Shown here piece after piece: positions 1-64,000 of a stretch of DNA of 64,000 nucleotides. The notes below the pieces were generated by a model. It worked only from the letters and a program-made list of their open reading frames with translations, searched no databases and was not told the origin of the DNA. Every line of letters begins with the position of its first letter. The stretch's first letter is position 1. The translations under genes were made by a program, and so were the position numbers. Location: contig JBKAGE010000078.1 in NCBI GenBank assembly GCA_046290225.1, forward strand, positions 320,001 to 384,000. The letters run 5' to 3'. The stretch comes from Bradymonadia bacterium. Its GTDB lineage: Bacteria; Myxococcota_A; Bradymonadia; UBA7976; UBA1532.

Positions 1-621
1 CACGGCTGGGCGGGTCGGGGCAGTCAGCTCGGCGCCCTGGTGGAGCCGCTGGTGTCACAAGGCTTCACGGTGGTGGCCTTCGACGCCCCCGCCCATGGCC
101 GCGCCGACGGCCGAAACACCGCCCTGCCGGAGTTTGCTCAGGCCATCCGACACGTGGCGAGCATCGTGGGGCCTGTTCACGGGCTCGTGGCGCACTCCAT
201 GGGGGCCGCGGCGACCTCGGTGGCCATCGCTCAGGGGCTCGATGTTGAGCGGCTGGTGTACATCGCTCCGCCGGAGAACCCCGAGCGCTACCTACACTCG
301 GCAGCGCGCTGGCTGGGCTTCGACGAGCGTGTGGCAACCCTGGCGAAGCTGCGCCTGGAGAGCCGATATGGCCTGCGCTTCGATCAGGCTCGGGGGAGCA
401 ACCTCACGGGTCAGTTCACAGCGCCGCTGCTGGTGATTCACGATGCTGGTGACGAGGATGTGCCCCATACAGAGGGTGAGCGTCTGGTGGCGAGTTGGCC
501 CGGTGCCCGGCTGATGACGACGCAGGGTCTGGGGCACCGCCGTATATTACGGGATCCGAAGGTGCTGATGGCGGTGGTGGACGAGATGGTGGAGCCAGAG
601 GAGGCTCAGGTGGCCTCCTGA
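1..621 (+). CDS. Alpha/beta hydrolase, 5'-truncated by window edge
   Basis: Frame open from base 1 (HGWAGRG oxyanion-type motif), nucleophile AHSMG, HDxGDEDV acid, GLGH histidine. Confidence 0.9.
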   Translation, partial: HGWAGRGSQLGALVEPLVSQGFTVVAFDAPAHGRADGRNTALPEFAQAIRHVASIVGPVHGLVAHSMGAAATSVAIAQGLDVERLVYIAPPENPERYLHSAARWLGFDERVATLAKLRLESRYGLRFDQARGSNLTGQFTAPLLVIHDAGDEDVPHTEGERLVASWPGARLMTTQGLGHRRILRDPKVLMAVVDEMVEPEEAQVAS

Positions 622-2303
622 GGAGGCTGCCATGGGATGCGTTTGCCATTCTTGAAGATCCGCCTTGGAGGATATTGGATGGGGAGACCAAGGCGCACGA
701 GAGTCCAATAGTGCCTCACGGTGCTACAGATGAGAACCCGTCCCATAGATACATACACGCGTTCTACATATGGCGGCCACGTCTCACGTGGCCGAGTTTC
801 CAGGACAATGAGCGCAGTGGCTCTGATTCGATCATCTCCGCTCTTCAACCCCATGCGAACAAGCTGCCACCCCATCCCGGGGTGATCTCTCAAGGCTCTC
901 AGCACAACATTCAGTGGAGAGGCAGGACCAGTGATACCACCGGCCCCCTGCATCAAACGCAATTCTGCAACGCGCAGAGCTGCGCTTAACCTCTCTTCGG
1001 TGTCGGCACACCCGAAATATCGACCCCACCACCCCCCTGAAGCCTGCATGTGTTGATGTATATATGGCCAGGGATCAATCTGATAGAGACCCTTGCCAAG
1101 GTAGAATGCAGCCTCAAAGTCGCCTGTGGGGTTCTCAAGCTGCGCCCTGACCATCGCCTTCCAGCCAGGCCTTTCGAGCAAACATGAAATGCTGGCCTGT
1201 AGGCGCTCTCGTACAGCTTGGGACCAGCCAGCTTGGAACAACCTGCGTCTGGCCACGATTGACTCTCGAGACATGTGGTGGAGGGTTCCCTTGAGGCTGT
1301 GCATGATCCGCAGGGTCTCGAAAGAGGGTTCTGGCCGAACGCTCAAATGATAGAGGATACGCTCATACACGATGGGTCCATGTCGGTAGCTCATGAGCCC
1401 TTCTCCCCTCATGCCTGTCATGTTGAGCCCGACAATGATCTGGGCAGAAGCAGCGAACGCAGCATCTGATATCGACGGCTGTGCCAACACGTTGTGCACC
1501 GCTGCTCCCTCAGCACACGACCTGGGATATGAGTCATACGCCTCGTAGCTGCCCAACCCCTCGAACAAGATCCACCGTTGAATCTCCGGATTGGTTGTCC
1601 AGCGCATATGAGGGACAGCCAAGGGGCTGTGTTTGCCGTGCCTCTTTACCAGAGCCATGAGATGGCTATCAGGTCTCATTTTCTGGGGCCAACGGCCCAG
1701 AACTTTGTAGATCGCGTAAATTCCAGGGACCTCAATGGCCAGGTCGAAGATGGCGAGGTGACGTAGATCTGGGGTCACGCCCATCAAAATGATGGCCCAA
1801 TGGAGGACCACACGGTCGATGGCCTGCTCGGCGAGCCTGAGCGAGAGCCGGCTCAATCTCTCTTTGTGGACAGGTGAGAGCGACCTGAGAGATCGCCAAA
1901 TGGACTCGCACATGAACCATGGGTCTACCTTGCTCATGCACCAGTAGAGCTGTTCGACCTCTCTGACGTCTTTGAGGGCCCGCTTCAACTGCGCGAGCGC
2001 GGCCCCCAGGGCGGCGGGCTCTCGGAATTGTCGATGCCTGTCAAGGTGTCTGTATCGTCTTTCATCTGGCCATGCTCCGTGGCTACGCCCAGACCTTCGA
2101 CGTATGCGCACGCATTCCAACATCGGTACACATCGACCTTCGAACACCAAAGGCCATGACTCCAGATCCCACTCCGGTGAGACCTGCACACTCTCTGATT
2201 GTGACATGCATCGATCGAGCGCTTTGGGCTCGATAATTGGCTGGGAGCTCGTCAGACTCTTCATCTGACTTGAACTCGGGTGGGTGTGGTGAAACGTCAC
2301 CAC
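606..2303 (-). CDS. Hypothetical alpha-helical (HEAT/ARM-like) protein; start uncertain
   Basis: 565-aa ORF with more A/T-ending codons than neighbours; C-terminal HPGMGWQLVRMGLKS..RIRATALIVL..WP looks HEAT-like; 16-bp convergent overlap with the hydrolase. Confidence 0.6.
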   Translation of the reverse strand: MVTFHHTHPSSSQMKSLTSSQPIIEPKALDRCMSQSESVQVSPEWDLESWPLVFEGRCVPMLECVRIRRRSGRSHGAWPDERRYRHLDRHRQFREPAALGAALAQLKRALKDVREVEQLYWCMSKVDPWFMCESIWRSLRSLSPVHKERLSRLSLRLAEQAIDRVVLHWAIILMGVTPDLRHLAIFDLAIEVPGIYAIYKVLGRWPQKMRPDSHLMALVKRHGKHSPLAVPHMRWTTNPEIQRWILFEGLGSYEAYDSYPRSCAEGAAVHNVLAQPSISDAAFAASAQIIVGLNMTGMRGEGLMSYRHGPIVYERILYHLSVRPEPSFETLRIMHSLKGTLHHMSRESIVARRRLFQAGWSQAVRERLQASISCLLERPGWKAMVRAQLENPTGDFEAAFYLGKGLYQIDPWPYIHQHMQASGGWWGRYFGCADTEERLSAALRVAELRLMQGAGGITGPASPLNVVLRALRDHPGMGWQLVRMGLKSGDDRIRATALIVLETRPRETWPPYVERVYVSMGRVLICSTVRHYWTLVRLGLPIQYPPRRIFKNGKRIPWQPPQEAT

Positions 2304-2421
2304 GAATCAAACCTACCCGATTGACCAGCCTCGCGCCACCCGATGCCATGTCAATAAAACGTGAGCCCCAGCTTCGACTGCGGTAGACAGCACCTCCACT
2401 GACCCTCCCGAGGACGACCCC

Positions 2422-2979
2422 ATGACCACCGGCCGACTGCGCGTGTACATCGCTTGCTCCCTCGACGGCTTCATCGCCGGCACAGACAGCGATCTCTCCT
2501 GGCTCCCCGGCGCCGATGGTGGCACCGCAGATGCCGACTCTGGCGACGCCATCACCTACGGGCAGTTCATGGGCGATGTCGGCGCCATGCTCATGGGCCG
2601 GCAGACCTACGATGTCGTCTCCGGGTTTGGTGGCCCCTGGCCCTATGGCGACACCCCTGTGCTCGTGGCCACCCACCGAGCCCTCGAAGACGCCCCCGAC
2701 TCAGTACAGGCCGTGAGCGGTGATTTCTCCGACCTCGTGGCTCAGGCGCTCACCCGCGCTGGTGGCAAGGATGTGTACCTCGACGGCGGCGCCCTTGTGC
2801 GACAAGCCCTCGAGCTCGACCTCGTCGATCAGGCCATCGTCACCGTAGTGCCGGTCATCCTCGGTGAGGGCGTACCCCTGTTCGCGGGCCTTCGACAGCG
2901 CAAGGCCATGCAGTTCGACGCCGTGCATCGATATGGCGAGATGGTGCAGTGGGTACTCTCGCGGGCAACAACCGTGTAG
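2422..2979 (+). CDS. Dihydrofolate reductase/RibD C-terminal family protein
   Basis: YIACSLDGFIA, MGRQTYD, YLDGG, VPVILGEGVPLF motifs; GAGGA RBS. Confidence 0.92.
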   Translation: MTTGRLRVYIACSLDGFIAGTDSDLSWLPGADGGTADADSGDAITYGQFMGDVGAMLMGRQTYDVVSGFGGPWPYGDTPVLVATHRALEDAPDSVQAVSGDFSDLVAQALTRAGGKDVYLDGGALVRQALELDLVDQAIVTVVPVILGEGVPLFAGLRQRKAMQFDAVHRYGEMVQWVLSRATTV

Positions 2980-3068
2980 TATCGCGCGATTTTGATCTGG
3001 GCCCACAGAGTGGAACGCCCTTTTATATTTGAATCCCGCTCCTCGATGGAGCAGCCAGCCATCACCTG

Positions 3069-4751
<1,683 letters not shown>

Positions 4752-4964
4752 GTGCCCATCGTCCTCCCCTGCCTCTCCGAGCTTTTTTCCAAGTCTTCTG
4801 AGACAGATGACTCACCCGAGCGGTCTTGAAAACAGAAGGCTCGGGGGGAGCCCCCCACAACCCACCACACATGATGTCGAGCTTGCCTGGGATGCGGGTC
4901 CGAGGTGCGCTCTGGTGATCGCCAGATCATGCCGGTGGACCACACTGCGCTCAGGGGAGAGATC

Positions 4965-5252
4965 ATGCAGTTTGCTCAGTCGTCACCACAGCCGCTTCAC
5001 AGCTTCGAAGTCATGATGTCTTCGATGCGGGTGGCGCTCGAAGAGATCGGTCTACCCAGAGGCCTCGTGCGCGACCGACATCGATGGGCGTGGTTCGTCG
5101 CCACCGGGGTCGACGCTGAAGATGGCTGGTCCCTCGATGACCTCTATCCACTGGAGGTCCACGCCCTACGGCAATGCCTGCACATGCACTGCGCCGATCG
5201 GAACTGGCCTGTGGTGGAGCTGCTCAAGGAAAGGCTGCGAGCAGTCAGGTGA
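4965..5252 (+). CDS. Hypothetical protein
   Basis: ATG at 4965 preceded by GGGGAGAG; fills the gap; no motif recognised. Confidence 0.55.
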   Translation: MQFAQSSPQPLHSFEVMMSSMRVALEEIGLPRGLVRDRHRWAWFVATGVDAEDGWSLDDLYPLEVHALRQCLHMHCADRNWPVVELLKERLRAVR

Positions 5253-5332
5253 CCCCCAGGGCACTCAGGCGCTCGCCATTGCCTGGCCCTCGCCACTTGC
5301 GGTCTGCCTCTGCCCACGGTATCCGTCCACTC

Positions 5333-6004
5333 ATGAGCGGACTCATCTACATCCTGATCGGTGCCGGTGTCGCTGGAGGGGTTGTGGCCTTCCTGATGAC
5401 CCGCAAGCAGAAAGAACAACAGGCTCGGCGAGATGCACGCGACGCAGCGGTGCACAGCGCCGAAGCCACCAACGACATCACCCAGGTGGGCCCTGGGGGC
5501 GTGATCAAACTGCCCCCCTTCGGCGATCAGCTGGGCCCGGTGGAGACCCACGTGGTCACCCGCCATCGTATGGTGGACGACGACGACATGCCCTTCTATG
5601 CCCTGGAGTGTGAGCACGGCGCTCGCACCCTCACGGTGGAGTGGTCCCGAGAGGGCGGTGATCTCTACGTGGTGGCGGGCTACGAAGATGGTCAGCCCAA
5701 GCTACGTGATCTCGGCCTCGAGGAAGACGACCTCGTGCGCATGGACGATCGGGAGAAGGGCAAGTTCGAGTGGGACGGCACCACCTGGCACTATGAGTAC
5801 TCCGGTGAGGTGACCTACTACGCCGACGACGGGACTCAAGGCGAGGTCTATTACGCCTGGGAATTCGAGAGCGACGACGAGAAGCGCTACGTGAGCATCG
5901 AACGCTGGAAGCGCGATCGGGGCTACGGCGTCTACGTCACCCACGCCATCAAGCCGCAGCGCATCGAGGTCTTCGAGGCGGGCGAGATCAAAGGCCAGGC
6001 CTGA
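5333..6004 (+). CDS. Membrane-anchored DUF4178-like protein
   Basis: N-terminal TM helix (LIYILIGAGVAGGVVAFL) then acidic aromatic beta-rich domain (FEWDGTTWHY, YAWEFE, SIERW). Confidence 0.7.
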   Translation: MSGLIYILIGAGVAGGVVAFLMTRKQKEQQARRDARDAAVHSAEATNDITQVGPGGVIKLPPFGDQLGPVETHVVTRHRMVDDDDMPFYALECEHGARTLTVEWSREGGDLYVVAGYEDGQPKLRDLGLEEDDLVRMDDREKGKFEWDGTTWHYEYSGEVTYYADDGTQGEVYYAWEFESDDEKRYVSIERWKRDRGYGVYVTHAIKPQRIEVFEAGEIKGQA

Positions 6005-6007
6005 GCG

Positions 6008-6634
6008 ATGAAGCTGCCCCACAACAGAGAGCGGGTGGCAGCGTTGCGCACCCCCACCGTCGAGGATCCCTGGCGCATCCTGATGTCGGGCTGCCTCTTT
6101 GGCCTGCCCTGCGGGGTCTATGGCGATGACTATGGGCTCTCAGGTCATCAGCCCACCTGGCTCACAGATCAGCGTGTGTCTCTCATCCCCTTCTGCCCCG
6201 AAGCCTACGAGATGGGCGTACCCCGGGGCATGCCCGATTTGCACGGTGGCGATGGCGAAGCGGTCCTCGATGGCACAGCCCGCATGCTCGACGAGCACGG
6301 CAATGATCTCACTGACCAGATGATTGCAGGCGCCGAGGCCATGGTCGCAGTGGCCAAAGCCCATCAGGTCGACTTCGCGCTGCTCATCGATCGCAGCGGC
6401 GCCTGTGGCAGCCAGGTCATCTCCATCGGATGTCGCTTCGAAGAGCCGGTGGTCTACCAAAAGGGCTCTGGTGTCGCTGCGGCCCTTCTGCTGCGCAATG
6501 GCATCGACGTGGTCAGCCAGAGGGATTTCTACACGCTCGGTCTGCTCGGCGCCCGACTCGACCCGTCTTATGGCCCGGCGCCCGAGGCCAAGGACCACCA
6601 CGAACACCCTTGGGTTCTGGCCAACCTGCCCTGA
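6008..6634 (+). CDS. DUF523 / 2-thiouracil desulfurase family protein
   Basis: SGCLFGLPC..YG, PFCPE..MGVPR, SGACGS, GSGVAAALL motifs. Confidence 0.85.
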   Translation: MKLPHNRERVAALRTPTVEDPWRILMSGCLFGLPCGVYGDDYGLSGHQPTWLTDQRVSLIPFCPEAYEMGVPRGMPDLHGGDGEAVLDGTARMLDEHGNDLTDQMIAGAEAMVAVAKAHQVDFALLIDRSGACGSQVISIGCRFEEPVVYQKGSGVAAALLLRNGIDVVSQRDFYTLGLLGARLDPSYGPAPEAKDHHEHPWVLANLP

Positions 6635-6642
6635 AGCCTTCG

Positions 6643-6684
6643 CCAGAATCACTGCCCCAGAATCACAGCCCCAGAGTCACTGCC
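6643..6684. repeat. Three tandem 14-bp repeats at a convergent gene junction
   Basis: ccagaatcactgcc / ccagaatcacagcc / ccagagtcactgcc; third copy contains the stop codon of the minus-strand gene. Confidence 0.85.
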
Positions 6685-7519
6685 CCAAACTCATCGGCGG
6701 GCGCTTCCGACCAGAGCTGTGTGACCTGCCTGTAGCGTGACAGCTGTAACTGTCTTTCAGCGCGCACGCTCGCTGACGCCAGCGTTCCGCCTCCAGTGGG
6801 CTCTTCGGGGTGCCAAGCCCTAGATGATGGGCGAGGAAGACCTGACGACAGTAGGCAGCATCGCCTTGCTCACACTGTTGCTGACACCAGGCGAGATCGT
6901 CACCACAGGTCAGCTTGAGCAGCTGATCACACGCTGCCTCTGCATAGCAGTTGCGCACACAGGCCTGAGCTTGAACGTCGAGCAGTGGGGTGCCAGGCAC
7001 TGGCGTGAGCTCTTCGAGAGGCCAATGACACATCCTGTTGGAGAAGCGGCCGTGGTCGTGAGGCTTCACCCGCTCGGGCAGGTAGATCGTAAGGCTACAG
7101 CCCCGAGCCTGGCTGAGCACCTGACATCCATGCCTCAACAGCTCGAGCCCCGAACGTCGCTTCGACTCGGTGGGCTCAGAGGCGTAGATCCGGTCGACAG
7201 CGAGCTCCAGGCAATGTTGTGGGCTCCCCTGCGCGCACGCTGCCTCGCAGGGCCCCTCGTCCATGCAGCTGACGGAGGCCGCCCTGGCTTCTCTGAGCGC
7301 CTCAACCTTTGCCTTGTCGTATTGCCGCTCTGTGTACGCCCTGGCGTTCTCGCACGCCCAGGCCTCACCGTCTCGGCACACCTTGAGGCAATCCAGGATG
7401 GCCTCCGTCGAGGCGAAGGGCTTGTCGTCGTAGGCTTTGCAGGTGAACTCGGCGTCAGGACCCAGAATGCCGCACCCCGAGAAGCTCAGCGTCGCGGCGA
7501 CGAGGGCCCAGGTGCGCAT
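6677..7519 (-). CDS. Cys-rich Sel1-like repeat lipoprotein
   Basis: Lipobox FSGC; repeated AC.xG...C and GLGTPKS..A..W..RAC Sel1/Hcp-type motifs; start overlaps the stop of the upstream gene. Confidence 0.75.
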   Translation of the reverse strand: MRTWALVAATLSFSGCGILGPDAEFTCKAYDDKPFASTEAILDCLKVCRDGEAWACENARAYTERQYDKAKVEALREARAASVSCMDEGPCEAACAQGSPQHCLELAVDRIYASEPTESKRRSGLELLRHGCQVLSQARGCSLTIYLPERVKPHDHGRFSNRMCHWPLEELTPVPGTPLLDVQAQACVRNCYAEAACDQLLKLTCGDDLAWCQQQCEQGDAAYCRQVFLAHHLGLGTPKSPLEAERWRQRACALKDSYSCHATGRSHSSGRKRPPMSLGQ

Positions 7520-9669
7520 CAGCGCTTGGAGAGGTTGAGGCCGCCGGTGAAGGCGTAGCTCACGAAGTCATCGAAGGCCACCACCAGGATCCCGAAGTTC
7601 TGGTTGCCGGTGACCCGGTGGGGTCCGTCTTCGATGGCGAGATGCAGGAACACCCGCTCGCTGCCAGGGATCGCCTCGGCACCCGCGAGATCGACCGGGG
7701 CGCCATCGAGCTGAATCTGAGCATCGGCGTTGGCGATGATGGTGAGGAAGTCGTTCTCGTAGGTGTCGGGCACCAGGAACGCGTAGTCGTTGCGGTACTG
7801 ACGATCCGGGGGCACCAGGAAGATGGCCGGATCACCTGCAGCTGCGCCGAAGGCCTGGTTCACCCCCGTGCTCTCCTGGCCACTGATGATGCCCATGATC
7901 ATCAGCGGGTTGTTGGCGTTGAGGGCCACGGGAGACCGGGTACCGAACTCACACACCTGGTTCGCTGCCAGGGCAATGGCCCCTTCGGCGTTCACCATGT
8001 CGACGCAGTTGGGCACCTCGGAGAAGCCGGGGTTCCGAGGCGCGAGCTCGGCGAGGGGCACGCTGGGGAAGATGCGCGTGTTGTCTGCCCGGGCGGCGAT
8101 CTTCCAGTAGATCGCCTCTGTGGCGGTGTCGGGGTTCGGAGCCCGGATGACGGGGGGCACCAGCACGAAATTTTGGCCCCAGGTGCTCGTGGGGAACAGC
8201 TGCTCCTCGAGGTGATCGCAGGCGCCCTGAGCTTCGGGGTAGTTGGTGCACTCGTGGCTCGAGAACACCGCCACAGGCTCGGTGGAGGTGATGCGGGCGC
8301 CGCTGAGATCGACGCCGATGGCGGGGCCGAAGCCCATCTGCACCGGCAGACCGCTCAGGAGCGTGGCCACCTCGTTCTCCTGCAGCACAATGGAGGCCTG
8401 GTTGCCCTGGATGTTGATGCGGCCGGTGTTGTCGGGCAGCAGGCTGGCACCAGGGGGCAGCTGTACGGTGACCCCGGTGTTGTCCCGGGTGGCGCCGATC
8501 ACGATGGCGGCGGGGGTACCCTCGGCCAACGGGTTGAGCGGGCTCTGCCACGAGGGCACACCGAGGTAGACATAGTCCACCCCGAGGGCGCTGGTGGGGA
8601 ACAACAGGCTGGCATCGTTGGAGAAGCTGAAGTTGCAGCAGTACGGGTTGAACTGATAGGCCGCCACGGGCTGATCGGTCTGCACACGATAGCCCTGGCT
8701 GCGCACCCCGGAGTTCCGGTTCACGAGGCCATTGCGGGTGAGCAACAGCGTGGCGAGGCCCCCAGGGGGCACCTCGAGGTTGTCAGCCTGGTTGAGGCCC
8801 ATCTGCACCACCTGGCCGCCGGCGTCGCGGACCTCGGTCCGCACCGTGACAGGCTGGTACAGCCCCTGAATGTCGGGGATGTTCGGCGGGGACACCTGGG
8901 CCTGACTCACCAGAGGGGCCAGATTGCCATTGGCGCCGAAGACCGACACCCTCACGGGGTTCACAGTGTCCGGGTTGGTGATGACCACCCCCGTGGGTGA
9001 GTTCGGCGTGGTGCCGCCGGTTTGAGAGAACGCTGCGTTGGGCAGGTCGAGGGCGAGGTAGTCGCAGCCCAGGTAGCTGTTGCTGCCCTCTGCCTCGGCA
9101 CAGCCTCGGCTGCTGCACACGCCGCCTTCGGTGCACACCGTGCCGTCGGTGCAGGTGTCGAGGGGGGTCCAGCCCACACCGGGATCACACTCCGCGGGCT
9201 GATCGAGCCCGAGGCAGATACGCTCCCCCGGCTGGCAGTCGGCGGGATCTGGCACACACTCCCCGCTGATGCACACACGCTCGGCACTACAGGGCTCCAG
9301 CGTCCAGGTGCCGTTGGGCAGACAGACCTCTCTGACGTTGTCGCCCTCGCGGAGGCAACGGCGCTCACCTGGACGACAGTCCCCGGCGATCTCACCGCCA
9401 GCGCCGCCCATGCCACCAGGACCGCCGCCTCCTTGAGCGCCAGCGCCGCCAGCTCCGCCTTCAGCGCCGGCGCCACCCTGGCCACCAGCGCCGCCCACGG
9501 CAGCGTCGGGGTTGCCGATGGGCGGTGGACCACCACCCATGTCGAAGAGCGAACGATTTTCGCCCATGTCGGGGGTCTCCACCGTCCCTGCGGCTTCGTT
9601 CTCGTCTTTGCACCCGACCATCAGGCCAGGCAGTGCGAGCGCCACCCATACTGGCAGCCATCTCTTCAT
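7519..9669 (-). CDS. IgGFc-binding-protein N-terminal domain lipoprotein
   Basis: Lipobox MVGC, GAGG linker, Cys-rich repeats, SYLGCDY, PVAAYQFNP, SNDASLLFPTSALG, CDHLEEQL, VSYAFTGG. Confidence 0.88.
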   Translation of the reverse strand: MKRWLPVWVALALPGLMVGCKDENEAAGTVETPDMGENRSLFDMGGGPPPIGNPDAAVGGAGGQGGAGAEGGAGGAGAQGGGGPGGMGGAGGEIAGDCRPGERRCLREGDNVREVCLPNGTWTLEPCSAERVCISGECVPDPADCQPGERICLGLDQPAECDPGVGWTPLDTCTDGTVCTEGGVCSSRGCAEAEGSNSYLGCDYLALDLPNAAFSQTGGTTPNSPTGVVITNPDTVNPVRVSVFGANGNLAPLVSQAQVSPPNIPDIQGLYQPVTVRTEVRDAGGQVVQMGLNQADNLEVPPGGLATLLLTRNGLVNRNSGVRSQGYRVQTDQPVAAYQFNPYCCNFSFSNDASLLFPTSALGVDYVYLGVPSWQSPLNPLAEGTPAAIVIGATRDNTGVTVQLPPGASLLPDNTGRINIQGNQASIVLQENEVATLLSGLPVQMGFGPAIGVDLSGARITSTEPVAVFSSHECTNYPEAQGACDHLEEQLFPTSTWGQNFVLVPPVIRAPNPDTATEAIYWKIAARADNTRIFPSVPLAELAPRNPGFSEVPNCVDMVNAEGAIALAANQVCEFGTRSPVALNANNPLMIMGIISGQESTGVNQAFGAAAGDPAIFLVPPDRQYRNDYAFLVPDTYENDFLTIIANADAQIQLDGAPVDLAGAEAIPGSERVFLHLAIEDGPHRVTGNQNFGILVVAFDDFVSYAFTGGLNLSKR

Positions 9670-9879
9670 GGACCGTTCTCCGAGGTGATGTCAGCGCACC
9701 ACAGCAGGCCGTTTCGAGGCTCTGCGCTGCAGCGATTACAGTGCTGATACGCCAGAATTCGGGGGACTGTAGCAGGGGGGGTGTGAGTGGGGAAAGTGCA
9801 GCTGAATGCCCGGGGGGTTCGCGCAGCTGGGAGATCCTGACAGAACAGCGAAGACGCTGTGGCTTCAGGATCTCTTAAA

Positions 9880-10335
9880 TCACAGTTCGAACTCGTTCGG
9901 GGGGATGCCGAGGGTCTTGCACACGTCACGCACCACGGCCTTCTCGTCATCGTCGAAGTCGCCATCGGCGCCACCGATGATGATGCCCACCTGCACCACG
10001 GCACGGGCCTGGTCCGCCTTGCGCTTCAGCTTGCCGATGACCTGCAGGGCCTCGATCTTGCCGAAGTCGAAGTCGGTCTCGAGCTTGTTGCACCAGTGAT
10101 CGAACTTGGTCTTGAGCTCCATCACGTCGAAGACCGAGAGCACGTCGCTGGTGCTGATGAACTTCGCGGTCTTGCTGCGCTCCTCGGGATCGATGCTGCC
10201 GTCGGCGGCGGCGATCAGGGCACACATGGCCATGGAGCCCTCGGCGAAGTCGTTGCTCTTGAACTTGCCGATCTTGGTCTTGAGGCCGTCGCTCATGCCG
10301 CCGGCCTTGGCCTTCAGGTTGTCCCAGAAACCCAT
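9880..10335 (-). CDS. terB: TerB family tellurite-resistance protein
   Basis: CALIAAADGSIDPEE and IIGGADGDFDDDEK paired ADG motifs; AGGAGG RBS. Confidence 0.9.
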   Translation of the reverse strand: MGFWDNLKAKAGGMSDGLKTKIGKFKSNDFAEGSMAMCALIAAADGSIDPEERSKTAKFISTSDVLSVFDVMELKTKFDHWCNKLETDFDFGKIEALQVIGKLKRKADQARAVVQVGIIIGGADGDFDDDEKAVVRDVCKTLGIPPNEFEL

Positions 10336-10429
10336 CAGAATCCTCCTGAACCTCTAAAGCTCGCCCCCCCTCGATGGGAGGCTCGTCGGTACCGTAGTGC
10401 AAAGCCCCTCAGGGGGAAAGGTTCTCCCC

Positions 10430-11794
10430 TCATGGTGCGTCCGCCGCGGGCAGGATTACGCTGGCCACAGTCCCCCCCTCATCGTCGACCCGGTCCAAGC
10501 TCAACCGGCCCCCGTGGCGCTCTGCTACCTCGAGGGCGATGGCGAGGCCGAGGCCCTGCCCACGGCGACCCCGGTCTCCCGTGAGGGCCCCACGACTGCC
10601 CCGGTAACGCCGCTCTGCAAGCCTGGGGAGCTCCTCGACGTCGAAGCCAGGGCCATCGTCGAAGACCTGCAGCCAGATCTCGTCTCCCCGCCGAAAGCCC
10701 GCCACGGTCACCGCCTGCTCGCCGAACTTGATGCCGTTGTGCACGAGGTTGCCCAGGGCCTGGGCGAGGGCGACCGGATCAGCCCGCACCGGGAGCGGCC
10801 CCTCTGGGAGAGAGGACTCCACCACCATGTCTTTGTCTCCTGCGATCACCCCGAAACGCAGCGCCACCTGTTCGATCACATCGCCGGCATTGAGTGTGGT
10901 GGCGCGAATGTCGAGGCCCGTGGCTTCGAACTGCAACATCGAGGCGAGGTTCTGGAACATGGCGTCGAGATGCTCGACCTCTGCGCGGAGTGCGTTTCGG
11001 TGTGCCTCGCTGCCTGACTGGTGGCCCAGGCCCAACTTCAGCGTGGCCAGGGGCGTACGGACATCGTGGGCGAGATCTGCGAGCGTCTCGGTAAGGACCT
11101 GATCTCGACGCTGGAGCGTGGACAGTCGATCTCTCGCGGCGGCCGTGGCCTGGTTGAAGGCCTGCCCCAGGTCTCCCAGCTCGTCAGACCCTTCGGGCAG
11201 CAGGCCGGCGAAGTCGGCCTTCACGGTGTCCCGGGCGGCCCTGGCCATTCTCTTGATGCGGCGGGTGAGGGGCAGCCCGATGGCCAGGGAGAGGATGGCG
11301 ATGAGGATCGCATCCACGGCCAGCCGACTCACCAGGAGTCGGGTAAACTTCGGAAACTTCCACAGGTCTTCGTAGGCAGGGAGCACGGCGAAGCGGTGAC
11401 AAGCGCCAGAGCGACTGGTGACATAGATGGCACCGCGGACATGCTTGGGCAGGCCACGGGCCACGAGACCTCTCACCTCCGTCTGAGGCAGGCTGACCGG
11501 CTCAGTGAATGGTCCGCCCTGGTCATACAAATGACCATTGGGGTCGATGGGATAGGCTCTGATGCCTGCTGGCGCCCGCCAACGCGCCGGATCAGCATCA
11601 CAGGCGTCCAGACTCCCCAACTCCTCGAGAGTATCGAAGTAGAGGCGGGCCGCCTCCGCACGGCCCACCCAGAAGGCCTCCCAGCCCCAATAGAGCAAGG
11701 CCACCCCTTGCATCAGCACCGCGAAGAGCACCACGAGGCCGATCTTGGCCACCATGCTCCTGGGCATCTTGAGCTTCAGATCAGGCCTGACCAT
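10430..11794 (-). CDS. HAMP-containing sensor histidine kinase
   Basis: Two TM helices, DELGDLGQAFN HAMP, AHDVRTPL H-box, NLVHNGIKF, DDGPG, GQGLGL. Confidence 0.93.
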   Translation of the reverse strand: MVRPDLKLKMPRSMVAKIGLVVLFAVLMQGVALLYWGWEAFWVGRAEAARLYFDTLEELGSLDACDADPARWRAPAGIRAYPIDPNGHLYDQGGPFTEPVSLPQTEVRGLVARGLPKHVRGAIYVTSRSGACHRFAVLPAYEDLWKFPKFTRLLVSRLAVDAILIAILSLAIGLPLTRRIKRMARAARDTVKADFAGLLPEGSDELGDLGQAFNQATAAARDRLSTLQRRDQVLTETLADLAHDVRTPLATLKLGLGHQSGSEAHRNALRAEVEHLDAMFQNLASMLQFEATGLDIRATTLNAGDVIEQVALRFGVIAGDKDMVVESSLPEGPLPVRADPVALAQALGNLVHNGIKFGEQAVTVAGFRRGDEIWLQVFDDGPGFDVEELPRLAERRYRGSRGALTGDRGRRGQGLGLAIALEVAERHGGRLSLDRVDDEGGTVASVILPAADAP

Positions 11795-12479
11795 CGAGCT
11801 GCCCCGTGAACCGGTAGCCCATCCCTCGCAAGGTCGCGATGACCTGGCCATCAGCCCCGAGCTTTCGCCTCAGCCGGGACATGTGCGCCTGGAGCGCCTC
11901 GAAGGCGGAGTCTTCTCCGGGGATGACCGCGTCGATGAGGTGCTCCCGCAGCACTACGCGCCCCGGCCTGCGGACCAGATAGGCCAGGATGCCGAACTCC
12001 GTGGGGGTGAGGTGGGTCTCTCGGCCGTTGACACGGACCGCCTGAGCGCCCATGTCCACTTCCACCGCTCCGAAACGCAGACACTCTGGCGTGGTGGGAC
12101 TCAGCGCCCCTCGGCGCAACACCGCTCTGATCCGGGCGCAGAGTTCTTCGATCCAGAAGGGCTTGGTGAGGTAGTCGTCAGCGCCGAGATCCAGAGCCCT
12201 CACCTTGTCTTGTCCGAGCAGGCGGGCGGTGAGCACGATGACCGGGATCACCGTGGTCTGCCGCAACTGCTTGAGCACGTCGTAGCCCGAGCCGTCGGGC
12301 AACATGAGATCGAGCAGGATCAGATCCGGGTCGTGCACCTTGACGGCTTCGAGGCCCTCGGCAGCGGTGGGGGCCCACTGCGCTGGGTAGCCCGCCTCGG
12401 CGAGACCAGGGAGCATCTGTCTCGCGAGGCGCTCATCGTCTTCGATGAGCACGAGGCGGGCGTGTGTGGTGACTCTCAT
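11781..12479 (-). CDS. OmpR/PhoB family response regulator
   Basis: IEDD, LDLMLPDGSG, GADDYLTKPF, LTPTEF, HMSRLRRKL, TLRGMGYRF. Confidence 0.95.
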   Translation of the reverse strand: MRVTTHARLVLIEDDERLARQMLPGLAEAGYPAQWAPTAAEGLEAVKVHDPDLILLDLMLPDGSGYDVLKQLRQTTVIPVIVLTARLLGQDKVRALDLGADDYLTKPFWIEELCARIRAVLRRGALSPTTPECLRFGAVEVDMGAQAVRVNGRETHLTPTEFGILAYLVRRPGRVVLREHLIDAVIPGEDSAFEALQAHMSRLRRKLGADGQVIATLRGMGYRFTGQLDGQA

Positions 12480-12585
12480 GACGTGACTTTCATGACACAA
12501 GTGACCTCAAAGACACGGTGGCTGGGTCTCAGCATGAAGGTGTAGGGTGTGAGCTACAAGGTGAGTCAGGCCCCAGCACAGCCCT

Positions 12586-12603
12586 TCGTCAGATGGTCGT
12601 CAG
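12586..12603 (+). promoter_or_regulatory. Putative OmpR-type box (TCGTCAG direct repeat, 11-bp period)
   Basis: tcgtcag at 12586 and 12597 in the divergent region between the regulator and the cytochrome operon. Confidence 0.35.
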
Positions 12604-12710
12604 GTTCGGGGGTTAACTTGACCTTCCCACCTCGTTGACCGTGTCATTCACGGGGTGAGCATCACTGGAGTGGCCCCTGGGCTGGGGGCTCTTGCCGGGA
12701 GATAGACATC

Positions 12711-14312
12711 ATGCGCAACACCGTCCGCGGTGCTCCGAGGCCTCGCCCTCGAAGAGTCCGCTCGTCGATGGTTCGAGGAAGCCTGGCCATCGGGGCTCTT
12801 GTTCTGGGGCTCCCTCTGGTGGGCCACAGTCGCCCTTCTGCCCCAAAGGCATTCTGCGATCTCTACACCGAAGCGCCGAAGTGCCAGACGGGTGGCGTGC
12901 AGTGCGAGGTCTGTCACACGACACCTCCAGCACGGAACCTCTATGGCGACGCCGTAGAGAAATCCATGGCCGACATCGATCTGCCCCGGCCCCTCGGCGA
13001 GCCGGAGTTCCTCATGGCGCTCCCCGAGTCTCTGCGGGCCATCGAGATGGATGACGCTGACGGCGACGGGGTGAGCAACCACGAGGAGATCCTCGCCGGC
13101 TCGTGGCCTGCTGACGCCACGAGCATGCCGGACTATGCCGCGTGTGACGAGACCACCGCCGCCCGGGCCTCTCGCTCGGACAACGGCTGGAACGTCTGCG
13201 ACTTCGATCCAGCCTATGTCTACAAGAAGGTGGCCCTGGACTTCTGTGGCCGCTCCCCGAGCCTCGAGGCTCAAGAGGACTTCGCCGAGCTCGTCGCCGA
13301 GGGTGGTGACTGGGCCTCCGTGCTGCACAGTCAGCTCGACGAGTGCCTCAAGAGCCAGTTCTGGCTGGGCAAGGACGGCGCGCTCTGGGCCCTGGCCAAC
13401 GACAAAATCGGCCCCACCCAGGCGGTGAAGAGTGGCGAAGACGCCGGCGACATCCCTCTGGGCGACTACTACGACGACTACCAGCTCTGGGCCTACACTC
13501 AGAGCGGAGATCGCGACGCCCGGGAGGTACTCACGGCGCAGTACTTCGTCACCCAGGATCGTGAAGATCCCACCGAGTTTTCCACCTTCACCTTCGCCCC
13601 CACCCGGGACTTCGCCCGTCGCGGCTTCGACGGGGTGCAGCTGGTGCACCCGGATCACCGGGCGGGCATGCTGACCACGCGGTGGTTCCTGGTGTCCAAC
13701 ACCATGTTCACCAGTGTGCCCCGCACCTCGGCGGCGGTGGCCTACAAGGCGTTCCTCGGCTACGACATCGCCCGGATGGAGGGCCTGGACAGCGTGCCGG
13801 GCGAGCCGAAGGACTACGACGACAAGGGCGTGCAGCGGGCAGACTGCGCGGTGTGTCACGCCACCCTCGACCCCCTCACCTACCCCTTCGCCTCGTACGA
13901 GGGCCTCGGCGGCGGTGAGGGCGGCGACGCGCTGGTCGACATCGGCGGCGGCGCCGATTTGGTGAACAGCGACGGCACCTTCAACCTGCCCGTGGCCACC
14001 TACAACCCCGATCGGCTCGAGCGGTTCCCCACCATCGATGGCGAGCGTGTGGTCGACACCCCAGAGGCGGGTGTGCTCTTCGGCCAGCCCGTGGCCAATT
14101 TGCAAGAGTGGGCCCAGGTGGCCGCCAACAGCGACGCCTTCGCCCGCACCACGGTGAAAGACTACTGGACCTTGCTCAACGGCATCCCCCCTCAGCCCGC
14201 TCAGGCAGCGGAGTTCGAGGCCCTCTGGCGGGCCTTCCGGGGAGAGCACGCATACCGTGTGGAGCGCATGCTGCACGCCCTCATCATGACGGAGGCCTAC
14301 GGTGTACCGTGA
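12711..14312 (+). CDS. Exported di-haem c-type cytochrome-like protein (DUF1549/DUF1588/DUF1585-like)
   Basis: Signal peptide; CEVCH and CAVCH haem motifs; DADGDG..EEI Ca-type loop; LDFCGRSP, RAGMLTT, CHATLDPL segments. Confidence 0.75.
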   Translation: MRNTVRGAPRPRPRRVRSSMVRGSLAIGALVLGLPLVGHSRPSAPKAFCDLYTEAPKCQTGGVQCEVCHTTPPARNLYGDAVEKSMADIDLPRPLGEPEFLMALPESLRAIEMDDADGDGVSNHEEILAGSWPADATSMPDYAACDETTAARASRSDNGWNVCDFDPAYVYKKVALDFCGRSPSLEAQEDFAELVAEGGDWASVLHSQLDECLKSQFWLGKDGALWALANDKIGPTQAVKSGEDAGDIPLGDYYDDYQLWAYTQSGDRDAREVLTAQYFVTQDREDPTEFSTFTFAPTRDFARRGFDGVQLVHPDHRAGMLTTRWFLVSNTMFTSVPRTSAAVAYKAFLGYDIARMEGLDSVPGEPKDYDDKGVQRADCAVCHATLDPLTYPFASYEGLGGGEGGDALVDIGGGADLVNSDGTFNLPVATYNPDRLERFPTIDGERVVDTPEAGVLFGQPVANLQEWAQVAANSDAFARTTVKDYWTLLNGIPPQPAQAAEFEALWRAFRGEHAYRVERMLHALIMTEAYGVP

Positions 14313-15039
14313 TCGACGTACGAATCGGTGGTCGCTTGTGGTGACCGCAGCAGCGGCCCTGACCTTCTGGGGCTGTGGTGAAGACAGCAAGAGTGCCGAC
14401 ACCGGCGGCGAAGCCGGAGCCGGCGGTAGCGCGGGTGCTGGCGGAGTGGCAGGAGCAGGAGGCGCCGGCGGTACAGGCGGCGAAGCTGGCGCGGGTGGCA
14501 TGGCGCAGGTGGATCCCAACGCCCCCGTGGCAGAAAGCCTCAAGGGTCAGACGCGGTTCAAGGGCGGCAAGCGCCTCGCCAACGATCTCGCCGACAGCCT
14601 CTCGATCCCCCGCGAGGCGCTGTGCAAGGAGCTTGGGCGCTTCGACTGCGTCGATCAGGTGCACACCATTGTGCTCGGTGGCGTGGAGCCCTACCGCATC
14701 GGCATCCGCAACCCGCTCCCCGTGGCGCCGGCCACGGCCCCCATGGCCGCGGATCGGCTCACCCTCACCGCCTGCACCGAGCGGGTGAAGCGAGACAAGG
14801 CCGATCTGGCCAACGGGGTGCTTGCCACCGAGATCCCGGAGACCCCCGACGCCTCATGGCTCGAGGATCGCTCCACGGTGATGGTGGAGAAGCTGCTCCG
14901 CAGGCGCGCCCTGCCGGAGGAGATCACCGCCCTGGTGGATCTGCATGGTGAGCTGGCCGCAGAAGGTGGCTCCACCGAAGACTGGCTGGTCCTCGGCTGC
15001 TTCACCGTGGCCAGCAGCCTCGAATCACTCTTTTACTGA
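14302..15039 (+). CDS. Lipoprotein with GAGG linker, partner of DUF1501 operon
   Basis: Lipobox FWGC; LCKELGRFDC, LLRRRA, C-terminal ASSLESLFY; overlaps upstream gene. Confidence 0.75.
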   Translation: MYRDRRTNRWSLVVTAAAALTFWGCGEDSKSADTGGEAGAGGSAGAGGVAGAGGAGGTGGEAGAGGMAQVDPNAPVAESLKGQTRFKGGKRLANDLADSLSIPREALCKELGRFDCVDQVHTIVLGGVEPYRIGIRNPLPVAPATAPMAADRLTLTACTERVKRDKADLANGVLATEIPETPDASWLEDRSTVMVEKLLRRRALPEEITALVDLHGELAAEGGSTEDWLVLGCFTVASSLESLFY

Positions 15040-15054
15040 GATCTGGAGTCCACC

Positions 15055-16626
<1,572 letters not shown>

Positions 16627-16639
16627 TAGCGTCCGGGTC

Positions 16640-18328
16640 ATGAACGAGACCCGGCACCGCCTCACCCGCCGGGGGCTGCTCCAGCGCGCGCTGGTCATGG
16701 CCCCCAGCACCTTGATCCTCCCTTCAGTGCTTCTCAGCGATCCGCGCACCGCCGCAGGGCAGGAGATGCTCCGCCGCGATCGGCTCGCCCTGCTCTACAG
16801 CAACCAGGTCATCTTCGATCGCGCAGGGCAGCCCCTCGTGAGCGTACGGGTGATGGAGCAGCGCGAGCCCATCACCTTTTCGGGTCCTGGCCGCCTCACC
16901 CTGCTGCCTGGTGCTGACTCCGGCTCCCGGGTGAAGTCACCGCCCAAAGCCCGCTGGACCGTACGTGTCGAAGAGGCGGAGGCTGGAGAAGCCCAGCACT
17001 GGGTCGTTGTGGAGCGGTTCCCCGCAGGGCAGATGAGCGCTGCTCTGGGCAGCCGTCAGATCTGGGCTGACAAGGGCCACGAGGTGCGCATCCTCGAATC
17101 CGGGGCGCTGTTGGGCCTCGCCGGGCGCACCCTGGACACCCGGGCCTTCAATGTGGTCATCGACCCGCAGCCCACCGAGGGGGAGGCACAGGCCCTCGCC
17201 GATCGGCTCATGGCCCAGGGACCCGTCGTCGGCGAGGTCATGTCCGAGTCGGCGCCGGGCAAACGCCCCACGGGCTGGATCGTGGCCCGCGAGGCTCGCT
17301 CTGGAGTCGAGATCAGGGCTCGAGATCTGCTGTGGATCACCCCGGAGGCGGGGCGCACCGTCGACCTCAAGGCTGTGCCCACCAAGCGCGGCCCGAAAGA
17401 TCGCAGCTACGAGGGCGATGTCTATTTCGCCGTGGGTCGAGGTGGTCTGCTCTCGGCGGTGAACCTGCTCCGGGCAGAGCGCATGCTCGAGGGGGTGGTG
17501 CCCTCAGAGCTCTACCCCGCCGCCCCTCTCGAAGCGCTCAAAGCCCAGGCCATCGCCGCCCGTGGGCAGCTGCTCGCCAAAGTGGGCACGCGCCATCGTG
17601 CAGATCCATACTTGCTGTGCTCCGAGACCCACTGTCAGGTCTACGGGGGTCACGATCAGCACCACAAGCGCACCACTGAGGCCGTTCAGAGCACCCAGGG
17701 CGAACTGCTCTTCGACAAGACCGGTCTCGTGGACACAGTGTACTGCTCGAGTTCCGGGGGCCACACCGAGGCATTCCACAACATCTGGGGTGGCCAGCCC
17801 AAAGCGGCCCTCATGGGGATCCTCGACGCCCCGGGCACCCACAGTCCCCTCCCCACCGAGGACGTGGCCACGTGGCTCAAGAACCCGCCCAAAGGGGCCT
17901 GGGATGCCGCCACGAAGGCCGGCACCCGCGTCTTTCGCTGGGAGGCCACCCGCACCGGCGAGCAGGTGACCCGGGCGGTGAACGCCCTCGCCAACGTGGG
18001 GCCGGTCATCGACATCAAACCTCTACGCCGCGGCGTGAGTGGCCGGGTGCTCGCCATCGAGTACATCGGCGCCAAGGGCCGCCACATCGTCGAAGGCGAA
18101 TACCCCAACCGACTCGTCCTCGGTCGGCTGCGCAGCGGCATGTGGGTGATGCGTCGAGAGGGCGCCCAGGGCCGTCAGCCCAGTCGCTACGTCTTCAACG
18201 GAGGCGGCTTCGGCCATGGTGTGGGCATGAGCCAGCATGGAGCCATGGGCATGGCCAAACAGGGCAAGACCTACCGGGACATTCTGGCCCACTACTACGT
18301 GGGCAGCCACATCGAGAAGGCCTGGTAA
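16640..18328 (+). CDS. SpoIID/LytB domain protein (lytic transglycosylase-like)
   Basis: GVVPSE, EALKAQAIAAR, HCQVYGG, SSSGGHTE, GFGHGVGMSQHGA, ILAHYY; N-terminal LTRRGLL Tat-like signal. Confidence 0.92.
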   Translation: MNETRHRLTRRGLLQRALVMAPSTLILPSVLLSDPRTAAGQEMLRRDRLALLYSNQVIFDRAGQPLVSVRVMEQREPITFSGPGRLTLLPGADSGSRVKSPPKARWTVRVEEAEAGEAQHWVVVERFPAGQMSAALGSRQIWADKGHEVRILESGALLGLAGRTLDTRAFNVVIDPQPTEGEAQALADRLMAQGPVVGEVMSESAPGKRPTGWIVAREARSGVEIRARDLLWITPEAGRTVDLKAVPTKRGPKDRSYEGDVYFAVGRGGLLSAVNLLRAERMLEGVVPSELYPAAPLEALKAQAIAARGQLLAKVGTRHRADPYLLCSETHCQVYGGHDQHHKRTTEAVQSTQGELLFDKTGLVDTVYCSSSGGHTEAFHNIWGGQPKAALMGILDAPGTHSPLPTEDVATWLKNPPKGAWDAATKAGTRVFRWEATRTGEQVTRAVNALANVGPVIDIKPLRRGVSGRVLAIEYIGAKGRHIVEGEYPNRLVLGRLRSGMWVMRREGAQGRQPSRYVFNGGGFGHGVGMSQHGAMGMAKQGKTYRDILAHYYVGSHIEKAW

Positions 18329-18330
18329 CC

Positions 18331-20553
18331 TCAGCGCTTCCAGGGGGGCGGTCGCCGACGCTTGGCCCCACGCTTCGGCGCTCCTGGCGGCTTCGTTGCT
18401 CGGGACCAGCCCTGACCGATGGCGTACAGCTGATGATCGGCATAGCGCAGCAGCTGCTTGGCCATCTTCTCGTGTTGTGACCAGTCGAAGAGATTCACCC
18501 GCTCGCTCGGATCAGCCTTCAAATCGTACAGCTCGAAGGTGTTGCTGTTGATGCGATAGATGAGCTTCAGATCGCCCAACCGCAACCCCACCTGATGCCC
18601 AGTGTAGTTCTGATCGGGCAGCACCTCGAACCACACAGGTGCCACGGGTGCAGCCTCCCCCGTGAGGATCTCCTCGGCTCGGGTACGGCCGAGGAAGTCC
18701 TGGGGGATCTTCATCCCCATCAAGTCGAGGATCGTCGGCGCCACCTCGATGTGGCCAATGGGGGTGGTGAGGGTACGCTGGGGCACCCCGGGCACCTTCA
18801 TGATCAACGGCACATGCACCATCTCTTCATAGAGCGTGGAGCCGTGGAATCGGTGGCCGTGCTCGAGGAACTCGTCGCCGTGATCTGCGGTGATCACCAG
18901 CAGCGTGTTGTCGTAGAGGCCCCGAGCCTTCAGCTCTTTGATCAGGCGCCCCAGCTCGTCGTCGACGTAGCGACAGATCGCGCGATAGCGGGCCTCGTCC
19001 GAACTGTCCTCTGCGGGGAAGTTCGGCACCTCGAAGTAGGGATCGTGGGGATCGTAGTAGTGAGCCCACAGATAGAACCGATCCGCGGGGTTGCGCACCT
19101 TCTTGGCCTGCCAGCGCTCGAGGTGCTTGAGCACGCCGTCGGTGAGGTGGGTCGACCCCGGGGTGGCGCCGTGGGTGGTGAACTTGCTGGTGTTGTAGTC
19201 GGCGACGTCGATCGCCTGCCGCAGGTTGCGTACGAAGAAGACCGTGACGTTGGCGAAGAGCGCGGTGTGCCAGCCTCCGGCTCGAAGCTCCTCGGTGAGC
19301 AGGCGCTCCTGGTTGATGGGCGTCTGATCGCCGCCCATCTGGATGCGAGATGGCATGTTCGAGGTCATGAGGGCGGCGACGGACCAGTAGGTCGACGCCC
19401 CAGCGCTGTATGCGTCGGTGTAGTGCACCGCCTCGCCCTCGGCGAGGGCCTTCAGGTTGGGCATCTCGGTGTCGATCATGTCGGCCCGGAGCGCGTCGAT
19501 GGTGAGGATCAGCACGTTCCAGTTCTGCCGAGGCCGCACGGGCGCCACCCGCGGCGACTCCAACAACGGATCCTCCGCGAGCACCAGATCTGCCCCAGTG
19601 CAGTTTTGATCGATGCCGTCTCCAGGCACGTCGTACACCCCGGTCCTCACCTTGGGATCCGCGTCATTGCAGTCTCCGCCGGCGAAGGCCTGGGACACCC
19701 CATCACCGTCGCCGTCGTACATCTTGCGCAGGCGACGGGTCATCGGCCCCGTGAGCAACGTGTCTCGCTCTACAGCGAGCGCTCTACCCGGCACATCGCC
19801 GAGGGCCCCCGCGGCCCAGAGCATGCAGGCGATCATGATCAATGGGGTGGTGACGGCCACTGCGAAAGCGGGCTTGCCCACCTCGGGGCGCCAGCGCACC
19901 AGGCCATGGGCGGCGAAGAGCAGGCCGATCCACAACAGGGCCATTCTCGCCGGGCGCATGTCGACGGTGTGCAGCTGCTTGATCAACACAGGGGCCAGGA
20001 AGGCACCGAGCACCACGCATGTGGATACCCAGATCGCCGCCCCCTTGAGGGTGGTGGGGTCCACAGCACGGGGCAGCTTGGGGCTGAGCCAGCGCACCAA
20101 ACGGGTCAACGCCCCGACAATGGGCCCAGCCAGGGCTGCGAGGACACAGACGACCACGGCGGCGGTGAGGCCCGAGGCGAGGCCCTGGTAGAAGTGCCGT
20201 TTGAAAGACTTCACCCACGTCACGGTGAAGACCTGCACCACCATGATGAGCACCGTGAGCGCCAGCACCGCGAAGATGACCCAGGCCACCTTCCGTGCCG
20301 GGCTCGAGGCCGGGCGCCCTGCCCCACCCCAGCGCCACCCGAAGGCGATGCCGCGCCAGGACAGGCTGCTCACGAGGCCCAGGCCCCACAGCGGCAAACC
20401 CAAGATCCCGAGAATGGTGGCGCAGAGGGTCAGGCTGCCCCCGAAGCCGCCCAGCTCGGTGGCGCTGGTCATGAGAGTGCGGATCCACTCCACGAGGACC
20501 AGAGCCAGGGCGGCGAGGGCCGGGGGGAGAGAGATGTGGCTCACAGCGCGCAT
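18331..20553 (-). CDS. Polytopic membrane protein with sulfatase-like (alkaline phosphatase superfamily) domain
   Basis: About 7 N-terminal TM helices, DCND..DGIDQNC repeat, LTIDALRAD, HYYDPHDPY, ITADHGDEF..HG, LYEEMVHVPL, ELYDLKADP. Confidence 0.88.
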   Translation of the reverse strand: MRAVSHISLPPALAALALVLVEWIRTLMTSATELGGFGGSLTLCATILGILGLPLWGLGLVSSLSWRGIAFGWRWGGAGRPASSPARKVAWVIFAVLALTVLIMVVQVFTVTWVKSFKRHFYQGLASGLTAAVVVCVLAALAGPIVGALTRLVRWLSPKLPRAVDPTTLKGAAIWVSTCVVLGAFLAPVLIKQLHTVDMRPARMALLWIGLLFAAHGLVRWRPEVGKPAFAVAVTTPLIMIACMLWAAGALGDVPGRALAVERDTLLTGPMTRRLRKMYDGDGDGVSQAFAGGDCNDADPKVRTGVYDVPGDGIDQNCTGADLVLAEDPLLESPRVAPVRPRQNWNVLILTIDALRADMIDTEMPNLKALAEGEAVHYTDAYSAGASTYWSVAALMTSNMPSRIQMGGDQTPINQERLLTEELRAGGWHTALFANVTVFFVRNLRQAIDVADYNTSKFTTHGATPGSTHLTDGVLKHLERWQAKKVRNPADRFYLWAHYYDPHDPYFEVPNFPAEDSSDEARYRAICRYVDDELGRLIKELKARGLYDNTLLVITADHGDEFLEHGHRFHGSTLYEEMVHVPLIMKVPGVPQRTLTTPIGHIEVAPTILDLMGMKIPQDFLGRTRAEEILTGEAAPVAPVWFEVLPDQNYTGHQVGLRLGDLKLIYRINSNTFELYDLKADPSERVNLFDWSQHEKMAKQLLRYADHQLYAIGQGWSRATKPPGAPKRGAKRRRPPPWKR

Positions 20554-20720
20554 GCACGACTCCGTACCAGGGCAAAAAAGCACGGGACCATATCACGATC
20601 GATACACCTGGGCACGGCTGCGGATCTGCCACCCTCGGGGGGTGTCGTCGCAAACCTTTGCGCTCGGCGCCACGCCCCCTATCATGCGGCCCTCTCTGCC
20701 ACTTTGGAGTCAGCCGCACC

Positions 20721-21701
20721 ATGTCGTCTCCCGATCAGCCCTCTCCCTCAGCGGACAGCACCTCTCGAGAGCGGGGGCCGCGTCAGAGCCAGGCGGTCCT
20801 GGTCACCGGATGCAGCGGCGGCTTCGGGTTCCGCGCCGCCCGCAGCCTCGGCCGCGCCGGGCACCGGGTCATCGCCGGGCTCCGGGCCCCAGAAGGCTCG
20901 AACCGCCCACAGGCCACCGCCCTCACCGGCACCGCAGTCGCCGAGGGCTGGGAAGTCCTGTGCCTGCCCCTCGACGTGGACGACACCGCCTCTGTTGAAG
21001 GCGCAGTCGAAGAAGCCACCCGTTGGGCGGGCCCTCTCGACACGGTGGTGAACACCGCAGCCTACAGCGTGATGGGCCCCTTGGAGGCCTGTACACCGGA
21101 GCAACTGTTGAGCATGCTCAACACCAACGTGGTGGGGGCGCTGAGGTTGTTCCGTGCGGTGCTGCCGCAGATGCGGGGCGCCGGGGCTGGGCGCATCATT
21201 CAGCTCACCAGCGGCCTGGGCCGCGCCGCGGTGCCGTTCATGGGCATCTTTGCCGCAGGGGCCTGGGCTCAGGAGTGCTTCGCCGAGGTCCTCGCCTACG
21301 AGGCTGCGGCCTTTGGCGTCGATGTGGCGATCCTCGAGCCCGCGGGCTACTCCCACGCTGAAGGCTCACCGCCTGATGGCCTCACCGGAGAGCGCCGTGA
21401 GACCCGCCGGGGTGGCCCGCCGCTGAAGATGGTGGGCGACACAGATCGGCTGCCGGCCTATGAGCGACAGCTGGTGTCCTTCGCTGAGCACCTGCGACGC
21501 AACGACACTCCGGAGGGTGATCCCGAAGAGGTCGCCGAGGCGGTGGTCCGCGCCGTCGAGGCCCTGAACGTGCCCCTGCGCACCCCCGTGGGTACGGCGG
21601 CGAAGGCCCTCATCGATCTGCGCTCTGAGAAGCGGGGTGCGGATTACGAGCAGGCCATCACCGAGCTCACGGGGCTCGCCCGCTTCCGTCACCCCGAGTA
21701 G
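20721..21701 (+). CDS. Short-chain dehydrogenase/reductase family protein (YxxxK degenerate)
   Basis: VLVTGCSGGFG Rossmann motif, LDVDD, NTNVVG, ILEPAG; YxxxK position reads FAAGA. Confidence 0.85.
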   Translation: MSSPDQPSPSADSTSRERGPRQSQAVLVTGCSGGFGFRAARSLGRAGHRVIAGLRAPEGSNRPQATALTGTAVAEGWEVLCLPLDVDDTASVEGAVEEATRWAGPLDTVVNTAAYSVMGPLEACTPEQLLSMLNTNVVGALRLFRAVLPQMRGAGAGRIIQLTSGLGRAAVPFMGIFAAGAWAQECFAEVLAYEAAAFGVDVAILEPAGYSHAEGSPPDGLTGERRETRRGGPPLKMVGDTDRLPAYERQLVSFAEHLRRNDTPEGDPEEVAEAVVRAVEALNVPLRTPVGTAAKALIDLRSEKRGADYEQAITELTGLARFRHPE

Positions 21702-21705
21702 GCCC

Positions 21706-22173
21706 TCAGCCACCCGCCTGGCGGGCGATGTCCACGGCCTTCCGCTGGACCCGCGGGTCGAAGGACGAGAACTCCAACCCCTTCAACTTCTGGATGAACT
21801 GGCGCTTCTTCGGCAGCGGGTTCCCCAGCTCCACATAGGGCTCGATGAGGTCGAGGGCCTCTCGGAGTACCTCGTCTTTGGGGTGCTCGAGCACCCGCAG
21901 CAGAATCTCCATGTCATCGGGCAGGCCGTGCTCTTTGCGCAGGGCGTCGATGGCCTTGATGAGCTTGGGGCCCGACTCCGCGGCCCGCACCGCCCGCAGG
22001 GCCTTGGTCCGGGGATCAGGGCTGGCCTCTCCGTCGAGGCCTGCCTCGGCCATGCGCTCTTTGAGATGCTCGGGCACCACGCCTCGATCGAAGAAGGCAT
22101 CGAGGGAGCGCTTGTAGTCTTTGGTGGCGGTGGTGACGCGGGGCTCGCGGCCACGGCGGCGATCGTTGGACAT
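21706..22173 (-). CDS. Hypothetical helical protein
   Basis: GAGG RBS before ATG at 22173; host-like codon use; follows GST in same orientation. Confidence 0.7.
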   Translation of the reverse strand: MSNDRRRGREPRVTTATKDYKRSLDAFFDRGVVPEHLKERMAEAGLDGEASPDPRTKALRAVRAAESGPKLIKAIDALRKEHGLPDDMEILLRVLEHPKDEVLREALDLIEPYVELGNPLPKKRQFIQKLKGLEFSSFDPRVQRKAVDIARQAGG

Positions 22174-22195
22174 GGTGATTCCTCTATCTCGGTGC

Positions 22196-22873
22196 TCAGC
22201 GAGCAGCTTCCATGCTCGCCTTGTACTCGGCCTTGGCCGCCTGCTCTCGGATGGTGGCGTCCGCGAAGGCCGGCCGGCTCCACAGGCGTTGAGCATACTC
22301 CAGCAGCTCGGAGACCTCGATGGGGAAGCCCGCCTTCATCGCCCAAGCCAGGGTGTGACCCGCCAGCACGTCGGCGAAGGTGAAGCGATCCCCCACCAGA
22401 TACTCTCGGCCCTCAAGGCCACGGGCGAGGACCTTCTCCACCCGGCGGTACTCTTTCTCTGCTGTGGGGATCACCTCGGGCACCCGCAGGGCCTCGGGCA
22501 GGGCGAAGGTGTGCTTGGCCTTCAGCCAGAGCGGCTGCTCCAGCTCGGTGACCACGAAGGTGGACCACTGCAGGTAGAGCCCCTTCTCCGGGCTCCCCGC
22601 CTCGGGCACGAACCCAGACTCGGGGTGTTGCTCGCCGAGGTAGGTCAGGATGGCCGCGGACTCGAAGAGGCTGAGATCGCCATCGGTGAGCGCAGGCACC
22701 TTCCCATTGGGGTTCACCGCCAGGAAGGCCGGCTTTCGGTGGCCACCAGAGTAGAAGTCCACGTGCTCGATGGTGTAGGGCTGGCCCAGCTCTTCCAGGG
22801 CCCACACCACCCGCGACGAGCGGGAAGGGCCAGAGCCATAGACGGTATAGCGGGGGGCCTGCGACGACGACAT
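22196..22873 (-). CDS. Glutathione S-transferase family protein
   Basis: RSSRVVWALEE, NPNGKVPAL, LFESAAILTYL, YLVGDRFTFADV. Confidence 0.93.
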   Translation of the reverse strand: MSSSQAPRYTVYGSGPSRSSRVVWALEELGQPYTIEHVDFYSGGHRKPAFLAVNPNGKVPALTDGDLSLFESAAILTYLGEQHPESGFVPEAGSPEKGLYLQWSTFVVTELEQPLWLKAKHTFALPEALRVPEVIPTAEKEYRRVEKVLARGLEGREYLVGDRFTFADVLAGHTLAWAMKAGFPIEVSELLEYAQRLWSRPAFADATIREQAAKAEYKASMEAAR

Positions 22874-22983
22874 GGGTGCTCCTCGTAGGTCGGGATCTCG
22901 GCGGCTCATGATGGAGGCCAGCCCCCACCACATACAACCCTGATGGCATCCTCTGCATCTGCAGGTATCATCAGGCGCTTTTC

Positions 22984-23844
22984 ATGCCTACGTTTTCATC
23001 TCTTTCAGGAGCAGCAGTGTTCGCCCACTTCACCGGAACCGAGGAATATATCGCATCGATGGAGCTGCAGGAGGCGGTGAACGTCGCCCTGGCCCTCGAG
23101 CGCCCACTGCTCATCAAGGGCGAGCCCGGTACGGGCAAGACCCTGCTGGCCAAGGCCGTGGCCCAAGGCCTGAAGCGCCCCCTCTTCACCTGGCACGTGA
23201 AGAGCACCAGCAAGGCTCAGGAAGGCCTGTACGTCTACGACGCAGTGCAGCGGCTCCAGGACTCCCGCTTCGGCGACAAAGATGTGAGCGACATCCGCCA
23301 GTACATCCGCTTCGGCGGCCTGGGTCAGGGCTTCCTGTCCGAAGAGCCCTCGGTGGTGCTCATCGACGAGATCGACAAGGCCGATCTCGAGTTCCCCAAC
23401 GATCTGCTCCACGAGCTCGACGCCATGGACTTCACCGTGGTGGAGACCGGTGACGTGCACAAGGCGAAGCACCGCCCGCTGGTCATCATCACCAGCAACA
23501 ACGAGAAGGAGCTCCCCGACGCCTTCCTGCGCCGGTGCATCTTCCACTTCATCGACTTCCCCGAGAAGGATCTGATGGCCCGCATCGTTCAGGTGCACCA
23601 CCCCAAGGTCCGCCAGACCCTCATGGACGAGGCCATCGCCCGCTTCTACTGGCTGCGCGAGCTCCCCGAGCTGCGCAAGCGCCCTTCGACGAGCGAGCTC
23701 ATCGATTGGATCGGAGCGTTGATCCGCGGCGGCATCGATGAGGAGAGCCTCACCGACCGGGTGCCCTACCTGGGTACGCTCATCAAGAAAGAGCAGGACC
23801 TCGAAGCGGTGGCCCGCCGCGAGGGCCGCTGGAAGCGCAAGTGA
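22984..23844 (+). CDS. MoxR family AAA+ ATPase
   Basis: GEPGTGKT, YDAVQRL, LIDEIDKA, TSNNEKELPDAFLRRC. Confidence 0.95.
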   Translation: MPTFSSLSGAAVFAHFTGTEEYIASMELQEAVNVALALERPLLIKGEPGTGKTLLAKAVAQGLKRPLFTWHVKSTSKAQEGLYVYDAVQRLQDSRFGDKDVSDIRQYIRFGGLGQGFLSEEPSVVLIDEIDKADLEFPNDLLHELDAMDFTVVETGDVHKAKHRPLVIITSNNEKELPDAFLRRCIFHFIDFPEKDLMARIVQVHHPKVRQTLMDEAIARFYWLRELPELRKRPSTSELIDWIGALIRGGIDEESLTDRVPYLGTLIKKEQDLEAVARREGRWKRK

Positions 23845-25055
23845 GCCCCCGCAACAACCCCGACCGGCACCGCGTCGACGGGCCTGGCGGGCTGTTCCTG
23901 GGCTTCTTCTATCTGCTCAGGCAGCAGGGCATCCCTGTGGGGCCCAACGAGTGGCTCGCCTTCGTCGAGGCCATGGACAAGGGCCTCGTGGCGGCAGATC
24001 TCAAGCGGTTCTATGCCATCGCCCGGGCCACCCTGGTGAAGCACGAACGCTATTACGACACCTTCGACCAGTGCTTCGCCCACTACTTCGACGGCGCCGA
24101 GGCCCCCGTAGCCCTGGCGAAGGCCATCGACGACTGGCTGTCGAACCCCAAGCCGGTGCCCCATCTCTCCGACGAGATGCTGGCACAGATGCAGCGCCTC
24201 GACTTCGATGAGCTGATGCGGCAGTTCGAGGAGCGCCTCAAGGAACAGACCGAACGCCACGACGGTGGCAACCGCTGGGTGGGCACCGGGGGCACCAGCC
24301 CCTTCGGCAACAATGGCGTGAACCCCATGGGCATCCGCGTCGGCGGGAGCAGCGGCGGTCGTTCCGCGGTCCAGGTGGCAGCCTCGAGGCGCTACTACAA
24401 CTACCGCACCGATCTCGTGCTCGACACACGCCAGATCAGCATGGCGCTTCGGCGTCTACGGCGCCTCGGCCGTGACGGCCAGGCCACGGAGATCGACGTC
24501 GACGGCACCATCGACGTCACCGCCCGCAACGCCGGAGATCTCGAGATCGCGCTGATTCCGCCTCGAGAGAACCGCCTCAAGGTGCTGTTGCTCATGGATG
24601 TGGGCGGATCGATGGACCCGTACTCGCTGCTGGTGAGCCGACTGTTCTCGGCAGCCCACGCGGCGACACATTTCAAAGAGTTCAACGCCTTCTACTTCCA
24701 CAACTGTCCGTACGACGGGGTCTACAAAGATGCCCGGATGAACGAGGGCATGGGCACCCTCGACTTGATGCGCTGGCTGCCCAAAGACACCCGCGTGGTC
24801 TACGTGGGCGACGCCTGCATGCACCCGTACGAGCTCACTGCCCGCTACGGCGCCCTGGACTACGGACAGCAGAACGAGAACACGGGCCTCGAGTGGCTGC
24901 TGCGCCTCGATCGACACTTCGAAAAGTCGATCTGGCTCAACCCCATGTCCCGGCGCTACTGGGCCCACCCCACCATTCGGATGATCGGCGAGGTGTTCCC
25001 CATGTTCGACCTCACCCTCGATGGCCTCGAAGAAGCGGTGAAGACCCTGCAGTGA
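23841..25055 (+). CDS. VWA domain CoxE-like protein (MoxR partner)
   Basis: GTGA overlap; WVGTGGTSPFG, MDVGGSMD MIDAS, YFHNC, VGDA.M.PYEL, WLNP. Confidence 0.92.
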   Translation: MSPRNNPDRHRVDGPGGLFLGFFYLLRQQGIPVGPNEWLAFVEAMDKGLVAADLKRFYAIARATLVKHERYYDTFDQCFAHYFDGAEAPVALAKAIDDWLSNPKPVPHLSDEMLAQMQRLDFDELMRQFEERLKEQTERHDGGNRWVGTGGTSPFGNNGVNPMGIRVGGSSGGRSAVQVAASRRYYNYRTDLVLDTRQISMALRRLRRLGRDGQATEIDVDGTIDVTARNAGDLEIALIPPRENRLKVLLLMDVGGSMDPYSLLVSRLFSAAHAATHFKEFNAFYFHNCPYDGVYKDARMNEGMGTLDLMRWLPKDTRVVYVGDACMHPYELTARYGALDYGQQNENTGLEWLLRLDRHFEKSIWLNPMSRRYWAHPTIRMIGEVFPMFDLTLDGLEEAVKTLQ

Positions 25056-25067
25056 GCGCCGGGTCGC

Positions 25068-25883
25068 TCACCCCGCCATCCGCCACAGGCCCACACCCAC
25101 CATCAACGCGCACATCACCAGGGCCATGGCCAGCTCTCTCGGGCGGGGTTTCTGCCACAACGCCAGGGCCATTGCGGGTCCGATGAACGGCAACGCGGGG
25201 ATCGGCTTCTCGGTCACGACCAACACGACGAAGCAGATGGTGAACCCAGCGAGGGCACCGCTGATGCCTCGGCGCCAGGAGAGCCCGTTCACCGCCACCG
25301 CCCGGAGCATCACCCCAGTGAAGGCGATGTCCCCCACCCCGATGATGGGGGTGACACCGAGCCCAGGGGTGGGCATGTGTATCAGAGTGGCGATCCAGGT
25401 GAGGCTGGGGCCTGCCTCTACGATCTGATGAGTGGGGCCCTCCGGCGACATCAAGCTCATGACATCTGCGCCGGCGCCCACGAGGGCCAGGGGCCAGATC
25501 CAGGCAGGATCGAGCACCTTCCCGCCGATGGCCACCCCCAGGCTGTGGGCGAGCGACAGCAGCCCCAGGCCCGCGACCCACGCCAGCGCCGCCGAGGGCC
25601 GGCCGTCGATGACCGTGCCGTCGACGCTGTTGATCAACGTGACGGCGATCAGCCCGCACACCACCGAGAGCACCAGGGGCTGCCGCCACGCCCCGGTGAC
25701 GCTCAAGACGGTCCCCACGCTGACGATGGCGCCGGCGGCGGCGGCGAAGGCCAGGGCGCTGCCCCATAAGGTGGGCGTGGTGATCACGGCAGCCATGAGC
25801 CAGAGGCCCCAGAACTTCACTGACCAGAGGCTTATGACCGCGACCATCGAGGCCCTGGCGTCGTTCAGCGTCGGGCGCGCCAC
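25068..25883 (-). CDS. Presenilin/signal-peptide-peptidase-like GxGD intramembrane aspartic protease (start uncertain, up to 25952)
   Basis: Polytopic membrane protein with intramembrane Asp (AGADVMS), IGVGDIAF (GxGD) and PIPALPF (PAL) in A22 order. Confidence 0.65.
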   Translation of the reverse strand: MARPTLNDARASMVAVISLWSVKFWGLWLMAAVITTPTLWGSALAFAAAAGAIVSVGTVLSVTGAWRQPLVLSVVCGLIAVTLINSVDGTVIDGRPSAALAWVAGLGLLSLAHSLGVAIGGKVLDPAWIWPLALVGAGADVMSLMSPEGPTHQIVEAGPSLTWIATLIHMPTPGLGVTPIIGVGDIAFTGVMLRAVAVNGLSWRRGISGALAGFTICFVVLVVTEKPIPALPFIGPAMALALWQKPRPRELAMALVMCALMVGVGLWRMAG

Positions 25884-26004
25884 CGTCCTGCCCTCCCGTA
25901 CCCTCTTCAGGGGGTTTTCTCTGCAGAGCATGCAGACTACCGTGCAACTCACCGGGGCCCCAGAACATCAAGACGGGCACGAATCAACTTGCGAGAGCGC
26001 ACTC

Positions 26005-26340
26005 ATGAGCACCATCACCGATCTCACTGACGAGAACTTCGAGTCCGAGCTTGCTGGCGCCGAGCTGGCCATCGTGGACTTCTACGCGGGCTGGTGTGGC
26101 CCGTGTCGCATGTTCGCCCCCAAGTTCAAGCGCCTGGCGAAGAAGTACACCCAGGTCCGGTTCTTCAAGCTCAACGGTGAAGAGGCCCCCAACGCCCGCA
26201 AGACCGTCACCATCGACACCCTGCCCTACTTCGCCGCCTACAAGAACGGCGAGCTGCTCGGGGGCTTCTCCACTCAAAAAGAAGACAAGTTCGTCGAGTT
26301 CTTCGAGGGCCACTTCGGCCCCGCCCCCGAGGAGGCCTGA
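26005..26340 (+). CDS. Thioredoxin
   Basis: VDFYAGWCGPCR active site; 111 aa. Confidence 0.93.
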   Translation: MSTITDLTDENFESELAGAELAIVDFYAGWCGPCRMFAPKFKRLAKKYTQVRFFKLNGEEAPNARKTVTIDTLPYFAAYKNGELLGGFSTQKEDKFVEFFEGHFGPAPEEA

Positions 26341-26588
26341 TGAAGGCTGCTGAGATCAGGCGACTCGCCCAGGCCCATGACCAGGCCGCCCTCGAGGCCG
26401 CCGCCGACGCCCTCGCTGAAGAGCTCCCCTGCCCCATCGAGGTGGCCGGCGAAGACGACGGCGAGCGCCTCACCCACTTGATGCTCGCCAGCAGGCTACG
26501 GGGCATGGTGGATGCGGGCCAGCCCCTCGCTCAGGCCTTCCGCGAGGTCATGCAGGGCGTACGCACCGTGATGACCAACGAGGACTGA
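26340..26588 (+). CDS. Small hypothetical protein
   Basis: TGATG coupling to thioredoxin, GGAGG RBS, host-like codons. Confidence 0.75.
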   Translation: MKAAEIRRLAQAHDQAALEAAADALAEELPCPIEVAGEDDGERLTHLMLASRLRGMVDAGQPLAQAFREVMQGVRTVMTNED

Positions 26589-26595
26589 TCCGCCG

Positions 26596-26937
26596 TTGAT
26601 CACTGCCCTGGCCCTCCTGCTTCTGTTCCAACTTGCCGGAGAGGCCGTCAGCACCCTCACCGGGCTGCCCGTGCCCGGCCCCGTCATCGGCATGGCCCTG
26701 CTCACCATCGCCCTGCGCCAAGGGTGGATCAGCGTCGAGCGGTTGAGACCCGCCGCTGCCCCCTTGCTCGAACACATGACCTTCCTCTTCGTGCCCCCTG
26801 GCGTGGGGATCAGCCTCTACTTCGCCGACATCGCCCGCCAGCCCGTGGCCATCCTCACCAGCATGCTCGTGAGCACCGCTTTGGTGATGGCCGTGGTGGG
26901 CCTGCTGCACCAGCGGTTCGGCAAGGTGCGTCCATGA
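26596..26937 (+). CDS. cidA: CidA/LrgA family membrane protein
   Basis: QLAGE, LPVPGPVIGM, FLFVPPGVG. Confidence 0.9.
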   Translation: MITALALLLLFQLAGEAVSTLTGLPVPGPVIGMALLTIALRQGWISVERLRPAAAPLLEHMTFLFVPPGVGISLYFADIARQPVAILTSMLVSTALVMAVVGLLHQRFGKVRP

Positions 26938-27626
26938 GCGCCCTCGCTGGCCCTGTCTTTGGCGTCACGCTCACCACAGTGACGTGGTGGATGGCCCTGG
27001 CGCTCCATCGGCGGACCGGCTGGGTGGTGTTCAACCCCGTGCTGGTGGCGGTGGCGCTCATCATCGGTGTGCTCCACATCGCCGGGATCAGCTTCGACGG
27101 CTACATGCAGGGTGGTCGCCTCATCTCCTTTTGGTTGGGGCCCGCGGTGGTGGCGCTGGCGCTGCCGCTCTCCGAGCAGATGGATCGCCTGCGTGGGCAG
27201 CTCGGTGCTCTGGCGCTTTCTGCCCTCGCCGGGGCCGTGGTGGGCATCGTCTCCGCCGTCCTCGTAGCGAAGTCTCTCGACGCCTCGACGCTGGTCACCG
27301 CATCTCTGGCGCCGAAGTCGGCCACCACGCCCATCGCCATGGGGGTCAGCGAGGCCCTCGGTGGGGCCCCGGCGCTCACTGCAGGGCTCGTAGTGCTCAC
27401 GGGCATCCTCGGGGCCGTGCTCGGACCCACATGGCTCACGATATTGCGCGTGGTCGACCCCGCCGCCCGGGGGCTGGCTCTCGGCGCCGGCGCCCATGGG
27501 GTGGGCACGGCCCGAGCCCTTGAAGAAGGCCCGCTCCAAGGGGCTGTGAGTGGCCTGTCCATGGGGCTCACTGGGTTGCTCACGGCATTGCTCACGCCGC
27601 CGCTGATGGCTCTGCTGTCTCCCTGA
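26934..27626 (+). CDS. lrgB: LrgB/CidB family membrane protein
   Basis: ATGA overlap; NPVL, LGPAVVALALPL, APKSATTPIA, AHGVGTARA. Confidence 0.93.
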   Translation: MSALAGPVFGVTLTTVTWWMALALHRRTGWVVFNPVLVAVALIIGVLHIAGISFDGYMQGGRLISFWLGPAVVALALPLSEQMDRLRGQLGALALSALAGAVVGIVSAVLVAKSLDASTLVTASLAPKSATTPIAMGVSEALGGAPALTAGLVVLTGILGAVLGPTWLTILRVVDPAARGLALGAGAHGVGTARALEEGPLQGAVSGLSMGLTGLLTALLTPPLMALLSP

Positions 27627-27759
27627 GACACCGCCCGCTCGCCCCTGTGACAGCCGACCATCGACCATGTACTTTCGGGCACTTACACAGCAGCCTCAGT
27701 CACCTCAGGGTGGCACGGCCCCTGCTCTGCTCTCCGGGCGAACCGCTCAGGAGATCATC

Positions 27760-28377
27760 ATGTTCTGTCGCCCCATGACCATCGCCGCTCTCTCTGCAGT
27801 CCTCACCCTGACCTTCTCCAGTTTCGCCGCCGCCAAACGGGTCATGCGATTTGAAGTCGGTGCCGCTGTCGGCGGCAGCATGGATGCAGGCGGCGGCGAT
27901 CCTCAGAGCGTCGAGGGCGGCGGCGTGATCGCGGGCACCCTCGACTTCAGCGACGGTCCGGGGCTCTCCTTCGGCCTCAAGGGCGGCATCGCAGGCGCCG
28001 GCGACACCCAGGATCAGTTCTTCTGGATGGCCACCGACGCTGGCCTGCTCGCTCGATACACCGTGCCCTTGGGGTCGTTGAAGCTCTCAGGCTATCTCGT
28101 CGGTGGTGGCTCGATGTTGCAGCTGGAGCCCGAGTTTGTCCTCACCACCGATCGCATCATCGACGTGGGCTACTACGCTGAAGGCGGCGTAGATTTGATA
28201 CTGCCCATCACGGAGGGCATCTCGATGATGGTGGCCGTGCACCACAGCATCCGCGGTTATGGCGAGGTTGAAGGCTCAGTGACCCCGCTGCTGGCCAGCG
28301 GTGAGGTCTCAGTGACGGTGGAGGACTTCACGGTGCAACACACCATGGCCGTCGCCGGGGTGGCGCTCTCCTGGTGA
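27760..28377 (+). CDS. Putative outer-membrane beta-barrel protein
   Basis: AGGAG RBS, signal peptide, alternating amphipathic strands, C-terminal Trp (VALSW). Confidence 0.65.
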   Translation: MFCRPMTIAALSAVLTLTFSSFAAAKRVMRFEVGAAVGGSMDAGGGDPQSVEGGGVIAGTLDFSDGPGLSFGLKGGIAGAGDTQDQFFWMATDAGLLARYTVPLGSLKLSGYLVGGGSMLQLEPEFVLTTDRIIDVGYYAEGGVDLILPITEGISMMVAVHHSIRGYGEVEGSVTPLLASGEVSVTVEDFTVQHTMAVAGVALSW

Positions 28378-28381
28378 GGGT

Positions 28382-29941
28382 TCAGATCAAATAGCGCGCG
28401 GCGAGGGCCACCACTGGCGCCGCAGTGGGCCTCCCGTGCTGCCAGTCGCCCCCTTCACAGCCGCTGCCGCCGAGATCGAGGTGGGTGTACGGGATCGGAT
28501 CCGAGGACGCGATGCCGTGGCGATCCACCCCAGAGGCGATGGCCAGGAAGGCCATGGGGAACTGATGCCCCCGAGGGGTGCCCGTGCTCGGGGCGTTGTT
28601 GCACGAGATGACATCGTCGGCGCTGGTTCTCGGCGCCACGAAGTCGAAGTCTTCTCGCCGCAGACGGGAAAGCTCGAAAGGATCCCCCCAGGTCTCGCCT
28701 GTGGCCTGAAGGGCCGTGGCGACACCTTCTGCCCGGGCGGGGCCGTTGTCCATGGCGATGCTGTACGGGCCCATGGCGCGGCCAGCGTGGCCGGTGAGGG
28801 TGGCCACCGTGAAGAGGTGTGGTGCCACGTGGCTCGAAGACTCGGCCCGCAGATGGCTGAGGAGATCTGCCAGCACCAGCCGCCCCTCGGCGTCGGTGTT
28901 CCCGATGCGGACCCTCACCCCGGAGTGACCTCGGATGATCTCGTCGGCGACAAAGGCGTCAGCGCCGATGCTGTTGCGGACCATGCCCAGCTCGGCGATG
29001 ACCTTCACCCCAGCGGGCTTGAGCTCGGAGACCACCTTCATGAAGCCCGCCACGGCGGCAGCCCCACCCTTGTCCCGGCTCATGCCCGCCATGTGGCCAC
29101 CGGTCTTCAGATCAGCACCGCCGGTGTCGTAGGTCACGCCCTTGCCGGCGAGGAGCAGCGTGGTGCTCACAGGGCCCTCTGGTGCGTACTCCAGGCGAAT
29201 CACGCAGGGGCGGTGGCGCTCCACGGGCACCGACGCCCGGGCCACGGCCATGAGCAGCGGGTACTCTTCTCTCAGGCGGCCGACCTCGCGGATGATGGTG
29301 ACCTTCACCGGCCCCCCGGAGAACGTCGAAGCACACAGCTCAGCCACCTTCTCCGGCCGCATACGCTCCGGCTCGGACCCGCCGATGTCCCGGGCGAGGC
29401 GACGGCCTGCTTCGAAAGACTCCACCAGGCTGCAAACAGCAGCAGGATCGCCACCGCTCGCGAGGGCAACCCCCATGCTGGCTACGGGCTCCGACTTGTC
29501 CTCGCCGAGGGCCTCTCGGGCCTCGAGGGGCGCCCACAGCCCCGCGAGGGCGCCCAGGCAGGCAGCCTCCGCAGCCCGCGTGAAGTCTTCATCCTCTGGC
29601 GCCTCACCGATCACGAAGAGAGGTCGACGGGCGCCGGCCTCCCGGGCCCGGGTAATGCCCGCTCTGGCAGCATCGGCGAAGCGGCGGACGTCATCGTAGT
29701 CCCGGTCCAGGTTGCCCGTCGGCGCCACGACCAGCCGGCCACCAGGCAACTTCGCCGAGGGAATCAAGACCACCGCCTGGCCTACGCGGGCGTCGACGGC
29801 AGCAGCGCTGTCGATGAGCGCCTGAACGACTGGCAACGCAGTGAGTGGGGTGCCGGTCTGCACCACCACCACAGCATCGAAGCGGTTGCCCACGAGGGCC
29901 CCAGCGGCGTCCTCCACAGGGAGAAGCTCGGGCATGGCCAT
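28382..29941 (-). CDS. M17 family leucyl aminopeptidase
   Basis: GKGVTYDTGG.DLK, MSRDKGGAA, NTDAEGRLVLAD, ATLTG, HLD. Confidence 0.95.
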   Translation of the reverse strand: MAMPELLPVEDAAGALVGNRFDAVVVVQTGTPLTALPVVQALIDSAAAVDARVGQAVVLIPSAKLPGGRLVVAPTGNLDRDYDDVRRFADAARAGITRAREAGARRPLFVIGEAPEDEDFTRAAEAACLGALAGLWAPLEAREALGEDKSEPVASMGVALASGGDPAAVCSLVESFEAGRRLARDIGGSEPERMRPEKVAELCASTFSGGPVKVTIIREVGRLREEYPLLMAVARASVPVERHRPCVIRLEYAPEGPVSTTLLLAGKGVTYDTGGADLKTGGHMAGMSRDKGGAAAVAGFMKVVSELKPAGVKVIAELGMVRNSIGADAFVADEIIRGHSGVRVRIGNTDAEGRLVLADLLSHLRAESSSHVAPHLFTVATLTGHAGRAMGPYSIAMDNGPARAEGVATALQATGETWGDPFELSRLRREDFDFVAPRTSADDVISCNNAPSTGTPRGHQFPMAFLAIASGVDRHGIASSDPIPYTHLDLGGSGCEGGDWQHGRPTAAPVVALAARYLI

Positions 29942-30004
29942 AGATGTGCTCCTAGAGGTGCCCGTATGGGCAGGGTGTTCTCGTCTATGCAGAAAGGAGG
30001 CGGC

Positions 30005-30463
30005 TCAGAGGCCGGCGTCGCGCTCGATGGCGCTGCGGATGTCGGCGCCGATCTCCAGGGCGTCGCCGAGGATGCCGAGGGCCTTCCGCTCCTCGTCGGT
30101 GTACTCGAAGTCCGCAGCGGCGAGGGTGGCCGCCATCTCGTACACCTTCTCGCGCCCCTTGATGGAGGTCACCGCCAGGGCCACGCGCTGGGACACCGTC
30201 TTCAGGCCACCGAGCCAGTCGTCTCCACCGGCGCGCTTCACCGCATCTTCGAGGTAGGCGTCCACCTCGTCATGCTTGCCCTCGGCCCACGGCATCTCGA
30301 GCAGCATGTGCTCGAGCTGCGTCTTCTCCAGGAACGCCACCCGATCGTCGGCGTGCACGATGAAAGCCAGCAGATCGATGATCGACTGACCCTGCTCGAA
30401 CGTCAGCGACTTGAGATCGGCGTTGGTGGAGAGTTCGTCGGCCAGTTGGTTCCAGTCTGCCAT
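30005..30463 (-). CDS. TerB-like domain protein
   Basis: IVHADDRV..LE and LAAADFEYTDEE paired motifs. Confidence 0.7.
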   Translation of the reverse strand: MADWNQLADELSTNADLKSLTFEQGQSIIDLLAFIVHADDRVAFLEKTQLEHMLLEMPWAEGKHDEVDAYLEDAVKRAGGDDWLGGLKTVSQRVALAVTSIKGREKVYEMAATLAAADFEYTDEERKALGILGDALEIGADIRSAIERDAGL

Positions 30464-30537
30464 GGGGACTCCGAAGTCAGTGGCGGGTACAGGCGCATGA
30501 GGCGCTCTTCGGGTAATGGCACGCCTCGCAGGCAGGA

Positions 30538-31644
30538 TCAACGATCTGGCGCGGCCTGGGGCTGAGAATGGGGCTGGCTGCCTGAGTGCTCAGTTGTCGA
30601 GGGACTTTTGGGCAGCGGCTTCGCCGGCGGGAGCTTGCCGCCATGGGCCGCTTTGAGCTTCTCCAAGCGCGCTTTGAACCGCTCGCAGGGGTCGATGTCG
30701 TCGAGCCGAGGGGTGAACCACACATAGTCGAAAGGCATCGATGTGGCCTCGTCCGGATCAAGCGCCCCCTCTGTGACCTGGATCAGCCCGATGGAGACCG
30801 ACTTGCCTCCGGCACGGGCCCGCACGTACCAGGGCACACCGCGATCGGTCCGGGCGTGGCCATTGCCGGTGATCAAGATCGCCCCGCCTGCCTCGTGGGC
30901 GTTGATCAGGGCCTCGGCCATGGTGGCGTCTTTGAGGCGCTGGCCCCTGGCCATGGCAGGGATCAGCCCGCCAGAGGCATGACCACAGTGGGCGGCGACG
31001 ATCTCTGCCTCCAGGCTCTTCGCCGCTTCGGACTCCAACGGGCGGTCGAGGGCCAGGGTCTCGGTCACCCCCTCAGGCAGGGTGTCGTAGCCCTGCATCA
31101 TCACTGCCTTCAGCTGGGTCCGGGCGGGGTTGCCCGCGAGCAGTTGCACAGGCTTGGAGCGGCTGAACACAGCAGAGAAGATCGGACGATACAAAGCAAA
31201 ATCGGGCCAGCCGCTCTCCGCCCAGTGCACCTGCTCTGCGAAGGCCTCAGGGGTCAGCTTCGGCGGCAGCCCACCCAGGGTGCCGGCGTCATCCGCGTCG
31301 AGCATTTCGAAGGCCACTGAGGCATGACGACCGCCTTCGAGCAGGGCTTCGACGATCCACCCCTGCAGCCTGTGGTGATCGGGGTGGTCGTGACGTTCAC
31401 CGATGAGCACATAGTCTGCCCCTTCGGCTCGGGCCAGCAGCGTCTCGCGGTCGATGAAGGCGTGGGCGTGGGTGTCCCAGATCCGGTCGGTGAGCGGATG
31501 GTCGAGACCGATCTCCGCCACCCATTGCCCCTCAGTGGCGGGCGGCGTGGGCGCGCCCCCACAGGCCACCAACCCCAAACATATGCCCGCACACCACATC
31601 GGGTGTATGATGGCTCGATGAACGGCCCCGAAGATCTCGTGCAT
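30538..31644 (-). CDS. ChaN family lipoprotein (haem-binding/iron-regulated)
   Basis: Lipobox LVAC; LIGERHDHPDHH.LQ, AFEM, WPDFALYRPIF, HCG, KDATMA, GNGHARTDRGVP. Confidence 0.88.
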   Translation of the reverse strand: MHEIFGAVHRAIIHPMWCAGICLGLVACGGAPTPPATEGQWVAEIGLDHPLTDRIWDTHAHAFIDRETLLARAEGADYVLIGERHDHPDHHRLQGWIVEALLEGGRHASVAFEMLDADDAGTLGGLPPKLTPEAFAEQVHWAESGWPDFALYRPIFSAVFSRSKPVQLLAGNPARTQLKAVMMQGYDTLPEGVTETLALDRPLESEAAKSLEAEIVAAHCGHASGGLIPAMARGQRLKDATMAEALINAHEAGGAILITGNGHARTDRGVPWYVRARAGGKSVSIGLIQVTEGALDPDEATSMPFDYVWFTPRLDDIDPCERFKARLEKLKAAHGGKLPPAKPLPKSPSTTEHSGSQPHSQPQAAPDR

Positions 31645-31894
31645 GATTCACCCTCCTGTGCCAGACCCGGCCTGATTTTGATGCGCGAGACGGTGGACAC
31701 GTCGCTTGTGTACGCAGCGGCGTCTGCCGATGAAGATTCAGAGTTTTCCAGCCTGGGCACAGGCACTTGGAAGCGCTCAGGGCGATTTTTCTTGATCTCG
31801 CACTCGGGATCTGGTCAAAAACCCCGCTCATTTAAGATTTCAGCGCCTTCGGGCGAGACCCTTATTCAACACGCTCTCAACGGGAATTAGAAAC

Positions 31895-32200
31895 ATGGCC
31901 AAGAAGAGCAAGATCGCCCGCAACAACCAGCGCAAGGTCGTCGTGGCCAAGTACGCGGAGCGCCGCGCCGAGCTCAAGGCGATCATCAAGAACCCCCGCA
32001 GCACCCCCGAGCAGGTGGACGAGGCCGTGATGGCCCTCCAGAAGCTCCCCCGCGACTCCAGCGCCACCCGCGTGCGGAACCGCTGCAACCTCACCGGTCG
32101 TCCCCGGGCCTACTACCGCAAGTTCGGCCTGTCCCGTATCGCCCTGCGCGAGCTCGCCCTCGCCGGCGAGATCCCCGGCGTGGTGAAGGCCAGCTGGTAA
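31895..32200 (+). CDS. rpsN: 30S ribosomal protein S14, long zinc-independent form
   Basis: MAKKS..., [45 protein letters not shown]; 101 aa, single Cys. Confidence 0.98.
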
Positions 32201-32241
32201 TCAGCGCTCCCTGCGCGCCCCACTGAATTGCCCGCACTGAG

Positions 32242-33642
32242 TTGGCTGCCTCAAGTCGCCGCGTCGCCTACCGCGCCGCTCGCATCCTCTCCCCAGATTT
32301 GCAGTGGCGCACTGATGCCCACCTTGTCGTAGAGGATGGCTGTATCGTCGGCATCATCGATGATGCCCCCCACGATACGTCAGTGGTCGATCTCGGCCCG
32401 TGCGCCATCGTGCCCGGGCAAATCAACGCCCACAGCCACGCCTTCCAGCGTGGCATCCGCGGCTTGACCGAGGGGTTGCCTGACGCGTCCTCGACCCATG
32501 ACGACTTCTGGACCTGGCGAACACAGATGTACCGCCTGGCCCTGAACTGTCAGCCTGAAGACGTGCGGGCCATCGCCCAGATGGCTTTTGTAGAAATGGC
32601 GCTCTCGGGCATCACCGCTGTGGGTGAGTTCCACTATGTGCATCACCAGCCAGACGGCACGCCCTACGACGACGTCAACACGCTCGCCCACGCGGTCATC
32701 GAGGCCGCGCGCACAGCAGGCATCCGCATCACGTTGCTGAAGGTGGCCTATGAGCGGGCGGGGCACGGTCGTGATCCGAACCCGGATCAGCGTCGCTTCT
32801 ACTCTGACGTCGATGACTACATCGACTCGGTGGAAGCGCTCCACGATCGCTGGGCGGGCACTGAAGGTGTGCACGTCGGCGTCGCCCCACACAGCGTGCG
32901 GGCTGTCGGTCGAGAGACCCTGAAGCGGATCGCGGAGTACGTCAACGGGCGCCCTCAGCCTGCCCATATCCACGCGTGCGAGCAGACTGCCGAACTGGAG
33001 CAGTGCGACGCTGAGTACGGGATGGGCCCGGTGCAGCTCCTCGAGGACGTGGGCTTTCTGAATCGAGGGGCCACCCTCGTACACGGCATCCACCTCGACG
33101 CAGGGGCCCTCGAGCTGCTCGAGCGCGCTCAGGCCACCGTCTGCGCATGCCCATCGACTGAGCGCAACCTCGGCGATGGCGTGGTGCCCGCCTTCGAGCT
33201 GATGTCTCGTCAGGTGCCGATCTGCCTCGGCTCCGACAGCCACACCCTCATCGACCCCTGGGCAGAGATGCGGCAAGTGGAGTACCACGAGCGCCTGCTT
33301 CGGCAACGCCGCAATGTGCTGGCTCGATTCCACCCATCGGGCCAGACGGCGCGGTCGCTGTGGCCCATGGGCACCACCCACGGCGCGCAGGCCATCGGTC
33401 AGCGTGGTGGGGCTCTCTCCCCTGGCAGCCCTGCGGACTTCGTAGCCCTCGACCTCGAGCACGTGGCCCTCGCCGGAGCCTGCTCTGGTGATCTGCTCGC
33501 CGACATCGTCTTCTCGATGCCCAATGGGGCCGTCCGCGATGTCTATGTGGGGGGCCGGGCCATCGTTCAGGGCGGCGTGCACCCCCTGGCCCGCCGCACG
33601 GTCAAGGCCTTCGCCCAGGTCATGACCGGCCTGCGAGCCTGA
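32242..33642 (+). CDS. hutF: Formimidoylglutamate deiminase
   Basis: NAHSHAFQR, DFWTWR..MY, VGEFHYVHH, APHSVRAV, HIHACEQ, CPSTERNLGDG, GSDSH. Confidence 0.92.
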   Translation: MAASSRRVAYRAARILSPDLQWRTDAHLVVEDGCIVGIIDDAPHDTSVVDLGPCAIVPGQINAHSHAFQRGIRGLTEGLPDASSTHDDFWTWRTQMYRLALNCQPEDVRAIAQMAFVEMALSGITAVGEFHYVHHQPDGTPYDDVNTLAHAVIEAARTAGIRITLLKVAYERAGHGRDPNPDQRRFYSDVDDYIDSVEALHDRWAGTEGVHVGVAPHSVRAVGRETLKRIAEYVNGRPQPAHIHACEQTAELEQCDAEYGMGPVQLLEDVGFLNRGATLVHGIHLDAGALELLERAQATVCACPSTERNLGDGVVPAFELMSRQVPICLGSDSHTLIDPWAEMRQVEYHERLLRQRRNVLARFHPSGQTARSLWPMGTTHGAQAIGQRGGALSPGSPADFVALDLEHVALAGACSGDLLADIVFSMPNGAVRDVYVGGRAIVQGGVHPLARRTVKAFAQVMTGLRA

Positions 33643-33768
33643 TCGGTACAGGCAGGCCGCCTCGAAGCCAGCACCAGTGGCCCCTGGGTCCAGAAGGTGG
33701 TACGGCTGTCTCAGTTTCAGGCTCAGCGCGCGCTTGCTTCTGGGCCCAGGTCCGACTCGGAGTTCTTG

Positions 33769-35934
33769 ATGGAGAACACGTCGCTCCCCCTGAGCGTACA
33801 GGGTGGCCTCGACTGGGTGCTCTGGCGCCTCAAGCGATACATCGCGCGCTACGGGCATCGGATGGTGCAGGCGAGCGGTACGCTCAACAACCTGTACGTG
33901 AGCCTCGACGAGGTCCGTGGGCTCACCGGGGCGGCGACCCTCGCCTCTGCAGATGCTGCGCGCCAGGGCATCGCCGGCTTGCCCAGCGTTCAGGTGGTGG
34001 ATGCCGCGATGGCCACCATGTCGAACGACTGGCTCACCGCTGATGGCCCCCTCTTCGATTTGCGGCGCCGATTCGAACTCACCGATGACGACGTGAAGCT
34101 GCTCATCGTCAGCCTGGCCCCCACCCTCTCGGTGGATCTGTCCCGGCTGTACGGCTTCGCCTGGGCAGACTTCTCGGTGAAGCAACCCACCGTGGGGTTT
34201 CTGTTGGAGCTGATCGCCGACGATCTCGCCGGCGCGTCCCGGCTCTCTGCCCGAGTGCACGGTGACGCCCCTCTGGTGAAGGGTCGCCTCATCGAGCTGT
34301 TCGACACCCAAGCCTGGGGCTCTCCCTCACCACGGCTGCATCAGGGTGTACGACTCCCGGAGTCGGTGGTGGACTTCATCTGCGCCCGCCCGCCGGCCCT
34401 GCCAAGGGGTCTCGGCGTGTTCTGTCGGCACGAGCGCGCAGAGGATGCACCTGACCCGTCGACGCCTCTGGCCCTGAGCCCGGGCCTCAGCGCGCGCTTG
34501 GGGCAGCTGGTGGCCCGTGGACTCTCGGACCAGGGCCTCCCGTTGCGCATGTTGCTCAACGGCCCCCGAGGCACGGGGCGCCGCACGTCGCTGGCCCAAT
34601 GGATGGGTCGCTATGGCTGGGGGCTCATGGTGGTCGATCTCGGCGCCTTGGCACCCCCAGAGGGCCAAACGCCGGCGGTGGACAAGCTCGCAGGTCACCT
34701 CGCCGACATCGGCCGTGAGGCGCTGCTCCATCGCTGTGGGCTGCTGTTGCGCACTGAGGACATGCCCGGTGAGAGCACGGCAGCCACTGGGGTGCTCACC
34801 GCCGTGGGCCAGGGGCTCGGCGGGTTCACGGGCCCCCTCGCCGTGAGCGCCACTCGGGCGCCCCGTGGGCTGCACAATCAGATCAGGCACCTCATCGAGC
34901 TCGACTATCACATCCCCGAGACATCGACTCAGCGCGCGCTGTGGACCGACGCTGTGCAGCGGGCGGACTGCCGCGCCGACGACACCCTCCCTGATCAGCT
35001 GGCCCGACGCTTCACCGCGCCACCAGGCACCATCTACACTGCAGTGCGAGACGCTGTCGCCCAGGCCAAACAGCAGACCCGAGAGACCCCCCGCATCACC
35101 ATCGATCAGATCGCCCTGGTGATCAGGCAGCAGGTGGATCACGCCCTCGCTGCGGTGGCGGAGCCCTTCGCCACCACCCTCACCTGGGATGACGTGGTGC
35201 TGCCGGAAGAGGTGGAGTCGGCCCTCATGGAGGTGAAGGCTCAAGCGCGGTTCCGAGAGAAGGTCTTCGATGACTGGGGCTTCCGCCGCAAGATGTCCTA
35301 CGGCCGCGGGCTGAGCTGCCTCTTCACGGGCCCCCCGGGTACCGGTAAGACCATGATGGCGGCGATCCTCGCCCAGAGCCTGGGCCGCGAGATCTATCGC
35401 GTGGATCTGTCACGGGTGGTGAGCAAGTGGATCGGTGAGACAGAGAAGAACCTGGCCCGCGTCTTCGACGAGGCAGAGAAGGCCCAGGTGATGTTGCTCT
35501 TCGACGAGGCCGACTCTCTGTTCTCGAGCCGTACGGAGGTGAAGGGGTCGAACGATCGCTTCGCCAACATGGAGATCAACTATCTATTGCAGCGCATGGA
35601 GTCGTACGACGGCATGTCGGTGCTCACAACGAACTTCGAGAAGAGCATCGACGAGGCCTTCAAGCGCCGCATCCGGTTCCGCATCCACTTCACGCTGCCC
35701 GACGCCGACGAGCGCGCCCGCCTGTGGAAGAGCATGATGCCGGAAGGCATGCAGTTGTCCGACGGCATCAAGTTCGAAGCGCTGGGGAAGAAGTTCAAGA
35801 TCGCTGGCGGCAACATCAAGAACGCGGTGTTGCGGGCGGCCTTCTTCGCTGCTGAAGGCGACGGGGTGATGACCCACGAGCGTCTGGATAAAGCGGCTGT
35901 TCTGGAGATGCGGGAGATGGGCCGGTTGATCTAG
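33769..35934 (+). CDS. Tandem AAA+ ATPase (Afp15/Pvc15-like architecture)
   Basis: N-terminal RFEL..D..LL...AP region, degenerate GPRGTGRRT, intact [43 protein letters not shown]. Confidence 0.88.
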
Positions 35935-35954
35935 CTCCGCCGCTACGGCGGTGC

Positions 35955-37034
35955 TTATGGCAAGCAGAGACCGCCGCCGCCGGCGTCCTGGCAGGTCAGA
36001 CCTTCGGGGCAACCCTCAGCCGAGCCGATGTTCTCGCAGAGCACACCACAGAAGATGTCGTTGCCACCCTGGAGGCCCAACACGCAGGCGCCCATGCCGT
36101 CGGCGCAGGGCATGCCCATCATCTCCTGGGAGCACTCAGGGGCGCAGAAGCCGGGCTGACCCTGAGCGAAGGTCAGGCAGGCAGCGCCGGCCATGCAAGC
36201 CTCCTCGGCGTTCTGGCCGCAGACGCTGTAGTTGGGCAAATCACCCGTGGGCACCTCGGCGCAGACGCCGAGGGGCGTGCCGTCGGGCAGGGTCTGGGGC
36301 TGGCCGTCGGGGCCAGCGATGCCCACGCACTGCTCAGCGTCACCGCAGAGATCAGTGCACTGGCCGGGGATGCACACCTGCAGGCAGATGTTGCTCATGC
36401 CGTCGGGGGACACACACGCACCGCCCTCACCGCAGGTCTCGGCGTCCATGCACTCGCCGCCGATGTTCATGCCCTCGGGGATCTGGGAGCAGTCCACGGG
36501 GTTGGGCATGTTGCCGCCGCCGAGGCAGGCCTGGATCTCGGCGCCACAGGCCTCCTGGAGGCACGCCTGATCCGCCTGGTCACAGCCGCTGTTCTGGAAG
36601 CAGGTGGCCACGTTGCCGAAGAGCTGCACAGCCTCGGCAGAGCTGTTGTCGACACAGTCCTGCTGGCAAGCCTCGTCGGCACACTCGCTCAAGCAGGCGT
36701 TGAGATCGGCACAGCTGGTGATGGAGTCACCACCGCCACCGCCACCGCCACCGCCGCCAGCACCGCCAGGCTCACCGCCAGCGCCAGCCTCACCACCCGC
36801 GCCACCGTTGCCGCCGACGATCATGCCGCCGCCGGCGCCAGCCTCGCCGCCACCAGCACCCGCAATGCCGCCACCAGCGCCGCCGATGGCACCACCGGCA
36901 CCCGCGGCGCCACCACCGGCACCAGCGGCGCCGCCGCCAGCGCCGCCGACGCCGCCGTCGGCGCCGTCGCTATCTTCCTCACAACCCCATGCAGCCAGGG
37001 TCAAACAGGCCAATACGGCGAGTCGCTGAGCCAT
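35955..37034 (-). CDS. Cys-rich lipoprotein with long Gly/Ala linker
   Basis: Lipobox AWGC, GAGG repeats, many CxxxC motifs; GGAGAAGGAG upstream. Confidence 0.8.
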   Translation of the reverse strand: MAQRLAVLACLTLAAWGCEEDSDGADGGVGGAGGGAAGAGGGAAGAGGAIGGAGGGIAGAGGGEAGAGGGMIVGGNGGAGGEAGAGGEPGGAGGGGGGGGGGDSITSCADLNACLSECADEACQQDCVDNSSAEAVQLFGNVATCFQNSGCDQADQACLQEACGAEIQACLGGGNMPNPVDCSQIPEGMNIGGECMDAETCGEGGACVSPDGMSNICLQVCIPGQCTDLCGDAEQCVGIAGPDGQPQTLPDGTPLGVCAEVPTGDLPNYSVCGQNAEEACMAGAACLTFAQGQPGFCAPECSQEMMGMPCADGMGACVLGLQGGNDIFCGVLCENIGSAEGCPEGLTCQDAGGGGLCLP

Positions 37035-37179
37035 TCGTGACACTTCGGTGCTCCTTCTCCAGACCGGTTCCATGCCGGCACGTTGCCATCGCCAGCCAGA
37101 GTTGGTCGGAGGCGGCGAATAGCGGTACATACCTCCGAAACATGGTTCAACTCAACTTGACAGCGCCAAGGTGCAACAA

Positions 37180-37866
37180 ATGACCCTCTTCACCCCCCTG
37201 CCCCCCCTCGGGGCCATCTTCGACATGGACGGCTTGCTCATGGACAGCGAGCCTCATTGGCGGCAAGCGGAGCTCGAAGTCTTCCGCCCTCTCGGCGTGC
37301 CTCTCACCGAAGAGATGTGCCTGCAGACCATGGGCCTGCGCATCGACGAGGTGGTGCAGTACTGGCTCGATCGCCACCCTTGGGCCGATCCCGACATCCC
37401 CGCAGTGGCGGACCAGATCGTGGAGCGCCTGGTGGTGCGGATTCTCTCTGAGGGCGAAGGGCTACCTGGGGCAGTCGAGGCGGTGCGTCGCTGCAAGGCT
37501 CGGGGGCTGCGGATGGCGTTGGCCACCTCAGCGCCGAAGTCGGTGATCCCGGCCACTCTGACCGCGCTGGGCATTCAAGACGCCTTCGAGGTGCTGTGCT
37601 CTGCAGAAGATGATGCGCTGGGCAAGCCCCACCCTGCTGTCTATCTGCGGGCCGCCGAGAGCCTCAGGCTGCCTCCGCAACGCTGCCTGGCCTTCGAGGA
37701 CTCCATCAATGGCATGGTGAGCGCTCGAGCGGCGCAGACCATCGTCATCGCCGTCCCCGGGCCGGAAGGTCGAGGCCGCCCGGAGTTCAGCCTCGCAGCG
37801 CAGACGCTCCACTCGTTGGAGACTGTCGACGATGCCTGGCTCGACGCCCTCGGGGTTGGTCGATAG
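37180..37866 (+). CDS. HAD-family phosphatase (HxpB/YniC-like)
   Basis: FDMDGLLMDSEP.W, ATS, GKPHPAVY, FEDS.NG. Confidence 0.92.
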   Translation: MTLFTPLPPLGAIFDMDGLLMDSEPHWRQAELEVFRPLGVPLTEEMCLQTMGLRIDEVVQYWLDRHPWADPDIPAVADQIVERLVVRILSEGEGLPGAVEAVRRCKARGLRMALATSAPKSVIPATLTALGIQDAFEVLCSAEDDALGKPHPAVYLRAAESLRLPPQRCLAFEDSINGMVSARAAQTIVIAVPGPEGRGRPEFSLAAQTLHSLETVDDAWLDALGVGR

Positions 37867-37869
37867 TCG

Positions 37870-38295
37870 CTACCAGGTGCCAGTGCTCTCCATCGACACC
37901 CAGGGCTCTGCCGGGGGCAGCGCCTCACCGGCTTGCAGCAGCTCTATGGAGATCTGGTCGGGCGAGCGGACAAAGGCCATCCGACCATCACGGGGCGGCC
38001 GCAGGATGGTCACACCAGCATCTCGAAGGCGGGTGCAGGTGGCATAAATGTCGTCGACGACGAAGGCGAGATGCCCGAAGTTCCGACCCCACGAGTAGGG
38101 CTCTTTCTCGTCCCAGTTGTAGGTCAGCTCGATTTGCCCATTGTCGCCCTCGGCCCCTGTCTCGAGGAACACCAGGGTGAACCTGCCCTTCTCGCTCTCT
38201 CGACGCTTCACCTCTTTGAGGCCGAGCAGCTCACAGAAAAAATGCAGGGCGGCGTCGAGGTCGTAGACCCGGACCATCGTGTGCAGAAATCGCAT
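37870..38295 (-). CDS. gloA: Lactoylglutathione lyase (glyoxalase I)
   Basis: [39 protein letters not shown]. Confidence 0.93.
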
Positions 38296-38343
38296 GAAGA
38301 CCTCGTGGCGAAGCAGATCCTCGCCATCCCTGGACAGAGAAGC

Positions 38344-39324
38344 TCAGCGACCGAACTTCTGGGTCCAGTAGTGCGTGTACGGTGAGCCCGGCTCTCGGGC
38401 ATAGCCGATGCCGATCTCGGTGAAGCTGCCGTTCATCATGTTCTGGCAGTGACCGGGAGAGTCGACCCACTGCTGAAACGTCGCCGCGGCAGAGCTGTTG
38501 CCCGCAGCGATGTTCTCGCCGCCGGCCTGGCCACGGTACCCCGCGTCAGCCATGCGCTGCCAGGGCGATCGACCGTCGCGGGAGGTGTGGTCGAAATAGC
38601 CCTGTCGGCCCATGTCCTGAGAGTGCAGTTGTGCAGCGCGCCTCAGCTCGGGCTGCATCGCGACCGGCCCTGCAGGGGGGAACTGTCGACCACCACAGTT
38701 GGCCCCCTCCGCCCTGAAGGCGTTGATCATGGGGATCATGGCGTTCTCTTCAGCGATCCATTCCGCGGGCCACTCACAGTCGCCGCAGTCCAGAGGACAG
38801 GTCTCACACGTCTCGTCGGGATCACACACCGCGTCCCCGCACTCAGATGGGCACGGGCCACAGTCCGCTGAGCAGCTCTCGCATGTCTCTTCTGGCGCGC
38901 TGCAGACTTGATCACCGCAAATCGGCGGACAGCGGCCACAGTCTTGCGGGCAGGTGCCACAGGACTCCGCGTCATCGCACAGATCATCTCCACATGTGGG
39001 CCCGGGCGGTGGTGCGGCGTCTGGCTCTGCGTCGGGTGGCGCGTAGATGAATGCGTCGGGCATGCCCTCGACGGAGCCACCCATGGGTGGAGGCGGCTCG
39101 AATGATCCGCCAGCGCCTCCAGAGGGCCCACCGATGATGCCCATGTCGGCCACCACTCTGGGCGCCTTCTGGTCATCGGGCACCTGCTCCCCTGTGGGCA
39201 AATCCCAAGCGCCCCCAGAGGGCCTGGAGGCCCCTGCGCTGAGCTGCCCCTCGCCACATGCTGTGAGCGCGAGGAGAGCGAGCAAAGAGACCGTGACGCT
39301 GGATGCTCGACAGAGAATTGACAT
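38344..39324 (-). CDS. CAP/SCP domain lipoprotein with Cys-rich repeats
   Basis: Lipobox LTAC; three CGD..C..E.C..C..DC repeats; AQLHSQDM, YFDH, GENIAAG, SPGHCQN, WTQKFG. Confidence 0.9.
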   Translation of the reverse strand: MSILCRASSVTVSLLALLALTACGEGQLSAGASRPSGGAWDLPTGEQVPDDQKAPRVVADMGIIGGPSGGAGGSFEPPPPMGGSVEGMPDAFIYAPPDAEPDAAPPPGPTCGDDLCDDAESCGTCPQDCGRCPPICGDQVCSAPEETCESCSADCGPCPSECGDAVCDPDETCETCPLDCGDCEWPAEWIAEENAMIPMINAFRAEGANCGGRQFPPAGPVAMQPELRRAAQLHSQDMGRQGYFDHTSRDGRSPWQRMADAGYRGQAGGENIAAGNSSAAATFQQWVDSPGHCQNMMNGSFTEIGIGYAREPGSPYTHYWTQKFGR

Positions 39325-39621
39325 GCAGGTCCCACCTCTCTCCAAGGCCGTGTGACATTCTGGTCCAAGGTCACCTGGAGAGGCAAGTCTCTGTTCGCAG
39401 GCGTGTCGCCCCTGACGACCGGCCAACTCAAGACCCCATGTAAAAAAAGCAGACCTCGTACGACACACCCATCGAGGACGTCACATATAGGTCGATGTAA
39501 AAGTCAGGGCCCTGAGAAAGACACAGGGTGGCTGATGTTGCACACTCTTTTGAACACAGGCGGTTCCCTCGCTAGCGTGAGAGAGAGCCCCAAGAGACAC
39601 CAGAAACACCAGAGGCCAGAT

Positions 39622-40164
39622 GTGAGCCGTGGCAAACTCTATACAGGCGGTCGCCTCAACCTGAATCTGCCCATGACTGTGGTGCAGACCATGGAGCGCG
39701 TGCGCATCAAACGCGAGGGCCGCATGGGGCTGCCTTCTGCGGCGGCGGACATCTATCGCGAGGCCCTCGCCCGAGGCCTAGCACAGATGGAGGCCGAGGA
39801 AGACGCTACACGGCCGAACAACACCTCTGAGCCCAAGATGTCCAAGGCCGACGCCGACGCCGCCCGGCGACAGCTCGCGCACCCGATCCTGCTCCAAGAG
39901 ATGTCGACCGACCTCACGCCCTGGGACCAGTGGCGAGCCGCAGCGTGTAGCTGGGCAGAAGACACGTACAAAGATCGAACGATGGGCCGGCACATCGCCC
40001 TGGCCATCATCGACGCCTGGGCCGACGGCGAGAGGGAGATCGGCCCACGACACCTGCCACTCTCACTCTGGGGGGGTCGCGCCGACCGCCTACCCCGAGC
40101 CGAGCGCATTGCCGCTGCCTTGAAACAGGCTCTGCCCCCACCCACACCTCTCTTCGGGTTGTAG
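39622..40164 (+). CDS. Hypothetical protein with putative N-terminal ribbon-helix-helix domain
   Basis: GTG after AGAGG; RLNLNLP alternating strand, helix, then AADIYREALARGL helix as in CopG/MetJ folds. Confidence 0.55.
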   Translation: MSRGKLYTGGRLNLNLPMTVVQTMERVRIKREGRMGLPSAAADIYREALARGLAQMEAEEDATRPNNTSEPKMSKADADAARRQLAHPILLQEMSTDLTPWDQWRAAACSWAEDTYKDRTMGRHIALAIIDAWADGEREIGPRHLPLSLWGGRADRLPRAERIAAALKQALPPPTPLFGL

Positions 40165-40301
40165 GCCACAGCACACCTCTCGACAACCCCTCCCCCCTTC
40201 GAAGATGGCTCCAAACGGGGCATGCGCCTCCACACCCAACTGCGTACAGTATCACTCTTCTGATCGGGCGCCGGCTTACGCCCAAAACAACCGTGGATGG
40301 C

Positions 40302-40321
40302 GTCACGAAATTTTTCGTGAC
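40302..40321. promoter_or_regulatory. Palindromic operator-like site upstream of the protease operon
   Basis: GTCACGAAA-TT-TTTCGTGAC, perfect 9-bp arms, AT-rich, 65 bp before the first ATG. Confidence 0.55.
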
Positions 40322-40386
40322 AAAAAACCCGGCCGGCGGTCTGTGTATGGCCCCTGTGAGACTCAAACTACGGAGGCACAGACCCG

Positions 40387-40887
40387 ATGAACATGCGAAA
40401 CACCCTGCTCCCCCTCGCCCTGCTCGCTCTCTCTGCCTGTGGCGGCGCCCAGAAGCCCACCGTTCAGCCCTCGATTCAAGCGGGGCCCGAAGCGGTGAAG
40501 CCCGGTGGAGACAAGCCGGGTCAGTGGGGCTGCCCTTACTGTGCGGTGCGTGTGTGTGTCGCTGAAGACAAAATCAACGATCCCTCTGCCGAAATCGAAG
40601 ACATCCGAGTAGATCTACCCCTGTCAGAAGATTTTGCAGATCTCAAAATCGCGGAAGCGGACCTGATGATCTCTGATCCCGAGAAGGAGACCGGGTTGTC
40701 CGTAGAGGTCGATCACGAAGCCCTCTACGATGGCCCTGTCAGCTTGCCCGCCGAAGACCTGCCGCAGATGTCGGTGGGGGCGTGGAGCGATTCAGAGACG
40801 ATGGTCATGCTCACCGTGGAAGGTGACTCGGGCCCCGAGCTGGTGCAGGTGCCCGTGGAAGTCAAGGTGGAGACGTGTTCGCAGTGA
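40387..40887 (+). CDS. Small acidic lipoprotein with CPYC motif
   Basis: GGAGG upstream, lipobox LSAC, WGCPYC...C plus C-terminal Cys; coupled to the caspase gene by GTGA. Confidence 0.8.
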   Translation: MNMRNTLLPLALLALSACGGAQKPTVQPSIQAGPEAVKPGGDKPGQWGCPYCAVRVCVAEDKINDPSAEIEDIRVDLPLSEDFADLKIAEADLMISDPEKETGLSVEVDHEALYDGPVSLPAEDLPQMSVGAWSDSETMVMLTVEGDSGPELVQVPVEVKVETCSQ

Positions 40888-42812
40888 AGCGCTCAGGGCC
40901 ACGGTGGTGGTCCTTCGTCCTCGTGGCAGCTCTCGCACATTGGGGTTCACTCTGGGGCTGTGGGGCAACACCCAAGGCGCCTGCAGCGCCTCCCAAGCTC
41001 GCCCTGGTGGTGGGGATCAATCACTACCCGTCACCGCTCATCCCCGAGCTTGAGGGTGCCACACACGACGCGCGCAACTTCAAACAACTGCTCATCGAGC
41101 ACTATGGATTCGACGCCGCCGACGTGAAGGTTCTGACAGATGCTCAGGCCACTCGGGCAGGCATCTTGACGACCTTTCGCAGACATCTCGTGGAGCGAAC
41201 AGTGCCTGGTGCTCAGGTGGTCTTTCATTTCAGCGGACACGGCGCCCAGGTCTTCGACCGTTCGGGCGACGAGCCCGACCGCCTCGACGAAACCCTCGTG
41301 CCCTACGACGCACGGCGAAAGGGCGAGGCGGCCGGCGACATCCTCGATGACGAGATTCAGGGGCTGGTGAAGGCCATCGTCGCCCGTGGGGGGCACCCCA
41401 CCCTCATCTTCGACAGCTGTCACTCGGGGACCGCGGTCCGCTCAGGGCCGAAGGTTCGGGGCCTCGAGCTTCCCAAGGGGGTGAGCCCTGCAGCCCCTCA
41501 CCTGCAACCAGAAGACGAAGGCATGGAGATGCCCCGAGGGTACACCCTCGTCTCTGCGGCGGGCAGCGCTCAAAAGGCCCACGAGATCATCGACGGATCG
41601 GGGCAGGCCCACGGGGCCCTCACCTGGTTCCTCACCCGGGCCATTCGACAAAGCCATGGCCAAATCACGTGGCGCGCAGCAGTGAGTCGCGCCCAAGCTG
41701 ACGTCGCTGTGCACTTTCCCGGCCAACGACCTCGACTCGAAGGCGAAGGCCTCGATCAGCAGCCCTTCTCTACCCCCACGGCATCTCCGGTGGGACCCCC
41801 ACGCTACCTGGCGCGGGCCGTCACGGGATCTCAGAAGCAGCTGACCCTCAACGCCGGCAAGCTTCACGGTGTCGCCCGAGGGGCGCTGTACGGTCTGTAC
41901 CCCCTGGAGGCGATCTGGGCAGAGGAGTTGCCCCCTGAAGACGCTCAACTCGGCCGATTGCTGATCACTGAAGTGAACCCCATGGGGAGCACGGGCCGGC
42001 TGACAGGGGGTGACTGCCTCAAGGCCTGTCAGGCTGTTGAATTGTCGAGGCCTCTGACGCCCCACCCGCTCCCTGTGCGCCTCGATGGCCCCGAGGGTCA
42101 GTGGGATCCTTTGAAGAAGGCCCTCGAGCCCTGGGCGCAGGTGAAGGTCGTCGACGAGCCCCATCTCGCCCGGGCCATGCTCGCCACTTCCGAACAGGGC
42201 TTCACGCTGCAACTGCCTGCAGCAGGTGGGGTCGCTCAAGGGCTCTCTGTGGAGCAGGCCGTGGCGAAGCTGCTCCGATGGGCGCGGTGGTTTCACCTGA
42301 TGAACCTGCCCGACGGCGGTGACATCGGCGCCGAGATCACCCTCGATCCCCCCATCGTGGCCAACGCGGTGCCGCCGGGGACCCGCTTTACGCTCCAAGT
42401 GCAGAACAAAAGCCGCCGCCGGCTCTACCTGTCGGTGCTCTCGCTCTCCGACGAGGGTGAGATTACGCTCGTGTATCCCGCTCCCGGGGCTCAGGAGCAC
42501 ATCGATCCGGGCACCCGCTGGTCCAAGCCCATCCGCACAGTGCTCTCCAGGGACCGTGAGCAGAGCACAGATCTCATCCGAGTGGTCTTCACCCCGACAC
42601 CGCTCGATCTTGCTGCGGTGGAGCAGCCGCCTGAGCTGAGCACGCCGGGCACCCGTGGCCGGCCCTCCCTCGCCGGATGGCTGCTCTGGGGCGCCACCCG
42701 AGGGGGCCCGGTCTCGATGGAGACCCGAGATTGGAGTATTCGCAGCCTCGCGGTGACGGTGCGTCGCGAGGCGCCCCCTCTGCCCCCGAGAGTCGGCCAG
42801 GGCGAGGATTGA
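40884..42812 (+). CDS. Caspase-family (C14) protease with lipoprotein signal and C-terminal DUF4384-like domain
   Basis: Lipobox LWGC; ALVVGINHY, FHFSGHG (His), DETLVPYD, FDSCHSG (Cys), GALTWFL, Q.PRLEG; LYLSVLSL..GEITLVYP. Confidence 0.92.
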   Translation: MKRSGPRWWSFVLVAALAHWGSLWGCGATPKAPAAPPKLALVVGINHYPSPLIPELEGATHDARNFKQLLIEHYGFDAADVKVLTDAQATRAGILTTFRRHLVERTVPGAQVVFHFSGHGAQVFDRSGDEPDRLDETLVPYDARRKGEAAGDILDDEIQGLVKAIVARGGHPTLIFDSCHSGTAVRSGPKVRGLELPKGVSPAAPHLQPEDEGMEMPRGYTLVSAAGSAQKAHEIIDGSGQAHGALTWFLTRAIRQSHGQITWRAAVSRAQADVAVHFPGQRPRLEGEGLDQQPFSTPTASPVGPPRYLARAVTGSQKQLTLNAGKLHGVARGALYGLYPLEAIWAEELPPEDAQLGRLLITEVNPMGSTGRLTGGDCLKACQAVELSRPLTPHPLPVRLDGPEGQWDPLKKALEPWAQVKVVDEPHLARAMLATSEQGFTLQLPAAGGVAQGLSVEQAVAKLLRWARWFHLMNLPDGGDIGAEITLDPPIVANAVPPGTRFTLQVQNKSRRRLYLSVLSLSDEGEITLVYPAPGAQEHIDPGTRWSKPIRTVLSRDREQSTDLIRVVFTPTPLDLAAVEQPPELSTPGTRGRPSLAGWLLWGATRGGPVSMETRDWSIRSLAVTVRREAPPLPPRVGQGED

Positions 42813-42870
42813 CAGCGATATGCCTCTGGGTTGAGATCCCGAGGCGATTGCGTGACACGTGAGTCGGTAG

Positions 42871-43686
42871 ATGACTGAGCCCCACATGGATGACGCGGCC
42901 CTCGACGCCCTGGCCTTCAAGGCCATGGGTGGGGGGGTGCCCGTCGAACCGCCTGATCCTGACGAGGCGCCTTCCCTCGATGAAGGCCTCATCCTCGCCT
43001 GGCAAGCAGGGCAGCTCGACGAGCACACATCGGCCCGTGTCGAGGCTGCCCTCGCCGCTGATCCAGAGGCCCGGGCGGTGGCCCTGGCCCTGGCGGAGCT
43101 GAACGCGTCGCCGGAGCTTGTGGATGATGTGATGCACCGGGCCTTGGAGAGCCAGAAGCCGAAGGCCATCTGGCGGTGGCCCACAGCAATGGCCGCAGCA
43201 GCGGCACTGGCCATTGGAGTGTGGTGGGGTCAACAAGAGCAGCGACTGCCAGGGCCAGACTATGCCTCGGGACCGCTGCTCGGTGCTGCACAAGTCTACC
43301 GCGGACCCGATCAGCCTCAGACCACATCTCCGGTCTATCTGCCGAGCAACACGCTGATGGTGAAGCTGCGACCTGCGACACCGCAAAGCGCGCCGAAGGT
43401 GCACATCTTCGGTGCCTTCGAGGGCGGCCAGCTCGAAGTCCTCTCAGATCATGTCGTCGAGCCCGTCGAGGGTGGCGGCCTCATCATCTCGGCGCCGGCG
43501 AGCGGCCTGTTCGGAGATCGCTTCGGCCCCTGGCGGTTGCATGTGGTCCTCGGCGATGTGCCCGAAGGGCTCGGCCGACGCGGTGAGGCTGAAGTGGATG
43601 CCAGAGCGCGCAGCTCGGGCACCACGTGGATGTCCTTCGATCTCCGCTATGCCCCCACCCTGAAGACAGATGAGGTGGAGCCCTGA
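42871..43686 (+). CDS. Putative transmembrane anti-sigma factor
   Basis: LAWQAGQLD...ARVEAALAADPEAR (zinc-free ASD-like), one TM helix, extracytoplasmic beta domain; adjacent to ECF sigma. Confidence 0.78.
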   Translation: MTEPHMDDAALDALAFKAMGGGVPVEPPDPDEAPSLDEGLILAWQAGQLDEHTSARVEAALAADPEARAVALALAELNASPELVDDVMHRALESQKPKAIWRWPTAMAAAAALAIGVWWGQQEQRLPGPDYASGPLLGAAQVYRGPDQPQTTSPVYLPSNTLMVKLRPATPQSAPKVHIFGAFEGGQLEVLSDHVVEPVEGGGLIISAPASGLFGDRFGPWRLHVVLGDVPEGLGRRGEAEVDARARSSGTTWMSFDLRYAPTLKTDEVEP

Positions 43687-44339
43687 TTCTCTCACTCCTG
43701 CATCTGCTCACCGCCCTCCCCGGCGGCTTTGGTGATCGAGCCGACGAGGTCTTGATCAAGAAAGCCCTTGGAGGCCACAGCGGCGCTCTGCGCATGCTGG
43801 CGCGGCGTATTCTCCCAGTCATCAAGGCCCGGGCGCTGGCCTACACCCGTCGCCGTGGTGGTGATCTGGGAGTACACGACGCCGATGATCTCGTTCAGGA
43901 GATCTGGCTGACCCTGCTCAGCGATGACGGCCGTCTACTCAAGACCTATGACGCCACCCGGGGCAAATCCCTCGAGGGCTATGTCGGCCTGATCTGTCGT
44001 CGTGAGCTGTGGCGTCGTGCCCGGGCCCACGGCGCCATCCGCCGTGGAGGCGAAGCCCAGATCGCCCCCCTCGAAGCAGCCGCCGAGGCCCCGACCTCTG
44101 CCCCCGATCCCGAAGCCATCGTCATGGGGCAGAACCTGCTCGATGGTCTCTCGAGCTATCTGAGCGAGCAGCTGCCCGAGCGCGGCCGCCTCGTGCTCTC
44201 GGCCATCTACGAAGACCACCTCGAGCCGGCGAAGGCTGCGCAGATGATGGGGGTCAAGGTGCAGGTCGTGTACAACTGGCAGCACAAGATCCGCGGACTC
44301 ATCAAAGCCTACTGCGCCGAAGCTGGGGTGGCGGTCTGA
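43683..44339 (+). CDS. ECF-type RNA polymerase sigma factor (probable CTG start at 43683; first canonical start TTG 43752)
   Basis: DEVLIKKALGG, DADDLVQEIWL (region 2), LPERGRLVL...AAQMMGV..QVVYNW (region 4 HTH). Confidence 0.88.
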   Translation: MILSLLHLLTALPGGFGDRADEVLIKKALGGHSGALRMLARRILPVIKARALAYTRRRGGDLGVHDADDLVQEIWLTLLSDDGRLLKTYDATRGKSLEGYVGLICRRELWRRARAHGAIRRGGEAQIAPLEAAAEAPTSAPDPEAIVMGQNLLDGLSSYLSEQLPERGRLVLSAIYEDHLEPAKAAQMMGVKVQVVYNWQHKIRGLIKAYCAEAGVAV

Positions 44340-47056
44340 GGGCCCTACTTCGCTCGCACGCGCTGTGGATCTGCAGTGTGCTGGCCCTCTGCGCATGTCA
44401 GAAGGCACCAGAGCCGGCGCCAGCCCCTGCACCTCTCGAAGCGCTCATCATCAACCCCACAGCGCTGATTCGCGAGGGCACGAACGCCCAATACTGGCTC
44501 ACCCCTGGACGCAGTCTGCTCGTACAACTGAACGCGTCGAGTATCGCGGGCGCCTGGACTCTACACCTGCCTGATCGCAACATAGCCGGCAAGGTGGCTG
44601 GTCCATCAGTCCTCCGGTTTGAGCTGCCAAGCTCTATCCCACAGCCCCCCGAACGCGTTGAGCTGCGCTTGATTGGGCCCGGGCGACGGGAGATGCGCTG
44701 GCTGGTCCGATGGGTCAGTGATCCCCCACCTGCACGTCAAAAAGCTGCCCGCCTGAGCCGGGCAAGTGCCCGAGAGGCACTGAAGGCGCTCGGCTCGATG
44801 ACGCCGGAAGACTCAGTCTGGGCAACGCCGTTCAAGGCGCGGCTCAAGACGAGTCTCGAAGGGCCTCGCGCCGGTGTCGAAGCCTGGCTTGAAGGCGCCA
44901 GACTTGCTGGCACCCATGGTGTCCTCTCAGAACAGATGCGCAATCTGCACATCGCCGCCCACATGGCAGTGGGTGCCCAAATGTTCTCAGAAGCGAGCGA
45001 GGTTTTGGCTCAGGCCAGAGATCTCAACGTCTTTGACATCCAACCCCGCAGTCGATGGGACAATCAACACGCCCAGAGCTACCTCCATGCTCAGTTGGGT
45101 CAATGGATGCTCAGCAGACGTGCCCTCGAAGGCGCTCTGGCCGGTTATCGAGAGGCGGGGCTCTCGAACGAGGCAGCGTCAGCAGGCAACTCTCTCGCGT
45201 TGTTGCTCTCTGATTTGGGCCATCATCGTATCGCGCTGGAGGTGCTCAAGGGTGAAGTCGATCCTGATGCTCTGCCCACTCACCTCCAGCTTCTGCGAAA
45301 CGTCAACCTCGGCTGGATACTGCTCCGCGGCGCAACGGAGCGCATGTGGCCCCTGGACGAGGCAAGGCTCACCTCGCTCTTCACAGGCGCCCTGGCCTAC
45401 GCTCAGGAGGCCCATGGTGACCTGGATGTCGCCAACATCCGCGCCAACCTCGCCCTCACAGCCATCCTCGCAAACAACCTCGCCGAGGCCGAAACCCACC
45501 TCACCGCAGCCGAAGCCGCTGATCCTCGGGGAGAGAGTTTCGCCGCTCTGTTCATCGCTCGCCTCAAGGGTGAACTGGCCCTAGCGAAGGGAGACGCCCA
45601 GCAAGCGCTCGAGATCTTCGCAGTTGCTGAGCTGCTGGCCCGACGCAAGGCCAACGGAGACTGTGAGGACTGTTGGCGAGGCGCCTGGGGCAGCGGCCGC
45701 GCAGCGCTGGCCCTCGGCAACAGACAACACGCCCTGGAGATCTTCCGGCGAGCCATCGATGAGATGGATCGGCTCGCCCAATTTGCCTCGGTTACCGAAG
45801 ATCGAGGGCGCTTCAGAGCTGACCGCCGTGACCTCGTCGATGACACGCTCAGGTTGCTGCTCCACGATGCATGTGGTGCCAAAGGCCCCTGCCTGGACGA
45901 AGCCTTTGCCCTTGCAGATGCGCGGCGGGCAGCCCCCCTCGACGATTTGCTCAGTCGACTCCAGGCCGACCATCTGTCAGCCACCGAAGCACAACACCGA
46001 CGTGCCCGCATCGACGCCGCTCGGCAAGCTCAACGCGAGCTCCGCACATTGGTGGAGCGTGGCGCGGTCGTCCCTGAATCCGAACAGGCTCAGTGGCAGG
46101 CAGCCCACGTCCAGGCCAAAGCCGCCCGGGATGCAGCCTTCGAGGATGCGTTTGCCTTCGCCGGGCCCGCCAGCGGGGATCCCCAACAGCACAGTCCGCA
46201 CTCGATACGTCAGCACCTGGGCGATGACGCGGCCCTGCTCCTGATCACCCCCCTCGATGAAGGCTGGTACAGCTTCTGGCTCGACAACACCGTCCTCCGC
46301 GGTGCGGCGATCACCGACGACCCACTCGCACCCTGGACCGACGCCCTCAAAGACATTCGACACCTGTACGTGGTACCTGGAGGGCACCCCAAAGGCCTTG
46401 CCATCGCCACTGACGCCCTTGGGGATCGACCACCCCTCCTCAAGTCCCACACAGTGGCTGTACTGCCGCATGGCGGCCTGCTCAACGAGAAAGCCGCCAC
46501 GGCATCGGGGCCACCTGTCATCATCGCTGACCCGAGAGGCGACCTCTCTGGAGCAGCCGAGGAGGGCCGCCAGCTCGCCACACGCTGGCCTGATGCGCAG
46601 GTGCTCTCGGGCCCGCGCGCCAGAACAGCCCCAGTCCTCGATCACCTCACGCAGGCACGTAGGGTGCATTTCGCCGGCCACGGCGTCTTGCACAGGGCCG
46701 ACCCGTGGGCCGCCCACCTCGCGCTCTTCGACACCGACACCCTCGACGTGTACGCCATCCTCACCCACCCGGTGCCCAGCGAGCTGGTGTTTCTCAGTGG
46801 CTGTGAGACCGGCGTAGATGATGTGATCCTCGACGAAGAGATCGTGGGCTTGCCCGAGGCGTTTCTCGCTGCTGGGGCACGCTCCGTGGTGGCCACCGCC
46901 CGGCCCGTGGCCGATCGCTCTGCCCGGGCCTTCGCCCGGCACTTCTACGATCACCTCGACGCGGGCCCTGCTGCAGCGCTCAGGGCTGCGGCGTTGGCCC
47001 TCGAGGCCGAGGGTGATCCACACTGGACGGCCTACAGGCTGATGGGGAGGCGCTGA
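44336..47056 (+). CDS. TPR-CHAT domain protease 1 (lipoprotein; probable CTG start)
   Basis: Lipobox LCAC about 20 aa after the CTGA overlap; TPR-like helices; IADPRGDL..A.EE, VHFAGHG (His), LSGCETG (Cys), AFLAAGARSVV. Confidence 0.88.
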   Translation: MRALLRSHALWICSVLALCACQKAPEPAPAPAPLEALIINPTALIREGTNAQYWLTPGRSLLVQLNASSIAGAWTLHLPDRNIAGKVAGPSVLRFELPSSIPQPPERVELRLIGPGRREMRWLVRWVSDPPPARQKAARLSRASAREALKALGSMTPEDSVWATPFKARLKTSLEGPRAGVEAWLEGARLAGTHGVLSEQMRNLHIAAHMAVGAQMFSEASEVLAQARDLNVFDIQPRSRWDNQHAQSYLHAQLGQWMLSRRALEGALAGYREAGLSNEAASAGNSLALLLSDLGHHRIALEVLKGEVDPDALPTHLQLLRNVNLGWILLRGATERMWPLDEARLTSLFTGALAYAQEAHGDLDVANIRANLALTAILANNLAEAETHLTAAEAADPRGESFAALFIARLKGELALAKGDAQQALEIFAVAELLARRKANGDCEDCWRGAWGSGRAALALGNRQHALEIFRRAIDEMDRLAQFASVTEDRGRFRADRRDLVDDTLRLLLHDACGAKGPCLDEAFALADARRAAPLDDLLSRLQADHLSATEAQHRRARIDAARQAQRELRTLVERGAVVPESEQAQWQAAHVQAKAARDAAFEDAFAFAGPASGDPQQHSPHSIRQHLGDDAALLLITPLDEGWYSFWLDNTVLRGAAITDDPLAPWTDALKDIRHLYVVPGGHPKGLAIATDALGDRPPLLKSHTVAVLPHGGLLNEKAATASGPPVIIADPRGDLSGAAEEGRQLATRWPDAQVLSGPRARTAPVLDHLTQARRVHFAGHGVLHRADPWAAHLALFDTDTLDVYAILTHPVPSELVFLSGCETGVDDVILDEEIVGLPEAFLAAGARSVVATARPVADRSARAFARHFYDHLDAGPAAALRAAALALEAEGDPHWTAYRLMGRR

Positions 47057-50000
47057 TGAGCAGACATCTCTTCTCACGGTTACATGCCGGGCTGTTCGCC
47101 CTCGGGCTGTTCGTCTTCGTGCTGGGCATCGGAGTCGGGCACGCCGAAGATGACGAGTTCGTGAGCGACGAGGCCATGGAGGCCCTGGCAAAGTTCCAGC
47201 AAGGGCAGAGCCTCTTCGAGGCGGGTCAGGTGGATCGCGCCCTCACGCTCTTCTCCGAGTCCCTCCCCATCGTGGAGACCATTGTGGCGCCGGATTCGCC
47301 GGGGGACATGGGTGACGCCTACTCCACCGTAGCCCGGTCGGCCTATACCGCGGAGCGCTTCGAGCTCGCAGACCAATGGGGCGTACGGGCCTTCGAGCTA
47401 CATCGCAAGGCGCACAAGGGGCATCACCCGAGCGCGGTTCAGGATCTCGATCTGCTCACCGCCACTGCCATGGCTCGAGGCCGATACTTCGAAGCGAGCG
47501 AGCGTCTCGAACAGGCCCTCGTCGTCATCGAGGCCCTCGACCCTTCTGATCCACGGCGCTCCGCAGGGCCCTCCGCAGTGGCTCAGGCCTTTGCCGAGCA
47601 CGGTGCCCGATCACTCGCTTCGAAGTGGTATGCCCACGCTCTGAAGGCCACTGAGGCGCAATTCGGCGCGGATCATCCCAACACCGGGATCGTCTTGAGC
47701 AACCAGGGCAGGCATCTGCTGGCCATTGGCGATCACCGCGGCGCAGCAAAGGCCCACCTCAGGGCCATGGAGATCATGCGCGCCCAGTATGGCGAGGTGC
47801 ACGCCGACACAGCTCGGACCATGGGCTACGCCGGCTGGTCCCTGCTCCACGCTGGGCAGCTGGCGAAGGGACGAAAACTCCTGGAGCAATCTCTCGCCAT
47901 CGAAGAGCAGGTGCACGGCCCGGAGCATGCCGAGGTCGCCGATACGCTGGTCGATCTCTCCGAGCTGTACCTGCACATTGGTGACATCCAACGGGCGCGC
48001 ACGCTGCTCGATCGCGCCGTGGCGATCAACGCAGCAAAGTTGTCGGAGGATGATCCGGACAGAGCCCGAGCGCACTTTGCCCTCGGTGCACTGCACTACA
48101 CCCAAGAAGACTACGACGCCGCCGAGACGCAGCTCACCCTCGCGTACACGCTGCTCACGGCGAAGGGCGAGGCAGGCAGCCAGCTGACTCACCTGCGCTA
48201 CGCTCTGGGATACCTGAAGGCCGAGCAGGGGCAAATCTCGGAGGGCATCGAGCTGCTGAAGACCGCCCTCGAAGAGAGCCAGGGTGAGGGCGGCAAGGCG
48301 AGTCAGCGGGCGCTCTATTCTGCCTTCCTTGGAGAACTCTACGTCCGCGATGGCGATCTCGACGCCGCTCGACCCTACCTCGACGATGCCCTCGCCTACA
48401 TCGAAGGGGCGGATCTGCCCGTTCATCCCTGGGCCGTCTACATGCGCTATGCCCTGCTGGCCCACGTGGACGATCGCCTGGCCACAGCCATCTTCTTCGC
48501 CAAGAAGGCGGTCGCTGCGTTGGAGAGCAGCCGCCGTGAGGTGGCCAGTATGACTGGCGGTGCCCTCGATCACTTCGACGGGACTCATCGACCCACCTAC
48601 GAGCTGCTCGCCGATCTGCTCATCGAGGCAGGCAGGCTCCTGGAAGCGCAGCAGGTCCTCGACTTGCTCAAGCAGGCAGAGTTCAGAGCATTCACGCGCT
48701 CGGATCCTCGGGGGCCCTCTCTCACATGGAACGCTCGAGAGCAACCGATGGTGGTCCGTCGGGAGTCTGGCGGACCCAAGGGCGGCTATGTGGAGATCAC
48801 GCACCGTCTCGCCAGCGCAGGCCGGGCCTACGAGGCGCTGCTCGCCCGAAAGCGGCAGGCCCTCCGAGAAGGTCGCCCCTGGGCCGAGGCGCAGGAAAAA
48901 GTGCTTCAGACCCTCCGCAGCGATCTCGGGGCAGCCCGAAGCGCCTATCTCGCCCAACTCGCTCAGCTCGAAGAGACGCTGAAGGCCAGAGACGACGGCG
49001 ATCTGCTCGGAAGACACCAGCTCAAGCGGCTCAGTGCGCTCCAGAGCACGCTCCGCCGCATCGGTGAGGGTACCGTGCTGGTCCACGCCCTCATCACCGA
49101 TGACGCATTGCACCTGCTGCTCACCACCCCAGGCGTACAGCTCGTGCGGACTGTACCGATCAAGCGCGCGGACCTGTACCGCGACATCCACACCATGCGA
49201 CAGGCCCTCGCCTCCCCCTCGATGCCGATCCACGACGCCGCCGGGCGCATGTACAAGCATCTCGTCGCCCCGATTCGCGAAGATCTCCGCCAGGCAGGCG
49301 CACGGACGATCTTGTTCGCTCTCGATGGTCCGCTGCGTTACCTGCCCCCTGCGGCGCTGTATGACGCCAAATCGAAACGCTACCTCGTCCAGACCTTTGC
49401 GGTGGCCCACTACACCGAGGCTTCACGCAACACCCTGGAGCGCGATCGCCAGCGCCTGGCCTCCGCCGCAGGCTTGGGGCTGAGCAAGGCTCAGGGTGGG
49501 TTCTCCCCTCTCCCAGCAGTGGGGGAAGAGCTCGATCGGCTGGTCAAGCAGGGGCCGGAGGACGAGGGTGCGATGCCTGGGGTGGTCCATCTCGACGAAG
49601 CGTTCTCCAGAGATGCTCTCGTTGGGGCCCTGGAAGATCGACATCCGGTGGTGCACGTGGCCAGTCACTTCGCCTTTCGCCCAGGCACTGAGGACGATTC
49701 CTATCTCTTGCTCGGTGATGGGCAGCGACTCTCCATCGCCGAGCTGAGATCTGGGGCGTTCCGCTTCGACGAGGTCGAACTGCTCACCCTCTCGGCCTGC
49801 GAGACCGCGCTCTCCACCGGCGCCGACGGTCGAGAGATCGATGGCCTCGCCACCGTGGCACAGGACCGAGGGGCCCAGTCGGTCCTCGCCAGTCTCTGGC
49901 CTGTGGCCGATGTGAGTACTGCCCGACTGATGGGCCACATGTACCAGCGGCTCGTCACCGGCGAGGGCAAGGCCCAGGCCCTCAGGCAAGCGCAGCTGGC

Positions 50001-50169
50001 CCTGCTCAACGGAGAGATTGGTGGCGTCTCCGAGGTGGCAACCACACGGGGCATCGTCAGAGATGGCCCACCGGCGAAGGCTCGCGACGTCTTTGTCCCG
50101 CCCCCTGACGCTCCATGGGCACACCCCTACCACTGGGCCCCGTTCATCCTCATGGGTCACTGGCGATAG
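47056..50169 (+). CDS. TPR-CHAT domain protease 2 (Sec signal peptide)
   Basis: TGATG coupling; signal peptide; kinesin-light-chain-type TPRs (GADHPNT, GEVHADT, GPEHAEV); VHVASH (His), LSACET (Cys), SLWPVAD, HPYHWAPFIL.GHW. Confidence 0.93.
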   Translation: MSRHLFSRLHAGLFALGLFVFVLGIGVGHAEDDEFVSDEAMEALAKFQQGQSLFEAGQVDRALTLFSESLPIVETIVAPDSPGDMGDAYSTVARSAYTAERFELADQWGVRAFELHRKAHKGHHPSAVQDLDLLTATAMARGRYFEASERLEQALVVIEALDPSDPRRSAGPSAVAQAFAEHGARSLASKWYAHALKATEAQFGADHPNTGIVLSNQGRHLLAIGDHRGAAKAHLRAMEIMRAQYGEVHADTARTMGYAGWSLLHAGQLAKGRKLLEQSLAIEEQVHGPEHAEVADTLVDLSELYLHIGDIQRARTLLDRAVAINAAKLSEDDPDRARAHFALGALHYTQEDYDAAETQLTLAYTLLTAKGEAGSQLTHLRYALGYLKAEQGQISEGIELLKTALEESQGEGGKASQRALYSAFLGELYVRDGDLDAARPYLDDALAYIEGADLPVHPWAVYMRYALLAHVDDRLATAIFFAKKAVAALESSRREVASMTGGALDHFDGTHRPTYELLADLLIEAGRLLEAQQVLDLLKQAEFRAFTRSDPRGPSLTWNAREQPMVVRRESGGPKGGYVEITHRLASAGRAYEALLARKRQALREGRPWAEAQEKVLQTLRSDLGAARSAYLAQLAQLEETLKARDDGDLLGRHQLKRLSALQSTLRRIGEGTVLVHALITDDALHLLLTTPGVQLVRTVPIKRADLYRDIHTMRQALASPSMPIHDAAGRMYKHLVAPIREDLRQAGARTILFALDGPLRYLPPAALYDAKSKRYLVQTFAVAHYTEASRNTLERDRQRLASAAGLGLSKAQGGFSPLPAVGEELDRLVKQGPEDEGAMPGVVHLDEAFSRDALVGALEDRHPVVHVASHFAFRPGTEDDSYLLLGDGQRLSIAELRSGAFRFDEVELLTLSACETALSTGADGREIDGLATVAQDRGAQSVLASLWPVADVSTARLMGHMYQRLVTGEGKAQALRQAQLALLNGEIGGVSEVATTRGIVRDGPPAKARDVFVPPPDAPWAHPYHWAPFILMGHWR

Positions 50170-50325
50170 CCACATTCTTCAGTGAAAAAACCTGCACCCT
50201 GGGAACCTGTGCCGGGGGTGAATGTCGAACGGTTCAGCAGGGGGCGCTCGCCGTCCCATAGTCGAAAACGCATGTCATTCCCGCTGGTTGATTCCCTATA
50301 GAGGGCACAGGCGTGGTGTATCTCG

Positions 50326-51786
50326 ATGGCGGTCAGGCGCCCCGCGCCGCCCACCAGCGACACGCACCGATCTGCCCTGACCAGAGCCAGGGTGAAGGCT
50401 GGATGGATGGCCGATAGAAACGGCCAGAAGCGAGAGGTCGAGATGTCTGCCCCCCAAGTCAGGGAGAACCCACAACCGAGCCCCCTCGGCGTTCACGTGG
50501 CCCTCGTTTGGCGAAACACCATGCTCAAGGATGTGTGGATCCGTCCCGGCGACGCAGCCACCCTCGGCGCCGACCTGAACTGCACGTTCACGTTGCCCGA
50601 GAGCGCTGGAGTCATCGGCACACACACGCTGATTACTCATGATGAGATGGGCCCTCTCCTCATCCCCCCATCGGGCAGCTCCGGGCGCCGTGCCTCTGCG
50701 GCTCAGCTGGCCGCAGATGCCGCCCCCCTCGGCTCCGCCACGATCACACTGGAAGAAGGCGACCGCGGCACGCTCGACCTGGGCCCCTTCACGTTGGTGT
50801 TCCGCTGCGAGCCGCTGCCCGATCGACGCTTGATCCCCAGGGTGGCCCCCTGGCTCGCCTGGGACACGGGCCTGATCGGCGGCATCCTCACCGCCCTCGT
50901 GGGCCAGATGGCGTTTCTGATCGCAGCGTTCTACATCTGGGAGCCCACACCTGCCCTGGCCACGGCGGACTTCGCCGATCGTGACTTCGTTGTGCAGATG
51001 CAGTTGCTGCCGCCCGAGCCGGAGATCGTGGAGCCCGAATCCATCGAAGATGATGAGGGTGCCTCCAAGGCCATTGAGGGTGAGGAGGGTCAGGCAGGAG
51101 AGCCCGAGAAGCCGACGGAGCGACCCACCACCATCAAACGCAAGAAGGACACTGAGACCTCGGGCATGCCCCGCAAGGGTGTCTTTCAAGCGATGGACGG
51201 CTTGAGCAGCCGGGGACCAATGGGCGGCGTCTTCGACGGGGCTGATCGTCTGAAGAACGATCTCGACGCTGCCATGGCTGGGGTGAACGATTCCACCTTT
51301 GTGGGTCGAGGCAACGAAGGCCTGGGCATCAGGGGCACTGGCCCTGGTGGAGGCGGGCTGCACAAGATGGGCACCATCCAGGGGGTCGGGACCCGGTCAG
51401 GTCCCGGGCGCGGGGTCCGCGGCAAAGGGCTGAAGGGCCGGCGCAAGATGCCGAAGACGGTGAAGCCCGATCGCAAGCACGTCAAAGTGGGCGACTACTG
51501 CCGACAGAACGACATCATCAAGGTGGTCAACCGGCGCCAGCGCGGCCTGAAGTTCTGCTACGAGAAAGGTCTGCGAGGCAACCCCGAGCTCCAGGGCAAG
51601 GTCACCTTCTCGTGGCGCATCGGCCTGGACGGCAGGGTCATGAAAGTGCTCGTAGAGGACGACAGCCTGCAGGATCGAGAGGTCACGCAGTGCATGCAGC
51701 GTGCGGTGAAACGCTGGCGCTTCCCCCAGCCCGACGGGGGTCTGTGTCAGGTGCGCTTCCCCTTTGTCTTCAACGCCGGGCTCTGA
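50326..51786 (+). CDS. AgmX/GltG-like protein with TonB-C-like C-terminal domain (start may be 50407 or 50443)
   Basis: FHA-like N-terminus, TM helix, acidic then Gly-rich linker, CYEKGL..P.L.GKV...W.I...G.V...C.....RWRFPQP.GG..V.FPFVF. Confidence 0.82.
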   Translation: MAVRRPAPPTSDTHRSALTRARVKAGWMADRNGQKREVEMSAPQVRENPQPSPLGVHVALVWRNTMLKDVWIRPGDAATLGADLNCTFTLPESAGVIGTHTLITHDEMGPLLIPPSGSSGRRASAAQLAADAAPLGSATITLEEGDRGTLDLGPFTLVFRCEPLPDRRLIPRVAPWLAWDTGLIGGILTALVGQMAFLIAAFYIWEPTPALATADFADRDFVVQMQLLPPEPEIVEPESIEDDEGASKAIEGEEGQAGEPEKPTERPTTIKRKKDTETSGMPRKGVFQAMDGLSSRGPMGGVFDGADRLKNDLDAAMAGVNDSTFVGRGNEGLGIRGTGPGGGGLHKMGTIQGVGTRSGPGRGVRGKGLKGRRKMPKTVKPDRKHVKVGDYCRQNDIIKVVNRRQRGLKFCYEKGLRGNPELQGKVTFSWRIGLDGRVMKVLVEDDSLQDREVTQCMQRAVKRWRFPQPDGGLCQVRFPFVFNAGL

Positions 51787-51805
51787 TCCCGCATACTCCC
51801 CGGCC

Positions 51806-52537
51806 ATGAACGCCACAACGCCTCTCCTCGGCGCCCCCGGCAAGGCCATCATGACCCTGGTCGAGCGGGCGATTCACGATCATCAACTCATCTCCCCTGG
51901 GGATCGCATCGCCGTGGGCATCAGCGGCGGCAAGGACTCCCTGCTGCTGGCCTGCGCCTTCAAGGCCCTCTCCCAGCGCTCCGATCTCGACTTCGAGTGG
52001 TGCGGGGTCCACCTCGACCAGCACCAGCCCGGCTTTGCCCGCGATCAGTTCAATGCCGCCATCGAGGCTCTGGAGATCCCGCTTCAGGTGGTCTCCGAGG
52101 ACACCTGGAGCGTGGTGGAGAGCAAGCTCGCGCCAGGGCAAATCCCCTGCGCGCTGTGCGGCCGCATGCGTCGGGGCATCTTGAACCGCTGGTGCGCTGA
52201 GCACGGCTTCAACACGCTCGCCCTCGGTCACCACCTCGACGATGCCATCGAGACCTTCTTCTTGAACCTTCTGTTTCAGCGAAAACTCGATCCGCTCAAG
52301 CCGGCCACGTCGGCGAGCGCACACCCGGTGACCACCATCCGACCACTCATTCTGGTGGAGGAGCGCAAGATCGTGGACTGGCGGGATCGTCATGGTCTGC
52401 TGCCGGTGCCCTGCCCGGTGTGCGACAGCTTCCCCGAGTCTCGACGGCGGGATCTCAAGCGACTGCTCGAGCAGTTCAAGCAGTTACAGCCTCACGTGGC
52501 CGCCTCGATCCGAGGGGCACTCTACGATCGCAGCTAG
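51806..52537 (+). CDS. ttcA: tRNA 2-thiocytidine biosynthesis protein TtcA family
   Basis: PP-loop SGGKDS, LDQHQPGF, CALCGRMRRG, LGHHLDD.IET..LN, IRPL, CPVC. Confidence 0.88.
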   Translation: MNATTPLLGAPGKAIMTLVERAIHDHQLISPGDRIAVGISGGKDSLLLACAFKALSQRSDLDFEWCGVHLDQHQPGFARDQFNAAIEALEIPLQVVSEDTWSVVESKLAPGQIPCALCGRMRRGILNRWCAEHGFNTLALGHHLDDAIETFFLNLLFQRKLDPLKPATSASAHPVTTIRPLILVEERKIVDWRDRHGLLPVPCPVCDSFPESRRRDLKRLLEQFKQLQPHVAASIRGALYDRS

Positions 52538-53093
52538 CGGACGACCGCGCTGCGCGCCGTCTGTAGCGGACGGCCGTGCTACGCACCGCCTGTAGCGGAC
52601 GCCTGCCCCGGCTTACGCCGGCGCAAAGCTGTAGCGGACGCCGAGTCTGCCTGCGGCAGCCTGAGCTGTAGCTTTCTAAGAGAGTTGGGTGGGAGTCTTG
52701 GGCTTCTCAACCCAGGTTGGGGCTTACGCCGAAAGTGGTGTGTTAGAGCACCATAAACAAATACCTGCTGCGAACGCTTGTCTGGTGCTCCGATATGAGC
52801 TTCGCTGGTACTCGACGATGCTTTGGCATCGCCTGCGCCCACCGAAGCCCATCTCAAAACACCATCCTGCGCGTTCCCTAACAGTTATTTGTTTATGGTG
52901 CTCTAGGGGCCAGCAGCGTTTGCGGTAGATGAATCCACACACGCCCCCTCAACTGATCTTCAAAAAAGCTACAGGGAATTTGCCGAAGGCAAATGAGCGT
53001 CCGCTACAGCTCTCGCCGAAGGCGAGGCGTCCGCTACAGGCGCAGCGAAGCTGGGCCGTCCGCTACAGACGGCGCGCAGCGCGGTCGTCCGCT
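52536..53093. repeat. Palindromic REP/BIME-like element: 40-bp perfect terminal inverted repeats and opposed arrays of CTGTAGCGGACG with hairpin spacers
   Basis: 52536-52575 is the exact reverse complement of 53054-53093; 12-mer at 52561, 52590, 52629 (+) and 52998, 53028, 53058 (-). Confidence 0.9.
52746..52903. mobile_element. MITE (158 bp, 18-bp TIRs, flanked by TA)
   Basis: TA|GAGCACCATAAACAAATA ... TATTTGTTTATGGTGCTC|TA; AT-rich; too short for a transposase. Confidence 0.75.
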
Positions 53094-54277
53094 CAGTCCC
53101 GCTCCACACAGAGCGCGATGCCCATGCCACCGCCGATGCACAGCGTGGCGAGGCCCTTCTTGGCGTCGCGACGGATCATCTCGTGCAGGAGCGTCACCAG
53201 CACCCGGCAGCCGCTGGCGCCGATGGGGTGACCCAGGGCGATGGCCCCGCCGTTCACGTTCACGATGGCCGGATCCCAGCCCATCTCCTTGTTCACCGCA
53301 CACGCCTGGGCCGCGAAGGCCTCGTTCGCCTCGACGAGATCGAGATCAGCCACGGCCCAGCCAGCCTTCTCGAGGGCCTTCCGGGATGCGGGGATCGGGC
53401 CAGTGCCCATGACTGAAGGATCAACACCGGCGGTGGCCCAGGAGACAATGCGGGCGATGGGCTTGAGGCCTTTCTCCTCGGCGAAGCCTGCGCTGGCCAC
53501 CACCACAGCGGCAGCGCCGTCGTTGATGCCGCTGGCGTTGGCCGCCGTCACCGATCCGTCCTTCTTGAAGGCCGGGCGCAGCCGGCCCACGGAGGCCAAG
53601 GTGGTCCCCGCCCGGGGATGCTCGTCGGTGTCCACCACGATGTCGCCCTTGCGGCCCTTCACCGTGTAGGGGGCGATCTCCGCTTCGAACCGGCCCTCAG
53701 CCATGGCGACCTCGGCCTTGTTCTGAGAGGCCACCGCAAACTCGTCCTGCAGCTCGCGGGTGATCTCGAACTGCTCGGCGACGTTCTCTGCGGTGATGCC
53801 CATGTGATAGTCGTTGAAGGCATCCCAGAGGCCATCGGTGATCATCGTGTCAGCGAGGGTGCCATTCCCCATGCGCAGGCCCGTCCGCAGAAGCGCAGCA
53901 TGTTGCGCCATGCTCATGTTCTCCTGGCCCCCCGCCACGACGACCTGCGCGTCACCGAGACGCACGGACTGAGAGGCCAACGCCACCGCCCGCAGACCCG
54001 AGCCGCACACCTGGTTGAGGGTGTAGGCGGTGCGCTCTTTGGGCACCCCAGCGCTCACAGCAGCCTGGCGCGCAGGGTTCTGGCCCTGGCCCGCCGTGAG
54101 CACCTGACCCATGACCACCTCATCCACCGCATCGGTGCTCACCTCGGCACGCTGCAGCGCGGCGCCGATGACGTGGGCGCCGAGGGCGTGGGCCGGCACC
54201 CCGCTGAGGCCCTTGCCAAAGGCCCCGATGGGGGTACGCACCGCACTGAGGATCACCGGCTGGTTGGGGTTGGTCAT
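53093..54277 (-). CDS. phaA: Acetyl-CoA C-acetyltransferase (thiolase)
   Basis: [57 protein letters not shown]. Confidence 0.96.
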
Positions 54278-54551
54278 ATCGCTCGCTCCTGTGGATGGGT
54301 GGATGATCTCCACCGGGTTTTGTGGAGCGATTGTACTCAAACCTTGGTGCGCCGCAACACAAACCACAGGCCCCATCACACCAGTTCACGCAGCGTGCAC
54401 CACACCCGCCAGACAGCAGATTACACCATCAGTTTTGATGACTTGCAGAGTCAGATTGTCTTGAGGACAGACTCCGCGGACACTGAGATGATTCCCGCTT
54501 CGTCTCATAAACCACTTGTGCACCGCACCATACACACCCTCAGGAGGTGTC

Positions 54552-55655
54552 TTGAAACGGCTCGTCTTCTTCGGGGTCTTTCTGGCGCTCGTCGCCTACC
54601 TCGCCTTCTGGCCTGTCTCTGTCGATCCGGTCAGCTGGTCCCCTGCCCCCAACCCCGGGTACTCCGGTCCCTTCGAAGCCAATGACGGGCTCGCTGGCCT
54701 GGAGCGGTTGCCCATCGCCGGGCTGCACGGTCCAGAGGACATCGCCATCGACCGAGAGGGGCGGGTCTACATCAGCACCGAGGACGGCACCATCCTCCGG
54801 GCGAAGCCTGATGGCACCGATGCTGCCCCCTGGGTGAGCACAGGCGGACGCCCTTTGGGGATCGAGATCGCCCCCGGCGGGCCCCTCGAGGGTCACCTCT
54901 TCGTTGCGGATGCCTATAAGGGTCTGCTCAGCATCAGCCCTGATGGCACGATCACCACCCGGGCCACCGAAGCCGGTGATCTGCCAATCCTCTACGCGGA
55001 CGACCTCGACATTACCCGTGAGGGGCATGTCTATTTCTCCGACGCCTCGACGAAGTTCGGCGCCATGGCCAACGGTGGCACCCTCGCCGCAAGCAAACTC
55101 GACATCCTCGAGCACGGCGGTCACGGGCGCCTCCTGCTGTGGCGCCCGGGCGACTCCACCGCAGAGGTGAGGCTCACGGGTCTACAGTTCGCCAATGGTG
55201 TGGCCATCAACCATGACGAGAGCGCGGTCCTGGTGAACGAGACCGGCAGCTACCAGGTGGTGCGTCATCTCATCGCCGGGCCAGCTGAGCAGAGCACTGT
55301 GGTGCTCACCGATCTGCCGTGTTTCCCAGACAACATTTCCAGAGGCAGCGCGGGTCAGTTCTGGCTTGGCTGCGCCTCACCTCGGCGCTGGATCCTCGAC
55401 GCCACGTCTCAGTGGCCCCGCGTCAGGGCATCCTTCATGCGGTTGCCGGCCTTCATGCGGCCCAAGCCCGGGCGTCGAGGTCACGTCATGCGCTTCGACG
55501 AGACGGGGCGCATCAGCGCTGACTTGCAGGATGTTTCGGGTGGGTACGCCCTCACCACGGGGTTGGTGGAGGGCCGGGGGTACTGGTTCGTCACCAGCCT
55601 CACCGAAGATGCCCTCGGCAGACTGGCACCCCAAGGCGGGCCAGGGGCGCAGTAG
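54552..55655 (+). CDS. Strictosidine synthase-like / SMP-30 beta-propeller protein
   Basis: AGGAGG before TTG; N-terminal TM; GPED, GGRPLG, ADAYKGL, YFSDAS, FANGV, FPDNI. Confidence 0.92.
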   Translation: MKRLVFFGVFLALVAYLAFWPVSVDPVSWSPAPNPGYSGPFEANDGLAGLERLPIAGLHGPEDIAIDREGRVYISTEDGTILRAKPDGTDAAPWVSTGGRPLGIEIAPGGPLEGHLFVADAYKGLLSISPDGTITTRATEAGDLPILYADDLDITREGHVYFSDASTKFGAMANGGTLAASKLDILEHGGHGRLLLWRPGDSTAEVRLTGLQFANGVAINHDESAVLVNETGSYQVVRHLIAGPAEQSTVVLTDLPCFPDNISRGSAGQFWLGCASPRRWILDATSQWPRVRASFMRLPAFMRPKPGRRGHVMRFDETGRISADLQDVSGGYALTTGLVEGRGYWFVTSLTEDALGRLAPQGGPGAQ

Positions 55656-55669
55656 CGCCCCCGGAGGCC

Positions 55670-61639
<5,970 letters not shown>

Positions 61640-61747
61640 CGTGGTGACTCCCTCTGCTCGAGCCTGCAACTGGCCCGTCGGAGGGAAAGTCGGTGGATCT
61701 ACCTAGGCTGATGATGGCTCATTCTGGGTCGACCCACTGGTGGGTGC

Positions 61748-62449
61748 CTACGGACCCAGGGAGACGTCGATGTGATTCTGGGGCGGCTCCGCTCGCTCGA
61801 ACCCGTGAGACAAGCCGAGGACCTCACACCACTCAGCGTGCCAGCACTTCAACAGATCAAATGCGTTGAGCTGCGTGTTGATCTCATCAACACACGAGGC
61901 GGCGTCGAGGGCTTCATCGTCTTTGAGCACACGATGAGTCCAGCGCATGCGGCTCTGAGTGAAGCCCCGGCGTCTCAGGGCAAAGGACAGTGCCTCCACC
62001 CCTGGTCCCCCACTGTGCAGCAAACACATCAGTCGCTCGAGGGCCAGCATGACCGATGGTGGACCCAGGGTGGGCCCCTGGAACACCTGCTCCACGAGGC
62101 TTGCGGACTCCGCAGGTAAATGCGCTCGAATCGCATCACACACGAGTGGGCGCCAGTACGCCTCATAGCGGCGCACGCACCCTCGCCGAATCAGGCGTCG
62201 CCGCGTCTCTGGAGACACCGGCAGCTGATGCTCGAAGGGCCGGGCCACGCCAGCGGCCCGCAACCAGAGACCCCATCCTTGTTGATGCTCCACCCGGTCG
62301 TACCCCATGCGGACCGCATGAAGCGACAACGGAGGCGCGACCACAGCCATGAGGAAGCGGTACACACGCTCCAGGCAGGCCCCCTCCTCAGGGGTGAGGG
62401 GTGCCCAGAAGTCAGCGGTGGTGGGGGATGCGGGAATCTCGATCAGCAT
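61748..62449 (-). CDS. Hypothetical protein
   Basis: GGAGG RBS before ATG; helical; RV.RFL...GY...H..GW and W..EW motifs; no function recognised. Confidence 0.6.
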   Translation of the reverse strand: MLIEIPASPTTADFWAPLTPEEGACLERVYRFLMAVVAPPLSLHAVRMGYDRVEHQQGWGLWLRAAGVARPFEHQLPVSPETRRRLIRRGCVRRYEAYWRPLVCDAIRAHLPAESASLVEQVFQGPTLGPPSVMLALERLMCLLHSGGPGVEALSFALRRRGFTQSRMRWTHRVLKDDEALDAASCVDEINTQLNAFDLLKCWHAEWCEVLGLSHGFERAEPPQNHIDVSLGP

Positions 62450-62529
62450 GACGCCTCCAAGTGCGTGGTCTGATCTCCTCTACGCCCCGAGGCACTCAGG
62501 GCTTCCCGTAAAATGTGAAGCGTCGGATC

Positions 62530-63999
62530 TCAGCGCGTGGACAGCGAAAGTGTGTAGGGTGCCTGGGCGCCTTGATAGCCCAGTACCACGATGGTGCCGG
62601 GGCCCGAATGGCTGAATGACTCACCATCTGTCAGTGAATCCGATCCCACTGGGCGACCATCGGCGCCAAAGACCGGCTGGTTGCTGTTCTGATCCCACAA
62701 ATACACGTCGAGATCACCCTGAGCGTGGCTGAAGTCGACGCTCACCGTCCACTGACCCCCATGGTTGATGCGATAGAAGTCCGGGGCGTTGTTGCACACG
62801 CCACCGGAGATCTGCCCTGCGCCGAGCACCCCCGCCTGTCCCGCGCTGTCGTTGGGCTCCGAGGCTTCTTCCTCGCAGTTGCCCCCGAGACCGCCTCCAG
62901 GGGGAGGATCCTGGGGCGAAGGCCCGGGGTTGGGATCAATGCCGAGGCGCTGAGACTCCTCTCGGGCGATCTGGGCGTAGTCCAGAGGTACGTTGCTGTT
63001 GCGCATATCGTGGATGATGCGCATGTCCGACCGACGGACGACAAAGGCTGTGGGGAACACACGGGTGATGGGGGCGTTGTGCAGCGTCATGGGCGAGGGT
63101 CGAGTCTCCCCGTCACCGATGCGCAACCCCGGGGCGCCAGAGGCGTACCGGGACAAGATCCGGTTGGCGTCTGCAGAAGAGGCCGGGTTGTAGCTCGAAG
63201 TCTGAGTCTCCACCCACAAGAGCAGGCCACCAGCAGAGTCGATGTTCTGGGCAGTGGGGGCCAGCTGCTGAATGTACGACGAGCATGCTGGGCACCACTC
63301 GGCGCCGATGATCACGACAGCGATGGAGTAGCGCTCGTACGCCGGATCGCAGTGGAACATCTCCAGATCGAAGGGGATCGACTGCCCATTGCCGGTGTAG
63401 GCCGAGCCCCAGGCGAGCTCGGGCATGATCTGGTTGAGTGAGATCTGCCCTGCCCCATGGGGGTACTCACAAGGTGCCGCAGGGGGATCAGGCTCCGGGC
63501 TCAAAGGATCCTCCTGTGGGGGCGGATCGTTCTGGGGCGGCGGATCGTTTTGCTGGGGCGGATCTCGCTCTGGGGGTGGCGCGTCGGGCCAGGGCTCAGG
63601 CTCGGGATCGTTCTGTGGTGGGTCCTCAGCCCAGGGATCATCTTCCTCAGGCCAGGGATCTTCTTCAGGATCAGGGGCAGGATCCTCGGCCCAGGGATCA
63701 TCCTCGGGCTCCGGCTCCGGCGTCGGCGGATCACCAGGCTGCTGCTCCTCGGGCGCGCCTTGCTGTGGTGGAGGTGGTCCATTGGGGTTCGGGCTCTGCT
63801 CCTGCTCTTCGGGCTCGGCGATGGGGGGCGGCACGGAGCCACCGCCAGCAGGCGGTGGCTTGGCCCCAGGTGGCGGCTTGACGAAGGGGGTGTCGTCTCC
63901 CCCACTCTCGGCGTTCAGGTTGCCGAAATCACACCACCCGAACTCACTGCCAGGTACGGGGTGACACAAGAGCGAGCTGCACTCTGCAGGTGAGATGCA
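62530..63999 (-). CDS. Secreted protein with Pro/acidic linker, thioredoxin-like domain and C-terminal PPC domain; 5'-truncated
   Basis: Frame open to window end; DPW/PPQ repeats; GAEWCPAC; EPNDS..A, DFYRI, GDLDVYLWD, YTLS. Confidence 0.8.
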   Translation of the reverse strand, partial: CISPAECSSLLCHPVPGSEFGWCDFGNLNAESGGDDTPFVKPPPGAKPPPAGGGSVPPPIAEPEEQEQSPNPNGPPPPQQGAPEEQQPGDPPTPEPEPEDDPWAEDPAPDPEEDPWPEEDDPWAEDPPQNDPEPEPWPDAPPPERDPPQQNDPPPQNDPPPQEDPLSPEPDPPAAPCEYPHGAGQISLNQIMPELAWGSAYTGNGQSIPFDLEMFHCDPAYERYSIAVVIIGAEWCPACSSYIQQLAPTAQNIDSAGGLLLWVETQTSSYNPASSADANRILSRYASGAPGLRIGDGETRPSPMTLHNAPITRVFPTAFVVRRSDMRIIHDMRNSNVPLDYAQIAREESQRLGIDPNPGPSPQDPPPGGGLGGNCEEEASEPNDSAGQAGVLGAGQISGGVCNNAPDFYRINHGGQWTVSVDFSHAQGDLDVYLWDQNSNQPVFGADGRPVGSDSLTDGESFSHSGPGTIVVLGYQGAQAPYTLSLSTR

Positions 64000-64000
64000 C

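Follow-up and report, generated by a model that had tools for sequence, protein, structure and literature searches.

An exported TPR-CHAT protein that gates an ECF sigma factor has been described in the DdvA/DdvS system of M. xanthus, including its structure (PDB 8ROT) (PMC11506125; PMC6061681), and a site-1 cut by the CHAT domain of DdvA, followed by RseP cleavage, has been proposed (PMC11506125). The novelty implied by a preliminary description of the present locus is not supported; it had missed that such gating was already solved for DdvA/DdvS (PMC11506125). Gene contexts of the ECF54 family combine CHAT, subtilase and sigma, and proteolytic control was proposed for them as well (PMC7826278 supplement; PMC8999054). 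In the type III-E Craspase, the TPR-CHAT protein Csx29 cuts the sigma inhibitor Csx30 and changes transcription via CASP-sigma (PMC10028731), and the Haliangium type III-B system, as excerpts of the preprint present it, brings together CHAT and caspase-fold proteases, a sigma factor and a small caspase partner (bioRxiv 2023.06.23.546230). Myxobacterial operons of a metacaspase and a sigma-70 factor were noted in 2012, with N-terminal helices read as possible signal peptides; unlike the case presented here, the passages of that paper on these operons have no word of an anti-sigma, a CHAT protein, a subtilase or a tail domain (PMC3501461).

The present locus lies in a window of 64,000 nucleotides, the whole stretch of DNA analysed, in which the ORF list places six co-directional ORFs on the + strand at positions 40302..50169, where they had been reported. 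They encode a lipoprotein, a caspase-like protease, an anti-sigma factor, an ECF sigma factor and two TPR-CHAT proteins, CHAT1 and CHAT2. The four overlapping junctions among five that had been claimed are all present in the sequence: GTGA between lipoprotein and caspase (40884-40887), CTGA between anti-sigma and sigma (43683-43686) and between sigma and CHAT1 (44336-44339), and TGATG between CHAT1 and CHAT2 (47054-47058), all on the + strand; a 58-nt gap separates caspase and anti-sigma as the sole non-overlapping junction. The CTG starts of sigma and CHAT1 were missed by the ORF tool, but comparison with orthologues backs them: where the anti-sigma gene ends within the sigma frame, the overlap reads CTGA at each of the five closest loci, the one in the window among them, and ATGA at three others, and the sigma-to-CHAT1 junction reads TTGA in locus L046 and CTGA in L047. 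The families named for profile search in the preliminary description were found by Pfam (Peptidase_C14, CHAT in both long proteins, Sigma70_r2/r4), DUF4384 weakly, and the lipoprotein and the anti-sigma were each without any Pfam family. Export signals were assessed from lipobox, hydropathy and conservation, and on this basis the lipoboxes and the Sec peptide ascribed to the three clan-CD proteases are indeed present, as are the His and Cys of each (caspase H119/C179, CHAT1 H782/C823, CHAT2 H871/C915). Neither a sigma-70 promoter, in a promoter scan, nor a terminator-like site 3' of CHAT2, up to 50600, was found.

The anti-sigma factor (42871..43686, + strand; 271 aa) is predicted from profile and model to be a single-pass protein with a zinc-less class I ASD (~38-94), a TM helix (~103-122) and a periplasmic Ig-like domain (127-265). 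Its earlier identification is borne out by profile matches to RslA (3hug_B, E 7.7e-5) and ChrR, by the ASD-TM-Ig architecture of the model (pLDDT 83.6), and by the zinc motif HxxxCxxC, absent from the window protein and kept by some relatives. The Ig-like domain exposes a loop with R144-G145 (43300-43305, + strand), modelled as coil at lower confidence, and in the alignment 41 of 45 rows have R/K in this column and 41 of 45 have G/S/A in the next, whether the locus carries a subtilase or a caspase. A fold search with the model returned common beta-sandwich matches only (best Z 7.5). All matches of a protein atlas search stayed below 0.9. The ECF sigma factor (43683..44339, + strand) combines Pfam Sigma70_r2/r4 with a conserved hydrophobic N-terminal extension seen in hydropathy, its probable CTG start resting on the junctions and on orthologues of 58-64% identity. 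CHAT1 (44336..47056, + strand; probable CTG start, lipobox Cys21, Pfam CHAT E 9e-33) is a lipoprotein whose dyad all 32 relatives share and whose profile matches the CHAT domain of DdvA (8rot_B, E 8.4e-13).

Judged by sequence, the operon is a split relative of DdvA/DdvS. Both comprise an ECF sigma factor, a class I anti-sigma with one TM helix and an extracytoplasmic TPR-CHAT with an intact His-Cys dyad, export being predicted here by motif. In DdvA, however, the TPR-CHAT is fused to the TM anti-sigma, whereas CHAT1 is a separate lipoprotein gene; the ectodomain here is small and Ig-like and has no CHCC zinc ligands, a second protease and a tail domain are added, and the promoter reads AAAAGA-N16/17-GTA as against the GTAA-n16-CGT query used for DdvS. 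DdvS controls a CBASS/CRISPR island; in the present genome, searches found neither Cas1 nor RAMP. Membership in DdvA itself was rejected on the unfused CHAT and the missing CHCC motif. As in ECF54, a TPR-CHAT lies beside the sigma gene; the subtilase that ECF54 contexts also have is lacking at this locus and present in at least 27 of 52 related loci. ECF54 is 100% actinobacterial, has no putative anti-sigma, carries a carboxypeptidase-regulatory-like gene at +1 and uses the promoter GTATCAG/CTCC. Membership of ECF54 was likewise rejected, since an anti-sigma is present, the promoter differs and the related loci, going by their informative record titles, belong mostly to Myxococcota, Bradymonadia or Deltaproteobacteria. 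The Haliangium system, in the same preprint excerpts, differs in being cA3-triggered and CRISPR-linked, in that PCaspase cuts the sigma (PCc-sigma) itself, and in that PCi is predicted to be CI-2-like, as opposed to the FnIII-like lipoprotein here; a text search of those excerpts found no mention of a signal peptide or a transmembrane anti-sigma (bioRxiv 2023.06.23.546230). Craspase is cytoplasmic, RNA-activated and Cas7-11-bound, and its inhibitor is soluble (PMC10028731). The locus had been called CRISPR-free, which is supported: searches with working positive controls detected neither Cas1 nor RAMP genes anywhere in the 99%-complete genome, Pfam found a SAVED domain in neither CHAT protein, and no linked Cas effector or cOA sensor, as CRISPR-associated proteases have, came to light.

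The caspase gene (40884..42812, + strand; GTG start, lipobox Cys26) encodes a metacaspase-like C14 protease (Peptidase_C14, E 7e-20; C-terminal DUF4384, E 0.016, under the cut-off), with yeast metacaspase-1 as its best solved relative (E 1.9e-20). It has the His-Cys dyad and the acidic S1 residues that mark metacaspases (C14): D62, H119, D177 and C179 are invariant in 15 of 15 sequences, D62 and D177 lying at the S1 pocket, and two basic positions shortly behind the catalytic Cys, R/K186 and R192, are likewise conserved throughout (15 of 15). In metacaspase structures, Asp residues of this kind confer Arg/Lys specificity. The metacaspase family is described as Arg/Lys-specific (PMC3501461), and the present enzyme is predicted from its sequence to be of the same type. 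The same genome holds four other operons in which an exported caspase is encoded together with an anti-sigma whose juxtamembrane segment carries a K-G/K-A motif, without CHAT in the fetched flanks; a phmmer comparison of the genome's other caspase-sigma operons with the window caspase gave no match at E 1e-3.

The lipoprotein (40387..40887, + strand; lipobox Cys18) consists of K43-P44-x4-C49-x2-C52 followed by an FnIII-like beta-sandwich, for which a fold search with the model gave common beta-sandwich matches only (best Z 7.6). By profile comparison it is a stand-alone homologue of the C-terminal domain of the subtilase found in related cassettes (hhalign 95%, E 3.6e-8, 101 columns; reversed control 0.5%). 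With the motif removed the similarity fell to 35% (E 4e-4), and the homology rests on profiles, because aligning the lipoprotein with an individual subtilase yielded no more than 6% (E 0.006). The anti-sigma Ig, caspase C-terminal and middle, CHAT1 N-terminal and tail domains showed no mutual homology (hhalign at most 1.3%). The residue preceding the invariant P-x4-CxxC is Gln in 91 of 114 fusions versus Arg/Lys in 19 of 20 free forms in a library search; at the family loci, 36 of 39 tails have Gln, whereas all nine lipoproteins have R/K and are each encoded directly upstream of a caspase gene (nine of nine). As these nine loci come from five related genomes, the change from Gln to Arg/Lys may be a single event; across 113 genomes of the class, strong matches to the lipoprotein profile were the nine profile-building loci only, a further seven matches, weak and partial (E 4.5e-5 to 8.4e-4), being left out of the count. 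Most proteases do not cut before Pro, and instead of being a substrate, the K43/Q-Pro site may act as an inhibitory pseudo-substrate. The idea that, as a shared rule, cleavage falls ahead of the first Gly in the subtilase motif G-P-Q-P was rejected, R/K standing there in one of nine lipoproteins only.

Across Myxococcota, a core of ECF sigma, single-pass anti-sigma and lipoprotein TPR-CHAT1 was found in at least 34 of 52 loci, with an exported subtilase alongside all three in at least 27, counted within 9-kb flanks; CHAT1 is the core protease of this cassette. The anti-sigma is present in at least 46 of 52 loci, and 12 of these 46 have no CHAT1 within 9 kb. Comparison of the loci indicates that in this lineage the catalytic part of the subtilase is replaced by a metacaspase, the tail domain having become the separate lipoprotein. 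This five-gene form occurs in five related genomes and is spread over two loci in two of them (G015 and G023), with the sigma pair on one contig and the lipoprotein-caspase-CHAT1 trio on another; two of the nine lipoprotein-caspase loci have no CHAT1 nearby (L102 and L103). The six caspase-type CHAT1s fall within one 11-row branch (SH-aLRT 97) among subtilase loci, in a quick, midpoint-rooted tree of uneven composition that needs 2-3 label changes. The closest sigmas lie together on one side of a branch, as do the closest caspases; both sets belong to the same five genomes, a group for which the anti-sigma and lipoprotein trees need two changes. The favoured explanation is an input unit made up of a second exported protease plus an X-P-x4-CxxC/FnIII-like domain, the two parts being fused as a subtilase in the common form. 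The tail domain was kept while the enzyme was replaced, which points to this overlooked domain as a working part of the switch. In a literature search covering mainly papers outside subscription, none describing the split cassette or the caspase-for-subtilase swap was found.

A predicted promoter of the sigma family, AAAAAA-N17-GTA (40322..40347, + strand; consensus AAAAGA-N16/17-GTA), precedes the operon. Of 95 regions upstream of cassettes, 19 contain the motif, where shuffled sequences gave a mean of 0.88; there is a spacer peak, and L045, L046 and L047 carry AAAA(A/G)G-N17-GCA variants at the same position, L048 none. Genes downstream of predicted promoters look exported in 18 of 23 cases versus 106 of 398, another subtilase among them, and Pfam found no defence family in 17 predicted targets. 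An inverted repeat (40302..40321, no strand assigned), its perfect arms of 9 bp separated by 2 nt, abuts the -35 element as a candidate operator; the looser pattern GTCACG-N8-CGTGAC occurs twice in the genome, and inspection by eye showed no such repeat ahead of the eight other lipoprotein genes.

Of the earlier reading, the trans-envelope, CRISPR-free protease/anti-sigma/ECF module is supported. With chances that we consider even, the cassette could act as a periplasm-to-cytoplasm regulated-proteolysis switch, in which the sigma/anti-sigma/CHAT1 core is joined to the input unit of protease and tail domain. The metacaspase might engage Lys43 of the lipoprotein, a cue then causing the domain to be cut or released, a step we rate somewhat below even; that this event would activate CHAT1 is put forward more tentatively still. 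For the site-1 cut of the anti-sigma by CHAT1 at Arg144|Gly145, the case for and against looks balanced. An RseP-type M50 protease would quite likely cut the membrane stub and free the sigma, by analogy with truncated DdvA, and the genome has two full-length M50 matches; with nearly the same likelihood the sigma would direct transcription of the operon that encodes it and of genes whose products are exported. A three-tier extracytoplasmic relay resembling Spaetzle/Toll, in which a swappable protease, subtilase or metacaspase, would process a P-x4-CxxC/FnIII-like ligand that turns on a separase-like TPR-CHAT for the anti-sigma cut, with P1 retuned from Gln to Arg/Lys, is a more speculative and rather unlikely extension.

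One might instead expect the order of the preliminary description, as in Haliangium, with the TPR-CHAT sensing the cue and activating the metacaspase by cutting, and the metacaspase cutting the anti-sigma; the lipoprotein would then be a PCi-like caspase inhibitor. The acidic S1 residues would fit Arg144, R/K186 and R192 are conserved, the four other caspase/anti-sigma operons of the genome have no CHAT in the fetched flanks, and the preprint excerpts describe SAVED-CHAT activating and PCi inhibiting PCaspase (bioRxiv 2023.06.23.546230). Yet the anti-sigma Arg site is conserved where loci have a subtilase and no caspase, the linker arginines also occur in caspases from CHAT1-less loci, as self-processing would predict, and CHAT2 is not conserved with the unit. 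This order, from CHAT via caspase to anti-sigma, is not directly supported, and we consider it improbable. The proteases could also be outputs, the anti-sigma sensing through its Ig domain and housekeeping proteases, the sigma inducing exported attack or defence proteases, and the lipoprotein R/K-P plugging the caspase. A Pro after a basic residue suits an uncleavable plug, the operon bears a sigma-family promoter, the predicted regulon is mostly exported, and 12 of 46 sigma pairs lack a nearby CHAT1; but a subtilase inhibitor would not be expected to persist once its enzyme had given way to one of unrelated fold, CHAT1 accompanies the sigma pair across several Myxococcota lineages, no other role is evident for the conserved R|G/S loop, and ECF operons commonly encode their own regulators. 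We hold this, too, to be unlikely.

CHAT2 (47056..50169, + strand; Pfam CHAT E 1e-60) is a Sec-exported TPR-CHAT of a different subfamily. Its homologues occupy six loci, spread over 3 of 27 family genomes, and none of these has the cassette's sigma or anti-sigma in the fetched flanks, so that CHAT2 was rejected as a core part and adjoins a sigma pair only here; G022 is uninformative, because its contig ends inside CHAT1. CHAT2 is a local accessory, probably co-transcribed, and the six genes do not form the unit first proposed, the core being smaller and the caspase standing in for a subtilase. An obligatory three-protease cascade of all six genes is very improbable, for all that CHAT1 and CHAT2 are coupled by TGATG, that the CHAT2 dyad and signal peptide are intact and that at L107 a CHAT2 homologue lies close to a caspase gene, since G014 keeps the five-gene order with its CHAT2 homologue on a separate contig and the sigma pair is found at none of the six CHAT2 loci.

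Returning to the proteolytic switch, the operon is a variant of a widespread myxobacterial gene switch that is probably run by extracytoplasmic proteases. The general cassette is close to the literature, and the added value lies in the caspase-for-subtilase swap. What triggers periplasmic TPR-CHAT switches is a question left open by the DdvA structure, and a natural swap that keeps one small domain, with one residue altered to suit the incoming protease, puts that domain forward as a candidate activator or inhibitor. Because the protease, the presumed substrate and the partner are separate proteins here, the site-1 role of the CHAT is testable in vitro; a bacterial exported metacaspase would gain a defined partner.

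The six open reading frames of the operon at 40302..50169 (+), their four overlaps and the three His-Cys dyads listed in the preliminary description are all present in the window, and the export signals claimed there are supported, as predictions, by lipobox, hydropathy and conservation. At the anti-sigma/sigma junction, stop codon and sigma frame share CTGA in the five closest loci, one of them the window's own, and ATGA in three further loci; the segment gained with the CTG start aligns from residue 1 in genome G015. CTG starts were accepted because of this orthologue support. The sigma family carries a hydrophobic N-terminal extension (window 43683-43750; 13-residue hydropathy of 1.4-3.4 in 31 of 34 rows), which may be a membrane tether or a cleaved pro-sequence. 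The assertion that the operon is CRISPR-free is supported, with no match to Cas1 or RAMP in its genome (8.58 Mb, 99% complete; 11 CHAT and six C14 matches). Upstream lies a 209-residue ORF (39535-40164, +) with no Pfam family, whose first part we take by eye to resemble a ribbon-helix-helix regulator; no counterpart was noticed in the upstream regions of loci L046 or L047. The window also encodes a CAP-domain protein (38344-39468, -), transcribed away from the operon, whose N-terminus is lipoprotein-like and which has Cys-rich repeats. A further minus-strand gene (55670-61669) encodes 1999 residues with 21 stretches of thrombospondin type 3 repeats.

The underlying cassette, composed of the sigma, its anti-sigma, the TPR-CHAT lipoprotein CHAT1 and a fourth gene encoding an exported subtilase (Pfam S8), is real and conserved. 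Sigma relatives (E 1e-15) occur in 13 of 24 same-family genomes vs none of 16 more distant ones; 40 of the 61 matches outside the own genome were taken with about 20 kb each and annotated by local profiles. A pattern scan restricted to a single genome for each species yielded 52 loci, many overlapping the first set and labelled Myxococcota, Bradymonadia, Archangium, Sandaracinaceae, Polyangiales, Deltaproteobacteria or just bacterium; within 9-kb flanks, at least 46 hold the anti-sigma, 34 CHAT1, four the caspase and three the lipoprotein, and at least 27 combine sigma, anti-sigma, CHAT1 and the fourth gene. All four subtilase catalytic motifs match simple patterns in 26 of 41 sequences, the Ser motif in 40. 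The own genome (G000) holds three more full subtilase cassettes (contigs C76, C38 and C35) and two partial ones. Homologues of the second TPR-CHAT protein occupy six loci, spread over 3 of 27 family genomes, and the flanks taken around these loci do not contain the sigma pair; the six-gene unit was not upheld.

Several further arrangements were seen. Ser/Thr kinase, STAND-CHAT or WD40-caspase genes adjoin several cassettes (L053, L055, L060, L069 and others). In the own genome, two opposite-strand CHAT1-type genes flank a sigma/anti-sigma pair near a contig end (L004, C68), and a 614-residue ORF with an anti-sigma domain follows subtilase and CHAT1 (L007:9279-11123, C37), with no sigma in the 14 kb covered. 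Four operons of the own genome (L009, L012, L013, L014) form a second class, in which sigma is accompanied by an exported caspase and by an anti-sigma bearing a juxtamembrane K-G/K-A motif; L009 also has an outer-membrane barrel.

No subtilase gene is found in the window, and its lipoprotein matches the last ~120 residues of the subtilase. Nine lipoproteins aligned with 25 subtilase tails by hhalign at 95% (E 3.6e-8, 101 columns; reversed control 0.5%), and at 35% (E 4e-4; three controls at most 0.3%) after removal of the P-x4-C-x2-C motif that begins both; the lipoprotein is predicted to be FnIII-like. The residue before the Pro is Gln in 36 of 39 subtilase tails (the motif is absent in two of 41) and Arg/Lys in all nine lipoproteins. 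Among 150 library proteins, 16 short fragments set aside, 114 long or subtilase-like rows gave Q 91, L 6, S 4, A 3, E 2, H 1, M 1, R 1 and none 5, the single R being a 167-residue protein misfiled by the sorting rule, and 20 stand-alone lipoproteins gave R 13, K 6 and A 1. The window caspase retains the acidic S1 residues of metacaspases, so that the Gln-to-Arg/Lys change fits the new enzyme. Two short exported tail-domain proteins, P0076 and P0154, lack the R/K-P of the others and are possibly independent fissions; P0076 most closely resembles the subtilase form (E 4.8e-14).

The caspase lies directly downstream of the lipoprotein in 9/9 loci, its start overlapped in eight, and eight of these caspases show export signals by eye; CHAT1 adjoins in seven loci and the sigma pair in four. 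The order lipoprotein-caspase-anti-sigma-sigma-CHAT1 recurs in genomes G014 and G022, and in G015 and G023 the closest sigma pair and the lipoprotein-caspase-CHAT1 group lie on separate contigs. The five sigmas of these four genomes and the window's own fall on one side of a branch (support 94), as do the five caspases (support 90), and the anti-sigma and lipoprotein trees need two changes for the five-genome group. Since these kin are not independent, the swap may be one event. In a quick, unrooted tree, the six caspase-type CHAT1s are placed within those of subtilase loci, suggesting that the caspase form is derived.

The anti-sigma has no Pfam family in a Pfam scan; its profile (35 rows) matches RslA (E 7.7e-5) and ChrR, and several relatives retain the full HxxxCxxC. 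In the predicted model the N-terminal domain is helical, residues 105-122 form a TM helix and residues 127-265 an Ig-like domain. In 45 aligned rows, one from another operon class, position R144 is R 38, K 3, L 2, M 1, Q 1, followed by G 22, S 15, A 4, T 2, D 2. This loop, a coil of mean pLDDT 68 vs >90 on either side, is a putative site-1 cut.

Of 95 cassette upstream regions, 19 contain the motif AAA(A/G)(A/G/C)-N17/18-GTA, where shuffles gave 0.88 on average and never more than 4; the window's site, a predicted promoter of the sigma family, is at 40322. AAAAGA-GTA has 21 matches at N16 and 13 at N17 in the own genome, and 2-10 at other spacings. By a signal-peptide heuristic, 18 of 23 downstream genes look exported (one counted twice, two being paralogous anti-sigma genes) vs 106 of 398 without GTA; 13 of 17 exported-looking candidates lack a Pfam family, the others being a subtilase, an RCC1-repeat protein, a DUF1501 protein and a PQQ-like propeller. 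A repeated element with the same promoter-like string, probably an insertion sequence or miniature element, lies at seven places on contigs C9, C16, C37, C38, C70 and C75.

By analogy with DdvA of Myxococcus xanthus, from which the core logic is borrowed, CHAT1 would cut the anti-sigma, RseP would follow and sigma would be released. For DdvA, PMC11506125 describes a truncated form as RseP substrate, and CHAT autoproteolysis is a proposal. The least certain step is the role of the tail domain, which could be ligand, substrate or inhibitor. Searches of the accessible literature listed no account of either the split cassette or the swap. Background was drawn from PMC11506125, PMC6061681, PMC10028731, PMC8999054, PMC3501461, PMC8195603, PMC7826278 and bioRxiv 2023.06.23.546230; the supplement of PMC7826278 may contain further groups with this gene context. 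Of the trans-envelope relay first proposed, the general idea stands; its novelty, its order, with CHAT activating the caspase, and the six-gene unit are not supported. The system is a variant of an already known kind.
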